Position numbers and translations under genes: made by a program. Positions 1-64,000 of a stretch of DNA of 64,000 nucleotides are shown in pieces. The DNA is taken from contig CAVTWK010000002.1 of the NCBI GenBank assembly GCA_963738485.1, forward strand, positions 63,183 through 127,182. Reading direction: 5' to 3'. How positions within the stretch are numbered: position 1 is the stretch's first letter; each line of letters opens with the position of its first letter. The notes below the pieces were generated by a model, which saw only the letters and a list, made by a program, of their open reading frames with translations, did no database searches and was not told the DNA's origin. The DNA comes from an uncultured Acidobacteriota bacterium (GTDB taxonomy: Bacteria; Acidobacteriota; Vicinamibacteria; Vicinamibacterales; SCN-69-37).

Positions 1-1135
1 GAAATTCGACAAGAAGATGGCGCAGGAAGAGGTCTGGTTGCGCCGCGGTGTCAAGGCGCGGCGGACGCGTGACGAAGGCCGCGTGAAGGCGCTGATGGCC
101 ATGCGCGAGGAGCGCGCGGCGCGTCGCGCCCAGATCGGCAATGTCCGGATGCAGGTCGATGTGGCGGAACGATCCGGCCACATCGTGTTCGAGGCCGAGA
201 ACGTGTGGAAGAGCTACGACGGCGTGCCCGTGGTCCGGGATTTCAACACACGCATCCTGCGCAAGGATCGGATCGGGCTGATCGGTCCGAACGGCGCCGG
301 CAAGACGACGCTGCTGCGGCTGCTGGTGGGGGAGCTGACGCCCGATGCGGGCGAGATCCGGCGCGGCACCAACGTGCAGGTCGTCTATTTCGATCAGCAG
401 CGTGAGCAGCTCGATCCGGAGCGCTCGGTGGTGGATACGGTGGCCGACGGCAACGATCGGGTGACAGTGGGCGGCGTGACGCGTCACGTGTACGGCTACC
501 TCGAAGACTTCCTGTTCCCGAACGAACGCGCGCGGTCACCCGTGAAGGCGCTGTCGGGCGGGGAGCGCAACCGCTTGCTGCTGGCGCGGCTGCTGACACG
601 ACCGGCCAACGTCCTGGTGCTCGACGAGCCGACCAATGACCTCGATCTCGAGACGCTGGAGCTGCTCGAAGCGCAGTTGGTGGAGTTCCCCGGCACGTTG
701 CTGATCGTCAGCCACGACCGGCGATTCCTCAACAACGTGGTCACCAGCACGCTCGTCTTCGAGGGTGACGGACGGATCGGCGAGTACGTCGGCGGTTACG
801 ACGACTGGCTGCATCAGCGGGCGGCGTCTGAGGCCGAGGCGACCCGAGTGGCCGTCGCGGCCTCGCGTCCTCCCGCGCCCGCGGTTCCGCCGGCTGCGCC
901 GACGTCGGCGCGGCCGAGGACGAAGCGGTCCTACAAGGAGCAGCGCGAGTTCGACGAGTTGCCCGGGCGCATCGAGACGCTGGAGGCCGAGAAGGCCCGG
1001 CTCGAAGCGCAGGTGGCCGACGCGCGGTTCTACAAGGAGCCGGCGACTGTCGTGGCCGCCACGCTCGCGCGCCTCGCGGCCGTCCCGGCCGAACTCGAAT
1101 CCGCCTACCGCCGCTGGGACGAACTGGACCGTTAG
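1..1135 (+). CDS. uup: ABC-F family ATPase Uup (5' part outside window)
   Basis: Linker EEVWLRRGVKARRTRDEGRV; Walker A GPNGAGKT; signature LSGGE; Walker B VLVLDEPTNDLD; C-terminal SYKEQREF coiled coil. Confidence 0.9.
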   Translation, partial: KFDKKMAQEEVWLRRGVKARRTRDEGRVKALMAMREERAARRAQIGNVRMQVDVAERSGHIVFEAENVWKSYDGVPVVRDFNTRILRKDRIGLIGPNGAGKTTLLRLLVGELTPDAGEIRRGTNVQVVYFDQQREQLDPERSVVDTVADGNDRVTVGGVTRHVYGYLEDFLFPNERARSPVKALSGGERNRLLLARLLTRPANVLVLDEPTNDLDLETLELLEAQLVEFPGTLLIVSHDRRFLNNVVTSTLVFEGDGRIGEYVGGYDDWLHQRAASEAEATRVAVAASRPPAPAVPPAAPTSARPRTKRSYKEQREFDELPGRIETLEAEKARLEAQVADARFYKEPATVVAATLARLAAVPAELESAYRRWDELDR

Positions 1136-1257
1136 GGGGTCAGATCTCTTTTCCACCGATCGGGCCCACACGGTGCCAGATCTCGCTTGGGCATTTGCCC
1201 TCTCGAGATCTGGCACCGATCAGGCCCGATCGGTGGAAAAGAGATCTGACCCCCTAA
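1132..1257. repeat. Long palindromic REP/REPIN-like element (GGGGTCAGA family); probably also a bidirectional terminator
   Basis: Perfect 35-bp arms 1132-1166 and 1223-1257; inner 15-bp arms 1171-1185 and 1204-1218; lies between convergent genes. Confidence 0.9.
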
Positions 1258-2303
1258 TCGACGGGTGGCACGGGCGTGTTCCCGCGGAGGTCGGAGGCGT
1301 AGCAGGCTTCGACGACGGCCATGGTGCGCATCGCGTCGTCCAGGCTGGTGACGAGCGTGTCGTCCTCGCCGGTGACATAGCGCTGCAAATTGCTCATCGG
1401 GCCTTCGAAGGCCTCGGGAAACCAGGAGCCGCGAAGCGGCACCGACGTCCAGGTCCCAGACAGGAACACGTCGAGGGTGTCAGCAGGCCCCGTGGGGTAC
1501 GCGAGGTTGACGCCCAGCGTCAGACGCGCCACGCCCTGCGTGCCCTCGACCTTGAGCTCGGACACCCGCCCGGTGGCTCCGCCTCGATAGGTGTGATTCA
1601 TCGCCAGCGAACAGCGCAGGTGGTCCCCGTAGTCGAGGATGATCGACGACCGCGTGTCGGAAAAATCAGACATGTCCGCGCGGCCGACGGCGCGGCAGTA
1701 CACGCCCTCCGGTTCGCCAAGGAGCGCGCGAATGGCGTCCAGGTAGTTGATCGAGTGGTACAGCACCTCGAGCCGTGGTGCGCCGCGCAGAAACGACCAG
1801 AGGTGCCACGGGTGCTCGGTGACGACGCGGACATCGACGTCGATGATCGCGCCCAGGGTGCCACGCTGCAGCAGGTCCTGCAGCGCCAGCACGTTCGGAC
1901 TGAAGCGCAGCTGGAAGTTCACGCCCACGCACAGGCGCCGCTCGCGGCAGATGGCTCGCAGGCGCTGCGCGGCGGCCAGGTCGGCGCCGACTGGCTTCTG
2001 GATCAGCACCGCGGACCCGAAGGGGAGGTGCTCGAGGATGCGCAGGAGTTCGTCCCCGGGGACCGCCACGTCGAAGATGGCGTCCGGCACTCGGCAGGCC
2101 TCGGCCATCGAACCCAGGACGGGCACGTCGAACGCGGTGTGCGCGGCAGCGGCGATCTGCGGGCGGAGGTCGAAGACCCCCGCGATCGGCAGGCCCAGCC
2201 GGCGATAGGCCGGCAGATGGGCGGTCTGTGCGATCGATCCGCTCCCGATGACGACGATCGGCCGCGGGGCAGACGGAACGGGCCAGGCTTGTCTCAGTGG
2301 CAC
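1254..2303 (-). CDS. Gfo/Idh/MocA family NAD(P)-dependent sugar dehydrogenase (resembles D-apiose dehydrogenase)
   Basis: Rossmann IVVIGSGSIA..AHLPAY; VLIQKP; VNFQLRF. Confidence 0.8.
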   Translation of the reverse strand: MPLRQAWPVPSAPRPIVVIGSGSIAQTAHLPAYRRLGLPIAGVFDLRPQIAAAAHTAFDVPVLGSMAEACRVPDAIFDVAVPGDELLRILEHLPFGSAVLIQKPVGADLAAAQRLRAICRERRLCVGVNFQLRFSPNVLALQDLLQRGTLGAIIDVDVRVVTEHPWHLWSFLRGAPRLEVLYHSINYLDAIRALLGEPEGVYCRAVGRADMSDFSDTRSSIILDYGDHLRCSLAMNHTYRGGATGRVSELKVEGTQGVARLTLGVNLAYPTGPADTLDVFLSGTWTSVPLRGSWFPEAFEGPMSNLQRYVTGEDDTLVTSLDDAMRTMAVVEACYASDLRGNTPVPPVD

Positions 2304-2507
2304 GGGTCGCTCAGCTCACCGCGTCGGTAGCCCGCGGGGACAACTCGGCAAATGGGCTTTCGATGAGTCCAGCCACGGACGCCATTCTAAATCCTCACGC
2401 CGGGAGCCGGGGCGCCGTTACAATACTTGCCGCACCCGCTGCTCGATCAAGAGCGATCGGTCGGAGCGAACCGGCGATGGTTCCACGGGTGCGACGACGG
2501 ACGAACT

Positions 2508-2774
2508 ATGGGTGACGCTGGCGAAGGCCTGATCGACGCGGATTCGAGAATTCAGGAACGGATGGAAGAACTGGAGCGGGAGCGCGCCGAGCGCCGCACG
2601 CAGGGCCCTCGGGACCCTGAGGCGCTCCGGGCCCAGGAGTCGCTGCGCCTGGCTCGCGCCGAGCTGCAGCGGCAGTTGGAGTCAACCGCCCACGAACGAC
2701 GCCGAGCGCAGATCCACGCGGCTCTGGCCGACCTGGACCGGCGCATGCAGGAAGTGGCCGCCCGTCTCGGCTGA
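2508..2774 (+). CDS. Small coiled-coil hypothetical protein (88 aa)
   Basis: ATG 2508; charged heptad-like sequence; fills intergenic gap. Confidence 0.65.
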   Translation: MGDAGEGLIDADSRIQERMEELERERAERRTQGPRDPEALRAQESLRLARAELQRQLESTAHERRRAQIHAALADLDRRMQEVAARLG

Positions 2775-2861
2775 CGCGGGCTCGCCCCCGGTGCCCGCGC
2801 GCCTTCAGCCCGTTGCGCCGCGCACGGTGTTCGTGCGCCTGGACGGTCCTAGTCCTGCGAG

Positions 2862-3584
2862 CTACTGCGAGGCGCCCGCCTTCACCACGATATTGCGGTA
2901 GCACACCGCGTCGCCGTGGTCCTGCAACAGCAGGTGCGCGCGCTGTGGCTTGCCGAACCGTGCGATGTCCTTGAACTTGCTCTTGGCGATGGCCGCGGTC
3001 AGCGTGGGGCTGCCCAGTTCGTATTCCAGGATCTTCGTGCCGTTCAGCCAGTGCTCGACGTGGTTCCCGGCGACGATGACGCGGCTCTGGTTGAACTCGC
3101 CCGCGGCCCGCAGCGGCCGGTTGGCCGCCGGCAGCACGTCGTAGAAGGCGCCCGTTTGACGGTGCGGGCCGATCTTCGCGTCCGCATGCCGCTCGTCGTC
3201 GATCACCTGATACTCGTGGCCGATCGCCGAGTTCTGATCTTCGAGCACGAAATACTTCACGCCGCTGTTGCCGCCCAGCGAGACGCGCCATTCCCATCGC
3301 AACTCGAAGTCTGTGAATGTCTCACTGGTGACGATGTCGAGCGCCCCGCGCGTATCGGCGCCGTCATTCGGTGCCAGGCACAGCATGCCCTCGTTGACCT
3401 TCCAGCGCGTCGAGCTGGCGTCCGCCTTCTTGTAACCGCGCCAGCCCGCCAGGGACTTGCCGTCGAACAAGGGACGGAACCCTGGAGGCGTGCCCGCCTG
3501 CTCGGCGCGGCCGGCTCCGGCGAGCACCACGGCGGAGACGAGCGATAGGCCCAGGGCGGCAGCGACGCGAGTGTAGATGGCCAT
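2862..3584 (-). CDS. DUF1080 / 3-keto-disaccharide hydrolase family exported protein
   Basis: Signal peptide; LFDGKSLAGW; DFELRWEW; GNSGVKY; EYQVID; LQDHGDAVCYRNI. Confidence 0.9.
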   Translation of the reverse strand: MAIYTRVAAALGLSLVSAVVLAGAGRAEQAGTPPGFRPLFDGKSLAGWRGYKKADASSTRWKVNEGMLCLAPNDGADTRGALDIVTSETFTDFELRWEWRVSLGGNSGVKYFVLEDQNSAIGHEYQVIDDERHADAKIGPHRQTGAFYDVLPAANRPLRAAGEFNQSRVIVAGNHVEHWLNGTKILEYELGSPTLTAAIAKSKFKDIARFGKPQRAHLLLQDHGDAVCYRNIVVKAGASQ

Positions 3585-3642
3585 AAGGCGCCAGTATACG
3601 CGCTTCGCCGCAGCCTGGCAGCCCCTGCTCTACACTCGGTCC

Positions 3643-3849
3643 ATGGCCCTCTTCGAGGACGACGACGCAACCGAATTTACCGTGACCTGCCCGTATTGCG
3701 GAGAGCAGGTCGAGATCTATCTCGAGCCCGACGTCATGGGGACACTCGTCCAGGACTGCGAGGTGTGCTGCCGCCCGTGGCAGGTGCACGTGAGCCGCGA
3801 TCAGGAGTACCGATACGTGGACGTCACGCGCGGTGACGGGTCGGAATAG
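3643..3849 (+). CDS. CPXCG-motif cysteine-rich protein
   Basis: CPYCGE...QDCEVCCRPW. Confidence 0.85.
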   Translation: MALFEDDDATEFTVTCPYCGEQVEIYLEPDVMGTLVQDCEVCCRPWQVHVSRDQEYRYVDVTRGDGSE

Positions 3850-3977
3850 GTCGTGCCGTCATCGCGCCCGTCGCATCCAATCTGAATGGCCAGTCCCTGC
3901 CGTAGGTAGGAAGAGTGGCCGTTGCATTGAGCGCGGCCGAATCTTCCGCCACCTCACGTGGCAGGCAGGAGTCAGCG

Positions 3978-4529
3978 ATGCGACTGAAGTCTTTCACGGT
4001 GATTGGTGTGATGGCAGTGGCGATGGTGACGGGGGTCGGCGCACAGATGACCAAGATGGTCGGCGGCGCCGAGATGTTCCCGACGAAGAACGTCGTTGAG
4101 AACGCGGTCAACTCGAAGGACCACACGACGCTCGTGGCTGCGGTCAAGGCGGCCGGCCTGGTGGACACGCTGACCAGCGCGGGTCCGTTCACGGTGTTCG
4201 CACCGACCAACGCCGCGTTCAACAAGCTGCCGAAGGGCACCGTCGAGACGCTGCTCAAGCCCGAGAGCAAGGCGACGTTGACCAAGGTGCTGACGTATCA
4301 CGTGGTCGCGGGCAAGTGGGACGCCTCGTCGGTGGCCAAGATGATCAAGGACGGCGGCGGCAAGGCTGAAGTGAAGACGGTGGCCGGCGGCAAGCTGTGG
4401 ATTTCGATGAAGGGCTCGGACGTCATCCTCACGGACGAGAAGGGCGGGTCCGCGAAGGTGACCATCGCCGACGTGATGCAATCGAACGGTGTGATCCACG
4501 TGATCGACACGGTGTTGATGCCGAACTGA
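3978..4529 (+). CDS. Fasciclin (FAS1) domain protein
   Basis: AGGAG RBS; signal peptide; FTVFAPTNAAF; LTYHVV; SNGVIHVIDTVLMP. Confidence 0.95.
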   Translation: MRLKSFTVIGVMAVAMVTGVGAQMTKMVGGAEMFPTKNVVENAVNSKDHTTLVAAVKAAGLVDTLTSAGPFTVFAPTNAAFNKLPKGTVETLLKPESKATLTKVLTYHVVAGKWDASSVAKMIKDGGGKAEVKTVAGGKLWISMKGSDVILTDEKGGSAKVTIADVMQSNGVIHVIDTVLMPN

Positions 4530-4533
4530 AGAC

Positions 4534-4620
4534 GACCTCGGAGGTAATTCCTACGAAAAATGTAAGTCGCACGCTCGCGCACAGCGACTTACATTTTTCG
4601 TAGGAATTACCTCCGAGGTC
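4534..4620. repeat. REP doublet, GACCTCGGAGGTAATT family, copy 1
   Basis: Perfect 37-bp inverted repeat (4534-4570, 4584-4620) with 13-nt loop. Confidence 0.92.
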
Positions 4621-5409
4621 CTATTGCCTGAACAGCGGGAGCGCCGCCAACCGGGCCTCGATCAGTTGGACGAGTTCGTTGTAGGCGACCAAACCCTCGC
4701 CGCGATAGCGGCGGGTGAACTCGTCGTTCGACAGGCCTTCGGGCAAGCCGCTGATGTCGGGCATCATGTCGCGTTCGACCACGCCCGTTCGCAGCCGCGC
4801 CTGCAGTCGTCGAGCCGAGTCCTCCGTGGCCGTGGCCAGGAGCCCGAACCGAGTGCCGGCGCGGTCTGCGGCGAGGTCGGCAAACGAGAAGCCGCTCCCG
4901 CGCCGCGCGTCGTCGATTTCCTTGTAGAGTCCGATGAAGTCGGCAAGCGCCGCGCCGGCCGCTGCGGCCAGCGCCGCCGAGACGGTGAAGTGCTGCGCCA
5001 GATCGCCCCGCCCCGCCATCGTCAGACCCCGACTCGGCGCCCTCGGCCATTCCCGCGCCTGCGGCACCACCAGCGCGAGACTGCGCCCGTTGACGTAGAA
5101 GGCCACAGCCAGGATCGCCGCGCGGTTTTCGACGGCCGCTGACCCGGTGCCCGAACGCGTCTCAGCCAGCGCCATGACCGGCCGCAGCAGGTCGGCCACC
5201 GACGGCCGCGCGGGCAGCGCGGGCACCGCCTCAACGATCCGCTGGTGGTACACCCTGAGGCGCTCGACGTCCGGGCCCGACATGTCGAGTGGCGGGAGCT
5301 GCGCGGGTGGCGCAGGCACCTGTTGGCCGCGTGCCGTCGCGCACGACAGAACGATAACCAGGCCGGCAGCGAGAAGGCGACGAAACAGGATCACAGGGAC
5401 GGACCTCAT
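4621..5409 (-). CDS. Exported hypothetical protein
   Basis: Signal-like N-terminus; motif DLAQHFTVSA...GLYKEIDD...GSGFSFADLAADRAG; start placed at ATG 5409. Confidence 0.7.
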   Translation of the reverse strand: MRSVPVILFRRLLAAGLVIVLSCATARGQQVPAPPAQLPPLDMSGPDVERLRVYHQRIVEAVPALPARPSVADLLRPVMALAETRSGTGSAAVENRAAILAVAFYVNGRSLALVVPQAREWPRAPSRGLTMAGRGDLAQHFTVSAALAAAAGAALADFIGLYKEIDDARRGSGFSFADLAADRAGTRFGLLATATEDSARRLQARLRTGVVERDMMPDISGLPEGLSNDEFTRRYRGEGLVAYNELVQLIEARLAALPLFRQ

Positions 5410-5417
5410 GTCAGTAA

Positions 5418-5463
5418 ACCTCGGAGGTATTCGGGAACTCAAGTTTCCCAATACCTCCGAGGT
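5418..5463. repeat. REP doublet, GACCTCGGAGGTAATT family, copy 2
   Basis: ACCTCGGAGGTATT (5418-5431) and AATACCTCCGAGGT (5450-5463). Confidence 0.85.
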
Positions 5464-5484
5464 CTATGATGATTGACGCCATTC

Positions 5485-5832
5485 ATGGAACTCCGCTTCG
5501 CGATCGAACGCCCTGACGCGCTGACCGTACATCTGGTTGAAGGGACGGCCCGGACGGCCGTCACCGTGCCCAACGTGCAAGCCGGCGTGGACTCGCTCGT
5601 GCGAGCGCTCGATGATGCGCTGACGCACGGGTATGGCGAATGCTTCTGGCCCGCGATCGAAGGCGGTCACTACTGGTGGATGTTCCGCCGCGAGGCCGAG
5701 TCGCTCGACATCGCCGCGATGTGGAGCCGCGGCGGCGCCTCCGGCTGGCAGCACGTCTTCCGTGCCGTGGATTCCGCCTCGTGGGTCCGCGAGCGTGTCC
5801 GCAGCGAGACCGAGCTGCTGAAGACCTCGTAG
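5485..5832 (+). CDS. Hypothetical protein
   Basis: 115-aa ORF with protein-like composition (GYGECFWP...YWWMF...GWQHVF). Confidence 0.65.
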   Translation: MELRFAIERPDALTVHLVEGTARTAVTVPNVQAGVDSLVRALDDALTHGYGECFWPAIEGGHYWWMFRREAESLDIAAMWSRGGASGWQHVFRAVDSASWVRERVRSETELLKTS

Positions 5833-5835
5833 CTG

Positions 5836-5889
5836 AAGACCTCGGAGGTAATTGCCACGAAGACGGGTAGCAATTACCTCCGAGGTCTT
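5836..5889. repeat. REP doublet, GACCTCGGAGGTAATT family, copy 3
   Basis: Perfect 20-bp arms 5836-5855 and 5870-5889; overlaps 3' end of the exonuclease gene. Confidence 0.9.
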
Positions 5890-6671
5890 ACGCTCAGCTC
5901 CTCCACGTCCTCGAACACGGGCACATCGGTCCGCAGGGTCGCCAACGTTCGGAACAGCTGCGCCGTTTCCATGTAATCGACCAGGGTGCGGGCGAGCCTG
6001 GCGCCATTGGTGACATTCAGGTGCCAGTCGCGGCTGCTCTCCGGGATGTGCTCGAGGTGGCCGAACCGCGCGAGCACGGTCGCCGACGACTTCGCGCCCC
6101 ACCCGGGTAGGCCCGGGTAGCCATCCGACGAGTCGCCGACCAGGGCCAGGTAGTCGGGAATCGACGTCGGGCGCACGCCGAACTTGGCGACCACGCCCTC
6201 CTCGTCGAGGGTGACGCGCGTTCGTCGATGCACCTGCACGACGCGCGTGCCGCGCACGCATTGCGCGAGGTCCTTGTCAGGCGTACAGATGTGGACGCGG
6301 TTGACTCGCGCGTCGCGGGCGGCGGCCTCGGCCGCCGCCGCGAGGGCATCGTCGGCCTCGAACTCGATCATCGGCCAGACCACGACGCCCAGTTCTCGCA
6401 GGCGTTCCTCGAGCAACGGAAACTGGGCCCACAGGTCGGCCGGGATGCCGTCGCCGGTCTTGTAGCCCTGCCACAGGCGATTGCGGAATGACTCGATGAC
6501 GTGGTCCGTCGCCACGCCGATGTGCGTGGCGCCGTCGGCCATCATGCCGCGCAGCGACTGCACGACGCCGCGCACCGCGGCGACCTCGCGGCCCTGCCCA
6601 TCAGCCGCCGAAGGCAGCGCGTAGTAGTGCCGAAACAGCTCGTAGGTGCCGTCGATCAGGTGGACGTCCAG
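5874..6671 (-). CDS. Stand-alone 5'-3' exonuclease / flap endonuclease (start uncertain; ORF open to 6734)
   Basis: VHLIDGTYELFR; FEADDALA; TPDKDLAQ; H3TH DYLALVGDSSDGYPGLPGWGAKS. Confidence 0.9.
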   Translation of the reverse strand: MDVHLIDGTYELFRHYYALPSAADGQGREVAAVRGVVQSLRGMMADGATHIGVATDHVIESFRNRLWQGYKTGDGIPADLWAQFPLLEERLRELGVVVWPMIEFEADDALAAAAEAAARDARVNRVHICTPDKDLAQCVRGTRVVQVHRRTRVTLDEEGVVAKFGVRPTSIPDYLALVGDSSDGYPGLPGWGAKSSATVLARFGHLEHIPESSRDWHLNVTNGARLARTLVDYMETAQLFRTLATLRTDVPVFEDVEELSVRPRR

Positions 6672-6769
6672 GGCGTGCCTCAGCCCTATTGTGCCCGACC
6701 GCTGACCGAGGAAGGTCTTGCGGGGATCGAGCACAGATTTGGTGGTACCCTTCCGGCGAGGCTGCCTCC

Positions 6770-7453
6770 ATGTCGCTCCCCATCGACCATAGTCAGTTCC
6801 TGCACGTGACGATCGACCTGCCGACCGCGGCCAGGCCGCGTTTCGTGAAGGGCATGCGCAAGCTCGTGCCGCTCTTCACCAAGCCCTGTCCGCCGACCGG
6901 CATCATCACCGCGTTCGGCTGGCCCCTGGTGGCGTCGATGGCGTCCAGCACCGGGAAGGAGACCCGGTTTCTGCATCTGTGGAAGATGACCAATCCGGCC
7001 AGGCCGCTGATGTCCGAGGTCATGGAGGTCTGCGGCGCCGATAACGACTACGGCGCGATCGATCAGCTCGTGGACGTCGAGGTGCAGGACCTGATGCACA
7101 CCAACGACGCCTACTCACCGCGCAACTGGCCTGCCAAGACCCCCAAGGCGTACGTACACGAAGTGCTCAACATGAGCGCGGACGTCGAGCGGCTCGTGGC
7201 CTTCGAGAGCGCGATGCCGGTGCTCGCCCTGCACATGCAGCAGAAGTTCGGATGGACGCTCTGTCTCGCGATGGTCAGCAACACCGGCCAACTCCGTCGG
7301 TTCGTCCACTTCTGGCAGGTGAAGAGTGCGACGCCGGCCGCGATTGCCGCGGCGACGAAGTTCCTGCGCGCGCAGCCGGCCTACGCCAAGGCCATCCGCA
7401 AGCGAACCGCCGAGGTCTTCGAAGCCGTCCAGTACGGCCGCCGGTCGTCCTGA
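6770..7453 (+). CDS. Tandem NIPSNAP-like (dimeric alpha-beta barrel) protein
   Basis: Internal duplication FGWPLVASMASSTGKETRFLHLWKM / FGWTLCLAMVSNTGQLRRFVHFWQV. Confidence 0.65.
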   Translation: MSLPIDHSQFLHVTIDLPTAARPRFVKGMRKLVPLFTKPCPPTGIITAFGWPLVASMASSTGKETRFLHLWKMTNPARPLMSEVMEVCGADNDYGAIDQLVDVEVQDLMHTNDAYSPRNWPAKTPKAYVHEVLNMSADVERLVAFESAMPVLALHMQQKFGWTLCLAMVSNTGQLRRFVHFWQVKSATPAAIAAATKFLRAQPAYAKAIRKRTAEVFEAVQYGRRSS

Positions 7454-7465
7454 AGGCGGCGACGC

Positions 7466-10400
7466 GTGACGGATCTGCCTGTCACCAAGGTCGGGCCCTA
7501 TCTCATCGACCACCAGCTCGGACGTGGCGGCATGGGCGTCGTCTACGCCGGCCGCCACGAGATCACCGGTGCGTGCGCGGCCGTCAAGACGGTCACGGAT
7601 GCCGACAGCCGCCGCATGTTCCAGATCCGGCGCGAGATCGACGCGCTCGCGCGCCTGACGCATCCGGGTGTCGTCCGCATCCTCGACCACGGCGCCGAGG
7701 GCGGCGTGCCGTGGTACGCGATGGACCTGCTCGATGGCCTCACCCTCGAAGGGGTCCATCGCGGGTTCCTCGAGCGGCCCCTCCGCGCGACGGACTCCGA
7801 CTGGGGCGGCGAGACGACCACGGTCGGGGTGCCGACGAATGTCCTGGGCCGGACGGACGGGCAGGATCAGGAGGCGGTCGCCGCGCACGTGCGGCGCTAC
7901 GAGGCCGCCGGGGGCCACCTCGCTGAAGCGATGGGGCTCGTCGTGCGCCTGTGCGAGACGCTCGCCTTCGTGCACGGCGAAGGCGTCATTCACCGCGACC
8001 TGAAGCCATCGAACATCTTCGTCACCGGTGACGGGCTGCCGGTGCTGGTGGACTTCGGCCTCGTGGCCAACGTCGGCGGCGTCACCGGACGGGACGTGCT
8101 CGACGAGACCTGGGTGGCCGGGTCATGCCTGTTCATGGCGCCCGAGCAGATCAACGGCGAGCTGCTCGATCCGCGGGCGGACCTCTATGCCCTCGGCTGC
8201 GTGATGTACCTGCTGATCACCGGCCGGCCGCCGTTCACCGGCACCAACAGCGAGGTGGTGGGACAGCACCTCCGCGCCACCGCCCCGGCGCCATCCACCA
8301 TCGTCAACGGCGTATCGCACGAGCTCGATCAGCTGGTGCGGCGCCTGATCGCGAAGCACCCACGCGACCGTGTCGGGCACGCGCATGACGTCGCGGCCGC
8401 GCTGCAGCGCCTGAAGATCACCGCGCCAGCCTGGGACGCGGAGTTGCCGCGCACGCGCACGTATCTCTACCGCCCTCCGCTCGTCGGCCGGCAGGCGGTG
8501 CTCGACCAGATCGACGCCTGCACACGCGGCCTGTCGGAGGGGCAGGGCGGCCTGGTCCTGCTCGGGGGCGAGAGCGGTGTCGGCAAGACCCGCGTCGCGC
8601 TCGAGATCGCTTCCCGGGTGGTCGCAAGAAACCAGGAAGTGACGACCAGCATCTGCGCGCCGACGCAGCCACCGCTCGCGCCGCTGCGCACGCTGCTCCA
8701 GCACATCGCGGACTACTGCGTGGCGCGTGGCGCCGTCGTCTCGGAGCGGGTCGTCGGCGACCGCGGCCCGCTGCTGGCGGCGTATGAACCCGCACTGGCC
8801 GGTGTGCCAGGTCAGGACGGGCGCGACGCACCGACGCCGCTGCCGCAGGCGGCCGCGCGCGATCGGCTCTTCCGCGCCCTCGTTGACACGCTCACGGCCT
8901 ACACCACGGCCATGCCGACGTTCCTCGTGGTGGACGACCTGCAGTGGGCCGACGAACTGACGGGCGCGTTCTTCGAACACCTGGCACGCGGGCCTCTCGC
9001 CGGCATGTCGCTCGTCATGCTCGGGACGTACCGCAGCGAGGAGCGGACGCCCGTGCTCGACCGTCTGCTTGCCGTCGAGGGAACCGTTGGGGTGACGCTC
9101 AACCGCCTGTCCACGGACTACGTCGGCGAGATGGTGGCCGGCATGCTCTCGCTGCCGACGCCCCCGCCGGCGTTCGTGCGCTTCCTGGCGGAGAAGACCG
9201 AAGGCAATCCGTTCTTCCTGGCCGAGTACCTCAGGACGGCGGTGTCCGAGCAGGTGCTCATCCGCACACGCGCAGGTCACTGGACGTTCGCCGAGAGTGA
9301 CGACCCCACCGACGTGATTCTGCGAGTCGCTGCCGCTGCCGCGATCGCTCCGCGACGTCATCGGCCGTCGGCTGGCGACCCTCTCGCCTCGGGCGCTCGG
9401 CGTCCTGCGGGCGGCCGCGGTCATCGGCCGCGAGTTCGACCCGCGCGTGCTCCAGCAGGTGTCCGGCGTCGAGGAGCACGAGCTGGCGAGCGCGCTCACC
9501 GAGCTGGTGGATCGTCACGTCATCGAGAACGCCGAGGCGGGGCGCTTCCGGATCTCGCACGACAAGCTGCGCGAGATCCCCTACGCGGAGCTCGACGAGT
9601 CGGACCGGCGAGCCCTGCACGGTCGTGCCGCCGCGGCGTTCGAAGCCTCGTCATCCGACGACCGGCACCACGGCCTGCTTGGGCAGCACTGGGTGCGCGC
9701 CGGCGAACCCGCGCGTGCGGTGCCCCACCTCGAGCGTGCCGGCGACCGCGCCCTGACGCTCTACGCACCGGCCGACGCGATTGGCTTCTACCGCGATGCG
9801 CTCGCGGCGCAGAAGGACAGCGGGGCGGCCGAACGCGAGACATTCGGCATCCGCGAGAAGCTGGCCGACGCGCTGGCCCTCACCGGTAGCCATGCCGACG
9901 CCCGGGACGTTTATCACGACGCGGTCGGGTCCGCTCCCGCACCCGTGGACGCCGCGCGACTCCATCGCAAGAGCGGCAAGACGCTGGAGACCGAGCACGA
10001 CCACGCGCAGGCCCTCGAGGCCTACGGCCGGGCCGAGCGGAGCCTGCTCGACGCCATCGACCGCGACGCCGCCTGGCATCGCGAGTGGGTCCAGGTCCAG
10101 CTCAATCGCATCTGGATCTTCTACTGGCAGAACCGCACCGCCGACATGAACCAGGTGGTCGATCGCGTCGCACCCGCGGTCACCGAGCACGGCTCGGCGC
10201 TGCAGCGGTCCAACTACTATCAGGCCCTCGTCACGCGCGATTTCCGTCAGCGTCGCTATGTCGTTCAGGACGACGTCCTGGCGAACGCGCGGCTGTCGCT
10301 GGCCGCCGCCGAAGAGGCGCGGGCGCCGGTCGAGACCGTCTTCTCGCGCTTCGTCCTCGGATTCGGTCTGCTGTTCGGCGGCCAACTGGACGAAGCCGAA

Positions 10401-10928
10401 GCGCAGCTGTTCGAGGCCCTGCAGGCCGCTCGACGGTTGGGCGACGTCACGAGCGGGCTCCGCTGTCAGGCCTACCTGGCGCTGACGCTGCGCCGGCAGC
10501 AGCGGGTGCCCGAGGCACAGGCCGCCGCCGATCAGACGCTGGCCACAGCCACGTCCCTCAAGATGAACGACTACGTCGGGCTCGCGCAGGCGGTGCTCGG
10601 CTGGTCGGCCTGGAAGGAGGGCGACGTCGCGGAGGCGCGGCGCCTGAGCCAGGCGGCGCTGGAGTCGTGGGGCCAGCTCAACTTCCCGTATCCGTTCCAG
10701 TGGACGGGCGCGTTGACGCTGCTGGCCCTGCAGATGACCAGCGTGCCGCTGCGCACGCTGGTCAGGTTGATCGAGCCGCTGCTCACGCCGGGGCAGCTTC
10801 GCTTGCCCGATTCTGTCAACGCGGCCCTCGAGCAGGCGGTCGGGGCCTACGGACGGCAGGACTCAGAGGCGACGCGCGAAGCCCTGCAGCGCGCCGTGGA
10901 CGAGTCCTTGCGCCTCGGCTTCCTGTAA
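7466..10928 (+). CDS. Ser/Thr kinase - AAA/STAND-type ATPase - TPR protein; one apparent +1 frameshift near 9318
   Basis: LGRGGMGVVY; HRDLKPSN; DFGL; MAPEQ; Walker A GESGVGKT; VVDDLQWAD; TEGNPFF. Removing one base at ATTC (~9317-9320) gives ...LPLPRSLRDVIGRRL...AAVIGREFD and joins ORF 9447..10928. Confidence 0.88.
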
Positions 10929-10970
10929 GGTTATGAGGCGTGACCGGTCTGGGCGCGCGAGGAGACACGC

Positions 10971-11861
10971 ATGACGCTGGTGATTGGTGCCACGGGATTC
11001 CTGGGACTCGAGATCGTCCGCCGACTGCGCGCGGAAGGGCGTCCGGTGCGGGCGCTGGTGCGGCCGACGACCGACGAGGCGAAGCGCACCTCGCTCGAGG
11101 CGATGGGGGCCGAGGTGGTCACCGGCGACCTCAAGGATCCGGCGAGCGTCGCGAAGGCCTGCGAGGGTGTCACCCACGTCATCTCCACGGCCTCATCCAC
11201 GATTTCGCGCGTCGAGGGCGACTCGATCGAGACCGTGGACCGCGACGGCCAGCTGACCGCGATCCGGGCCGCGAAAGCTGCGGGCGTCGGGCACTTCGTC
11301 CTGATCTCGTTCCCCCATTCAGACGTCGCGTTCCCGCTGCAGGATGCGAAGCGCGCCGCCGAGCGTGAACTCGCGGCCAGCGGCATGGCGTACACCGTGC
11401 TGCGCGTCCCGCACTTCTGGGAGATCTGGTGCAGTCCGGTGCTGGGCTTCGACGTCGCGCAGCGCAAGGTCCGGATCTTCGGTGACGGTGCCGGCGCCAT
11501 GAACTGGATCTCGCTCGGGGACGTGGCCGAGGTCGCCATCCGCGCGCTCGGGCACGACGCCGCGCAGAACCAGACGCTGACGTTCGGCGGGCCCGAGTCG
11601 CTCACCCAGCTCGACATCGTGGGGATCTTCGAGGACGCACTCGGTGTGACCTTCGAGCTCGAGCATGTGCCGGTCGAGGCGCTGCGCGAGCAGTATGCGG
11701 GGGCCACCGACCCTATCCACAAGTCGTTCGCCGCGCTGATGCTGATCGTCGCTGAAGGCGGCTGGGAGTTCGATCACGAGCCGATCCGGCGGACGTTCCA
11801 TGACGACTTCGCGTCGATCCGTCAGGTGGCCAGGGCCGCGGCGGCCGGTCAGGTCGAGTAG
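10971..11861 (+). CDS. Atypical SDR / NmrA-like NAD(P)-binding protein
   Basis: GAGGAG RBS; VIGATGFLG; VRALVR; KRAAE; FGGPESLT. Confidence 0.88.
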   Translation: MTLVIGATGFLGLEIVRRLRAEGRPVRALVRPTTDEAKRTSLEAMGAEVVTGDLKDPASVAKACEGVTHVISTASSTISRVEGDSIETVDRDGQLTAIRAAKAAGVGHFVLISFPHSDVAFPLQDAKRAAERELAASGMAYTVLRVPHFWEIWCSPVLGFDVAQRKVRIFGDGAGAMNWISLGDVAEVAIRALGHDAAQNQTLTFGGPESLTQLDIVGIFEDALGVTFELEHVPVEALREQYAGATDPIHKSFAALMLIVAEGGWEFDHEPIRRTFHDDFASIRQVARAAAAGQVE

Positions 11862-13172
11862 TAGGTACTCGCGCAGCAGCGCCTGGATGAAGGTGTCACG
11901 GTCGCGGTAGCCGCGATTGACGGCGTGCAGGTCGAGATTGGCCGGCACGCGTTCGCCGAGACGGTCCACGAAGAACCAGTGGAGCAGGGCGGGCAGGTCG
12001 ATCGGTGACTGCGCCACCGACGGATTGTCGAGCCCACGGTCGGTCAGGTGCCGGGCCTTGTCGCGCGCGCGCCGCGCCAGGTCGCCGTACGCGCCCGAGA
12101 CCCGCAGTTCGTCTACGAGACGACGGCCGACGTCGGGGTTGAAGACGGTCTTCGCCCACCGGACGCGGGCTTCGTCCTGCATCAGGCTGGCAAACGCCTC
12201 CCGGTCCAGTTCCTGCGCCTGCATCCACGCCGCGAGGCTTGGGCCGTCGAGCAGTTCATGTGTCCGCCGAAACTCGTCGATCGTCTGTCGAAACAGCGGC
12301 GGTTCGACGGTGACGTCGTGCCGGTCCGCCTCCTCGAGCGCCAGCGCGCGTGCGAACGCACCGTTGACCGCGGCCATGAACCGCCCGCGATCGAGGCGCA
12401 ATTCGTCGAGCAGCCAGTCCGACGGCAGGTCGTCTGGCAGGGCGGCCGCCACCTGCCGGCCGCTGCGCCGCGCCACCTGGTCCCAGACATCGGTGTGCTC
12501 GAAGTGGAAGCCGACGGACGCCGGCTCGTCCTCGCGTGCCATCCAGTCGCGCATCGACCGCAGCATCGCCACGGCGTCACGCCGCTTCTGGAAGGCGCGT
12601 CCCGCCGGCAGCCAGCCCGCCAGCGTCTCGCCGGCGCCGATCTCCCGCGCATGCGCGAGCAGGGCCGGCACACTGCGCTCGGCGTAGTGCAGCGACTTCA
12701 TGTGCGCGACGAGCCGCTGGTGGGCGTCGCCGGCAATCACGCCGGCAGCCTCAGCCGCGCGAAGCGTGGCGCGGATGTCCACCATGGCGACGGACTGCTG
12801 TCGGTACCCGCTCTCGGCGTCGCCGTGTGCCACCGTGACCTCGTCGTCATCTTCGAGGCGGCCGTCGCGGAAGGCCTCGAAGATCTCGCCGACGCCGACC
12901 ATGCCGAAGGAGCCGAGTTCGGCTGCCCGTAGTGCGCCCATGCTGGCGGCGCCGAAGACGTGGATCCCGCGCGACAGCGCCCACAGGATCTCCTTGTGCC
13001 AGACCGCGGGCACGCGCTCGAAGTACCCGTCGATCAGACCGATCGCCCACGGGTCGTCGAGCGAGGCCCGGTAGATGTCCCCCTGCGACGCGGGAGGCAG
13101 GCACACTGCGTCGAGTTCCTCCGTGATGTCTGTGTGCGCGATCGTCGGGCCGGCGAAGATGAAGACCTTCAT
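11849..13172 (-). CDS. tfuA: TfuA-like protein with ~220-aa helical C-terminal extension; apparent +1 frameshift in the last codons
   Basis: FAGPT; PPASQGD; IGLIDGYF; AVWHKEIL; GAASMGALRAAEL; EDDDEV; QKRRDA; ATGA overlap with ycaO; removing one C near 11864 gives ...LLREYYYST-stop at 11849. Confidence 0.9.
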
Positions 13173-14410
13173 GGCGTCAGCGTCCCGACGAGCGCACGCG
13201 CGCGACGCCCGGGCACGTAGCCTGGCGCGTCGTGCAGGGACTCGAGCCCAGGCACCACAACGCGGACGACCGGCACGCCGAACTCTGGCTTGGTCAAATC
13301 CACGGAGACCACCTCGTGGAGACCGACCCGGGCCAGGCACTGCCGCTCGTGGGCGACGTCGGCGGCGAAGTCCTCACTTTCGAACGTGGGGGCCTCGTGG
13401 AAATCGCCGCCGGCCGACGCGCCCGCTTCGACGTGCGCCCGGAGCCTGGCGACGCGATCCGGGTTGCGCGCCCGCTCGAAGAAGTCCCGATCCGCGTCGT
13501 CGCGCGCCCCCGCGATGTACGTCAGCCGGCACTGCACGGCCTCGGTGATCGCGCGGATCAGGGCGATCGCACGAACTGGATGGCAGCCGCTGCCGAACGC
13601 GAAGTAGAGCTGGCGCAGGTGATTTGGCGTCTGGTCCACGACCACGCAGCGAAAGGCGGCCAGGCCGACATCGGAGGTCGTGTTCCAGACGGCGACGCCT
13701 AGGCCGGCGCGGTCCAGCCGGTCGAGGAGGCTCCGGCTGTCCTCGTCGTCGATCGTGCGCAGGTCTACCCTCGTCTCGTGCAGTCCGGAGCCGCCGCGGA
13801 GACTCCACAACGCGTTGGCATCGCGCTCCACGACCTCGCAGATCGCGTGGCTCGTCGCTTCGAGCAGATGGTTGCCGGAGGCCAGGCCGTTCGAGCTCAT
13901 GACGAACGAGCCGCTGCCTGTGGGCAGCGGCAGGGAGAAGTTCGTGTGGACGACTTCGTACGGCAACCAGCGGCCCACGCCCGTGGCCAGGTCCTGGCCT
14001 TCGATCCAGAGCGTCTGTCGATCAGGATGAAAGGTGCTGACCGACAGCCGGGGCAGGGCCGTGACGTCCAAGACCGGGGAGGCCTGGCGGATTTCGTTCC
14101 AGCTGGCGAGCCGGAGCGGCGCCACCACGTGTTCGGCGTGAAACGCCTCGATGGCCTCCATGACGCCAGAGGCCTTCGCGGCGTCTAGGTCGAGTCCCTT
14201 GCCCTGGAACACCGCGAGCGATCGCGAGTTCGGGCGATAGACCGCCACGACCGGGATGCCGACGACGTCGAGCCCCGTGACGTTCGCGACGCGGGTGATG
14301 CCCGCGCGCGCCATCAGGGGCGCGACGGCGCGCAGCGTCTCACTCGGGCTGACGCGGCGGTGCGTGCCTCGTCGATGCGCCTTCGACGGGGAATCCCCGG
14401 CGAGGATCAC
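13169..14410 (-). CDS. ycaO: YcaO-family enzyme, TfuA-associated (thioamide-forming type)
   Basis: GITRVANVTGLD..GIPV; QGKG...MEAIE; SSNGLASGN; CEVVERDA; RAITEAVQCR; PVVRVVVPGLE; no PxPxP C-terminus. Confidence 0.93.
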   Translation of the reverse strand: MILAGDSPSKAHRRGTHRRVSPSETLRAVAPLMARAGITRVANVTGLDVVGIPVVAVYRPNSRSLAVFQGKGLDLDAAKASGVMEAIEAFHAEHVVAPLRLASWNEIRQASPVLDVTALPRLSVSTFHPDRQTLWIEGQDLATGVGRWLPYEVVHTNFSLPLPTGSGSFVMSSNGLASGNHLLEATSHAICEVVERDANALWSLRGGSGLHETRVDLRTIDDEDSRSLLDRLDRAGLGVAVWNTTSDVGLAAFRCVVVDQTPNHLRQLYFAFGSGCHPVRAIALIRAITEAVQCRLTYIAGARDDADRDFFERARNPDRVARLRAHVEAGASAGGDFHEAPTFESEDFAADVAHERQCLARVGLHEVVSVDLTKPEFGVPVVRVVVPGLESLHDAPGYVPGRRARALVGTLTP

Positions 14411-14706
14411 TTACGTGATTTTTTGGCTTTCCCGCCGCCCTTGGCGGCCGGCTTGGCCGAGGCCTGACTGAACGGGTCCACGTTGATGCTGGCCAGGTTC
14501 ACGAGGTAGCAGGCCGCGCCGATCTCCTCGAGTTCAGGGACGGCGGCGAGCACTGCGCCCTGATTGAGGACGTCGTCGAGCTGGGCAGCCATCTGTGCGC
14601 TGACCTTGCTGGCCTTGCGCCACTTGGCCTCGGGAATCTGGACGAGGACTTTCTTGTTCGTGGCCGGGTCGAACGTCGCGATGATGAGATCTCGTTTGAA
14701 GGGCAT
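14407..14706 (-). CDS. 99-aa protein, candidate YcaO/TfuA substrate or precursor
   Basis: GGAG upstream; GTGA overlap with ycaO start; core GAVLAAVPELEEIGAACYLVNLASI; Lys/Ala/Gly-rich tail. Confidence 0.75.
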   Translation of the reverse strand: MPFKRDLIIATFDPATNKKVLVQIPEAKWRKASKVSAQMAAQLDDVLNQGAVLAAVPELEEIGAACYLVNLASINVDPFSQASAKPAAKGGGKAKKSRK

Positions 14707-14790
14707 GGGAGCGTGCTCCTCGAAGCAATGTGTCTCGGATCGTTGCGACCCGATCGTCGGAGCCTAGCATGCGGACTGGTGACGGTCAAT

Positions 14791-14820
14791 CGATGAGCGA
14801 CAGATCGATGAGCGACAGAT
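14791..14820. promoter_or_regulatory. Perfect 15-bp tandem direct repeat upstream of the ycaO operon; possible operator
   Basis: CGATGAGCGACAGAT twice, ~85 bp upstream of ATG 14706. Confidence 0.4.
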
Positions 14821-14846
14821 TGCATCGCAGATCGAAGAGCAATGGG

Positions 14847-15079
14847 CACCACGGAGAAGCGGAGGCACGCGCGCGGCGGAATGGCGCAGGCACGGTCCGC
14901 CGCGACAAGCGACCCTTCACGCATGAGCCGCGTGTCGCGACGGACGGCGCCTGCGCACCGCCGGCCTTCGGCCGCCACGCCGGCCTTGCCGGCGTGCCGC
15001 CGCGCGCGCCTGCTCGAGGTCACGGAACACATGGGCTTCCTGGCGAAGCCGAGTCTGCTACTTCCGCCGCTCCGTGGTG
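14847..15079. repeat. Multibranched structured repeat (CACCACGRAG ends), copy 1
   Basis: Terminal IR CACCACGGAG / CTCCGTGGTG with nested stems; same architecture as 18684-18893. Confidence 0.75.
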
Positions 15080-15181
15080 AACCCCAGCCCTGCGTTCGCC
15101 TCCGTGGCTCCGCGGTGAGCGCCCGTGTCGCCTCTACGGCGGGGTGTGCCGTCGAAGCGAAATCGGGCTACTCTTACGCGC

Positions 15182-16182
15182 ATGCAGACACGTAGCGGCT
15201 GGCGTTTCCTCCTCGCCATCGGTGTTCTTGCTGTGGCTGTCCAGGCGTGCGGCGGATCGGCCCCGGCGAACAACGGACGACCGACCGAGCCGCGCATCGC
15301 CGTGATCCCGAAGGGGACGACGCACGAGTTCTGGAAGTCCATCCACGCGGGCGCGGTGAAGGCAAGTCGCGAACAGGGGGCCTACGTGATTTGGAAGGGC
15401 CCCGTCCGTGAGGACGACCGCGACGAGCAGATCAAGGTCATGGAAACGTTCATCAGCCAGAACGTGGACGGCATCGTCATCGCCCCGCTCGACAGCAAGG
15501 CACTGGTCCCGGTGCTCAACGATGCGCGGGCCCGCAAGATTCCGGTTGCAATCATCGATTCGGGCGTCGAGTGGGACGGCGCCGTGACGTTCATCGCGAC
15601 CGACAACGAGAAGGCCGGGGGCCTGGCCGCCGAGCGGCTCGGCAACGTCCTCGGCGGCCGGGGCCGCGTGATCGACGATGCGGCTCCAGGAGGGGTCGGC
15701 AAGTACCACGGCGCGCGAGACCGGCTTCCTCGCGACGCTGGCGGCGAAGTTCCCTCAGATCAAGGTCGTGTCGTCGAATCAGTACGGGGGCGCGACGACC
15801 GAGACCGGGTTTGCGATGGCCGAGCGCCTGCTCGCAACCCATCGTGACGTGGACGGCGTCTTCTGTCCCAACGAGACGACCACGTTTGGCATGCTGCTCG
15901 CGCTCGACGCGGCCGGCCGCGCCGGCAAGGTCAAGTTCGTCGGGTTCGACGCGAGTCCCAAGCTGGTCGAGGCGCTCGAGCAGGGGAAGATCGCATGGCC
16001 TCGTCCTGCAGAACCCGTTTCGCATGGGTGAGCTCGGCGTGACCATGCTCATGGCGGCGTTGAGGGGCGAGAAGGTCGAAGCGCGCGTGGATACGGGCGC
16101 GACGATGGTGACGCGCGACAACATGGGGCAGCCGGAGATCAAGGCGCTCATCCTCCCGGACCTCGCCAAGTACCTCAACTGA
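15182..16182 (+). CDS. Sugar ABC transporter substrate-binding lipoprotein (RbsB-like); two apparent +1 frameshifts (~15675, ~15994)
   Basis: Lipobox-like VQAC; IPKGTTHEFW; IATDN; then QEGSASTTARETGF, FVGFD; then GLVLQNPFRMG in successive frames. Confidence 0.88.
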
Positions 16183-17693
16183 TGACCACGGCGGCGCAGG
16201 CCGGCGTCCTACTGCGGATGCGCGGGATCGAAAAGCACTTCGGCGCCGTCTGCGCGCTCGCCGGTGTGGATCTGGATGTCGCGCCTGGGGACGTCCACGC
16301 ACTGATTGGCGAGAATGGCGCCGGCAAGAGCACCCTGATGAAGGTGCTGTCGGGCGCCCATCGGCCGGACCGCGGCGAGATGACGCTCGCCGGCGAACCC
16401 TACGCGCCGGAGGGCCCCCTCGACGCGCGTGAGCGCGGCGTCGCGATGATCTATCAGGAACTCGCGCTCGCGCCCCACCTGACGGTTGAAGAGAACATCG
16501 TGCTCGGTCGCGAGCCGGCCCGCTTCGGCGCCGTCAATCGCGTCGCGCGGCGCGCGCAGGTCAATCAGGTGCTCGAGTGGCTCGACGAGCCCGCGCTTCG
16601 ACCCGACCGCGTCGTCGCCGACCTGCCACCGGGCCCCCGGCAACTCGTGGAAGTCGCGCGCGCCCTGGCCGCGGACGCGCGTGTGGTCGTGATGGATGAG
16701 CCGACCAGCTCGTTGTCGCGGCGCGAGACCGCGCGCCTGTTCGAGACCATCGGCCGGCTGCGCACGCGCGGCGTGGCGATCATCTACATCAGCCACTTCC
16801 TCGAGGAGGTCTGCGAGGTTGCGCAGCGCTATACCGTGCTTCGCGACGGCCGATCGGTCGAAAGCGGCCCGGTGTCGCAGGACGCGTCGTTCTTCGGCCA
16901 CGTCATCGAGGCGATGGCCGGCAGAAGCCTCGAGACCGCGTACCCGCGCGTGGCCCACGAGCCTGGTGAGGCCATCCTCGAACTGGACCGGCTCAGCGGC
17001 GCGCGGTTGCCGGCCGACGTCACCCTGACGCTGCGGCGAGGTGAGATCCTCGGTGTCGCCGGCCTTGTCGGCGCCGGACGCACGGAGCTGCTGCGGGCCG
17101 TGTTCGGTCTCGATTCCGTGCGCGCCGGTCGCGTGGGCGTGGGCGGCCACTGGGACGACGGCGCGTCACCGGCGGCGCGGCTCGCGCAGGGCGTCGGGCT
17201 GCTCTCCGAAGACCGGGGAGGCGAGGGGCTCGCGGTCGGGCTGTCGATTGGTGACAACCTGACGTTGTCCCGTCCGATTGCCCGGCTGGGCGTGGTGTCG
17301 CGCGCAGCCCAGGAAGCGACGACACGCACGCTGGGCGAGCGGCTGAGCCTGCGCTATCGCGACAGCCGGCAGCCCGTGAGCGACCTCTCGGGCGGCAATC
17401 AGCAGAAAGTCGCGATCGCGCGACTGCTACACCACGACGTGGATGTCTTTCTGTTCGACGAGCCGACCCGGGGCATCGACGTCGCGACCAAGGCCGAGAT
17501 CTATCGGCTCATGGGTGAACTGGCGGCCCGGGGCAAGGCGATCCTGTTCGTCAGCAGCTACCTGCCGGAGTTGCTCGGCGTCTGCGATCGCGTCGGCGTG
17601 ATGAGTCGCGGCCGGCTCACGGACCTTCGCCCCGTCGGGGCGTGGTCGGAGACGACGCTGCTCGAAGCGGCGACGGCGGTGGAGTATGCCTGA
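16182..17693 (+). CDS. Sugar ABC transporter ATP-binding protein (RbsA-like)
   Basis: GENGAGKST; MDEPT; GLVGAGRTE; LSGGNQQKV; DEPTRGID. Confidence 0.95.
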   Translation: MTTAAQAGVLLRMRGIEKHFGAVCALAGVDLDVAPGDVHALIGENGAGKSTLMKVLSGAHRPDRGEMTLAGEPYAPEGPLDARERGVAMIYQELALAPHLTVEENIVLGREPARFGAVNRVARRAQVNQVLEWLDEPALRPDRVVADLPPGPRQLVEVARALAADARVVVMDEPTSSLSRRETARLFETIGRLRTRGVAIIYISHFLEEVCEVAQRYTVLRDGRSVESGPVSQDASFFGHVIEAMAGRSLETAYPRVAHEPGEAILELDRLSGARLPADVTLTLRRGEILGVAGLVGAGRTELLRAVFGLDSVRAGRVGVGGHWDDGASPAARLAQGVGLLSEDRGGEGLAVGLSIGDNLTLSRPIARLGVVSRAAQEATTRTLGERLSLRYRDSRQPVSDLSGGNQQKVAIARLLHHDVDVFLFDEPTRGIDVATKAEIYRLMGELAARGKAILFVSSYLPELLGVCDRVGVMSRGRLTDLRPVGAWSETTLLEAATAVEYA

Positions 17694-18651
17694 ACGACCC
17701 ACGGGCCGGTTCGGACGTCTTGTCGGGCCGCTGGCCGGTCTTGCGGTTGTCGTGGCCTTCTTCGCGGTGCTCCAGCCCGAGACATTTCTCTCGCTCTACA
17801 ACATGCAGACGATCGGCGCGCAGACGGTCATCGTGGGCCTGGGCGCGATCGGCATGACGTTCGTGATCATCAGCGGCGGCATCGACCTGTCGATCGGATC
17901 AGTCATCGCGCTGTCGTCGGTCGTCACCGCGCTCGCGCTGCACGACGGCATGCCTCCGGCGATCGCGGCCCTGGCGGGTATCTCGACGGGCGCGCTGGTC
18001 GGCCTGGTCAACGGCATCCTCATCAGCCGCCTGCGCGTAGTGCCCTTCATCGTCACGCTCGGCGCGATGGGCATCGCGCGCGGGCTCGCGAAGTATCTGG
18101 CCGAGGAGCAGAAGGTGGACGCCCCGGCCGGGTGGCTCGCGACCGTCATGGCCAAGACGCCCACCCCGGACTGGCTGCTGTTCGCGCCTGGCCTCTGGAT
18201 GATGGCTGGCCTGGCCCTGGCGATGGGGTTCGTGCTCCGCCGTACCGTCCTCGGCGTGCACACATACGCGATCGGATCGAACGAGGCGACGGCGCGGCTC
18301 TGCGGCGTGCGCGTCCCGCGCACGAAGGTGGCGATCTACACGTGTTCAGGCCTGTTCGCTGGCCTGGCGGGCGTGATGCAGTACGCGCGGCTGACGGTCG
18401 GCGATCCGACGACCGCCGTCGGCAAGGAGCTGGACGTCATCGCGGCAGTGGTGATCGGCGGGTCCAGTCTGTCCGGCGGGTCGGGCGGCATCGGCGGCTC
18501 GATGATCGGCGCCTTCCTGATGAGCGTGCTGGCCAACGGCTGCACGCTGATGGGCGTACCTAACTACGTCCAGGAAATCCTGATCGGCGCGATCATCGTG
18601 GTCGCGGTCGCGGTGGACCGGCTGCGCGAGCGATCGCGGGCGACGGGGTAG
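17686..18651 (+). CDS. Sugar ABC transporter permease (RbsC-like)
   Basis: GGIDLSIGS; PFIVTLG; AIGSNE; ELDVIAAVVIGG. Confidence 0.95.
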   Translation: MPERPTGRFGRLVGPLAGLAVVVAFFAVLQPETFLSLYNMQTIGAQTVIVGLGAIGMTFVIISGGIDLSIGSVIALSSVVTALALHDGMPPAIAALAGISTGALVGLVNGILISRLRVVPFIVTLGAMGIARGLAKYLAEEQKVDAPAGWLATVMAKTPTPDWLLFAPGLWMMAGLALAMGFVLRRTVLGVHTYAIGSNEATARLCGVRVPRTKVAIYTCSGLFAGLAGVMQYARLTVGDPTTAVGKELDVIAAVVIGGSSLSGGSGGIGGSMIGAFLMSVLANGCTLMGVPNYVQEILIGAIIVVAVAVDRLRERSRATG

Positions 18652-18683
18652 GGGCCTTCGTCGATCACGGGTCGATGACCGAC

Positions 18684-18893
18684 CACCACGAAGACACGAA
18701 GCTGCCCGCGCGCGGCGGGCGGGAATGCGGCGAAGCTGGTCCACATGAGCGAGGAGAGTCAGTCGCTCATGTGAGCCAGCTTCGCCGCATTCCCGCCAGG
18801 CCCCTGGCCGCCACGCTGGCGCGCCAGCGTGGCGCCGCGCGCGGGGACCTCGAAGAAGACGTGACACGGAGAAGCCTACGTGGCTTCGTGGTG
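18684..18893. repeat. Multibranched structured repeat (CACCACGRAG ends), copy 2
   Basis: Terminal IR CACCACGAAG / CTTCGTGGTG; long central hairpin GGCGGGAATGCGGCGAAGCTGG / CCAGCTTCGCCGCATTCCCGCC. Confidence 0.8.
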
Positions 18894-19745
18894 AGCTAGT
18901 ACACGCGCGCCCTTGGTGGCCACGACGATCGGATGATGCTCGACGGCACCCTTGACGAGGCGGACCAGCTCCATGCCGAGCGTGTCTTCGAACGCGGAGG
19001 TGTGCTTGCCGAGCCCGAACATCTCCGCCACCGCGCGCATCGCCCGCTTGCCTGCTCGGAGCGGACGCCGTTCGGCGGCGTAGCGATCCCAGCGGGTCCA
19101 GCGCTCGGCGTCGATCTCGTACCACGGCACCGTGTGCGCGAGCGGCTTGAGGGCGATCTGCGTGAAGCCGGCGCGCGCGCAGTCGGCCACGAGCGCCGAG
19201 GCGAGGATCTCGCGTTCCTGGACGCCGCAGCCGCTCACGGCGGCGACCGACGTCTCATTGTCGGCATGACCGCGTCCAGGTTCGCTGAGGAGCACGCGCC
19301 CGCCCGGCCTCAGCACGCGATGGATCTCGGTGAGGGCCGAGAGGCCGTCGGGGACGTGGTGGAACGCGTTCATGCACACGGCCTTGTCCACAGACGCGTC
19401 CGCCAACGGGAGTTGTTCGAGATCCCCGGCCACCAGCCAGGCGTCTGGGCCTGTCCGCTCCCGGCCGATCTGAAGCATGTCGGTCGCGATGTCCACGCTC
19501 ACGGTCGTGACGTTGAAGCGCCGTAGCCACTCAGACATCCAGCAGCTTCCGGCGCCCAGGTCGAGAACGCGTTCGCCCGGTTTGGGCTCGAGGCACAGGA
19601 GCACGACGGCGAAGTCGTGAATCAGCCGCGCGCCCTCCGTGACATCGTCGTGACCCGGCGACGAGAAGGGCTTGACGCGCTCCCAGCGGGCGGTGCCGGC
19701 GCGCTGGAGATAGGCCTTCTCGGCGAGTTTGGTGTCAGCATCCAC
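18876..19745 (-). CDS. Class I SAM-dependent methyltransferase
   Basis: VLDLGAGSC; GDLEQLP; AFHHVPD; RVLRPGG. Confidence 0.88.
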   Translation of the reverse strand: MDADTKLAEKAYLQRAGTARWERVKPFSSPGHDDVTEGARLIHDFAVVLLCLEPKPGERVLDLGAGSCWMSEWLRRFNVTTVSVDIATDMLQIGRERTGPDAWLVAGDLEQLPLADASVDKAVCMNAFHHVPDGLSALTEIHRVLRPGGRVLLSEPGRGHADNETSVAAVSGCGVQEREILASALVADCARAGFTQIALKPLAHTVPWYEIDAERWTRWDRYAAERRPLRAGKRAMRAVAEMFGLGKHTSAFEDTLGMELVRLVKGAVEHHPIVVATKGARVLAHHEAT

Positions 19746-19928
19746 GACCGGCGCACCTCATCAGCGCGTCATGGTACACGCGGACCGGCGGTCGTGCGGC
19801 TCGCGGCGCGTGGGCCGCAGTCCCGCCCTCATGGAACGCGCCTGCGCTGAACTGTTGTATCGTTAGCCCGCTCGCTCACATCAGTCGTTCGTCCGTTCGT
19901 CCGTCGGTACCGCATGGAGGCGCGTGGC

Positions 19929-20732
19929 ATGCAGGTGATTCCGGTGTCGGAGGTACGTCGCGGGTTCGGGAAGACCGCCAGGCGTGACGCGTGGTGGACG
20001 ACTCCAGCGCTCATCTTCGTCGGCTTGTCGGCGTTCATCGCCTACGCCACCTGGGCGGCGTTCCAGAACGCGCACTACGCGTTCGGACCCTACCTGTCGC
20101 CCTTCTATTCTCCTGAGATTTTCGGTGACTCCACGCACGCGTGGTTCGGCCCGAAGCCCGCGTGGTGGCCGGGGATATTGCCGTTCTCGCCGGCTCTGCT
20201 GATTCTTCCGTTTCCGGGCCTCTTTCGGTTCACTTGTTATTACTATCGCGGCGCCTACTACAAGTCGTTCTGGGCCGATCCGCCCGCGTGCGCCGTCGGC
20301 GAACCGCGCAAGGGTTACCGCGGTGAACATTCCTTTCCGCTGATCCTCCAGAACATTCATCGGTATTTCATGTGGGTCGCGCTGGTGTTCATTGCGCTGC
20401 TCGCCTGGGACGTCTGGGTGGCGCTGTGGTTCACCGATGCCGCCACGGGGCGCGTCCAGTTTGGCGTCGGGGTCGGTTCAATCGTGCTCGCCGTCAACGT
20501 CGTGCTGCTGGCCTGCTACACGTGGGGCTGCCACGTCCTCCGGCACGTGGTCGGCGGCTTCAAGGACGAGGTGTCGAAGTCGCCCGTCTGCGACTACGCC
20601 TATGCCTGCGTGAGTGGGCTCAACGGGCGCCATCAGCTTTTTGCCTGGTGCAGCCTCTTCTCGGTGATGTCGGCGGACCTGTACGTGCGCCTCTGTTCGA
20701 TGGGCGTCATCACCGACCTGAGGATTCTCTGA
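19929..20732 (+). CDS. Succinate dehydrogenase membrane subunit, mycobacterial Sdh1 (Rv0249c)-like
   Basis: GGAGG RBS; YLSPFYSP; FRFTCYYYR; NIHRYF; GCHVLRH; coupled to sdhA. Confidence 0.8.
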   Translation: MQVIPVSEVRRGFGKTARRDAWWTTPALIFVGLSAFIAYATWAAFQNAHYAFGPYLSPFYSPEIFGDSTHAWFGPKPAWWPGILPFSPALLILPFPGLFRFTCYYYRGAYYKSFWADPPACAVGEPRKGYRGEHSFPLILQNIHRYFMWVALVFIALLAWDVWVALWFTDAATGRVQFGVGVGSIVLAVNVVLLACYTWGCHVLRHVVGGFKDEVSKSPVCDYAYACVSGLNGRHQLFAWCSLFSVMSADLYVRLCSMGVITDLRIL

Positions 20733-22549
20733 TGGCCGCGCGGAGTACCCTTTCGTACGACGTGCTCGTGATCGGCGCCGGGGGCGCTGGGCTGCGGGCG
20801 GCCATCGAGGCCGTTGGCCAGGGCGTCTCGGTCGGCCTGATCTGCAAATCGCTGCTCGGGAAGGCGCACACGGTGATGGCCGAGGGTGGCATGGCCGCCG
20901 CCATGGGCAACGTGGACGACCGCGACAACTGGCAGGTGCACTTCGCCGACACGATGCGTGGGGGCCAGTACGTGAACAACTGGCGCATGGCGGAGCTGCA
21001 TGCCAAGGAAGCACCCGACCGGGTGAGGGAGCTCGAAGCGTGGGGCGCGGTGTTCGACCGCACGCCGGATGGCCGCATCCTGCAGCGCAACTTCGGCGGC
21101 CACCGATACCCGCGTCTGGCGCACGTCGGCGATCGCACCGGACTCGAGCTGATCCGCACCCTGCAGGACCACACCGTGTACCTGGGCGTGACCGTCCACA
21201 TGGAGCACACGGTCATCGATCTGCTGCTCGATGGCGGCCGCGTGGCGGGCGCGCTGGCCTACGACCGAGAGCGCGGGCGTTTCCATGTGTTCGCGGCCAA
21301 GGCCGTCATCCTGGCGACGGGCGGTGTCGGCCGCGCCTATCGCGTGACCAGCAACAGCTGGGAGGGCACGGGCGATGGCCATGCGCTCGCCTATCGCGCG
21401 GGCGCCGAACTGATCGACATGGAGTTCGTCCAGTTCCATCCGACCGGCATGGTCTGGCCGCCGAGCGTGAAAGGCATCCTCGTCACCGAAGGCGTGCGGG
21501 GGGAGGGCGGCGTACTGAAGAACAGCGAAGGCCGCCGGTTCATGTTCGACGACATCCCGGACAACTACAAGCCGCAGACCGCGTCGGACGCCGAAGAGGG
21601 CTGGCGCTATACGCAGGGGGACAAGACGGCGCGGCGTCCACCCGAACTGCTCACGCGTGATCATGTGGCGCGGTGCATCATGCGCGAGGTCAAGGCCGGC
21701 CGCGGCTCCCCGCACGGCGGCGTCTTCCTCGACATCGCCTGGATCAAGGAGAAGATCTCGAGTGCGCCCGAGCACATCCGGCGCAAGCTCCCGAGCATGT
21801 ATCACCAGTTCAAGGAACTGGCCGACCTCGACATCACGCAGGAGCCCATGGAGGTCGGGCCGACCACGCACTACATCATGGGCGGCATCCGCGTGAATGC
21901 GGACACGCAGGAGTCCACCATTCCGGGGCTCTTCGCCGCCGGCGAATGCGCGGCCGGTATCAACGGCGCCAATCGACTGGGCGGCAACTCGCTGTCCGAT
22001 CTGATCGTCTTCGGCAAACGCGCGGGGGAGTACGCCGCCGCGCACGCCAAGGGCCAGGCCGCACCGACGCTCGACGAGGGCGCGATCCAGGCGGCGATGC
22101 AGACGTCCCTCGCGCCATTCGAGCGGGGAAGTGCCGGCGTCAATCCGTACAAGGTCCAGTCCGACCTCCAGGACACCATGCAGGACCTCGTCGGCATCGT
22201 GCGGCAGGAAGCCGAGATGCAGGAGGCCCTGGTGCGGCTCGCGGCGCTCAACGCGCGTGCCGACGTGGCCGGCGTCGATGGGCATCGCGAGTATCACTCG
22301 GGATGGCACACGTGCCTCGACTTGCGCAACCTGCTGACGGTCTCGGAAGCCATCACGCGATCGGCGATCGAGCGCAAGGAGAGTCGCGGCGGCCACTTCC
22401 GCGAGGACTACCCGGACAAGGCCCAGGTCTTCGGGACGTTCAACATCGCGGTGGCCCAGACCCGTGAGGGCGCGATGCAGGTTTCGCGTCTGCCCATTCC
22501 TGAGATGCCCGCCGCACTCAAGCAAGTCATCGAGGATCAGAAGCAATGA
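20732..22549 (+). CDS. sdhA: Succinate dehydrogenase / fumarate reductase flavoprotein
   Basis: IGAGGAG; covalent-FAD His motif KAHTVMAEGG; QFHPTG; HYIMGG; GANRLGGNSL; ESRGGH. Confidence 0.95.
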   Translation: MAARSTLSYDVLVIGAGGAGLRAAIEAVGQGVSVGLICKSLLGKAHTVMAEGGMAAAMGNVDDRDNWQVHFADTMRGGQYVNNWRMAELHAKEAPDRVRELEAWGAVFDRTPDGRILQRNFGGHRYPRLAHVGDRTGLELIRTLQDHTVYLGVTVHMEHTVIDLLLDGGRVAGALAYDRERGRFHVFAAKAVILATGGVGRAYRVTSNSWEGTGDGHALAYRAGAELIDMEFVQFHPTGMVWPPSVKGILVTEGVRGEGGVLKNSEGRRFMFDDIPDNYKPQTASDAEEGWRYTQGDKTARRPPELLTRDHVARCIMREVKAGRGSPHGGVFLDIAWIKEKISSAPEHIRRKLPSMYHQFKELADLDITQEPMEVGPTTHYIMGGIRVNADTQESTIPGLFAAGECAAGINGANRLGGNSLSDLIVFGKRAGEYAAAHAKGQAAPTLDEGAIQAAMQTSLAPFERGSAGVNPYKVQSDLQDTMQDLVGIVRQEAEMQEALVRLAALNARADVAGVDGHREYHSGWHTCLDLRNLLTVSEAITRSAIERKESRGGHFREDYPDKAQVFGTFNIAVAQTREGAMQVSRLPIPEMPAALKQVIEDQKQ

Positions 22550-23292
22550 CCGAGGCGACCTTTCGCATCTGGCGCGGCGGATCCGACGGGACCGGACAGT
22601 TCGTGGACTACGCGACGCCGGTCTCGGAGGGCATGGTCGTGCTCGACGCGGTGCACCGCGTGCAGGCCGATCAAGCGCCCGACCTGGCCTGCCGGTGGAA
22701 CTGCAAGGCCGGCAAGTGCGGCTCCTGTTCGGCCGAGATCAACGGGCACCCGAAACTGATGTGCATGACGCGGCTGAACACGCTCGATCTCACCGAGCCG
22801 GTGACCGTCGAGCCGATGCGCGCGTTTCCGCCCATCAAGGACCTGGTCACCGACGTCTCGTGGAACTTCCGGGTCAAGCCGACGCTGCGGAAGTTCGCGC
22901 CGCGAAAGCCGGATGCTGCCGACGGCACGTGGCGGATGGCACAGCGCGACATCGACCGCGTGCAGGAGTTCCGCAAGTGCATCGAGTGCTACCTGTGCCA
23001 GGACGTCTGTCACGTCGTCCGCGACCACAAGAAGCACGACGTCGGGTTCATCGGGCCCCGGTTCTTCGTCTATTCCGCAGCGCTCGAGATGCACCCGCTC
23101 GATACCGGTGATCGCCTCGCCGACCTGAAGAACGCGAACGGCCTGGGCTACTGCAACATCACCAAGTGCTGCACGAAGGTCTGTCCCGAGCACATCCACA
23201 TCACCGACAACGCGATCATTCCCCTCAAGGAGCGCGTGATCGACCGGTTCTACGATCCGGTGACGCGGCTCCTCAGGATGTTCAAGTCGTGA
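22546..23292 (+). CDS. sdhB: Succinate dehydrogenase iron-sulfur subunit
   Basis: CKAGKCGSC...C; CIECYLCQDVC; CNITKCCTKVCP. Confidence 0.95.
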   Translation: MTEATFRIWRGGSDGTGQFVDYATPVSEGMVVLDAVHRVQADQAPDLACRWNCKAGKCGSCSAEINGHPKLMCMTRLNTLDLTEPVTVEPMRAFPPIKDLVTDVSWNFRVKPTLRKFAPRKPDAADGTWRMAQRDIDRVQEFRKCIECYLCQDVCHVVRDHKKHDVGFIGPRFFVYSAALEMHPLDTGDRLADLKNANGLGYCNITKCCTKVCPEHIHITDNAIIPLKERVIDRFYDPVTRLLRMFKS

Positions 23293-23307
23293 TCACGGGA
23301 GGCTGTC

Positions 23308-23805
23308 ATGTTCGAACTCAAGCCCTTGTCCCCGTCTGCGGTGCCCGCCGCACTCGCCAAGGCTGAACGCTACCGCCTTCTCAACGAGCCCGAGCAGAGC
23401 GAGAGCATCTGCGAGGACGTGCTCCGCGCCGACCCGGACAACCAGGCGGCCCGCGTGATGTTGATCCTGACTATCACCGACGGCTTCCCCCACTCCACCC
23501 ACGAGGCCGCGCGCGCGATGGCCCTGGTGGCCGCCCTGCCGGCCGAGTACGACCGGCACTACTACGCCGGACTCGTCGCCGAGCGCCGCGCCAGGGCCGT
23601 CCTGTCGCGCGGTGGCCTTGGAGGCCGCGCGGGCGGCCCCTGGCTGCACGAGGCGATGCGCGAGTACGAGCGCGCCGATGCCCTGCGGCCGGCAGGGAAC
23701 GACGACGCGCGGTTGCGGTGGAACGCCTGCGCGCGCGTCTTCAACGCGCATCCTGACCTGCTCGCGGAAGACGACGAGCCGGCCACCCCCATCATGCTGG
23801 AGTAG
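23308..23805 (+). CDS. TPR-like hypothetical protein in the sdh operon
   Basis: GGAGG RBS, 15 bp after sdhB; KAERYRLLNEP..SESICEDVL; DDARLRWNAC. Confidence 0.75.
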   Translation: MFELKPLSPSAVPAALAKAERYRLLNEPEQSESICEDVLRADPDNQAARVMLILTITDGFPHSTHEAARAMALVAALPAEYDRHYYAGLVAERRARAVLSRGGLGGRAGGPWLHEAMREYERADALRPAGNDDARLRWNACARVFNAHPDLLAEDDEPATPIMLE

Positions 23806-23857
23806 CCAGCGACAGTCGGCGTTCACGCGTTCCACACCTGATCTCGGGGAGGCAGCC

Positions 23858-25246
23858 ATGCTCGATCGAGAAGCGGTATCCACGTTCCAGAGCGGCCTGC
23901 GCGGCAATCTCATTCAGCCAGGCGACCCGGACTACGACGAGGCGCGCAAGGTCTACAACGGCATGATCGACAAGCGCCCGCGGCTCATCGCGCAGTGCGC
24001 GGACGTGGCAGACGTCATCGCGTGCGTCAACTTCGCCCGGACACATCAGCTGTTGCTGGCGGTCCAGGGCGGCGGTCACAACGGGCCGGGCCTCGGCACC
24101 TGCGACGACGGACTCGTCATCGTCCTCTCAGCGATGAACGGGGTCCGTGTGGACGTCGCGGCCGGAACCGTGCGGGCGGAGGGCGGGTGCACCTGGGGCG
24201 ACGTGGACCACGTCACGCACGCCTTCGGATGCGCGGTGCCGGCGGGCATCATCTCGACCACCGGCGTCGGCGGGCTGACGCTCGGTGGCGGCATCGGACA
24301 TCTGACGCGCGGGTATGGCCTGACGATCGACAATCTCCTCGCCGCCGACGTCGTCCTCGCAGACGGGCGTCTGGTCACGACGAGTGCGTCTGAGCATCCC
24401 GATCTGTTCTGGGCGATTCGCGGCGGCGGGGGCAACTTCGGCGTGGTCACTTCCTTCCTCTTCAAGCTGCAGCCGGTCAGCGTGAACTACGCCGGTCCGA
24501 TGCTCTGCCACATCGACCGGGCGGCCGAGGTCCTGAGGTGGTACCGCGACTTCATCGTCAACGCGCCAGACAACCTCACCGGCTTCTTTGCGTTCCTCGT
24601 CGTGCCGCCGGGACCGCCATTCCCCGAGGAACTGCACCACAAGACGATGTGCGGTGTGGTGTGGTGTTACTCAGGGCCCGATGCCGTGAAGGACGGACCG
24701 GAGGTGTTTGCGCCGATTCGCGCGGCGATGAAGCCGGCGCTGGACTTCGTCGGGCCGATTCCGCATCCCATGCTCCAGAGCATGTTCGACGGCCTGTTCG
24801 TCTCGGGACTGCAGTGGTACTGGAAGGCCGACTTCGTCCACACGCTCTCGGACGAGGCCGTGGCGCTGCACGTCAAGCACGGGTCGCAGGTGCCGACAGT
24901 CCACTCGACGATGCACCTGTACCCGATCGACGGTGCCGCGAGTCGCGTGGGCAAGGGCGACACGCCGTGGGGCTATCGCGATGCCAAGTGGGCCGAGGTC
25001 ATCGTCGGCGTGGACCCGGATTCGGCGAACAAGGCGCGCATCATTGCCTGGGCCCGCGAGTACTGGCAGGCGCTGCATCCGCACTGCGCCCCTGGCGCGT
25101 ACGTGAACTTCATGATGGCCGATGAAGGCGAAGAGCGCGTGCAGGCCACGTACGGGGCCAACTACGCCCGCCTGGCCGCCGCGAAAGGGAAGTACGACCC
25201 GGCCAATCTGTTCAAGGTGAACCAGAACATCAGGCCAGCGGGCTGA
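23858..25246 (+). CDS. FAD-linked oxidase (VAO/berberine-bridge family)
   Basis: GGAGG RBS; GGGHN; GGLTLGGG; DLFWAIRGGGGNFGVVT; YVNF; KYDPANLF. Confidence 0.93.
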   Translation: MLDREAVSTFQSGLRGNLIQPGDPDYDEARKVYNGMIDKRPRLIAQCADVADVIACVNFARTHQLLLAVQGGGHNGPGLGTCDDGLVIVLSAMNGVRVDVAAGTVRAEGGCTWGDVDHVTHAFGCAVPAGIISTTGVGGLTLGGGIGHLTRGYGLTIDNLLAADVVLADGRLVTTSASEHPDLFWAIRGGGGNFGVVTSFLFKLQPVSVNYAGPMLCHIDRAAEVLRWYRDFIVNAPDNLTGFFAFLVVPPGPPFPEELHHKTMCGVVWCYSGPDAVKDGPEVFAPIRAAMKPALDFVGPIPHPMLQSMFDGLFVSGLQWYWKADFVHTLSDEAVALHVKHGSQVPTVHSTMHLYPIDGAASRVGKGDTPWGYRDAKWAEVIVGVDPDSANKARIIAWAREYWQALHPHCAPGAYVNFMMADEGEERVQATYGANYARLAAAKGKYDPANLFKVNQNIRPAG

Positions 25247-25307
25247 CGTGAGATTGGTGGCGGCCACGCCCGTCGGTGTGGTGAACTGTCTCGCGATGCG
25301 ACTCAGG

Positions 25308-26243
25308 ATGCGGATGTGGGCGGCCGTCGCGCTGCTGGGCCTCTGGAGTGTGGACGTTGGGCGGGGGCAGGAAGAGGACCCAGCCGCCTTGCTTGCGGCG
25401 ATGCGCACCGCGCTCGGGGGAGAGGCGACGCTCAGCGCAGTGCGGGCGTGGTCCGTCAGCGGCAGCCTGACCAGGACATTCGGCGGGCGAAGCAAGAGCG
25501 TCTCGACCGAGATCTTTGTCCTGCTCCCCGATCACTACATGACGGTGGACCGGGACTCGCAGTCCGGTGGGCCGATCGCGATCGACATCACGTACTACAA
25601 CGGCTTTCGTGGCGACCGCCTGATTCGCCGGACGGATTCGACGATTCCGTTCCCGCCCGATCCCGGGCCGCAGACGCCGCAGGCCATCGCGGACCGCGAG
25701 AGTCGGAGCCTGATGCGGGCTCGCCAGGCGTTCGCGCGCGTGGCGCTGGTGCTCTTCGGTGAGGCGTCCGCGAGCTATCCGTTGACGTTCACCGCCGCAG
25801 GCACCACCACGATCGACGGGCGAGCCGCCGATGTCATTCGCGCGGAAGGCGTGGACGGGTTTCCGATGACGCTGTTCATCGACGCGGTCAACCACCTGCC
25901 AATCGCGCTGGAATGGCAAGCGCCGCCCGTCGTGGTGACCTCGATGTCATCCACGGTCGCGGTTCGGACGACCGTGCCAGGCGCGCGCGGCGGCGGGCCG
26001 CCCCCGGGCCCTGCCAGCGTCGTGGGGCTGTCGCCGGGATCTCCGGCGCCAGTGGTGGACCCAACGAGCCTGCCGCTGGTGACGCAGCGACAGGTGTTCT
26101 CGGACTTCAAGCTCGAGGACGGGGTCAACTGGCCGCGCCGCTGGCGCACGCTGGTGAACGGCGAGGTGACCGAAGACGCCAGGCTCGGCCGGTACCGGAT
26201 CAATCCGAAGATCGAGGCGAAGAAGTTCGACGTCGGGCGGTAG
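25308..26243 (+). CDS. Exported hypothetical protein (LolA-like / sorting-protein-like; start uncertain)
   Basis: Signal peptide; ALGG..L..V N-terminus; C-terminal FSDFK..DGV.WP...INP.I...KF. Confidence 0.6.
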   Translation: MRMWAAVALLGLWSVDVGRGQEEDPAALLAAMRTALGGEATLSAVRAWSVSGSLTRTFGGRSKSVSTEIFVLLPDHYMTVDRDSQSGGPIAIDITYYNGFRGDRLIRRTDSTIPFPPDPGPQTPQAIADRESRSLMRARQAFARVALVLFGEASASYPLTFTAAGTTTIDGRAADVIRAEGVDGFPMTLFIDAVNHLPIALEWQAPPVVVTSMSSTVAVRTTVPGARGGGPPPGPASVVGLSPGSPAPVVDPTSLPLVTQRQVFSDFKLEDGVNWPRRWRTLVNGEVTEDARLGRYRINPKIEAKKFDVGR

Positions 26244-26266
26244 CGGCGACGTGATGCGGCGCCCAA

Positions 26267-26635
26267 TCACGGCATCGGCGTCCACGCGTGCAACATCCGC
26301 CAACGCTCGTCGCCCGCGTGGTACGCGAGCAGCACTCGCCGCACGACGTCGAGCGTGACGCCGCCGGCGACTTCGACCATGGCGCCAGGTGCCCCGGGTG
26401 AAAACTGGAGCGCGTAGGGCCCGGCCCCGGTCCCAGCCGCCTGCAGAAACGCCTCGTCGTCTTCGAGGATCACATACTCGATGTCCCCGCGCGCCATCAC
26501 CTCGATGGCCTCCAGGAGTTGCGCCTCCTCGACGTGCTCGACGAGCGTGCCGTCTGATGTCGTGAGTGGTGGCCGGCCCAGACTGCTCAGCAGTGACCCC
26601 AGCCACGAACTAGCGTCGGGCAATCGCATGATCAT
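26267..26635 (-). CDS. Hypothetical protein
   Basis: GGGAGG RBS; YVILEDDEAFLQAA...LLAYHAGDERWR. Confidence 0.6.
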   Translation of the reverse strand: MIMRLPDASSWLGSLLSSLGRPPLTTSDGTLVEHVEEAQLLEAIEVMARGDIEYVILEDDEAFLQAAGTGAGPYALQFSPGAPGAMVEVAGGVTLDVVRRVLLAYHAGDERWRMLHAWTPMP

Positions 26636-26733
26636 TTCCGCGCCCTCCCTGCTAAGCGTGCCACAGCCGCACCCAGCCTCGGCACTGGACCGGTTCTCCG
26701 CGAAGTCCGCGTCCGCGTGATACAACCCGCACG

Positions 26734-27894
26734 ATGCCGTCCGCGGAGCAGCCCCTGAGTCGCGCGCGCTTCGCCCTGGCGATAGGCGTGGGTCTGGCGG
26801 TCGTCGTCTCCGCGCCTTTCATGGGCGAGGTGCGCCGCTGGATTCGGCTGGAGTTCCCTGGCCACTTCGTCGCGATTGTCGGCGGGGCGGTCGGTGCGGC
26901 GGCGCTCGGCGCCCTGGCGTGGGCGCTGGCCCGCATCCGCGACCGGCGAGTCCCTCGCTACGGACTCATCATCCTTGCGGCAGTGATCGCCGTCGCCTAC
27001 GCGCGGTGGTCAGCGCTCGGGAATCCGGACTCGGACGCCGTCGAGCGCGTGCACTTCATCCAGTTCGGATTGGTCGCCTGGCTCTTCTACCGCGCCTGGC
27101 TCCCGCTCGGCGACCTCACCGTACTCGTCCTGACCTTCCTGAGCGCGCTGACGGTGGGCACCTTCGAGGAGTGGTTTCAGTGGTTCATCCCGGCGCGCGT
27201 CGGCGAGGTCCGTGACATCGCCCTGAACTCGGCGGCGATCGTGTGCGGGATGCTGTTCAGCCTCGCGGTCCAGCCGCCGGGGCGTTTGGCAGCCCCAGGC
27301 CGCCGTGGCCTCGCGCATACGGCGATGACGACGGCGATCGCCGTAGGCGCCCTCGCGGGATTTGTGGACGCGGCTCACATCGGCCATGAGATTCGCGACG
27401 ACCGGATCGGCGCGTTCCGCTCGCTGTTCACGGCCGACGAACTGCGTGCGCTCTCGGTGGACCGTCAGGCACGCTGGGCCTCGGCCCCACCGCTCGTGCG
27501 ACCCGCACGGGTTTCCCGCGAAGACCAGTATGCGAGCGAGGCCCTGCTGCACGTCCAAGCGCGCAACACGCGGTGGGCGGCCGGAGAGGCTGACCCAGCG
27601 TGGCGCGAGAACCTGATTCTCGAGACCTACTTCGCGTCCGTGCTCGACGCCCCTTCCTATGTATCGGCGACGGGCCACCGGTGGGCGTCTGGGCACCGCG
27701 CTGACGCTGAGCGGCGGATGCGGCCGGCAGGCGGGGAAACGGCAGACGCCGAGGGCTTCGTCAGCCACGCACAGGGCGAGTTCCCGATCCTGCTGTGGCC
27801 GAGAACGTGGTTCCGCGCAGTGTCGGCGGCGCTGGTCGTGGGCCTGATCGTCGCCGCCGTCGTCACGAGGCGACGGGCCGGACCCACCCGATAG
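26734..27894 (+). CDS. Membrane protein with VanZ-like domain
   Basis: Multiple TM segments; ERVHFIQFG; EEWFQWFIPARVGEVRDIALN. Confidence 0.75.
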   Translation: MPSAEQPLSRARFALAIGVGLAVVVSAPFMGEVRRWIRLEFPGHFVAIVGGAVGAAALGALAWALARIRDRRVPRYGLIILAAVIAVAYARWSALGNPDSDAVERVHFIQFGLVAWLFYRAWLPLGDLTVLVLTFLSALTVGTFEEWFQWFIPARVGEVRDIALNSAAIVCGMLFSLAVQPPGRLAAPGRRGLAHTAMTTAIAVGALAGFVDAAHIGHEIRDDRIGAFRSLFTADELRALSVDRQARWASAPPLVRPARVSREDQYASEALLHVQARNTRWAAGEADPAWRENLILETYFASVLDAPSYVSATGHRWASGHRADAERRMRPAGGETADAEGFVSHAQGEFPILLWPRTWFRAVSAALVVGLIVAAVVTRRRAGPTR

Positions 27895-28010
27895 CCCGTC
27901 CGGGCGCCATCTCCGCTGAACTCTCGCCCGAGCCGTGGCGGCCGCGAGGCTACGTCCCGGGCCCGCCACTCGTGTACGCTCTTGGAACCAGTTTGGAATC
28001 AGGAGTGCGC

Positions 28011-31000
28011 ATGCAGGTTCGACGTCTGTTTCACGGCGCGTCCATCGCCGTCCTGATCGTGGTGGCCGGAGGGCTCGTGAGCGGGAGGCAAGTTCCGGCC
28101 GGGGGGCTTCCGAAGGTCCCCGCCACTGTCCGACTCGACGCGGCCGAGGCTGCTCGGCTGGCCCGGGAGGTCCGCGCCGGGGCGAAGGTCGAACTTCCGC
28201 CTGGCCTCGAACTCACGCTCTGGGCTCCGCAGCAGTTGCTAATCGACCCGGTCGCGATCGACATCGACGCGCGCGGACGCGCCTACGTCACGAGCACCAC
28301 GCGCAACAACCTCCCGCTCGACATTCGTCCGCATCCGGACTGGACCACGACCGCGCACACGCTGAAGACCACGGACGAGCTCCGGAGGTTCTACCTCAGC
28401 CAGATGGCGATCGACCGGAGCGCGGTCAACACCTGGATCGTGGACATGAACGGCGACGGCTCGCGTGACTACCGCGACCTCGAGGAGATGAAGGAGCGCG
28501 TCTACCGGATTCAGGACACCAACGGCGACGGCATCGCCGACCTCTCGGAACTGGTGATGGAGGGGTTCAACAAGGACCCGGTGTCGGACATCGCCGGCGG
28601 CATCCTGTATCACGAGGGTGACCTCATCGTCGGCGTGCCGCCCGGCATCTACCGCCTGCACGATACGAACGGCGACGGGAAGACCGATCGGCAGACGACG
28701 ATCAGCGAAGGCTTCTACACGCATCCGACCTTTGGCGGGCATGGCATCTCAGGCGTGACGATCGGGCCCGACGGCCGGCTCTACTGGGAGGTCGGTGACA
28801 TGGGGATGCATGTCGTCGATGCCGCCGGTCGTGCCTGGTCCTACCCGAATCAGGGCGTCGTCGTGCGATCCGAGCTGGATGGATCGGGGTTCGAGGTCTT
28901 CGCGTCCGGCATTCGGAACCTGCAGGAATTCTCGTTCGACGAGCACGCCAACCTGATCTCCGTAGATAACGACGGCGACCACCAGGGCGAGACCGAGCGG
29001 CTGGTCTACCTGACGTACGGCAGCGACACGGGCTGGCGCTCGAACTGGCAGTACGGCAAGTACACCGATCCCAAGAACAACCGCTACAACGTGTGGATGG
29101 CCGAGGGCCTGTTCAAGACGCGTCATGTCGGGCAGTCGTCGCATATCCTGCCGGCGCTCGCGCCATGGCATGCGGGACCGGCGGGGATGGCCTTCAATCC
29201 TGGAACCGCGCTGTCGGACGAGTGGCGCAAGCACTTCTTCGTCGCCAGCTTTCCGGGCGGCGCCGCCAACGCGCGGATCTACGGGTTCACCCTCGACGAG
29301 GACGGCGCGGGATTCTCGATGGGGCCCGAGCGGACGTTGCTTCGCGGCATCCTGACCGTGGGCATGAAGATCGGGCCTGATGGCGCGCTGTACCTGACGG
29401 ACTTCATCTCGGGCTTCAACTCCAACAACAACGGCCGGCTGTGGAAGCTGGATACGCCGGCGACGGCCGGGTCGGCAGCGCGCAAGGAGGTCCAGGCGCT
29501 GCTCCTCGAGAACTTCGCGGACCGTCCGTCCACGGGTGTCGCCCCGTTGCTTCAGCACATCGACATGCGGATCCGCCAGAAGGCGCAGTTCGATCTGGTG
29601 CGGCGGCGGGACGTCGGCGCGCTGCTGGCGGCCGCGAAGCAGACGACGCATCCGCTGGCGCGGCTGCATGGGTTGTGGGGCATTGGGCAGCTCGCGCGTC
29701 GGGACCCAGGGCAGGCCTCCTCGTTGACCGCATTTCTGACGGACAGCGACGCGGAGGTCCGCGCCCAGGCCGTGCGGATGATCGGCGATGTCCGGTATGC
29801 GGCGGCCAACGACCGCGTGGTGGCTCTGCTCGCGGACCCCGCGCCTCGCGTGCGGTATTTCGCGGCCGAGACGCTCGCGCGGACGGCCTACGCGGCGGCC
29901 ACGCGTCCTCTCATCGAGATGCTGGCGCAGAATGACGGCAAGGACGTGCATCTGCAGCACGCGGCGACGCTGGCGCTGGCGTCCATCGGTGACAGTGCGG
30001 CTCTGGGCGCTCTGTCGAGTCATCCCTCGCGTGCGTTGCGGACGGCGGCAGTCATGGCCCTGCGCCGGATGAGGCATCCAGCCGTGGCGCGCCTCCTGGC
30101 GGACGCTGACGAGTGGGTCGCGACGGATGCGGCCAGAGCGATCAATGACGACGGGTCGATTCCGACCGCGGTGCCGCAGCTGGCCGGGATGCTCGGGCGA
30201 TCGACGACCACGAACGAGCCGTTCGTCCGGCGTGCCATCAATGCGAACCTGCGCGTGGGCAGTGCGGAGGCCGTCGGCAGGTTGGGGGCGTTAGCCAACG
30301 ACGGCACGCGCCCGATGGCGCTACGGCTCGAAGCCGTGGCGGCGCTCGGTGTCTGGACGTCGCCCTCGCCGCTCGATCGCGTCGATGGGTTTTATCTGGC
30401 GCCGTTCGGGCTGCCCGCGGCAGCAGGAGCGCAGGGCGCGGCCAGGGATGGTGCGGCTGCGGCCTCGGCCATCGCGCAGCTGATTGAATCCTCCGTCCGG
30501 GCGGGCACACCGGCGGCAACTGCCGAGATGAAGATTGCGCTGGCGGAGGCAGCCGGTCGGCTGAACGCTGGCGCGGCGGCTCCCGCGCTGCTCGGTCTGC
30601 TCCGCACCGATCCGTCCGCGCCTGTCCGCGTGGCGTCCCTTCAGGCGCTGCAGGTGCTCAGGGTCGGGAGCATGGATGAGCTGATGCAGGTGGCACTCGC
30701 CGACAGCGACGCGGGCGTTCGGCGTGCGGCGCTCTCGGTGCTGCCCTCACTGCCCATGTCGGCCGCGGCGAAGGTCCAGCACCTCACGGCCGTCGTCAGC
30801 AAGGGCTCACTCGTCGAGCAGCAGGGCGCGTTCGAGGTGCTCGGGGCGCTCAAGACCCCCGAGTCGCGCCGGCAGCTCGCGACGTACCTGGACGACCTGA
30901 TCGCGGGTCGCACGGCGCCTGAGCTGCAGATCGACCTGGTCAGCGCGCTCGAGACGGACGGGGGCGCTGATCTCGCGCAGCGACTCGAGGCCCAGCGCAA

Positions 31001-31475
31001 GACCAAGGCGGCGGCGACCGTCGCGCTGGCGTTCCCTGACGGCCTGCTGCGAGGTGGCGATAGTCGGCGGGGGCGTTTGGTCTTCACGCAGAACGCGGCG
31101 GCTGAGTGCACGCGTTGCCACTCCGTGGGCGTCGGCGGATCGGATGTGGGCCCGAATCTCAGGACCATCGGCACCACGCTCCTGCGCGAGCAACTGCTCG
31201 AAGCACTCGTGAACCCGAGCGCGAGGGTGGCGCCAGGCTTCGGCGTCGTCACGGTGACCCTCAAGAGCGGGGAGTCGGTATCCGGCACGCTTCGCGAGGA
31301 GACCGCCACGGAGATCGTCATGCTGTTGCCGGGCACGCCCGCCGTCGAGCGGCGCGTGTCCAAGGCACAGGTCGCCGAGAGGACGGACCCGGTCTCGGCG
31401 ATGCCGCCGCTCGGCCTGGCGCTCAGCCCGCGCGACGTGCGCGACCTGGTCGAGTACCTGGCCACGCTGAAGTGA
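28011..31475 (+). CDS. PVC-type membrane-associated dehydrogenase-like protein (beta-propeller, HEAT repeats, cytochrome c)
   Basis: AGGAG RBS; DTNGDG repeats; GPDGRLY/GPDGALY; HEAT repeats; haem motif CTRCH; VGPNL; SAMPP. Confidence 0.88.
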   Translation: MQVRRLFHGASIAVLIVVAGGLVSGRQVPAGGLPKVPATVRLDAAEAARLAREVRAGAKVELPPGLELTLWAPQQLLIDPVAIDIDARGRAYVTSTTRNNLPLDIRPHPDWTTTAHTLKTTDELRRFYLSQMAIDRSAVNTWIVDMNGDGSRDYRDLEEMKERVYRIQDTNGDGIADLSELVMEGFNKDPVSDIAGGILYHEGDLIVGVPPGIYRLHDTNGDGKTDRQTTISEGFYTHPTFGGHGISGVTIGPDGRLYWEVGDMGMHVVDAAGRAWSYPNQGVVVRSELDGSGFEVFASGIRNLQEFSFDEHANLISVDNDGDHQGETERLVYLTYGSDTGWRSNWQYGKYTDPKNNRYNVWMAEGLFKTRHVGQSSHILPALAPWHAGPAGMAFNPGTALSDEWRKHFFVASFPGGAANARIYGFTLDEDGAGFSMGPERTLLRGILTVGMKIGPDGALYLTDFISGFNSNNNGRLWKLDTPATAGSAARKEVQALLLENFADRPSTGVAPLLQHIDMRIRQKAQFDLVRRRDVGALLAAAKQTTHPLARLHGLWGIGQLARRDPGQASSLTAFLTDSDAEVRAQAVRMIGDVRYAAANDRVVALLADPAPRVRYFAAETLARTAYAAATRPLIEMLAQNDGKDVHLQHAATLALASIGDSAALGALSSHPSRALRTAAVMALRRMRHPAVARLLADADEWVATDAARAINDDGSIPTAVPQLAGMLGRSTTTNEPFVRRAINANLRVGSAEAVGRLGALANDGTRPMALRLEAVAALGVWTSPSPLDRVDGFYLAPFGLPAAAGAQGAARDGAAAASAIAQLIESSVRAGTPAATAEMKIALAEAAGRLNAGAAAPALLGLLRTDPSAPVRVASLQALQVLRVGSMDELMQVALADSDAGVRRAALSVLPSLPMSAAAKVQHLTAVVSKGSLVEQQGAFEVLGALKTPESRRQLATYLDDLIAGRTAPELQIDLVSALETDGGADLAQRLEAQRKTKAAATVALAFPDGLLRGGDSRRGRLVFTQNAAAECTRCHSVGVGGSDVGPNLRTIGTTLLREQLLEALVNPSARVAPGFGVVTVTLKSGESVSGTLREETATEIVMLLPGTPAVERRVSKAQVAERTDPVSAMPPLGLALSPRDVRDLVEYLATLK

Positions 31476-31483
31476 GGGAGACG

Positions 31484-33550
31484 ATGCTGTTCCGGCCGCC
31501 AGCCAGCCATCGTCGCGTCGTCAGGGCCATCGTGCTGGCCGCGTCGGCGGTCGTCGTCGTCTGGGTGGGCGCCGCGCCGCCTCAGGGGAGCCCGCCACCC
31601 GTCAACGCGTACATGCCCCGGCCCACGGGGTTGTCTGGCGAGGACGTCGCCTCGCTCAAGGCGGACATGGCGAGGCTGGCCGATCGGGTTGCCGCGCTCA
31701 AGGCGCAGTATCCGACCGGCGCCATGCGCGATCGCGTCGCCGATGTCGAGGTGTTCTGGTCGGCACTCCACAACCAGATCGATCGGGATCTGCGGACCGA
31801 CCTTGCCCGTGCGCGTCGCGCCGTGCAGACGGGCCTCGAGCGATCCGCGCAACTGGCGGCAGGGCAGACGCCCTGGATGCTGACGAACGGAGTCCGCGGG
31901 TTCTATTCGCGGATCGACGGCTCCGCACAGCCCTACATCCTCAACCTGCCCGTCGGGTTCGCGGTCAGCGACGCGCGTCGCTATCGCCTGGATGTCTTCC
32001 TCCACGGGCGCGACGACGGCGGCTTCGAGTTGAACTTCTTCAACAAGAGCACCACGACGTTCACCGGGATGCCGTTCAACCCTGGGCCTGATCGATTCAT
32101 CCTGCAGCCCTACGGCCGCTACAGCAACGCGAGCCGATTCGCTGGCGAGACGGATGTGCTCGAGGCGATCGCCTCCGTGCAGCAGGCCTACGCGATCGAC
32201 GAGAACCGGGTCGTCATTGGCGGGTTCTCCATGGGCGGGGCGTCGGCCTGGCATCTGGCGCTGCACCACGCCGACCGCTGGGCGGCCTCCTCGGCCGGCG
32301 CGGGCTTTGCCGAGACGGCGCAGTATCTGAAGCTCACGCCAGCGACAATGCCCCCCGACTATCAGCAGACGCTGTGGCGGATGTACGACGCAAAGGACTA
32401 CGCGCTCAACGCCTTCAACTCGCCGACGGTCGCCTACTCGGGCGAGATCGACCCGCAGAAGCAGGCGGCCGACGTGATGGAAGTGGCAATGCGCGACGAG
32501 GGCCTCACGCTCGAGCGGATGATCGGGCCGGCGACGGGGCACTCGTATGAGCCGGCGACGCGGTTGGCGCTGATTGCGAGACTCGACGAATTGGCCGCGC
32601 GCGGCCGCAATCCGGCGCCGCAGGAGATTCGCTTCACGACCTGGATGCTACGGTACCACCGCATGTACTGGGTCGAGATCGACGGCATGGACCGCCAGTG
32701 GGAGCGCGCGCGGGTGCACGCGAAGGTGGATGGCACGCGCGTCGAGGTGACGTCGAGCAATGTCTCGGCGCTGCGGCTCAACTGGGCGCGTGGCCTGGCG
32801 CCGTTTGCCGCCGGCGCTCGCGCACAACTGGTCATTGACGGCTCTCGTCTGACGCTCCCGCCGGTCGCCGCGGACCGGTCGCTGCGTGTGGACCTCATCA
32901 GGCAAGGCGGGGAAAGCGGGGCAGCCGGTGACGGCGCGCGATGGCGCCTGGGCGCCTTCCCGGCGACCACCCTGCGCAAGAAGCCAGGACTCCAGGGGCC
33001 GATCGACGATGCGTTCATGGAGTCGTTCCTGATCGTGCGCCCGACGGGCACGGCGCGTCATGAGGCGATCGGGCGCTGGACCGAGGCGCAGCTCGCGTAT
33101 GCGGTCAGCGAGTGGCAGGATGTCTTTCGGGGCGACCCACGCATCACGGACGACACGGCGATCACGGCTGCCGACATCGCCGCGCACAACCTGGTCATCT
33201 TCGGCGACCCTACGAGCAACGCCTTCTATCGGCGCATCGCCAGCCGATTGCCGATCACCTGGACGGCGAGCGAGGTCATCGTCGGCGCCAGGCGTTTTCC
33301 GGCCGCGATCCATGTGCCGGTCCTGATCTTCCCGAATCCGCTGAATCCCGCGAAGTACGTGGTCATCAACAGCGGCTTCACGTTTCACGATCCCTCGAGC
33401 AACAGCCGCCAGTCGCCCAAGCTGCCCGACTGGGCGGTCGTCAACGTCACCGAGCCGGGCACCCGAGCCTTGCCGATGTCGGTGACGCTCGCGGGGTTCT
33501 TCGACGAGCGGTGGCGGCTAGGTGGTGGTGCCGCGATAGCCCAGCGGTGA
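31484..33550 (+). CDS. Exported alpha/beta hydrolase (S9/esterase-like)
   Basis: SRIDGSAQPY; FLHGR; nucleophile elbow GFSMGG; GEID; TGHSY. Confidence 0.8.
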   Translation: MLFRPPASHRRVVRAIVLAASAVVVVWVGAAPPQGSPPPVNAYMPRPTGLSGEDVASLKADMARLADRVAALKAQYPTGAMRDRVADVEVFWSALHNQIDRDLRTDLARARRAVQTGLERSAQLAAGQTPWMLTNGVRGFYSRIDGSAQPYILNLPVGFAVSDARRYRLDVFLHGRDDGGFELNFFNKSTTTFTGMPFNPGPDRFILQPYGRYSNASRFAGETDVLEAIASVQQAYAIDENRVVIGGFSMGGASAWHLALHHADRWAASSAGAGFAETAQYLKLTPATMPPDYQQTLWRMYDAKDYALNAFNSPTVAYSGEIDPQKQAADVMEVAMRDEGLTLERMIGPATGHSYEPATRLALIARLDELAARGRNPAPQEIRFTTWMLRYHRMYWVEIDGMDRQWERARVHAKVDGTRVEVTSSNVSALRLNWARGLAPFAAGARAQLVIDGSRLTLPPVAADRSLRVDLIRQGGESGAAGDGARWRLGAFPATTLRKKPGLQGPIDDAFMESFLIVRPTGTARHEAIGRWTEAQLAYAVSEWQDVFRGDPRITDDTAITAADIAAHNLVIFGDPTSNAFYRRIASRLPITWTASEVIVGARRFPAAIHVPVLIFPNPLNPAKYVVINSGFTFHDPSSNSRQSPKLPDWAVVNVTEPGTRALPMSVTLAGFFDERWRLGGGAAIAQR

Positions 33551-33557
33551 GGGCGGT

Positions 33558-34439
33558 CTACTTCTGCAGGTACTTCCTCACGTAAGCCATGCCATCGACC
33601 GCGCTCTGGAAGGGATCCACGGCGAAGTTGCCGCCCTGTTCAACGAAGAAGTGCTTCATGCCGGACATGGCCGTATCGGGCCAGATGCGGGTGTAGTCGA
33701 TCGAGCCGTTGCCCAGTTCGGTGTAACGCCGATTCACCTTGTGCATGTCCTTGACGTGCCACATCTCGAAGCGGCCCGCCGCTTTCGTGAACCACTCACG
33801 CGGGGGCTGTGTGGTGTCGAAGGCGTGCCAGTACAGGTCGATTTGGAGCTTCACCCGCGCCGGATCGGTCTCCTTCAGGATGATGTCGTACGGGAATTGG
33901 CCGTTCTGCGCCACGAACTCGCCGCCGCCGTTGTGGTACGCCACGCGAAGGCCGGCCTTGGCCGCCTGCGCACCGATGGCGTTGAGCCGCTCGGCCACCC
34001 GCTTGTAGGTCTCGATCGTACGCGCGGCCGGCTCCACATACGGCCACACGACGTACTGCTGGCCGAGCAGCTTCGCGCCTTCGATCACCCGATCCACGTA
34101 GCGGGTCATCGCGTCGGGGCTCGCGCCGAGGAAGTTCTGAAAATCGTAGTGCCCGGTGGGCGCGGGCAGATTGTGATCGCGCAGGGCCCGCGCGAAGTCC
34201 GCGGCCGGCATCCCGTAGTACGTCAACGCGTCCGGGTTGATGCCGTACGTTTCGACTTCTTCGTACCCCATCGCCGCCACACGCTTGAGCGTGCCGAGAG
34301 GGTCGCGGTTCATCGCCGAATTGAGGGTGAAGAGCTGCAAGCCGATCTTGTAGCGTCGTGGCGTCTGCCAGGTCGGCAAGACGACGGCAGCCGACGCCAA
34401 CAGACCCGCCTGGTGAATGAACGCACGACGGTCGATCAT
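33558..34439 (-). CDS. Tat-exported sugar phosphate isomerase/epimerase (xylose-isomerase-like TIM barrel)
   Basis: DRRAFI Tat motif; GLQLFT; AYHN; QIDLYW; WHVKDM; ELGNG; FVEQ. Confidence 0.88.
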   Translation of the reverse strand: MIDRRAFIHQAGLLASAAVVLPTWQTPRRYKIGLQLFTLNSAMNRDPLGTLKRVAAMGYEEVETYGINPDALTYYGMPAADFARALRDHNLPAPTGHYDFQNFLGASPDAMTRYVDRVIEGAKLLGQQYVVWPYVEPAARTIETYKRVAERLNAIGAQAAKAGLRVAYHNGGGEFVAQNGQFPYDIILKETDPARVKLQIDLYWHAFDTTQPPREWFTKAAGRFEMWHVKDMHKVNRRYTELGNGSIDYTRIWPDTAMSGMKHFFVEQGGNFAVDPFQSAVDGMAYVRKYLQK

Positions 34440-34822
34440 GGGAGTCCTCCAGAAAACACCCCACGCGATGCTCGCCGGCCACTGGCACGGGGTCGTACCT
34501 CGCTCGCCGAAAGGCAGGTACGACCCCTTCTCACGCGCGTCGCGTGGGCGCCCCGTTTGGCCCCCGTTTGGCGTCACCCACAGCGAGGAGTTCTGAAACG
34601 CGCTCTTAGTCGTCGGCTCGGGCGCGGAAGGCGCCAGCGTAGCAGGTTCAGGCGTTCGGATGCGGACAGAGCTTGCGTGTGAGCTTCACCGGTGGTCGCC
34701 GACGAGTGGTGCGTGACGATCGGAACGCTGACGCGCAGAAGGTGCCGCGAGTCACCGGTGCGGCGGTGGCGGTCGCGCTAGTCAGTTGACTTAGTCATCA
34801 GACCTAGTCTAGTCTCCGCCGT

Positions 34823-35130
34823 CGGACGACAGCAGACGGGCATCGGCACACGGCCTACGGTCAACAGGCCACGGCCCACAGCGAACAGACGACAGCCCAC
34901 GGACGACCAGCAGATGGACGGGCCGTCAACAGCACACGGCCCATAGCCGACAGGCCACGGACGACAGCAGACGGGAAGACTGCCAACGGCCCACCGCGGA
35001 CGGCCGACGGGCTCCGGTCCACGGCCCACACTCCACCGCGAACAGCCCCACGGCCCACAGCCCAAACCGACGGCCGACAGAGCAGAGCAGACGGGCAACG
35101 GTCACAGACGACGGACGAAGGACGGCAGGC
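34823..35130. repeat. Degenerate 7-bp tandem repeat tract (approx. NACRGCS)
   Basis: gacagca gacgggc atcggca cacggcc tacggtc aacaggc cacggcc cacagcg...; strongly T-poor on + strand. Confidence 0.75.
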
Positions 35131-35231
35131 GCCTGCAGTCAATGGCCCCCAGCGAACACCGGAAGGGCTACCGACGGCGCTCTCGGGCGGCGCCTCTCCC
35201 GAGCGTGTAGGGCCGAACGGTTGGCGTCCCG

Positions 35232-35237
35232 TACAAT
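35232..35237 (+). promoter_or_regulatory. Putative -10 box of the tRNA promoter
   Basis: TACAAT 8 nt before the tRNA 5' end; no clear -35. Confidence 0.45.
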
Positions 35238-35245
35238 GGCGGAGC

Positions 35246-35321
35246 GCGCCTGTAGCTCAGGGGATAGAGCATCGGCCTTCTAAGCCGAGGGTCGCAGGTT
35301 CGAGACCTGCCAGGCGCGCCA
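35246..35321 (+). tRNA. tRNA-Arg (anticodon TCT)
   Basis: Acceptor GCGCCTG/CAGGCGC; anticodon stem TCGGC/GCCGA with loop CTTCTAA; GTTCGAGAC T-loop; encoded CCA; 76 nt. Confidence 0.97.
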
Positions 35322-35391
35322 GTTTGCTGAGCAATTCGCAAATTCTCTAGCAATCTCAGCCCGTCTCCACCCGTCAGAAACCGTCGATTTC

Positions 35392-35461
35392 GGCATGGCA
35401 CCCGGCATGGCACCCCTTCCAGGGGCGTTCAGGGGGTGTCGGCATGGCAGCTGGCATGGCA
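35392..35461 (+). repeat. Putative integrase arm-type sites (GGCATGGCA x4)
   Basis: Copies at 35392, 35404, 35441, 35453. Confidence 0.7.
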
Positions 35462-35541
35462 GAGGGGCGAAGCAATTTGGCGCTCCGAAACGGGTCAGCG
35501 GCCGGTTCCTTGAGAGGGTGGGGTCCAGGGCAGGACTCCGA

Positions 35542-35682
35542 CACTACGTGGCCGAGGCGCGCGAGCGGGCCGCCCACTTGGTGCGCGAGCATGGTTCAGA
35601 GCGCCCGGCGCAGTGCACGGCGATTAGGTCGGTCGCCGGCAAGTTCGGCTGCACACGGGCCCTCCGGAATTGGGTGCGCTAC
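35542..35682 (+). pseudogene. IS3-family transposase OrfA remnant
   Basis: YVAEARERAAHLVREH...AIRSVAGKFGCT-RALRNWVR matches the IS3 OrfA HTH pattern; no OrfB follows. Confidence 0.7.
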
Positions 35683-35967
35683 GCGCCGCCAGTGAGTCCC
35701 AGATCCGTTCCTCGTCACTACGGCGTTAGTCGAGACATATCCATCCCTGGCTCGGTGTTAGGGTGGAATTCGCAGTCTGGCTCATCAGTGGGGCGTGAAG
35801 CGTCGGCGGCGTCCAACCCCACGCACGCCTTCTGCGGCGGTTCGCCGACGTGCAAGAATGGCGCATGACCGCGGCGGCTGGCCACCGGTGACGCTTATCG
35901 TGCCGTCTGGCCGACGCCGTCTCGCGGCGCGATCACTCACCGGCGTCGGGCCGGCGATCGGGACGCT

Positions 35968-38301
35968 ATGAGGCTGGACCCGGGCACACGACTCGGGCAC
36001 TACGACATCCTCAGTCTCCTCGGCAAGGGCGGGATGGGTGAGGTGTATCTTGCCCAGGACGTCCGCCTCGGCCGCCGGGTCGCTCTGAAGGTTCTGCCAG
36101 CTGCATGTGCTAACGACCAAGACAGCCTGGCCCGGTTCATCCGCGAAGCCAGGGCGGCCTCGGCGTTGAATCATCCGAACATCATCACGATTCACGACAT
36201 CGGCGATGCGGCGGGCACGCACTTCATCGCCTATGAGTTCGTGGACGGCAGGACGCTCCGCGACGTCGCACGAAGCGCTCCCCTCGACGCCGCGACGGCG
36301 ATCGACATAAGCATCCAGGTGGCGTCGGCGCTGGCCGACGCTCATCGGGCCGGCATCGTCCATCGCGACCTCAAGCCCGACAACGTGATGATCCGGGCGA
36401 CGGGGCTCGTCAAGTTGCTCGACTTCGGCATCGCCCGCCTGTCGCGGCCCCCCGAGACGGATGTCACGGTGACGGCGATGCCTGGCCAGACCCTCGGCGG
36501 CGTGCTGATCGGTACGCCGCAGTACATGTCGCCCGAGCAGGCACGCGGTTTGGAGGTCGATCATCAGACGGACCTCTTCAGCTTTGGCGCGCTCCTCTAC
36601 GAACTGCTGTCGGGGACGTCGCCGTTTGCTGCCGGTACCGCCACGGACGTCATCGTCGCAGTGCTGACGCGCGAACCGCCGCCGCTGACGGGGGTGCCGC
36701 CGGCCCTGGCCGATATCGTCAGCCGGGCGCTGCAGAAGGACCGCGTGCAGCGGTATGCGACGGCAGCGGAGCTGCTGCTCGACCTCACCCACGCGAAACA
36801 GACGCTCGGCGCCGGCCGAACGGCGCCGGCCGCGCGCCAACACGGCGACACGCCGCCGCAGCTCGCGACGGCCGGGTCAACGGCTACGCCGCGCGCCATG
36901 ACGTCGCTCGCTGTGCTGCCGTTCGCCAACATGAGCGCGGACGTTGACAACGAGCACTTCTGCGACGGCCTGGCTGAGGAGCTGCTGAATGCGCTGTCGA
37001 AGATTAACGCGCTGAGGGTGGCGGCGCGCACGTCCGCATTCTCGTTCAAGGGCAAGGCCGTCGACGTCGGCACTATCGCGAGGACGCTCGGCGTCACCGG
37101 CGTGCTTGACGGCAGCATTCGGCGCTCCGGTAATCGTCTTCGCATCTCCGTGCAGCTCGTCAACGCGGCCGATGGCTATCAGGTGTGGTCGGAACGCTAC
37201 GACCGCGAGATGCGCGACGTCTTCGAACTGCAGGACGAGATCACTCTGGCTGTCGTCGCCGCGCTGAGACTGAAGCTGTTCGGCGAAGAGCGTGCCGCGG
37301 TGCTGAGGCGCTACACCGACAACGCCGAGGCCTACGAACTGTTCCTGAAGGGCCGCCACCACGCCTACAAGTACACGGCGCAGGGCTGGCAACGCGCGGT
37401 CGAGTTCTTCGAGAAAGCGATCGCCCTCCAACCAGACTACGCGCTGGCCTATGCGGGCATCGCGGCGTCACGCGGCTGCCAGTGGTTTTTCGGCATCCTG
37501 CCGGCAGAGCGGGTGATCCCGCAGTGCAAGGCGGCCAGCGCGCAGGCGCTGGCCATCGACGACGGCCTTGCCGATGCATATCTCTCGCTGTCGATGATCA
37601 CGTTCTTCTACGACTGGGACTGGCGCGGCGCCGAGCGGGCGTTCATCCGCTCGATCGAGATCAACCCGAACAACAGCGAGGCCCTGTCGTACTACGCCTT
37701 GTTTCTCGTCTTCGATGGGCGCGTGGACGAGGCCATGGCGGTCAGCCGGAAGGCGCTGGCGCTCGACCCACTCGCGCCGCTCATCAACATGAACGTCGGC
37801 TGGACCTACTTCGCCGCCGGACGGCCAGCCGAAGCGTCGCAGCAGGCCGCGAAGATGGTCGAGAAGGATCCGGATTTCTACGGCGCCTACTGGCTGCAGG
37901 GCGCCATTCATCTGAGCGCGGGCGAGTACCAGGCGGCGGTCGGCCAGCTGCGGAGCGCCGTGTCGCTCGGCGGTCATCAAGTGGTGGTGGCCGACCTGGC
38001 GTCGGCCTGCAGCCTGGCTGGCGCCACCGGCGAGGCCACCGCGATCCTCGACCGGTTAGTGGACCTGCGGCGGCAGCACTACGTGCCAGCCATCTGCCTG
38101 GCGCGCGTCTTCAGCGCTCTCGGGAACACCAGGACAGCGATCGAGTGGCTCGAAGCCGCCTTCGCCGAACGCAACGGGGAGATGGTGTTCCTCGAACAAG
38201 AGATCGCCGGTGCTGCCGACGACGACCCAATGCGGCAACTGGCTGCCGAACCAAGAGTCAGAACGCTGCTCGACAGCATGCGCCTGCCGAAACCGGTGTG
38301 A
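35968..38301 (+). CDS. Ser/Thr kinase with TolB_N-like and TPR domains
   Basis: LGKGGMGEVY; HRDLKPDN; DFGIA; YMSPEQ; SLAVLPFANMS..DNEHFCDGLAEELL; TPRs. Confidence 0.93.
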   Translation: MRLDPGTRLGHYDILSLLGKGGMGEVYLAQDVRLGRRVALKVLPAACANDQDSLARFIREARAASALNHPNIITIHDIGDAAGTHFIAYEFVDGRTLRDVARSAPLDAATAIDISIQVASALADAHRAGIVHRDLKPDNVMIRATGLVKLLDFGIARLSRPPETDVTVTAMPGQTLGGVLIGTPQYMSPEQARGLEVDHQTDLFSFGALLYELLSGTSPFAAGTATDVIVAVLTREPPPLTGVPPALADIVSRALQKDRVQRYATAAELLLDLTHAKQTLGAGRTAPAARQHGDTPPQLATAGSTATPRAMTSLAVLPFANMSADVDNEHFCDGLAEELLNALSKINALRVAARTSAFSFKGKAVDVGTIARTLGVTGVLDGSIRRSGNRLRISVQLVNAADGYQVWSERYDREMRDVFELQDEITLAVVAALRLKLFGEERAAVLRRYTDNAEAYELFLKGRHHAYKYTAQGWQRAVEFFEKAIALQPDYALAYAGIAASRGCQWFFGILPAERVIPQCKAASAQALAIDDGLADAYLSLSMITFFYDWDWRGAERAFIRSIEINPNNSEALSYYALFLVFDGRVDEAMAVSRKALALDPLAPLINMNVGWTYFAAGRPAEASQQAAKMVEKDPDFYGAYWLQGAIHLSAGEYQAAVGQLRSAVSLGGHQVVVADLASACSLAGATGEATAILDRLVDLRRQHYVPAICLARVFSALGNTRTAIEWLEAAFAERNGEMVFLEQEIAGAADDDPMRQLAAEPRVRTLLDSMRLPKPV

Positions 38302-38327
38302 ACGGATTTATGGACACGAGGAGAGAT

Positions 38328-38699
38328 ATGACAACGCCGTTCGATGAACAGGGCATTCGAGAGGCCATTTCGTTCTACACGGAGGGAATACGGACCGGCG
38401 ATGTGGAGATGCTGAAGCGCGGCTTCCACGAGCAGGCGATCCTGTGCGGCTATCTGGGCGACGACCTCATCGCCGGCCCCATCGCCGAGCTCTATGCCTG
38501 GGTGGCGGCGAATCCTGCCCCGGCTGCGACGGGCGACCCGTTCTCGTGCGAGACCCTCGGCATCGAAATGACCGGACGCGTCGCCACGGCGAGGGTGCGC
38601 GAAAGCGATCATCACGGCGTGGTGATCGACCACTTCCACCTGTTGAAGGTGGCCGAGCGCTGGTCGATCGTCAGCAAGCTCTGGGATGCCGAGCTGTAG
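38328..38699 (+). CDS. NTF2-like (putative lumazine-binding family) protein
   Basis: GAGGAG RBS; Y.EG...GD...LKRGFH..A; DHFHLLK...WSIVSKLW. Confidence 0.85.
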   Translation: MTTPFDEQGIREAISFYTEGIRTGDVEMLKRGFHEQAILCGYLGDDLIAGPIAELYAWVAANPAPAATGDPFSCETLGIEMTGRVATARVRESDHHGVVIDHFHLLKVAERWSIVSKLWDAEL

Positions 38700-39080
38700 C
38701 GGGTCCATCGCGTCGCGAGCGGGAAGAATCGGGTGTCCCCAACTGCCTCGCGTCCCCGATCGCGTCGATGACGACGAGGCGGCCGGTGACGGAGCGAGCG
38801 CCGCTCGTAAGTCTGTACGGACTCCAAGTCAAACTCCCTTTCGTAGCCGAGCGACAGCTAGCGATTGGTCGCGATAAGTCGCCAAGGGACGACGAGCGCT
38901 CGTAGGCCCGTAGTCCCTCGTGCCCGCTAGCTGTGGCGTGACGTGTCGCGAGCCTGCGGGATGCGGTTGAGCCGCCAGACGGGCCCCGGAACGAGCCACG
39001 CTGGTGAGGCCCCACATCGCCAACGCCAGACCGCGATGCTGCGGCCGAAGGGTCGCGCGGCTCGGTCAGGACCTGTTCGG

Positions 39081-39118
39081 TTGACAAAGTGTCCGAAAAA
39101 TGACGTATACTTCGGACA
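39081..39118 (+). promoter_or_regulatory. Sigma70-type promoter with operator-like inverted repeat
   Basis: TTGACA 39081, TATACT 39106 (19-bp spacer); IR TGTCCGAA (39090) / TTCGGACA (39111). Confidence 0.65.
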
Positions 39119-39119
39119 A

Positions 39120-39854
39120 ATGCCAGCGGCCCGCGGCGTGTCCCTGGACCTCACCTCTCAGATTCTTGACCGAGTAGGGGGGAGCCCTGCCCACGTCTGG
39201 ACGCCGATCGACTTCCTCGACCTCGGCCCCCGGGCGGCGGTCGACAAGGCCCTTCAGCGCCTCGCGAATGCCGGCAACATCGCCCGGCTCGACCGAGGCC
39301 TCTACTACCTGCCGCGCCCCAACGCCCTCACGGGCCGAGCGACGGTGCCTGACTATCGCGCCGTCATCGACGCCGTCGCACGGCGAGACCAGAGCCGTGT
39401 GGTGGTCGATGGCCTCACCGCCGCGAATGACCTGGGACTGACGACGGCAGTGCCTGCGCGGGTCACTGTCCTGACCGACGCGCGGCTGCGCCCAATCCAG
39501 CTCGGCAATCAGCAGATCCGATTTCAGGCGGCAGCCCCGAGTCGCCTCTACTGGGCGGGGCACCCGGCCATGCGGATCGTCCAGGCACTGCACTGGTCGC
39601 AGGACCTCGTCGACTCCGATCGAGCGACGATCGTCCGCCGGTTGAAGGCGTTGGTCAACCACAAGACTCACGGCGGGCCGCTCCGACAGGACCTGGTGGC
39701 GGGCCTTCACACCCTGCCCATCTGGATGCAGTCCGTTGTTCGGGAGCTGCTCGCTTCAGGCAGCGCCCGGCCTCAGCCGAATCGTCCACGCCGGACATCG
39801 ACGGCAGGGAAGACGCCGAAGCGACTCCGCACCAGGCGAGAGCTGCGCTCGTGA
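39120..39854 (+). CDS. DUF6088 / AbiEi-like antitoxin regulator, copy 1
   Basis: VWTPIDFLDLGPRAAVDKALQRL...RLDRGLY; AANDLGLTTAVPA; LPIWMQ. Confidence 0.85.
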   Translation: MPAARGVSLDLTSQILDRVGGSPAHVWTPIDFLDLGPRAAVDKALQRLANAGNIARLDRGLYYLPRPNALTGRATVPDYRAVIDAVARRDQSRVVVDGLTAANDLGLTTAVPARVTVLTDARLRPIQLGNQQIRFQAAAPSRLYWAGHPAMRIVQALHWSQDLVDSDRATIVRRLKALVNHKTHGGPLRQDLVAGLHTLPIWMQSVVRELLASGSARPQPNRPRRTSTAGKTPKRLRTRRELRS

Positions 39855-40039
39855 ACCCGGCCTACGCACGCATCATCGCGGCCTCGGACGCCGACCGTCG
39901 TGACCTGTTCGCGACAACCGCGAAGCGGACCGACCAGAACGTCGAGAAGGGCTACTGGTTGTTCTGGACGCTCGATGCGCTGTTCAACCGCCGTCCGTGG
40001 CGTGTGACGACGTGTCGGGCTGCCTCGCCCGCCAAATAG
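39851..40039 (+). pseudogene. Truncated AbiEii nucleotidyltransferase toxin (N-terminal ~45 aa)
   Basis: GTGA-coupled; RRDLFATTA...NVEKGYWLFWTLDALF resembles the EKDFWVCWTL motif, then similarity ends. Confidence 0.7.
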
Positions 40040-40088
40040 CGGGCTTCCTTTTGAAGCGAATTTGTGTCATTTTTTGCTTCATAAATCC

Positions 40089-40700
40089 ATGGCACGACAC
40101 TCGCAATCGACTGAAAAGGCGATACTTGACCGCATCAGAGGGCACGGAAGGGGTTGGGTCTTCACGCCCCGCCACTTCCTGGATCTCGCTAGCCGTCCGG
40201 CTACGACGTCGGCGCTCCGGCGCCAGACCGAGGCCGGCACGATCCGCCAACTCGGCCGGGGCCTGTACGACTATCCGAAGCTGCACTCGAGCCTGGGCCA
40301 GCTCTCTCCGACGCCAGAGGCGCTCGCGAAGGCGATGGCCGGGCGCGATCGCGTCCGGCTCCAGCCATCCGGGGCCTATGCAGCGAACCTGCTCGGCCTC
40401 TCGGAGCAGGTGCCCGCAAAGGTCGTCTTCCTCACCGACGGTCCGAGCCGCGTCGTGCGGGTCGGCCCGATGACGCTGCAGCTGCGACGCACGACGCCGC
40501 GCAACATGGCGGCTGCCGGACGTCCGTCCGGGCTCGTCATCCAAGCGTTCCGTCACCTCGGCCAGGAGCACATCACGCCTGAGCGGATCGCCAGGCTCCG
40601 GCGCACGCTGCCCGCCGGCGACCGGCGCGCGCTGCTCAAGGATCTGACGTCGGCGCCCGAATGGATGCACCGTCCACTGAAGGAGCTGGCGGCGTCATGA
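40089..40700 (+). CDS. DUF6088 / AbiEi-like antitoxin regulator, copy 2
   Basis: GRGWVFTPRHFLDL; GRGLYDYP; AANLLGLSEQVPAKVVFLTDG; APEWM. Confidence 0.88.
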   Translation: MARHSQSTEKAILDRIRGHGRGWVFTPRHFLDLASRPATTSALRRQTEAGTIRQLGRGLYDYPKLHSSLGQLSPTPEALAKAMAGRDRVRLQPSGAYAANLLGLSEQVPAKVVFLTDGPSRVVRVGPMTLQLRRTTPRNMAAAGRPSGLVIQAFRHLGQEHITPERIARLRRTLPAGDRRALLKDLTSAPEWMHRPLKELAAS

Positions 40701-41719
40701 CGCTGGCGTTCCTCGAGCTCTCGACTGCTGAGCGCAAGGTCTACATCGACGAAGCCGCAGCCCGTCGAGGACTGGCGCCGGTCATCGTCGAGAAGGACTT
40801 CTGGGTGTGCTGGCTCCTCGGCATCCTGTTCCAGTCGTCCTTTCGAGACGCCATCGTCTTCAAGGGCGGCACGTCGCTCTCGAAAGTCTTCGGCGTCATC
40901 AATCGGTTCTCGGAGGACATCGACCTCTCGCTGGCGCCCGCGTTCCTGGGTCTCGACGAACCAGACGCGACCGCTGTCCTCGAGCAAGGGACAGGCAAGC
41001 AAGTGGATGGAGCGAGCCGAAGCGAAGTGCGCGGCCGTCGTTCGTGACGCGCTGGCTCCCGAGCTCTCCGGCGCGATTGCAGGCGAGCTTGGGCGCAGTC
41101 GAGCGGCCGTGGCTGACGTTCGAGGTCGATGCACACTCGGACTCGCCCGTGCTGCTGTTCCACTACCCGACCACGCAGCCGCCAGCGCTGGACTACCTGA
41201 AGCGGTCGGTGAAACTCGAATTCGGGTCGCTGACGGAGCAACGACCGACCGGCAGCCATGCGGTTCGCCCGTGGATTGCGGACGTGCTACCAGACGCCTT
41301 CGCCGACTGGCATTGCGAGGTCGTCGCGCTCGATCTGCACCGCGCGTTCTGGGAGAAGGCGACCATCCTCCACGCGGAGCACTATCGTCCTACGGACAAG
41401 GCGACTCCGGATCGATTCGCTCGCCACTACGCCGACACCGCAGCGCTCGCTTCTTCACGCCGATGCCGCCGGTGCCATTGCGCGGCCAGAACTGTGCGAA
41501 CGCGTTGTTCGTTGGAAGAGCCGCTTCTTTGGAAGCGCGTGGGCGCGGTACGACCTGGCTGTCCCACCGACGTTCAAGCTGGTGCCACCGCCTGAGCGAG
41601 TGGCGCCACTTCGCCGTGACTATCAGGCGATGCGCGAGATGTACCTGTCCGAGCCGAAGCCATTCGAGGAGATCCTCTCGACGCTGGCTGAGGCCGAGCG
41701 TCAGATCAACGAGAAGTGA
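40697..41719 (+). CDS. AbiEii/AbiGii nucleotidyltransferase toxin; three apparent +1 frameshifts (~40972, ~41083, ~41452)
   Basis: ATGA-coupled; VEKDFWVCW; FKGGTSLSK...RFSEDIDL; VKLEFG; FWEKATILH; RHYAD; DYQAMREM across four reading segments. Confidence 0.85.
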
Positions 41720-42056
41720 CCGTCATCATGCCGGCGACGACCTCACTCTCCCAGACGCTGACGCCCTTCGATGCGAAGTACCTCGCGTGCGAGCAGGCCA
41801 AGCGAGCGCCGTTCCGGACGCGTTTTCCGTCGCGCCAACCGCGGGAATGCCGGACCGAAAGCCACCAGCACGGGGGCTACCCGGCGGGCTTGGGCGCGGG
41901 CTACGACGCTGGCTAACCACGCGCCGCCGTGCCCGCCATCATGATGGCCGTCGCAAGCGGTTGGTTCCGCGACGATTGCAGCCGCTGCCGTCCACCTGGT
42001 CCGCATGGCCGGCGTGGCGATGGATGCCATGTCGAGGGTCGCGGACGGGCAGGGGA

Positions 42057-42106
42057 GCGAAGGGGTAGCGACCCCCCTCAGGCCCGTGGGGTCGCTACCC
42101 CTTCGC
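42057..42106. repeat. Perfect 19-bp inverted repeat inside the island
   Basis: GCGAAGGGGTAGCGACCCC-N12-GGGGTCGCTACCCCTTCGC. Confidence 0.8.
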
Positions 42107-42687
42107 GTGTCAATCCTGCGCGTGCGCCGTGCTCGCGCGCGGCACTGACATCGACGCGGAGGTGGCACTGTCCCTCGGTCCAAATTCGGACGGCGCCGAA
42201 TCCGATCTCGCGATAGGCGCCTGCCCTGATCGGGTCCAGGGCTGAGCACTCGTCGTCGCCACCGCCCACGACACCAGCCGAGGCGCCGTCGTGTTCGCGT
42301 GCAGAGCAGTGGCGGCACATCGACCGCTCCGTCTCGCATTCAAAACCTGTCAAGCAGAAACAACGACGGTGGAGACCACAGCACCGGAACGCAGCGATTG
42401 CCACGGCGTTGCGCAGATCCTGCGAGTGCCTGGCCGTCTGTAGAACCGGGCGTAGGATCCGCGATGGGCCATCAACAACACGATTTTCGGCCTCGCCGAG
42501 GCGCCGTCAAGACGCCTTCGCTTCGCTCGGCCCGCGCGTCGCGCGGCTGACGGTCTTGACCGCGCCTCGGTCGAGGCTCGGGCCGGCAATTGTTGATGGC
42601 CCACTGGGAACGCAGCGTTGGCCTCGAGCGATGTCGTCACCGCGGACGGCTCCGACATCGGGGTACACATTTGCGGATGAAACGCCT

Positions 42688-42981
42688 ATGATGCTCGGAC
42701 CACTTCGACCCTTCCCCGGCGAACCCACTCGCGGCCCCACACCAGATGGCCGGGCGTTGGACGAGGTGATGTTCATCGACGACCTTGCGGCGCTGCTCAG
42801 GGTGTCACGCTCGACTATCGAGCGACGACGCCGTGAGGGCGCCTTTCCGATTGCGGAACTCGACCCACTCGACCGGCGTCCGCGTTGGAGCCGACGCGCG
42901 GTCGATCGGTATCTCGCGTCCGAGCCGCGACCGATACCCGGACGTCGCGGCCGACGGCGCCACATTGGGGGGCTGACATGA
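42688..42981 (+). CDS. Excisionase / AlpA-like HTH protein
   Basis: VMFIDDLAALLRVSRSTIERRRREGAFP...RWSRRAVDRYL; ATGA overlap with integrase. Confidence 0.75.
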   Translation: MMLGPLRPFPGEPTRGPTPDGRALDEVMFIDDLAALLRVSRSTIERRRREGAFPIAELDPLDRRPRWSRRAVDRYLASEPRPIPGRRGRRRHIGGLT

Positions 42982-44078
42982 AGAAGACGCAGGTTATCGC
43001 GACGGTCGCCCCCGGAATCTACAAGCTGGGCGACGGCAGCTTTCGCGTGGTGGCGTACGCCGGCAACAGCCGCGTCAACCAGCGGCGGAAGGAGAAGCGC
43101 TTTCCCTCGGCCACCGGCATGCGCGAGATGAAGGCCTGGCAGGCGAACGTGCGGGCGACCTTCCAGCGGGACGGTATTCGGATCCAGCGCGGCACCCTGG
43201 CCGCCGACGTCCCGCGCTTCATGCAGGTCATGAACAAGCGCCTCGCGCGGCCCGATCACCGCGACAACGAGATTCGCTCGTGGCTGACCAAGTTCGGTGA
43301 ACGGCGCCGGCACACGATCGACACCGAGGATGTCCGGCAGCAGGTCATCGCGTGGGAAGTCGATGGCCTCGCTGCCAGCACGATCAACCATCGCCTGTCG
43401 GCGCTCTCGCAGCTCTACAAGGTGCTCGACGGCGAGACGAGCCACAACCCCGTGGTCGGCATCAAGCGGCGTCGCGAGCCTGCCGCAAAGCCGGACGGCC
43501 GGTCGCCCGACACCATCCAGCGCGTGTTCGCCGCGCTGGAGCGCCGCGTCACTGCCCAGAACCGAGGCTGGCGCACCGTCGCGCGCCTGAAGGTGATCGC
43601 GCTCACCGGCATGCGGCACTCCCAGGTCATGCGCCTGGCCCCGGACGACGTGTACCTCGACCACGACCCGGCGTACGTCGTGGTCGTGGATCCCGGGAAG
43701 GACGGCGAGCCGCACGCGAAGCCGCTGACCCCTGACGGCGTCGAGGCGTTCCGACTGTTCGCCCGTGTCGATGCCTGGGGCGAGTTCTCGCAGTCGTCGC
43801 TCTACAAGTCGTGGAAGTCCGCGTGCGCGGAGGCGGAGGTGGCCTTCTTCAATCCGTACAAGCTCCGCCACTCGTACGCGACGGCGCTCCGTGCTCAGGG
43901 GATGGACCTGGCAGACGTCCAGGAGCTGATGGGGCACAAGTCGGCGAAGACGACGCAGCGGTACGCGATGGTGGCGCCGAAGAAGCTGGCGGCTGCGGTG
44001 GAGATGCTGCAGCAGGCGTGGCATCCGAAGACCGCAAAGGGTGGCCAGCGTGGCGGGAAATCGAAGACGGGGACGTAG
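42978..44078 (+). CDS. Tyrosine recombinase / integrase
   Basis: ASTINHRLSAL; TGMR; YKLRHS; VQELMGH; TTQRY. Confidence 0.93.
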   Translation: MKKTQVIATVAPGIYKLGDGSFRVVAYAGNSRVNQRRKEKRFPSATGMREMKAWQANVRATFQRDGIRIQRGTLAADVPRFMQVMNKRLARPDHRDNEIRSWLTKFGERRRHTIDTEDVRQQVIAWEVDGLAASTINHRLSALSQLYKVLDGETSHNPVVGIKRRREPAAKPDGRSPDTIQRVFAALERRVTAQNRGWRTVARLKVIALTGMRHSQVMRLAPDDVYLDHDPAYVVVVDPGKDGEPHAKPLTPDGVEAFRLFARVDAWGEFSQSSLYKSWKSACAEAEVAFFNPYKLRHSYATALRAQGMDLADVQELMGHKSAKTTQRYAMVAPKKLAAAVEMLQQAWHPKTAKGGQRGGKSKTGT

Positions 44079-44977
44079 CGTTCAGGTGCAGCCCCAGCCG
44101 CCCCGCCGACATGCGTGTCTGATTGCCGATCAGCTCGACATCACGCACGAAGGCCGAAGTTTCATCCTTCATCAGGCGTCGCTTCTGTGGCCATCCCGCC
44201 TGTCGGATCAGTCTGGGAAAAGATGACCAGCCATCGAAGCCGCGTATGCACGCCAGGCTATTCCTCGCACGGATGCAGCAACTCGCAGAGCCATGCGTAG
44301 CTCGTTCGGCGAGAGCTCAGGTCGTTCAGCTCGAATCTGCTTTTCAATCCGTGAACGAATTGCCGCGACGCTTTCGTAGTAGTAGAGCCGGACAAGCGGA
44401 ACGGCTGCTTCTCGAGCCTGGTCTTGCGCTACCAAGGTGAGGATTGCCCGCTCAATTGTCGGGGTAATGCTGGCGTGCGGAAGGCGAACCTCCGCCGGCA
44501 ACGGAACGCGAGCCATCATGGACTCGGTGAGTGCATCGAATCTGCCCGAAGGCTCGGCGGAATGTCTGCTGCGTCGAAGGCGACGAGTTGCTCGCCAAGA
44601 GCATGGCTGCCGCTGAAGGGATAGCTGTAGCGGATTTCCAGGCGGACCGGAGGCGGCGAGAAGTCGAGGTGGACGAGGAGCTGGTGTTTGATCCGTCGAT
44701 CCACGTCACACCCCAGGATTGGTGAGCCGCGAAATCTTAGCACGACGGAAGATGGCACCGTCGCGTGTCGCTGGCGTTGCGACCGGCGTCCTTTGAGGGC
44801 GGGCAGTTCGTCGGCATGCGATAGAGCCGGTCGTCGCGAAGGCTATCGTCCAGTTGTACGTCTCGAGCTCCCATCGCGCTCGCGGAGGGTGCGTCTCGGC
44901 GCCCAGCCAATGGCCACGGGCATGGATGAGCGGCCAGGTTGGTGTGAGGCCAAGGTCAGCCTCCGTCGCCCCTGGGC

Positions 44978-45480
44978 GCATGGCGGCATGGCACTCCGGC
45001 ATGGCACCGCGCCCAATCTCGTTGCCGAATCGCGCCTTGCAGCTCGCCCATTTCCCCTTCTAAGCCGAGGGTCGCAGGTTCGAGACCTGCCAGGCGCGCC
45101 AACCTTCGCCAATCACTCGCGACGCTCGTGGCTTCGGTTGGCGAGCCCTTCCGACGAGCGAACCTGCGACCCGAGGGGCACGCCGAGGGTCGCTCTCCTT
45201 GGTCGCGGGGGTGGGGCCCCGCGAGGAGCAATCGACGTTCGAGACCTGCCAGGCGCGCCAACCTTCGCCAATCACTCGCGACGCTCGTGGCTTCGATTGG
45301 CGAGCCAATCTTCTCATCGGACCTCGCAATCTCAGGCCGTCGCCACCCGTCAGAAACCGTCGATTTCGGCATGGCACCCGGCATGGCACCCCTTTCGGGG
45401 GTGTTCAGGGGGTGTTGGCATGGCAGCTGGCATGGCAGATGAGGGACGATGCGATTTGGCGCTCCGAAACCGGTCAGCGG
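44978..45480 (+). repeat. attP-like junction: arm repeats + 46-bp tRNA core + 70-bp duplication + copy of the left-end arm region
   Basis: GGCATGGCA at 44985, 44998, 45368, 45380, 45417, 45429; core 45056-45101; 45078-45147 repeated at 45237-45306; 45326-45480 similar to 35350-35501. Confidence 0.85.
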
Positions 45481-45657
45481 CGGGTTACGTTTGGAGCGCA
45501 GAGTCCCGATCAGGACCGAGAGTCCTCGTCCGACGTCCGAGAGCGGAGCGTTCGGGTGGGGCGCGAGGATGGTCCGGAGCAACTGTCGCAGTGGGCGGCG
45601 ATTACGTCGAGCGCCAGCAACGGTGTCTCTCGGAAGCCCGCACGGGGGTGGCTGGCG

Positions 45658-46185
45658 ATGAGTTCAAGTTTCGCTTTCTTGCTTGCTGTCCTCATGATGC
45701 CGATGGCCAATGGACAGAGGTCGTCAGAGAGTAGTGGTGTGTTGCCAAGGCTGGCGGCCGTCAGGTTTGCAATGGAACACGGCTTGCGTCTACCAAACTC
45801 CGACATCGTCGTCGCGGTCGAGACGAACTTCGGCGCCACGGGTGGACGCGCAGCGCAGCAGTCCTCACAGGATCTCGCCAAGGAAACAGACGAGATCGCC
45901 AGGTTGATGGGCCCTGGCACCCCGACAGGCCGCGCCAGCGAATACCTCACCTGTTTGAGCCGCACCAACAACGTCTGCTGGTCCGCGAAGGAGCAATACG
46001 TGCTCGTCGTCAGTGGCTTGTTGGAAGGATCGCCTAGCATACTGATTCAGTTCTACACACCCGCGGTCAAGAACAAGGGTGTGGACACCGCGACAATGGC
46101 GATCGTCGATGTGGAGCGGCGTGGCCAGGGATGGGCAGGCGTCCGCTTCAGGACAGAACCGACGACCCTCTCTCGCAAGCAGTAG
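45658..46185 (+). CDS. Exported hypothetical protein
   Basis: Signal-like MSSSFAFLLAVLMMPMANG; protein-like composition. Confidence 0.55.
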   Translation: MSSSFAFLLAVLMMPMANGQRSSESSGVLPRLAAVRFAMEHGLRLPNSDIVVAVETNFGATGGRAAQQSSQDLAKETDEIARLMGPGTPTGRASEYLTCLSRTNNVCWSAKEQYVLVVSGLLEGSPSILIQFYTPAVKNKGVDTATMAIVDVERRGQGWAGVRFRTEPTTLSRKQ

Positions 46186-46590
46186 GCCGCGTCGTTCAGC
46201 ACCTGGCGCGAGGCGCGCCGCCATGAGGGAGAGCCTCCGGTTGGCCAATCTGTGTTCCTGCGCGATCGGCGCGTCTCCGCGTGGTGTCGGCGCCACGAGC
46301 CACGTCGGACAGCGACAGGCAAGGTGCCGAATCCGCGCCGGGCGCCTGCGGTCGTGAATCCGGCGGGCGCAGGCTTCATCGCAGCCTCAGAGGCCGACGG
46401 TCTGGACCGGGTTAGCGACAACAGCCCAGCGGCTCGGCGTCATGCCCGAGGACATCGTGTCCATGGCCGGCGAGAAGCGCCGCGCCAGGCCGGATGCCAT
46501 CAAGGACGTCTGCCAGCAGGTTCCTCCATGCCCGTCGTGCCGGTCTACGGAGCCTGCATCCACGCTCATGTTCTAGGGCACAATGGCCTC

Positions 46591-46797
46591 ATGGTGGAAG
46601 CGATCACGCGCGACCTTGACGTGATGCACGGAACGCCGGTCTTCCGCGGAACTCGCGTGCCCGTGAAGACGCTCTTCGACTACCTTGAGAAGGGCGAGTC
46701 GTTGGACGACTTTCTCGAGGGATTTCCGACGGTCAGCCGGGAGCTCGCGGTGCAGGTGCTGGAGGAGTGCAAGGAGCTTCGCCTGGCACGAGTCTGA
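46591..46797 (+). CDS. DUF433 antitoxin-like protein
   Basis: DVMHGTPVFRGTRVPVKTLFDYL..GESLDDFLEGFPTV. Confidence 0.9.
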   Translation: MVEAITRDLDVMHGTPVFRGTRVPVKTLFDYLEKGESLDDFLEGFPTVSRELAVQVLEECKELRLARV

Positions 46798-46890
46798 TGC
46801 GGATCCTGCTCGATGAGTGTGTGGACCAGCGGCTGCGATGGCTGTTCGCGGGGCACGACTCTCAGACTGCGAGCTACGCCACCTTCGAGC
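46797..46890 (+). pseudogene. Truncated DUF5615 PIN-like toxin
   Basis: TGATG-coupled; MRILLDECVDQRL..LF.GHD..T; similarity ends at the 3' end of the convergent ankyrin gene. Confidence 0.7.
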
Positions 46891-46892
46891 CA

Positions 46893-48200
46893 CTAGGTCG
46901 CGCCGCGGCCCTTCAGGAAACCCGCGATGTCCGTAAGACCGTGCTTCGTGGCCCACATGACGGGCGTCTCGCCGTACCTGTCCCGAGGCGACGGATCGGC
47001 GCCGAACTCCAACAGAATCGCCGCACACTCCGTCCGATGGTCCATCGTCCGCCCGCGAATGTCCTTGTGGCACAGCGCGTGGAGCAGCGTCACGCCATCA
47101 GCCGTCGGGTAATTCGGATCGAGGCCACCGCGCGCCAGCAACTCGCGCAGCATGTCGGGCCGTTCGAGCACATAGGAGTGGCACCCGCCCGCCTGTGGAT
47201 GGACTTTGAAGCCAGCATCGAGCAGTCGGTGCATCAGCTTGCGCCGGCCGCAGGTCACGACGGCCGTGAACACGCCCCCGCACCCGGCGAGTGCCGTCTC
47301 GGGTCGTTCGGTCACGATCCGCATCACCTCATCGTCCTCGCCCTTCCACACCAGGTCGTACGGATCGAGGAAACCGCCGTGCGCCTCGAGCAGCTTTCGG
47401 ATCTCCGGTGTCTTCGCGGCATAGACGGCGTTGCCGCTGGCGTTGACGAACCCGTTGGGATCCGCGTGATGCCTCAACAGCAGTTCGACCATTTCCCGGT
47501 CGCCACGCCCCGCCGCGGCGTGCAAGGCGGCGCCGCGATCGGACGAATCGGCGTCGGGCCACGTCGGGTCCGCGCCGCGTTCCAGCAGCAGGCGGACGAC
47601 GCCGAGATGGCCGAATTCGGCGGCGGCGGAGAGCGGGCGACGATCGTCGGGGCGCTGCTCGGAAATGCGTGAGGGGTCGGCGTCGAGCATCGACTGCACC
47701 GCGGCCAGATCGTTCAACGCGGAAGCGACCGTCAGATCGTACGTCGCGCCGCGGCCGACGAGCAGTCGAGCCAGAAGCACGTTGCCGTTGCCAGGCCACA
47801 GGCGGCGGCCAGACCGCCAGCGCCCCCATAGCAGCCACGTCAGGCCGTTGGCGTAGCAGCGCCATCGTGACAGGGGCGCCTGCCGCGGGCCGCCCCAGAT
47901 CGCCAGGTCAATGGGCTGCGTATCCTGCGGCGCGTAACCCTCGAACGACCCGACCCCGGCGCCGTGAATTGCGTGAATGTCGGCGCCACGATCGAGCAGC
48001 AGGGTCACCACGGCTGCCGATCCGCCGATGACCGCACGGTGCAGAGGATGGCCGCCAGCGCGGCTGATGTCGTGGACGAGCGATGGCTGCTGATCGAGGA
48101 AGGCGCGTACGCGCGCCAGCTCGCCGGCCTCGGCGGCGCTATGGATCGGATGATCCTCGGGCACGAGAGACGGCACGAGCCGTCGGGACGGATCGACCAT
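46893..48200 (-). CDS. Ankyrin repeat protein
   Basis: PLHRAV...LLLDRGAD; PLSAAAEFGH..VVRLLLERGADP; ALHAAA; ETPVMWA. Confidence 0.9.
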   Translation of the reverse strand: MVDPSRRLVPSLVPEDHPIHSAAEAGELARVRAFLDQQPSLVHDISRAGGHPLHRAVIGGSAAVVTLLLDRGADIHAIHGAGVGSFEGYAPQDTQPIDLAIWGGPRQAPLSRWRCYANGLTWLLWGRWRSGRRLWPGNGNVLLARLLVGRGATYDLTVASALNDLAAVQSMLDADPSRISEQRPDDRRPLSAAAEFGHLGVVRLLLERGADPTWPDADSSDRGAALHAAAGRGDREMVELLLRHHADPNGFVNASGNAVYAAKTPEIRKLLEAHGGFLDPYDLVWKGEDDEVMRIVTERPETALAGCGGVFTAVVTCGRRKLMHRLLDAGFKVHPQAGGCHSYVLERPDMLRELLARGGLDPNYPTADGVTLLHALCHKDIRGRTMDHRTECAAILLEFGADPSPRDRYGETPVMWATKHGLTDIAGFLKGRGAT

Positions 48201-48397
48201 GTGCGCGGAAACATTCTAGTGTGCTGAGTCAGGTCCAGCGCGACACGCCGTGGCTGGCCGATCTGAGACGCCTCGTCCCAGCCGCTCGGCTCGAGCTGGT
48301 CTCACCTGCCTCCAGGCCAGGTCGTTCGCGGCGCGTAATCCGGTCGGCTGGTTGAACCTCCTGCTGACCGCAGCGACGCCGCGCTTACACTGAAGGA

Positions 48398-48811
48398 ATG
48401 ATGGCGTTCCTCATCGGCGTCGGGGCAGCCTTGGCGGTCGGGGCGTTCGGAACGATCACCAGGCTCGATCGGGAACGCGCGTTCTACCCGACGATCCTCG
48501 TGGTGGTCGCGTCGTACTACATACTCTTCGCCGTGATGGCGGGGTCGCTCTCGGCGCTCGGCCCTGAGCTCCTCATCTTCGCGCTCTTCGCGGCGGTTGC
48601 CGCCTGGGGATTCCGGCGCGACCTCCGACTCGTGATCGCCGGTCTCGTTGCCCACGCGGTGATGGACTCCTTCCACGGCGGCCTCGTCTCGAATCCCGGC
48701 GTCCCGCCCTGGTGGCCGGCCTGGTGCGCCGCCTACGACGTGGCGGCGCCCGCGTACCTGGCGGTCCTGGTCTGGCAGGGGCGGGTCGCGGTGCGTCCAG
48801 TCGCCGACTGA
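48398..48811 (+). CDS. Small membrane protein
   Basis: AAGGA RBS; ~5 TM segments; H..MD.FH...NPGVPPWWPAWCAAYD. Confidence 0.75.
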   Translation: MMAFLIGVGAALAVGAFGTITRLDRERAFYPTILVVVASYYILFAVMAGSLSALGPELLIFALFAAVAAWGFRRDLRLVIAGLVAHAVMDSFHGGLVSNPGVPPWWPAWCAAYDVAAPAYLAVLVWQGRVAVRPVAD

Positions 48812-48872
48812 GACAATCTCGCGCATCCCGGAAGGTGCACCCATGTCGCCCGACGCGTTCAGACTTCCGGCT

Positions 48873-49823
48873 CTAGCGCACCGATGTCCGATCCTTCGGC
48901 GGGAAATCCTTCGGCACCGCGATCGTCACCCCGCCCGTCGCGGCCCACTCCGTTCCGCGCTGTAGCAACGTGATGAAGTCTACGGAGTTCATCGGGATGA
49001 CGGGCTCGGTCTGCGTCGGGCCGACGTGGCCGAGCGTGTCGTGGAAAATGCGTCCCTTGCCGTAGTTCAGCACCATGACCAGCGGCTCGTGCTCACCCGT
49101 GCCATTCGGCATCGTGGTGGGGGCGGTCGCCGTGACGAGCACCGTGAGGTTCTTGGCCGGTCCGCGAAGGTTGGCGTACAGCTCGTCCCGTGCGTGAAGC
49201 CACTCGGCCGGAAGGCCCCTGACGATCGGATGATCGGGCGTGCGCACGGTCATCACGAAATCGTGGGGACTCGGGTGCTGGGCGGTGCCAGGCGTCTCGC
49301 TGTCGAGCACCACCTTGCCGTCGCGCCAGCGCACCTTGGGGCCGGCCGCCATCGTACGGTTCTGATAGCCGGGCGTGAACCCGCCCCATCCGCCAACGCC
49401 GATCATCTCGTTGAACTCCGGCCAATCCGGAAACGCGTTGTCGGCGGCGTGAATGACGACGAGGCCGCCGCCGTTGCGGATGTAGTCCACGAAGGCCTTC
49501 TTGACGGGCGGTGCGAACTCAAAGCCTTCGTAGTCCATCACCACCGCGCCGTACTCCGAGAAGTTCGGCGCAAAACTCGCCATGTCCTGGTTCGGCGCCG
49601 TCCCTTTTGGCGGCGTCGTCGCCACCGTCACCTGGAAGCGACCGCTCGACTCGAGCTGCCGCTTGATGACGACACTGCTGACGGCCCAGTTGTGGTACCG
49701 ATTGCTCTGGCCCGTGAGGAGGAGAACTCTGATGCGGGTCTGGGCCGACCGGAGAGGGCGCCCCGCGAGCGGGAGCAGAGCAACGACGAACAACGTCACG
49801 ACGGCAATGCGGAGATAGCCCAT
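48873..49823 (-). CDS. ThuA-like domain exported protein
   Basis: GAGGA RBS; signal peptide; GGGLVVIHAADNAF; HPIVRGLP..W....DELY; YGKGRIFHDTLGH. Confidence 0.88.
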   Translation of the reverse strand: MGYLRIAVVTLFVVALLPLAGRPLRSAQTRIRVLLLTGQSNRYHNWAVSSVVIKRQLESSGRFQVTVATTPPKGTAPNQDMASFAPNFSEYGAVVMDYEGFEFAPPVKKAFVDYIRNGGGLVVIHAADNAFPDWPEFNEMIGVGGWGGFTPGYQNRTMAAGPKVRWRDGKVVLDSETPGTAQHPSPHDFVMTVRTPDHPIVRGLPAEWLHARDELYANLRGPAKNLTVLVTATAPTTMPNGTGEHEPLVMVLNYGKGRIFHDTLGHVGPTQTEPVIPMNSVDFITLLQRGTEWAATGGVTIAVPKDFPPKDRTSVR

Positions 49824-49919
49824 GGTTCCTCGCGCCTGTATCCTATCCTGGTAGAATCCGTCGAACAGGGTCCCGGCGAATCGGGCGCGCTCTTCGACGG
49901 ATTGCTCACGGAGGTCGCC

Positions 49920-50852
49920 ATGAACGAGCAGGACACGCCTCGCTTGCCAAGCCGCCGCGAAGTGCTTGCCGCTGGGGCTCTCGCGCCAATTGGCTTCGGT
50001 GCGCTCGTGCAACGCGGCGCGCCAGCACCGGTGCCAGCGGCGACCACCACCACGGCGCTTGGACCGCCGCCCTACACGCTCTCGATCAACATGGAGATCA
50101 TGTTCCGATCGACGAAGCTCTCGCGGGCCGACCGGATTCGGGCCATCGCCGCGAAGGGGTTCAAGGGCTACAGCTTCTGGAGCGCAAACGCCGACGACCG
50201 CGCGGCCATGCTCAAGGCGCAGCAAGAAACCGGCCTCACCTGCGTCAGCCTCGTCGGCACCGGTCCCGCAGGCAGCAGCACGGGCTTCACGCGCCCCGGG
50301 TCAGCTGACGTGTTGCTGAACGAGATCCGCGAACGCGTGGAAATCGCCAAGTCCTTCGGCGCACCGGACCTCATCAGTTTCGTCGGGCTCTATCACAACG
50401 ACGTGCCGTGGGACGTGCAGCGCGCGGGCATCATCGACGGTCTGAAACGCGCCGGCGACATCGCCGCCGCTGGCGGCGTCACCATCGCCTTCGAACCGCT
50501 GAGCGACTTGCCGCGGCGCGCTCTGGACCGCACCGCCGAGGCGTTTCCCGTCATTCAGGAAGTGAACCACCCGAATGTGAAGCTGTGCTTCGACATCTAC
50601 CACCTGCAGCGCACCGAGGGAAATATCGTCGTCAATCTGCGCAAGGGACTGAGCGAGAAGCTGATCAGAGTAGTGCAGATTGGGGACAATCCGGGCCGGC
50701 TCGAGCCGGGTACGGGCGAGATCAACTATCCGTTCATCTTCAAGGAATTGCGGCGGCTTGGATACGCCGGCTGGCTCGATACCGAGATGGGCACATCGAG
50801 CACGCCCGATCACGCGATGGACGTCGCGCGCAAGCTCTCGCTGGAGAATTGA
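49920..50852 (+). CDS. Tat-exported hydroxypyruvate-isomerase-like TIM barrel protein
   Basis: GGAGG RBS; SRREVL; FEPL; FDIYHLQ.TEGN; QIGDNPGRLEPGTGEINY. Confidence 0.85.
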   Translation: MNEQDTPRLPSRREVLAAGALAPIGFGALVQRGAPAPVPAATTTTALGPPPYTLSINMEIMFRSTKLSRADRIRAIAAKGFKGYSFWSANADDRAAMLKAQQETGLTCVSLVGTGPAGSSTGFTRPGSADVLLNEIRERVEIAKSFGAPDLISFVGLYHNDVPWDVQRAGIIDGLKRAGDIAAAGGVTIAFEPLSDLPRRALDRTAEAFPVIQEVNHPNVKLCFDIYHLQRTEGNIVVNLRKGLSEKLIRVVQIGDNPGRLEPGTGEINYPFIFKELRRLGYAGWLDTEMGTSSTPDHAMDVARKLSLEN

Positions 50853-51068
50853 GGCCGTCCGGCAGAATCGCCGCAAACGCCTCGAGTGCATCGAGGGGCG
50901 CTCGCACGTGTGCTGTAGCCTCCATCCTGCTCGATCAGGTCCTGACGGACGCGGCAGCACCTCGGTCTCGGCAACGCTGCCGCGTGTCGGTATGAACTAG
51001 CCATCACGACGGGAAGGACCACGGCCTCCCGGATACCCGGGAGGCCGCTGCATGGTGGTGGCGCGTAC

Positions 51069-54000
51069 TCAGAAGTCGATACGGAACGTGATGCCGAACT
51101 CTCGCGGCGGGTTCGACGCCGTGTAGCGGCCGTGGTTGGTGCTCGTCAGCAGCCGGCTGTCGAGTCCCCGGCACGTTCGGATCGTCCGCGAACGTCAGGG
51201 CGGTGTTCAGGGTCGTGAACTGCGGAGTGTTGAAGATGTTGTAGAGCTGCAGTTGCAGCCGCGCCTGCGCCCGCGAACCGAGTTTCGAGACCGGGAAGCG
51301 ACGCTGGAGCGTCAGATCCCAGTTCCAGAAACCCGGGTTGCGGAGGATGCCGAGCGGCACGTCGCCGAAGTTGCCGACAGTCGCGCTGAGCGGCGTCGCC
51401 ATCGCGAACGCACGCGGGTTGAAGTGGAGCTGATCCTCTTCGGGCAGGTTGGGATCACGCGTGACGTCGAAGACCCCTTCACCCGTGTAGACGCAGGCGG
51501 CCGACGCGCCCGGCGTCAGCGTCGGGTTCGTGTTGGCGATGCCCGTGGTGTTCGTGGTGCAGCCTGGTTGCGTCGCGGACCCGCTGAGGTACTTCGTGAC
51601 GCCGGAAATCATCCAGTCGCGCAGGATCAGGTCCAGCACGGGCACGTCCGGCGTCGGGTTCGGCACCATGTAGCTGTAGTTGATCACCAGATTGTGGGTG
51701 CGGTCGTTGGCCGTCGGCCCCCATAGACGGAGCTTGTTCAGCGCGCCCGTGGGGTCCGCCTCGAGGTAATCGGGGTTGTAGCCGGTCCAGCCCACGCCCT
51801 TGGCCAACGTGTAGGCCAACCCCATCTGCAGCCCGCGGTTCAGGCGACGCTGCACGTTCACCTGCATCGCGTTGTAGCGGAGGGTGTTGTTGTTGACCGT
51901 GTAGCCGTCCGCCGCGTCCCGCCACTGGTTGATGCTCCCGAGCCCCTGGTAGGCGGTCCGCAGCAGGTTGGTGTCCAACCCGTTGCCGTTGAACATCCGG
52001 CTCGGATCCGCCAGCAGATACAGGTTGTTCACCGGGCGGTTGATGTCATCGGTCCGTCCACCCGTATAGGTCCAGGATCCGACGTAGGCCACTTCCGCGG
52101 TGGTGGCGAAGCCGATGTCACGCTGGTAGGTCACGTTCAGGTTGTAGGACCTCTCGAGCGAGCGGGTTTCGCCGCCAGCGTACTGCGAGTTGATCGGCGT
52201 CTCGACGAACGTCTTGCCTGAGGTGGCGAAGTTCTCGATGTTCCCGAACGTCGCCCACCGCACCTGGCGGTTGAACGCCGCGGGCGCCGTGCCCACGAAC
52301 CCTTCCCACGCACCGCGGGTGGGTATCGCGTAGAACGTGCCCGTGGACGCACGCAGCGCCTGCTTGCCGTTCCCGTTGATGTCCCAGGCAAACCCGATAC
52401 GCGGCGCCGCGACGAACGGCGTGAAGCTGAAGTACTCGCCCGGCCGCATGCCGGGGTAGCCGTCGGCGATCATGCCGTTGATCTGCGAGCCCGAGCCCGG
52501 CACGATGTTGCCGATGAACGCGCTCGAAAGCAGCACTCCGGGGTTGGCCCGATCGTAGGCGCGCTGGCTGTTGGCCGGACAGGTCTGGTTCCCGGGCACA
52601 CCCGTCGTGCAGGTCGGGTAGTAGAGGCGCGGCGCCTGGGCCGACGACCAGTCCGGCTCGTAAAAGCCGGCCGTGGACTTGCGCGTATCGAAGTACGAGC
52701 CCGTGTGCGTGAACCGCACGCCGTAGTCGAGCGTGAATCCAGACTTCACGCGCCAGCTGTCCTGCGCGTAGCCTTCCGTCTGCCAGTGCCGCCGGTCGCG
52801 GTCCACGCGGTTGGTGAGCTCGGTGTAGGTCGTGAACACACCGATGAGCGCATTTGCGTAGCCGTTGCCCGTGCTGAGCGGATTCTGGGCGTTGTGCCCG
52901 AAGGCGTAGGTGCCGGCATAATCCGGGCTGAGCGGCTCGGTTTTCGAGGCCCACTCGGCCAGGAACCCGAACTTGTAGCTGTGCCGGCCACGTGACCAGG
53001 ACAGGTCGTTCGTGAACGTCCAGCGGTCGTTGCGATTGGCTGCCGGCAGGATACGGGCCGCGGCTCGGGCCGGGTTGTAGCTGCTGAGGTTGGCGCGGTT
53101 CCCACCGCCATACGTCATGGCCGGCAAATACGGGTACTCATCCGACTGGTCGTACCCGAGGCCTTGCGGGTCGCGGTACGCGCCGAAAGGCTCGAGGCGA
53201 GGCGGCTCGATGCCGACCGCCGTCCGGTAGTACTGGCGGTAATCTTCATTGTACTTGCCGTCGTCCGCATACCAGGCGTAGCTGTTGTGCGCAAACCCGA
53301 GCGTGGTCTCGTTGACCAGGTTCGCCCGGAGCACCTTGGTGATGTTGCCCGTGGAGATGTAGCCCGGTACGGCGTTGTTCGCCCAGCCGATGCCAGGCGC
53401 GAAGACGTTGTTGCTGATGTTGTCTTCGCGATCCTTGATGAACTTGTAACTGCCCCGCAGGCTGGGGCTTAGCACCACGTCGAGCCGCAGCGTGTTGCTC
53501 GTCCGCGAGTGGTACGGATACGTGTCGACGCCGTAATTGTACACGTTGTACTGGTTGTTAGCCGGATCGAAGTACCCGTTCGGCATGGGCAGCAGATTCA
53601 TCATCTGCTGGCCGAGCGAGGTCATACGGCCGTTGACGCAGCCCGCGATGCCCGCGCAGGTGGCTGGAATCCTGTTCCCAGGGAACTGCAGGCCGGTGTC
53701 CGGGTTGATGATCTGCAGCAGCGTGCCCTGGCCCGGGCCGTTCGCGTTGCCGTAGTAGGTCTGCGAGAAGTCCCCCTGCCGCTCGAGCGCCGTGGGATAG
53801 TTGGTGCGCGAGAACGTCGCCGGCCGGAGGTCGTCGGTGAACTCCTGCGACACGAAGAAGAACATCTTGCCGCGGTCGAGCACCTTCGGAATGATCACCG
53901 GACCGCCGAAGCTGTAACCCGGAATGTTCACGCGGTAGTCTGATTTGCCCTGATTGTTCTTGCTGCGGAAGTACTCGTTCGCCCGCCATTCCTTGCGACG

Positions 54001-54792
54001 GGCGTTGTACCAGGCAGACCCCGCGTGGCGGTTCGTGCCCGACTTGGTCGTCATGATGATCAACCCGCCGCTGCTCCGGCCGTTCTCCGCCGTGTAGCCG
54101 CTCGAGATGACCTGCACCTCACCGACGGCATCGAGGTTGGGGTTCACCTGAGCCTGGGTGCCGAGTTCGTCGATGACGTTCACGCCGTCGATGACGACGA
54201 CCTTCGACGTATTGGGCGAGCCGTTGATGGTGATCTGCTCCATCGACGTCCAGGTCGTGAAGCTCCGGTTCATGTTGGTGTCCTGCACGCCCGGAATGAC
54301 GGCCAGCATGCCCCAAATGTCGCGGCCCTTCATCTGGATGTTGGTGAGCTGCTCGGCCGTCACCGTGCCCATGCGCGAACTGCTCGCGGTCTGGACGGCG
54401 GCGGTACCTGCCTCGACCACGACGGACTCCTGGAACTGGCCGACCTTGAGTTCGATCTTGTCGAGGCTCTTGACTTCAGCAGGAGCCACCGAAACGTCGG
54501 TCACCTTGAGTGACGAGAACCCGCTCATCGTGATCTGGACGTCGTAGCGCCCCGGAGGGAGCGCGGAAATGCGGAACACTCCGTCCTTATCCGTCGTGAT
54601 CGTGCGCGCCGAGGTGGTGGCCTGTTCGGTGACGGTCACAGTGGCCCCGGGGAGGGCTCCGCCCTGTGCATCGACGATCGTACCGGTGAGCGTGCCGCTT
54701 CCGACCTGCGCTCGAAGAGTGACGCCGGCCGTCAGAGTCCAACCGAGGATCAGGAGCGGTATTGCCCAGACGCGCAAGTATCGCTGGCTCAT
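51069..54792 (-). CDS. Oar-like TonB-dependent receptor with carboxypeptidase-regulatory-like N-domain; apparent +1 frameshift ~51167
   Basis: GTLTGTIVDAQGGALPGATV; YTAENGRSSG; TKSGTN; QDSWRV; APRIGFAWD. Removing one G gives ...NPPREFGITFRIDF-stop with terminal Phe. Confidence 0.9.
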
Positions 54793-55000
54793 TGAAGAGA
54801 CTCCATTCTGAGTCCTCGCCGAAACGCGTCTCACTGCTCCCGACGTTCACGGACGTCGGACGTGCCGCGCCGCGGGAACCACGCATTTCAACGAAGAATG
54901 CGGAAGGCTAACACATTCGATGCTCGATATGAGCGATTATCGATGACCGATTCAAGCTTGCTCGCTGTCATGTCAGGGCGCCTATCGGTCACCCGCTGAC

Positions 55001-55097
55001 GTGTGGCAGGGACAGTTGCGGCACGACCCGGCGATCAGCGGCCGCATCCTGACCGTCGGTCGCACAGCTCGCAGGGTAGTGGGCGTGAGGCCGCCGC
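55001..55097 (+). pseudogene. Short remnant resembling an ADOP/MacB permease periplasmic segment
   Basis: WQGQLRHDPAISGRILTVGRTARRVVGVRPP resembles W...F..DP.IVGR.I.......VVGVMP. Confidence 0.4.
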
Positions 55098-55303
55098 ATG
55101 GCTGTCCTCGCGTGCGACTCCCGCGGCGCACTCCGGTGGTGGGCAACGGACGAAGGGGACGCGATCGAGCCAAGCCCGACGAACTCCACGCGTCCAGCGA
55201 TCAGTCGCTCTGGCTCGCCTCCGACGGCGTGGGGAAGCGCTCCTGGAACCACCTGTGCCACAGCGGTGTCTCGCGGGAGACGGTCTCGGCCGCCTGATCG
55301 CCG

Positions 55304-55735
55304 TCACGCGCCATCGGAGTGCACGCGCTCGGCGTGCAGTCGGTCGTCAGTCCGATCCCGTTCCAGGGGCAGCCGCCGCGCCAGGATTCGGGCGGTTTCG
55401 ACGCGCTCGAGCTCGAGCGTCAGGTCGGCGGTCCCGCGATCGGCGCGCACGGCGGCGTCTTCGGCCGCCCGCTCCATCGCCATCTCCGCCTTCGCGGACG
55501 ACGTGCCGGCGCCGTCCTCCAGCAACTGGTCGGCCTTCCGCCTCGCTTCCTCGAGCACCGCATCAGCGTCCTCGCCGGCCCGTCGCAAGACGTCGTCGGC
55601 GCGCTCCGCGACGAGATCGCGACCCTCGCCGATCGCCCGGTCGGTGTTCTCGCGTTCCTCGCGCAGACTGGCGTCGGTCTGTTCGCGCTTCACGGAGGGC
55701 TTAGGCGCTTCCAGCACGGAACTAGACGGTATCAC
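55304..55735 (-). CDS. Stand-alone or truncated coiled-coil N-terminal region of a histidine-kinase family
   Basis: GGAG RBS and GTG; REQTDASLREERENTD...LPLERDRTDDRLHAERVHSD-stop. Confidence 0.6.
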   Translation of the reverse strand: MIPSSSVLEAPKPSVKREQTDASLREERENTDRAIGEGRDLVAERADDVLRRAGEDADAVLEEARRKADQLLEDGAGTSSAKAEMAMERAAEDAAVRADRGTADLTLELERVETARILARRLPLERDRTDDRLHAERVHSDGA

Positions 55736-55789
55736 CAAGTCTCCGGCCGCCGCCGCGCCCGCCGCCCGGCCGTCGGCGTCGCTTGAATA

Positions 55790-55828
55790 TGACAGTTGAC
55801 AATGCGACAGTTGTACTGTCACATTAAT
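55790..55828 (+). promoter_or_regulatory. MerR-type promoter/operator
   Basis: TTGACA at 55796; dyad GACAGT-tgt-ACTGTC (55806-55820) in the spacer; extra GACAGTTG at 55791. Confidence 0.65.
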
Positions 55829-55831
55829 CGC

Positions 55832-56236
55832 GTGAGCGCGGCCATCCGCTACGGCATCGACGAACTCGCCGACCTCGGCGGCGTGTCGCGGCGCACGGTG
55901 CGCTACTACATCCAGGAAGGCCTGCTGCCGACGCCCTATGGCGTCGGACGCGGCGACCACTACGGGCCCGAGCACCTCGAGGCATTGCTCGGCATCAAGG
56001 CGCTTCAAGAAGCGGGGAAGACCCTCGAGGAGATCCGGCAGCCGGCGCCAGCCCGTCGTGCGGCGAGCGTGCCGCCACCGGCGACGAAGCCGGCGATCGT
56101 GGACTGGCGGCGCGTGCACCTGGCGCCAGGCGTGGAACTGCACATCTCGAGTGAACAGCGCCTCCCGACCGCAGTGGCGCTGCGGAGTCTGGCGGAATGG
56201 TGCCGCGCCCATCTATCGCGCGGCCGTGAGGATTGA
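55832..56236 (+). CDS. MerR-family HTH regulator
   Basis: YGIDELADLGGVSRRTVRYYIQEGLLP...HY...HL; WRRVHLAPGVELHI. Confidence 0.9.
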   Translation: MSAAIRYGIDELADLGGVSRRTVRYYIQEGLLPTPYGVGRGDHYGPEHLEALLGIKALQEAGKTLEEIRQPAPARRAASVPPPATKPAIVDWRRVHLAPGVELHISSEQRLPTAVALRSLAEWCRAHLSRGRED

Positions 56237-56238
56237 CG

Positions 56239-58756
56239 ATGCCCACCACTGACCTGTTGCCCCGGCAAGGACCCACGGGACTGATCACCAGGACTTTCGA
56301 GGCAGTCCCGCTCGAAGGCGTGTCGGTTGACGCGACGCTCAGCGACATCAGCGCGCGCGTGACGATCACGCAGCGCTACCGCAACACTGAAGCCAAAGCC
56401 ATTGAGGCGGTCTATGTCTTCCCCCTCGATGAGGGGGCCGCCGTCTGCGGCTTCGAGGCCATCGTCAACGGCGTCCACTTCGCGGGCGCGACCAAGCCGC
56501 GCGACGAGGCCTTTCGGGTCTATGACGATGCGATGCAGGCAGGGCACGGGGCCTTCCTGCTGGATGAAGAACAGCCGGACGTGTTCACGGCCAGCGTCGG
56601 CAACGTGCTGCCGGGCACCGAGGTGCTGCTGAAGCTGACCTACGTCACGGAACTCACGCTTGAAGGGGAGTCCCTGCGCTTCGTGCTGCCAACGACGGTG
56701 TCGCCGCGCTACGCGCCCGCCGCGGACCAGCGGGGTATCGGTCGCTCGCCCGCCGACGCGGTGTCGCCGCCGCTCGCCTGGACGGTGCCGTATGGACTCG
56801 ACCTGACGCTGCGCTTGGCCATGCCGGGCGCGATTGGCCGAGTGGCCTCGCCCTCACATCCGATTGACGTGACCCTCACCGGGTCCTCGGCCACCGTCAC
56901 GCTCGCCCAGGCGGCCACCGCGCTCGATCGCGACGTGGTCGTCCTCATCGACGCCGACGGGATCCACGCCCCCCACGTCGTCGTCGAGCGCGACGCCCAG
57001 CGCGGCACCGCCGCGGCGCTGGTGCTGCGGCCGGTGTTCGGCAGCCAGACCGCGCCGGCTGAGGTCTTCTTCGTCGTGGACCGATCGGGATCGATGGCTG
57101 GCACGTCGATCGAAGCGGTCAGGAACGCGCTGCAGTTGTGTCTGCGGTCCCTGGTGGAGGGCTGCCGCTTCAACATCGTCGGCTTCGGATCGCGGTTCGA
57201 TCCGTTGTTCGAGACGAGTCAGCCGTACAACGACGTGACGCTGGCCGCCGCCAGCGCCCACGTGGCCTCGCTCGACGCCGACCTCGGCGGGACGGGAGAT
57301 CCTCGCGCCGCTCGAGTTCGTGTTCGGGCAGCCGCGCACCGACGGCCTGTTCCGACAGCTGCTCGTGCTGACCGACGGCGACGTCACCAATGCGGATGCT
57401 GTGATCGCGCTGGCCGCGGACCACGTAGCAGAGTCTCGCGTGTTCGCGTTCGGCATCGGCCGCGGTGCGAGCGCGCATCTCGTGCGCGGCCTGGCGAGAG
57501 CCGGCGGCGGCGTCGCCGAGTTCATCGCGCCCGGCGATCGGCTCGAGGCCAAGGTGCTGCGGCAGTTTGCGCGCCTGCTCGCGCCGGCGTTGAGCGATGT
57601 CGCGATTACCTGGGGCGCCAGTCGAGCCACGATGGCGCCGTCGAAGCCCCGCCCGGTGTTTGCCGGCGATCGCCTGGTGCAGTACGCGTTTCTCGATGAG
57701 GTCCCGCTCGGGTCAGTGTCGATTGCGGCGCGCGGACCCGCTGGCGCGATCTCGTTCGAGGCCAGCCACGCGGTAACCGACGCGGTGGACGGCACCACGG
57801 TCGGCACGCTCGCCGCGCGCGCGCGCATTCGCGAGCTGGAGGAAGAGCCGGACCTCCTGAGGCGCGGTGGCTCTCAGCAGGTCGATCGCAAGACCGACCC
57901 CGCCAAGGCCGAGATCATCAGGCTCGCGACCACCTACGGCCTGGCGTCGCGGGAAACCTCGCTCGTGGCCGTCGAGGTCCGCGCCAACGTCGTGGCCGGC
58001 GAGGTGGAACTACGGAAGATTCCGGTGGCCGTCCGGTCGGGTTGGGGAGGGATGGAGCAGCTGTTGATCGACAGCGCGCGGGTTCCAGTGGCGTCCCGTC
58101 GGATCATGCCCATTGATGTGTCGCTGCTTTGCATGACGACAGGCGTCGATGACGGCGATGATGACGAGGCGAGCGACGAGATGGCGACGCCGATGGTCCC
58201 GCCGCCCGGTCGCGTCCCGTCCGGCCGCGCCCCGACCGGCCGCCGCATCGGCCAGACGATCAGCGACCTGCTCAAGGCGCCCGGCGCCCTGTTCACGCGG
58301 CGTTCCGGCGCCTCGGCACCGCCCGCGCCCGCGCGTCGAGCGATGCAACAGCCCCAGGCGCCCGTGCCGTCTCCTCCGCCGCCGCGGTCGCCGCGATCGG
58401 CGCGATCGGCTGCGGTGGAGTCCACCGCGTCGCGCGGAACGCGACGCGACTTGCCGTTCGATCGACTGATCGCCTTGCAGGGCGCCGATGGATCATGGGC
58501 GTCTCCCGAGGCCGTGGCAAGGGCGCTCGGCCTCGGACTCGCGGGCCTGCGCCAGGCGCAGCCCGCGGCGCCCGAGCCTGGCGCTGACGACCGCGCCTGG
58601 GCAACGGCGATTGCGCTCGCCTGGCTGTCTGCGCGCGCCGGGTCCCGGCAGGCCGAATGGCGCCTGCTGGCCGCCAAGGCCGAGCGATGGCTGGCCGGCG
58701 CGGTCGCCCCCGGGCCGTGGCGCGAGGTCGTCGAGCGTGCGAGGGCCGTGGTCTGA
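56239..58756 (+). CDS. VIT + vWA domain protein (VWA5A-like); apparent +1 frameshift ~57295
   Basis: QRYRN...IEAVYVFPL; FTASVGN; MIDAS VDRSGSM; GGT(E); LTDG; FGIG; LIALQ.ADGSW; WATAIALAWL; W.LLAAKA..WL. Confidence 0.88.
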
Positions 58757-58920
58757 GGGCCAGACTTTGTCTGGACCCTCGTTCACAGTTCTATCGTTTC
58801 GTGCGACTCCAGTGGCGCACTCCCACGGCGAGGCGCACACCCACGGCAGAGCAGACGCCAAGCGCACCCGCGGCCGCGAGATACCGCGGAAGCGAGCGTT
58901 CGCGCGGGTCGGGCTCGCGC

Positions 58921-59832
58921 TCACGATCCTGCCGGGCCATACACCGCCTTTTCCGGGCGGCGCAGGTAGAGACGACGCTTGATCGCCTCGTACGTGAGCA
59001 CCAAGGAGAACGGCGTGCAGACCCAGACCATGACCGCCTCGATCGGCAGAGGCCAGCCATCACCCCACGCGAACGTCCGCACCCAGACCCCCGTCATCGC
59101 CTCCGGCCGATATCCCCACCAGTGGCGCGGCAGCGCCAGGATGGCCTCCCAGATGAGCGACGTCATCAGCAAATAGAGCGCCGTCACGCCGAAGGCCCGC
59201 CAGTTCACCAGGTGTACCACCGACCTAAAGAGCGCCATCGCAGGGACAAGGGCCACCAGGACGAGGAACGTGAAGTACTCGGGGACGACCCCGGCCGCGG
59301 GCTGCAACCGCATCCGCAGCCAAGCTCCACCGCCGATGAGCGCCAGGCCGTAGACAAGGGCCGTCGGCGCGAAGGCCACGGGAGAGGCCATCGCAACCGA
59401 CGCCCGCCGGGATCCGACGTTGTAGGCCGACAGCCAGTACTCATCGCACCAGACGTACACGAGCAGGATGGCGATCGGCCCCAACAGGTAGAACACCACC
59501 TCTTCGACGGGAATCGCGGGCCCAAACAGCGACGGGAGGTGGCCCAGGTAGCGCACGATCGGATCGTCGAACCGCAGGATGCGGTGGCCGAAGACGAAGT
59601 CCAGGATCAGGCCGAGTCCCGTCACGGAGACCACCGCCAGCACGAACGCACGCCGGCGTCGTCCGCCGCCATCCGTGTAGAACAGGAAGCGGGGCGCGAG
59701 CAGGAAGATGGGGACGAGCCAGAAGAGCAGACTTGACCAGTACTCGAGGCCAATCCTTGCATCGTAGAAGACCGGCGTCACCCACGAGAACAGGAAGACC
59801 CAGAGCCAGTCGAGCTCACGAAGGCGCCGCAC
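58921..59832 (-). CDS. Membrane protein with two lycopene-cyclase-like (CrtYc/d-type) domains
   Basis: Two TM modules: LILDF...IPVEEVVFY and LIWE...WWGY...LPIEAVMVW; start placed at GTG 59832. Confidence 0.6.
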   Translation of the reverse strand: MRRLRELDWLWVFLFSWVTPVFYDARIGLEYWSSLLFWLVPIFLLAPRFLFYTDGGGRRRRAFVLAVVSVTGLGLILDFVFGHRILRFDDPIVRYLGHLPSLFGPAIPVEEVVFYLLGPIAILLVYVWCDEYWLSAYNVGSRRASVAMASPVAFAPTALVYGLALIGGGAWLRMRLQPAAGVVPEYFTFLVLVALVPAMALFRSVVHLVNWRAFGVTALYLLMTSLIWEAILALPRHWWGYRPEAMTGVWVRTFAWGDGWPLPIEAVMVWVCTPFSLVLTYEAIKRRLYLRRPEKAVYGPAGS

Positions 59833-59834
59833 GG

Positions 59835-61895
59835 TTACAGCGTCACTTTCACGGACGCGACGATGGCCCACGGCTTCACGCGGAACAGGGGCTTGAGCGA
59901 GCCGCGTGGCCAGAAGTACGAACACTGCACCGTGGACTCGATGCCGGCCGGTGTCTCGATGGTCCACTTGGTGGAGAGCTCATCGCCGGACCCGGCACCG
60001 CCCTGCCGCAACGTGTAGTGATGCCACTGCACCGTCGTCGACGTGTTGGCCATGTCGGACGTCGGAATGCGTAGGGCCCTCGCGACCAGCTCGAGCGGCG
60101 ACACCCGCTGGTCGGTGTAGCCGAGGGCGGAGTAGATCTTGTTGCCGAGACTGGGCTGCAGGGTGGCCATCCGAAGCTTCTTCGCGAAGCGTGAAAACAA
60201 GAGCGAATCAGGTGAAAACGCCGTCTGCTCACCGACGTACGCATGGTTTTCCCCAGTCGTGGCGTCGTCGTCGTGTGTGCGGCTCCCGATGCCCGCCTGG
60301 AGCGTGACGATCGCGTTCACTCGAGACTTCTTCGGGTCGCCGGCCCGCGTCGCAGGATTCCAGTCGTACCGGTCCACGAAAGACCACGACGCCGTCCCGA
60401 AGGCGAGGTGACCTGTGGCAGGGCGATAGCGGCCGTCGGAGAGGTCGCTGGCGCCGCTTCGGTACCAGGCCAGACTGGCCTGCCACGGCACGTTTCCAGC
60501 CGAGGCGAAGAATGCCTCACCGCCGATGGTGAAGTACGAGTGCGGGAAGACCGCGGGCTTGTCGTCGGCGGCGGCCCGATCCAGACGCTCACGCCCATAG
60601 AGCCAGACCGCGTTCGCGCTCCGGAAGATCCCGGATTTCGCGAAGGTCAGGTTGCTGGCCTCGGCGAGAAGCTGCCGGTTGTCCCGGTTGTCATGATTGG
60701 CGTCTCCTTCGGCACTCTCGCGCATGACCAGGTGCGAGACCGCGAGGTTTCGGAACGCGAGTCTGAAGCCCTCGCCCTTCGCACGCAGGGCCACGCCTGA
60801 CGTTGGACTCGCAAACGTGAACTTGCCGAAGCTGAGCGTCACGCCCGTCATCGCGTAGATGTTGATGCGGTACTTCGTCGCACTCAGGAGCCCCTTCTGG
60901 TCCTTCTCACCGAGACTGGCATCCTTGTAGCCGAGGCTGAGGTCTGCATCGGCCCGCGCACCGAGCGCCTGCTTCACCCGGAGTTCGCCGCTGCCTGTGA
61001 AGCGCCAATCGCGGCCGCCGCCATAGGGTGCTTCGGTCGTGAACGTCTGGCTGTCGCCGCCGGTATCGGGCTCGATCGCCCCGCCGACTGAGGCCACACC
61101 CGACCAGGTCGTGCCGCCGCCCGGCTCGCCGAGATACTCGAGCGGCACCACACTGAAGTAGCCCCTCGGCTGCGACGGCTCGGCGGTCTCGTCCACGAAC
61201 GCCACGCTGAACGGGATGGCCTCGTGGGTTGTCCCACTGGCCGCCCCTTCGGTCTGCTTGTCCGTCAGCCACTTGGTGAAGGCTTCGCGATCCACGAAGG
61301 CCTCGAGGGGGATGCGTGCCGTCGTCCGCTCGGAGATCTGGACCCTGGCCGGGCACTTCTTGTCCTTGCACGTCTCGCTGACATACGCGCCAGCATCTTG
61401 CGCGAGCTTCCTGGCCGCGTCGGTCTGTGGCACGGTGAAGCTCACCAGGAGGGCGTGCGTCGAGGTGCGGTTGTCGAAGATGACGATCAGCGCGGCCGCA
61501 CTCGCCTTGACGGTTTCCACGTCAACCGCCTGAAGGGCGAGGGATTTGCGATTGTGCGGGCCGTTCAGAGCGACGAGATTGCCGGCCGAGGCAGGTGGGG
61601 GCTGCACCCCGCCTTTCAGCGGGTGCAGCACGTTGGGTGGATTCCTGGGGTTGAGATAGTCCGCATCGAAGATGCCGACCTGGTTGAGTGGAATGGTGAT
61701 CGTTGAGTCCTTGGCCAGCCTGGGGATCCGGGTCGCCGGCACCCGCTCGCTGGGCTGCGTGGCGGCCCTGGCCTGTGGACTTTGGCCCCCAGTGCTCGCG
61801 TCGCGGCGTTGCGGAGTCTGGGCGAAGACGCCGAGTGGACTGGCGAGGAGTAGCAGCAGAAGCAGACGAGGCGGCCGGAATGGATGAGCGTTCAC
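59835..61895 (-). CDS. Exported protein with probable C-terminal outer-membrane beta-barrel
   Basis: AAGGAG RBS; signal peptide; alternating beta-strand pattern; ends WAIVASVKVTL. Confidence 0.65.
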   Translation of the reverse strand: MNAHPFRPPRLLLLLLLASPLGVFAQTPQRRDASTGGQSPQARAATQPSERVPATRIPRLAKDSTITIPLNQVGIFDADYLNPRNPPNVLHPLKGGVQPPPASAGNLVALNGPHNRKSLALQAVDVETVKASAAALIVIFDNRTSTHALLVSFTVPQTDAARKLAQDAGAYVSETCKDKKCPARVQISERTTARIPLEAFVDREAFTKWLTDKQTEGAASGTTHEAIPFSVAFVDETAEPSQPRGYFSVVPLEYLGEPGGGTTWSGVASVGGAIEPDTGGDSQTFTTEAPYGGGRDWRFTGSGELRVKQALGARADADLSLGYKDASLGEKDQKGLLSATKYRINIYAMTGVTLSFGKFTFASPTSGVALRAKGEGFRLAFRNLAVSHLVMRESAEGDANHDNRDNRQLLAEASNLTFAKSGIFRSANAVWLYGRERLDRAAADDKPAVFPHSYFTIGGEAFFASAGNVPWQASLAWYRSGASDLSDGRYRPATGHLAFGTASWSFVDRYDWNPATRAGDPKKSRVNAIVTLQAGIGSRTHDDDATTGENHAYVGEQTAFSPDSLLFSRFAKKLRMATLQPSLGNKIYSALGYTDQRVSPLELVARALRIPTSDMANTSTTVQWHHYTLRQGGAGSGDELSTKWTIETPAGIESTVQCSYFWPRGSLKPLFRVKPWAIVASVKVTL

Positions 61896-61991
61896 GGGTG
61901 GCTCCTTCGCAAGGCGTACAGGCAGTGCTTCAGACGGACCAGCACGCGAAGTTCCGGCGAGGCAGCCTTGCCGCTGAGTCTCACGCCCTCG

Positions 61992-62934
61992 TCACCGCCC
62001 CACGCCCGCCGGGTTGGTGATCCAGGCCGGCACACGCGGCGGCGTCGCGGAGTGGATCCGCTTGCCGAGCGCCGCGGCGCTCCGACTCAGCCACGATCCG
62101 CCAGGGCCGGTGAAGGTGTCAGGTCTCTCGTAGGCTGCGTCCTGCATCGCGTCGGCGAGGCTGATGAAGGTGTAGCCTCGCGCGCGCATCCGCCCGATGG
62201 TCTCGCGCACGGTCATCGCGTTCAGCTCGTTGCAGTGGATCAGCAGGATCTGGGCGATCTCGCGGCCGAACACCTCGAGCGACGCCTTCTCGGCATAGTC
62301 GAAGCCGACGTCCACCTGATCGATATAGGCCTTTCGGATGCGCTCGGCCATCTCGACGCGGCCCTGCCGCAGTTCGCGGGCGTAGGGGCCCGCGAACGCG
62401 TAGTCGGCGTAGTCCACGGTGACCGGCGCGACGCGATACTGGCGCGAGGCGAGGAATCGCGTGATTGCCTCGTGGGCCTCGGCCGTCGTGCCCGAATGGA
62501 GGTAGGGATACCGGAACCACACCAGCTTCTGTCCGCGCCGTTCCACGAGCGGACGCGTGATCACCTCGCCCTTGATGACCTCGTCGGCGAAGCGTTCGAA
62601 CGGGACCTCATTCGCGCTCGGATGCGAGTACCGAGTGATTGGCCAGCTCGAAGCCGGCATCCAGCCACTGGTCGAGTACGGCCGCACGGGCGTCGCGCTG
62701 GCCCGGCACGTTGAGCTGGGCCTCGTTGACGAAGATGGTGACCGGCACCTTCTCGACGCGGAACGATCCAATCAGCCCATTGGTGATGCGCTGAAAGTTG
62801 CCAAGATCCGCCATCTCGTTGACGACGGGGCCATCGTCGATCGTGATGGCGACGCGACGGGTCGGCTGCGGCGACTGGGCGGCGGCGGGCACGAACGCGA
62901 GCAGCGCGGCCAGGCACGCGGTGACCCTGAGCAT
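61992..62934 (-). CDS. Exported polysaccharide deacetylase (CE4); apparent +1 frameshift ~62631
   Basis: AAGGAG RBS; AITIDDGP; LANHS/YSHP split by one extra G; FRYPYL; ILLIH. Confidence 0.9.
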
Positions 62935-62976
62935 GAGCAGTCTCCTTGAAGGTGCGAGGCCGGTAGTCTATCCCCG

Positions 62977-63047
62977 GACGGGGTCAGACGGGGGTCAGAC
63001 GGGGGTCAGACGGGGGTCAGACGGGGGTCAGACGAGGGTCTGACCCC
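62977..63047. repeat. Tandem GACGGGGGTCA repeat (5 units) ending in a GGGGTCAGAC/GTCTGACCCC hairpin
   Basis: Units at 62977 (10 bp), 62987, 62998, 63009, 63020; hairpin 63024-63047; same core as 1132-1257. Confidence 0.9.
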
Positions 63048-63048
63048 G

Positions 63049-64000
63049 CTAGCCCTGACGCAGACTTTCAGCGACGGAGACGGTCAGAATCCGACGACCG
63101 GCGACAGCCGCGGCCAAAGCCGCGCACGCGACAACACCAACGAAGACCGCCATATAGCTCACGGGTTCGACCGCGCGCTGCCCGAACAGGTAAGCCTCGA
63201 TCGTGCGACCGAGCGCCAAGGCAGCGATGAGCCCGCCGACGGCGCCGAGCGCGACAGGTTCGAGACTGGTCCGGCAGACTCGCATCGCCACAGAAGCCAG
63301 CGTCGCGCCGAGTGCCATTCGTATGGCGAACTCGCGTCGGCGCATCTCCACGACGTACGCCACGAGCCCGAAGACGCTGACTGTCGCCAGCATCAGCGTA
63401 ACGAGGCCGAAGCCAGAGAAGATCCACGCGTTCATGCGCTCTCGTCCGAGGTCGGTCGATACCAGGTCTCGACCGCTCGTCACCCGTGCGGGGTTGTCCG
63501 GAAACGCTTCGCCCAACAACCGTGCGACAGCTGCCTTGACCGTCTCGGTACGGTCGGTCCTGATTACCAACGCGAGCTCGCCTCGGGTCTTCACCATCGA
63601 CGCCACACTCGTCTGACCCGTGTAGAACACGGCGGGCTGCGCACCCTCGCGCATGGTACCGAAAGCAACGTCCGCCACGCCTGTGACGGTCGTTGACAGT
63701 TCGCCGAAGGTCAGGCGCTGGCCGACAGGGGAGTCGTCACCCCAGACGACGCGAGCGAACGCCGGCGTGACGACCGCCTCGTCTCGTCCCGGCCACCGGC
63801 CGGCCGCGACCTGAGCGCCAAGCGCTTCGAGGTAGTTAGTTCCGACGAACATCCATCCGGCCGTCACGTGCAGCCGCGCCCCATCCGTCTCCATGATTCG
63901 AGGTCGGGCGAGATGGTCCTCGCGCTCCACACCCAGTGGGGCGGGGCCCAGCGCGACCGCCTGTACGCCGGGGATCGCCCCAATCCGGTCAACGACCTCA
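63049..64000 (-). CDS. ADOP/MacB-FtsX ABC transporter permease (5' part outside window)
   Basis: FGLVTLMLA..VFGLVAYVV..RRREFAIRMALGA; C-terminal ESLRQG. Confidence 0.88.
   Translation of the reverse strand, partial: EVVDRIGAIPGVQAVALGPAPLGVEREDHLARPRIMETDGARLHVTAGWMFVGTNYLEALGAQVAAGRWPGRDEAVVTPAFARVVWGDDSPVGQRLTFGELSTTVTGVADVAFGTMREGAQPAVFYTGQTSVASMVKTRGELALVIRTDRTETVKAAVARLLGEAFPDNPARVTSGRDLVSTDLGRERMNAWIFSGFGLVTLMLATVSVFGLVAYVVEMRRREFAIRMALGATLASVAMRVCRTSLEPVALGAVGGLIAALALGRTIEAYLFGQRAVEPVSYMAVFVGVVACAALAAAVAGRRILTVSVAESLRQG

What the first reader, a model, noticed from the sequence alone, without database searches (positions are those of the whole stretch)
11849..14706. YcaO-TfuA thioamidation operon led by a coupled 99-aa candidate substrate, with no RiPP protease or exporter
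Seen: three genes joined by 4-nt stop/start overlaps (GTGA 14407-14410, ATGA 13169-13172) in the order small ORF, YcaO, TfuA. YcaO retains its ATP-binding motifs and lacks the proline-rich C-terminus of azoline-forming YcaOs. Known: YcaO+TfuA pairs install backbone thioamides (thioglycine in methyl-coenzyme M reductase; thioamitide RiPPs such as thioviridamide). Inference: the 99-aa product does not look like a leader-core precursor. It has a beta-strand-like N-terminus, a helix, a hydrophobic GAVLAAVP...IGAACYLVNLASI segment with its only Cys, and a histone-like tail (AKPAAKGGGKAKKSRK). No peptidase, peptide exporter, ThiS/ThiF or tailoring enzyme is adjacent. The best reading is an uncharacterised system that thioamidates a small folded protein, possibly at the Gly before AACY, rather than making a secreted antibiotic. 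This is the strongest candidate for a new system in the window.
Basis: partly seen in the sequence, partly recalled or inferred. Interest (0 to 1): 0.88.

Follow-up and report, generated by a model that had tools for sequence, protein, structure and literature searches.

The report
Small-protein YcaO–TfuA thioamidation gene module
A rare, conserved bacterial gene set pairs an unannotated roughly 100-residue protein with the two enzymes known to swap oxygen for sulfur in a peptide backbone, and probably makes an undescribed sulfur-modified peptide or small protein.

Summary
The three minus-strand genes are real: a 99-aa ORF (14407-14706), YcaO (13169-14410) and TfuA (from 13172), joined by GTGA and ATGA overlaps. 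As written, the TfuA frame does not stop at 11849. It does so only if one C at 11864 is dropped, which homologues and one metagenome contig support.

The 99-aa protein defines a new family with no Pfam or NCBIfam model. Across 41 sequences G50, G63, C66, Y67 and L68 are invariant, and the basic tail is not conserved. In 9 of 10 fetched loci by tblastn, plus a fragment seen by eye in the tenth, a YcaO gene follows directly. TfuA follows in 5 of 5 loci that reach that far.

TfuA carries a conserved ~235-aa C-terminal domain. A module-specific NmrA-like oxidoreductase and a kinase-AAA-TPR protein are linked in different arrangements. A sister clade adds a B12 radical-SAM methyltransferase.

Best reading (0.55): the small protein is the thioamidation substrate, with a structured leader-like N-half and an invariant flexible motif. 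Chemistry, site and fate are untested. I rate it a new variant of a known kind, interest about 0.6.

The parts
14407..14706 (-). Small ORF (99 aa, P0001), the candidate substrate. Founder of a family with no Pfam or NCBIfam model.
   Evidence: It is a single copy in its own genome.
14716..14719 (-). GGAG ribosome-binding-site-like motif, 9 nt before the small ORF's ATG.
   Evidence: Read directly from the sequence.
14479..14520 (-). Codons for residues 63-76 (GAACYLVNLASINV), the most conserved stretch of the family. G63, C66, Y67 and L68 are invariant. This is the proposed modification site.
   Evidence: Alignment A6 of 41 sequences. Mean top-residue frequency is 0.83, against 0.22 for the tail. 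pLDDT is under 50 in the model.
14557..14706 (-). Codons for residues 1-50. Predicted beta-hairpin (7-13, 18-24) plus helices (26-30, 37-48). Proposed leader-like recognition half.
   Evidence: AlphaFold2 on A6 gives block pLDDT 74, 83, 82, 79 and 70. FKRDLIIA is conserved.
14407..14478 (-). Codons for residues 77-99, a Lys/Ala/Pro-rich tail that is variable or absent in homologues.
   Evidence: 43% gaps, top-residue frequency 0.22.
13169..14410 (-). YcaO (413 aa, P0002). Its GTG start overlaps the small ORF's stop (GTGA).
   Evidence: Pfam PF02624 at 4e-79 over the full profile. The best NCBIfam hit, TIGR03266, scores 216 bits against a cut-off of 365. The best PDB hit is MJ1094, 6pe3, at 1.4e-28.
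12543..13172 (-). TfuA domain (residues 1-210 of P0003). Its ATG overlaps the YcaO stop (ATGA).
   Evidence: Pfam PF07812 at 1e-46. NF033432 scores 183 bits against a cut-off of 235. PDB 6xp8 matches homologue P0028 at 1.1e-37.
11849..12542 (-). Conserved C-terminal domain of about 235 aa fused to TfuA. It has no Pfam model. It ends at 11849 only after a 1-nt frame correction.
   Evidence: The 12 homologues found include 10 of 443-475 aa that all carry PF07812, plus 2 shorter fragments of 273 and 295 aa with no Pfam entry. There is a weak match to TIGR04500 (1e-6, well below its cut-off). No PDB sequence match covers this part.
11864..11865 (-). CC where one C appears to be extra, either an assembly indel or a real frameshift. 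As written the ORF reads on to 11319.
   Evidence: P0061 ends REYYYTT*. table 4: one base left out at 11864 in the single covering contig, from run X3.
10971..11861 (+). NmrA-like NAD(P)-binding oxidoreductase (296 aa), convergent with TfuA. A module-specific orthologue.
   Evidence: Pfam NmrA at 6e-26. Linked in L002, L007 and L012 at 57-59% identity. It forms a clade at 100/99 support, apart from the best homologues of same-family genomes.
7466..10928 (+). Ser/Thr kinase-AAA-TPR protein, upstream of and co-directional with the NmrA gene. The frame changes near 9303-9319.
   Evidence: Pfam Pkinase, AAA_16 and TPR_12. It is 42-46% identical to the linked gene in L007, and that L007 gene is 44% identical to the one in L002.

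Best explanation
The 99-aa protein is the genetically coupled substrate of the YcaO-TfuA pair.

Shown: the three genes are translationally coupled, and the small gene and ycaO-tfuA travel together across relatives down to about 30% identity.

Inferred: the N-terminal ~55 residues (beta-hairpin plus helices) act as a structured, leader-like recognition unit. The invariant, flexible G63-x-x-C66-Y67-L68 segment enters the YcaO active site. YcaO uses ATP to activate one backbone amide there. The TfuA domain supplies sulfide from a ThiS-type thiocarboxylate encoded elsewhere in the genome, giving a backbone thioamide. The ~235-aa C-terminal domain fused to TfuA may help hold the substrate.

The module-specific NmrA-like oxidoreductase, and in the sister clade a B12 radical-SAM methyltransferase, act on or with the product. 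The kinase-AAA-TPR protein regulates the set. No cleavage or export function belongs to the conserved module, so the product's fate is open.
For: Gene anatomy and coupling.

Enzyme identities: the YcaO matches the full Pfam profile. Its nearest NCBIfam model and nearest solved structure are both the archaeal McrA-thioamidating type (TIGR03266, 216 bits; MJ1094, 1.4e-28). The TfuA domain matches PF07812 and, in homologue P0028, PDB 6xp8.

Linkage: YcaO lies directly downstream of the small gene in 9 of 10 fetched loci by tblastn, and the tenth (L008) has a ~21-residue YcaO start seen by eye. TfuA follows in 5 of 5 loci that extend past YcaO. This includes small-protein homologues only 33-40% identical to the window's.

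Conservation: the motif at 63-76 is the best conserved segment (0.83), and the tail is variable (0.22).

Structure model: residues 1-50 have pLDDT 70-83, and the motif is under 50.

Tandem-repeat relatives have 2-4 copies of the unit. In the four two-copy proteins the C-terminal copy holds a Cys-bearing version of the motif (C-Y-L or C-F-L in three, C-Y-V in P0042), as multi-core precursors do.

The sister clade inserts a radical-SAM enzyme whose best NCBIfam hit is 'RiPP maturation radical SAM C-methyltransferase' (3e-28, below its cut-off) directly upstream of the small gene.

Sulfur supply: the genome holds one TfuA and four ThiS-family loci elsewhere. A passage in PMC13063428 says thioamide-forming YcaOs outside high-sulfide habitats tend to use a ThiS-type carrier plus the TfuA hydrolase. 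In methanogens ycaO and tfuA overlap stop-to-start in the same way (PMC5589413 passage).
Against: No chemistry was observed, so a thioamide is inferred only from the enzyme families.

Both YcaO and TfuA score below the NCBIfam equivalog cut-offs (216 vs 365; 183 vs 235), so their function could differ.

In typical RiPPs the core is variable and the leader conserved. Here the putative core is the most conserved part.

The invariant Cys would equally suit YcaO-type thiazoline formation.

The contexts of the most distant single-domain and tandem-repeat homologues could not be fetched, so universal linkage is not shown.

The fetched loci may share ancestry, so the linkage counts are not independent.
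Confidence: 0.55

Rival explanations
1. This is an ordinary exported RiPP natural product. The small protein is a long-leader precursor that is thioamidated and tailored, then cut and exported by a protease and transporter encoded elsewhere in the genome. The conserved NmrA-like and kinase genes are a tailoring enzyme and a cluster regulator.
For: The architecture is precursor-first. A RiPP-type radical-SAM enzyme is present in the sister clade. The motif and tail are flexible in the model. Multi-copy relatives exist. Malit et al. 2021 report 613 TfuA-related cluster families and 797 predicted precursor families, some from Acidobacteria (passages).
Against: No peptidase or peptide exporter was found in the ORFs scanned around the window's operon or in L002. 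None is part of the gene set shared by the window, L002, L007 and L012. The putative core is invariant rather than diversified. There is no GG-type or other conserved cleavage motif, and the tail after the motif is variable or nearly absent.
Confidence: 0.22
2. The small protein is not the substrate. It is an accessory such as a sulfur carrier, scaffold or chaperone using the invariant Cys. YcaO-TfuA then thioamidates another protein, for example the linked NmrA-like enzyme or an unlinked protein, as with McrA or uL16.
For: The only two known protein substrates of YcaO thioamidation, MCR and uL16, are not small dedicated precursors (PMC13063428 abstract and discussion passage). The Cys is invariant. 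The N-half is partly structured. The NmrA-like gene is strictly co-inherited.
Against: The small protein matches no ThiS/MoaD or other carrier family at E<=1. Its C-terminus is variable and does not end in Gly-Gly. Four ThiS-family genes lie elsewhere in the genome. Tandem repeats of the unit fit a substrate better than a carrier.
Confidence: 0.13
3. YcaO acts here as a cyclodehydratase. The invariant Cys66 attacks the carbonyl of residue 65 to give a thiazoline (-18 Da), which the NmrA-like reductase may then reduce. TfuA and its extra domain serve mainly in substrate binding.
For: Cys66 is invariant while positions 64-65 vary. YcaO chemistry for azolines and for thioamides differs only in the nucleophile (PMC5589413 discussion passage). 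An NAD(P)-dependent oxidoreductase is conserved next door.
Against: tfuA is adjacent and overlapping, and the YcaO is closest to the thioamide-forming archaeal type rather than TOMM cyclodehydratases (TIGR03266 216 bits vs TIGR03604 130 bits). No E1-like or ocin-ThiF partner was found among the scanned neighbours. There is no PxPxP C-terminus (the motif's meaning is recalled).
Confidence: 0.1

Closest known systems
YcaO-TfuA thioglycine installation in methyl-coenzyme M reductase (methanogenic archaea)
   Same: ycaO and tfuA are adjacent with a stop/start overlap (PMC5589413 passage). The nearest NCBIfam models (TIGR03266, NF033432) and nearest solved structures (MJ1094 6pe3; TfuA 6xp8) are of this type.
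   Different: Scores are below both equivalog cut-offs. The hosts are bacterial; L002 is titled as an Acidobacteriota MAG. A dedicated ~100-aa protein is encoded in front. TfuA carries an extra ~235-aa domain. NmrA-like and kinase-AAA-TPR genes are linked.
Thioamidated RiPP clusters (thioamitides such as thioviridamide, thiovarsolins, and the TfuA-related cluster families of Malit et al. 2021)
   Same: A precursor-like small gene sits next to YcaO-TfuA, and extra tailoring genes vary between clades (passages of PMC8120280).
   Different: The putative core is invariant and the N-half is long and partly structured. No protease or exporter lies in the conserved set. The small protein matches no Pfam or NCBIfam precursor family at E<=1, apart from a weak sub-threshold Pfam hit to NAPRTase_C. 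Whether this family is already listed in that paper's supplements could not be checked, because supplements are closed.
E. coli YcaO thioamidation of ribosomal protein uL16
   Same: YcaO modifies a folded protein by recognising tertiary structure. Rice et al. 2026 call it only the second protein substrate after MCR (abstract and discussion passage).
   Different: That system has no TfuA, and its substrate gene is not coupled to ycaO. The window's YcaO scores only 28 bits against the E. coli-type model NF040716.
Long structured RiPP leaders (proteusin/NHLP and Nif11-like precursors)
   Same: Precursors of about 100 aa in which a folded or partly folded leader engages the enzymes. I saw only the search-listing abstracts of PMC10858898 and bioRxiv 10.64898/2026.10.04.756588.
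   Different: There is no sequence match to NHLP or Nif11 models (0 NCBIfam families at E<=1), no GG cleavage motif, and no variable core.
Peptide-derived cofactor systems (PQQ, mycofactocin); analogy from my own recall, not tested
   Same: A small precursor with an invariant short motif is encoded with maturation enzymes and with NAD(P)-type oxidoreductases rather than with exporters.
   Different: The maturation enzyme classes differ. No cofactor role has been shown here, and those systems still use a peptidase.

Membership tests
YcaO superfamily (PF02624) | Full-length YcaO ATP/Mg-binding domain | tested here: met
   E 4.1e-79, profile positions 1-325 of 325. S81, E85, E88, E184, E192, E195, R196, R286 and E290 are invariant in 7 module YcaOs. 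Their role in ATP binding is my recall.
TfuA-associated (thioamide-forming) YcaO pairs | tfuA immediately adjacent to ycaO | tested here: met
   ATGA overlap at 13172-13169. The same order holds in 5 of 5 loci that extend past YcaO.
TfuA-associated (thioamide-forming) YcaO pairs | Product carries a backbone thioamide | not testable with these tools
   This needs mass spectrometry of the co-expressed proteins.
TfuA-associated (thioamide-forming) YcaO pairs | No E1-like or ocin-ThiF cyclodehydratase partner next to YcaO (feature recalled) | tested here: met
   No ThiF-type domain was found in the neighbouring ORFs scanned with Pfam.
McrA-glycine thioamidation YcaO (TIGR03266, equivalog) | Score at or above the curated cut-off of 365 bits | tested here: not met
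   216.3 bits.
TfuA-related McrA-glycine thioamidation protein (NF033432, equivalog) | Score at or above the curated cut-off of 235.2 bits | tested here: not met
   183.2 bits, covering residues 2-208 only. The protein continues for a further ~235 conserved residues.
TOMM/azoline cyclodehydratase YcaO (TIGR03604) | Score at or above the cut-off of 219 bits | tested here: not met
   129.8 bits.
uS12/uL16-type E. coli YcaO (NF040716) | Score at or above the cut-off of 700 bits | tested here: not met
   28.4 bits.
NHLP / Nif11 leader-peptide precursors | Match to the NCBIfam leader models | tested here: not met
   0 NCBIfam families for P0001 at E<=1, and none for the L007 fragment (5950-6228, which lacks the first 13 residues of the ORF as later defined) at E<=0.1.
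ThiS/MoaD sulfur-carrier proteins | ThiS-family domain and a C-terminal Gly-Gly | tested here: not met
   Pfam gives only a sub-threshold NAPRTase_C hit. The C-termini are variable and do not end in GG. Fold searches gave nothing usable, so fold likeness is inconclusive.
RiPP precursor (general) | Leader or follower recognised by the enzymes, plus a core that is modified and released | tested here: inconclusive
   The gene position, partly structured N-half, flexible motif and multi-copy relatives all fit. There is no cleavage motif or protease, and the core is invariant.
NmrA-like family (PF05368), neighbouring gene | NmrA/NAD(P)-binding Rossmann domain | tested here: met
   PF05368 at 5.8e-26 and PF13460 at 7.5e-26. 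GATGFLG near the N-terminus.

The most novel reading that the evidence does not exclude
The module does not make an exported antibiotic. It matures a small intracellular protein or peptide whose invariant G-x-x-C-Y-L segment becomes a thioamide-bearing (or thioamide plus Cys) functional group. That group could be a protein- or peptide-derived redox or metal-binding prosthetic unit. It would work with the strictly co-inherited NmrA-like NAD(P) oxidoreductase, under control of the kinase-AAA-TPR protein. This would be a third kind of YcaO protein substrate after MCR and uL16, and the first with a dedicated coupled substrate gene. TfuA's extra C-terminal domain would be a new substrate-docking domain.
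Probability: 0.2. Interest if true: 0.85.

Novelty: new variant of a known kind. Interest (0 to 1): 0.6.

Why it matters
Backbone thioamides are rare. According to Rice et al. 2026, only two protein substrates of YcaO thioamidation are known, MCR and uL16; the rest are RiPP antibiotics.

This module offers a compact, directly testable case. It has one small substrate candidate with an invariant six-residue motif, one YcaO, and one TfuA with an undescribed fused domain. It also has a co-inherited oxidoreductase that hints at chemistry after the thioamide.

If the product stays in the cell, thioamidation would reach beyond antibiotics and two housekeeping enzymes, to a dedicated small-protein system. 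If the product is exported, the module defines a new precursor family with a structured leader.

Either way, the small-protein family and the TfuA C-terminal domain have no Pfam or NCBIfam model and could be used for genome mining.

Tried and rejected
Co-folding of YcaO, TfuA(1-447), the small protein and ATP returned 'no answer' with a score of 0.00. This is no evidence either way.

The first AlphaFold2 run, on 25 close sequences, was poor (pLDDT 49.7). The second, on 41 sequences, was better (62.7).

Fold searches with the second model found nothing usable. Foldseek against PDB gave no match at E<=0.001. VIA-align wide gave a best Z of 2.8.

The ESM Atlas gave no usable hit for the small protein. 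For the TfuA C-terminal part it gave only sub-0.9 leads to ~450-aa TfuA-family clusters, mostly Pseudomonadota. So long TfuA forms may be commoner than the 12 found.

The Pfam NAPRTase_C hit for the small protein (E 0.0065, below the cut-off) was rejected as chance. P0041, a 1291-aa low-complexity repeat protein among the HMM hits, was rejected as spurious.

Rfam gave only a sub-threshold miRNA-family hit at 14261-14329. The promoter and terminator scan found 0 sites, no more than in shuffles.

No RNA holder was listed among the sequencing runs, so expression is unknown.

The small-protein family was not found in three genome samples:
- 400 other genomes sampled from the window genome's phylum (alignment A1).
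- 60 relatives of the L002 genome (A2).
- 300 genomes sampled from that genome's phylum (A6).
These are samples, not proof of absence. Whether the window genome and the L002 genome share a phylum was not settled.

The pattern scan of genome contigs could only find close relatives.

A YcaO similarity network against thioamitide YcaOs was not made, because I held no reference sequences. NCBIfam scores were used instead.

Literature searches found no description of this small-protein family, of the TfuA C-terminal domain, or of an NmrA link. The supplements of Malit et al. 2021, which may list this cluster family, are closed.

Full report
OBSERVATION

On the minus strand the window holds a 99-aa ORF (14407-14706), a 413-aa YcaO (13169-14410) and a TfuA gene starting at 13172. 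GTGA (14410-14407) and ATGA (13172-13169) join them stop-to-start. A GGAG lies nine bases before the first ATG.

Pfam gives YcaO at E 4e-79 over the whole profile and TfuA at E 1e-46. The small protein has only a sub-threshold chance hit and no NCBIfam family at E<=1.

One detail of the finding does not hold as written. The TfuA frame does not stop at 11849. It runs on to 11319, giving 617 aa antisense to the neighbouring gene. Removing one C from the CC at 11865-11864 gives ...REYYYST* with the stop at 11851-11849. The closest full-length homologue ends ...REYYYTT*, and most of the others end a few residues after REYYY. The only metagenome contig that covers the spot, a ~95%-identical relative from run X3, lacks one base at 11864 (table 4).

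The same genome shows frame changes in the neighbouring kinase gene (near 9303-9319) and in the sugar-binding protein gene (15125-16182). It scores only 62% complete in 9 contigs. An assembly indel is therefore the likely cause, though a real frameshift is not excluded.

THE SMALL PROTEIN IS A REAL, RARE FAMILY

A word-seeded search found 24 homologues at E<=0.01 among 30 candidates, all unnamed metagenome proteins of 82-113 aa. An exhaustive HMM search of 1.84 billion representatives found 25 at E<=0.001. These include single-domain proteins of 74-106 aa at about 30-50% identity. They also include proteins with two copies of the unit (P0040, P0042, P0050, P0051) or four copies (P0035, P0039). 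One hit, P0041, is a low-complexity artefact.

In an alignment of 41 single-domain members, M1, G50, G63, C66, Y67 and L68 are invariant, and I9, A54, P57 and L71 are nearly so. Conservation by segment:
- Residues 63-76 (GAACYLVNLASINV): mean top-residue frequency 0.83.
- Residues 50-58: 0.75.
- Residues 1-13: 0.68.
- The Lys-rich tail, 77-99: 0.22, with 43% gaps.

The 'histone-like tail' is therefore a feature of close relatives only. In the sister clade the tail is short and acidic, and a variable N-terminal extension is added.

LINKAGE

One locus came from the species-representative genomes: L002, titled as an Acidobacteriota MAG. Nine came from metagenome contigs (L004-L012).

tblastn with the window's proteins places a YcaO gene (58-83% identical) directly after the small gene in 9 of these 10 loci. 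In the tenth, L008, about 21 YcaO-like residues follow the small gene before the contig turns into unrelated sequence (seen by eye). TfuA follows YcaO in all 5 loci that extend that far (L002, L007, L009, L011, L012). Four of the loci (L007, L009, L010, L012) carry small proteins only 33-40% identical to the window's.

The family is sparse. It was not found in 400 other genomes sampled from the window genome's phylum. Nor was it found in 60 relatives or 300 phylum-mates of the L002 genome.

THE MODULE IS LARGER THAN THREE GENES

TfuA continues for about 235 residues beyond the TfuA domain. This part is conserved in L002 (50% identity) and L009 (38%). A search with it alone found 12 proteins. 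Ten are 443-475 aa and all carry the TfuA Pfam domain. Two shorter ones (273 and 295 aa, no Pfam entry) look like fragments. The domain has no Pfam model and no PDB sequence match. Its only hint is a weak match (1e-6, far below the cut-off) to TIGR04500, a 'putative peptide maturation system protein' related to PpiC.

Next to TfuA lies an NmrA-like NAD(P)-binding protein (10971-11861, convergent), and before that a Ser/Thr-kinase-AAA-TPR protein (7466-10928). Both recur in L002 in the same convergent layout. In L007 they lie co-directionally upstream of the small gene. The NmrA-like gene also lies upstream in L012, whose contig starts inside that gene, so the kinase gene cannot be seen there.

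The module-linked NmrA-like proteins are 57-59% identical to each other. The best homologues in 60 relatives of the window genome are 44-52% identical, and none of the three fetched has a YcaO, TfuA, kinase or small gene within 1.5 kb. In a tree the four module proteins form one clade (support 100/99), apart from those relatives.

In L007, L008, L010 and L012 a 511-aa B12-binding radical-SAM protein lies directly upstream of the small gene. In L007 and L012 it sits between the NmrA-like gene and the small gene; the short contigs L008 and L010 begin inside the radical-SAM gene. Its best NCBIfam hit is 'RiPP maturation radical SAM C-methyltransferase' (3e-28, below the cut-off). The window genome has no close copy of it.

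Among the neighbours scanned there is no peptidase, peptide exporter or ThiS/ThiF. The ABC system upstream is a sugar-type importer. The genome has a single TfuA, and four ThiS-family loci elsewhere.

STRUCTURE

AlphaFold2 with 41 sequences gives mean pLDDT 62.7. Residues 1-50 are moderately confident (70-83): strands at 7-13 and 18-24, helices at 26-30 and 37-48. The invariant motif (61-71) and the tail fall under 50. No fold match was found.

So this is not clearly a 'small folded protein'. It looks like a structured N-half carrying a flexible, invariant segment.

WHAT IT MOST LIKELY IS

The enzymes are of the thioamide-forming kind. The YcaO's best NCBIfam model and best solved relative are the archaeal McrA-thioamidating type. 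The TfuA domain matches the solved TfuA. The stop/start overlap of ycaO and tfuA mirrors methanogens (PMC5589413 passage). All curated equivalog cut-offs are missed, so this is not a member of the McrA, TOMM or E. coli-type families.

I read the small protein as the substrate (confidence 0.55). The N-half is the recognition unit. The G-x-x-C-Y-L segment is the site. TfuA delivers sulfide from a ThiS-type carrier; that role is taken from a passage of PMC13063428. The fused C-terminal domain may be a docking aid, which is inference only. The NmrA-like enzyme, and the radical-SAM enzyme in the sister clade, act afterwards.

Which residue is modified is not known. Whether the chemistry is thioamide or Cys-derived thiazoline is not known. 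Whether the product is cut and exported is not known. The rivals are an exported RiPP with a distal protease and exporter (0.22), an accessory role for the small protein with another protein as substrate (0.13), and thiazoline formation (0.10).

COMPARISON AND NOVELTY

The system works like known YcaO-TfuA thioamidation. It differs from described ones in five ways:
- The precursor family is new.
- The putative core is invariant.
- TfuA carries an extra fused domain.
- An NmrA-like enzyme and a kinase-AAA-TPR protein are co-inherited with it.
- The conserved set lacks processing and export genes.

Four literature searches turned up no description of these features. Malit et al. 2021 catalogued 613 TfuA-related cluster families, some from Acidobacteria (passages). 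Their closed supplements might already list this family.

I rate it a new variant of a known kind. The boldest reading still open is a dedicated intracellular thioamidated small protein or peptide-derived prosthetic unit working with the NmrA-like oxidoreductase. That would be a third kind of YcaO protein substrate after MCR and uL16 (Rice et al. 2026). I put it at about 0.2.

Noticed in passing
window 7466-10928: The kinase-AAA-TPR gene is split between two frames. tblastn with the L007 homologue aligns 7949-9319 and 9303-10928 as separate pieces. This looks like an indel, similar to the one in tfuA.
   Followed up: partly
window 15125-16182: The periplasmic sugar-binding protein gene is broken into at least two or three frames (ORFs 15125-15847, 15678-16031, 15571-16182), and only the first part matches Peripla_BP_4. 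With 62% completeness in 9 contigs, this suggests an indel-prone assembly.
   Followed up: partly
L007 4334-5848; L012 565-2100; L008 2-349; L010 2-322: The sister-clade loci carry a 511-aa B12-binding radical-SAM protein (CxxxCxxC) directly upstream of the small gene. In L007 and L012 it lies between the NmrA-like gene and the small gene. Its best NCBIfam hit is the RiPP maturation C-methyltransferase, below the cut-off.
   Followed up: partly
proteins P0035, P0039 (four copies); P0040, P0042, P0050, P0051 (two copies): These are tandem-repeat relatives of the small protein. In the two-copy proteins the first copy has lost the Cys motif (P0040, P0042, P0050) or carries an altered form of it (P0051), while the C-terminal copy keeps a Cys-bearing version. 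In P0035 and P0039 two repeat types alternate, one reading M-C-F-L-V-N-L (R-C-F-L-V-N-L in one P0039 copy) and the other M-G-C-L-V-N-L. Their genomic contexts could not be fetched.
   Followed up: partly
L008 726-1122: After about 21 YcaO-like codons the contig continues with unrelated coding sequence. It may be a chimeric assembly or a rearrangement.
   Followed up: no
window 36319-36765: A second kinase-like stretch matches the L007 kinase-AAA-TPR protein (40% identity over 153 aa).
   Followed up: no
window 11700-14800 (runs X1-X4): Contigs at 99% identity or more to parts of the operon occur in four coded runs from four studies. Two are labelled bioreactor metagenome and one freshwater sediment metagenome. 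None spans the whole stretch.
   Followed up: partly
protein P0062: A 444-aa TfuA homologue from a public genome record has an out-of-frame-looking C-terminus, which suggests a similar frameshift near the 3' end of the gene in another assembly.
   Followed up: no
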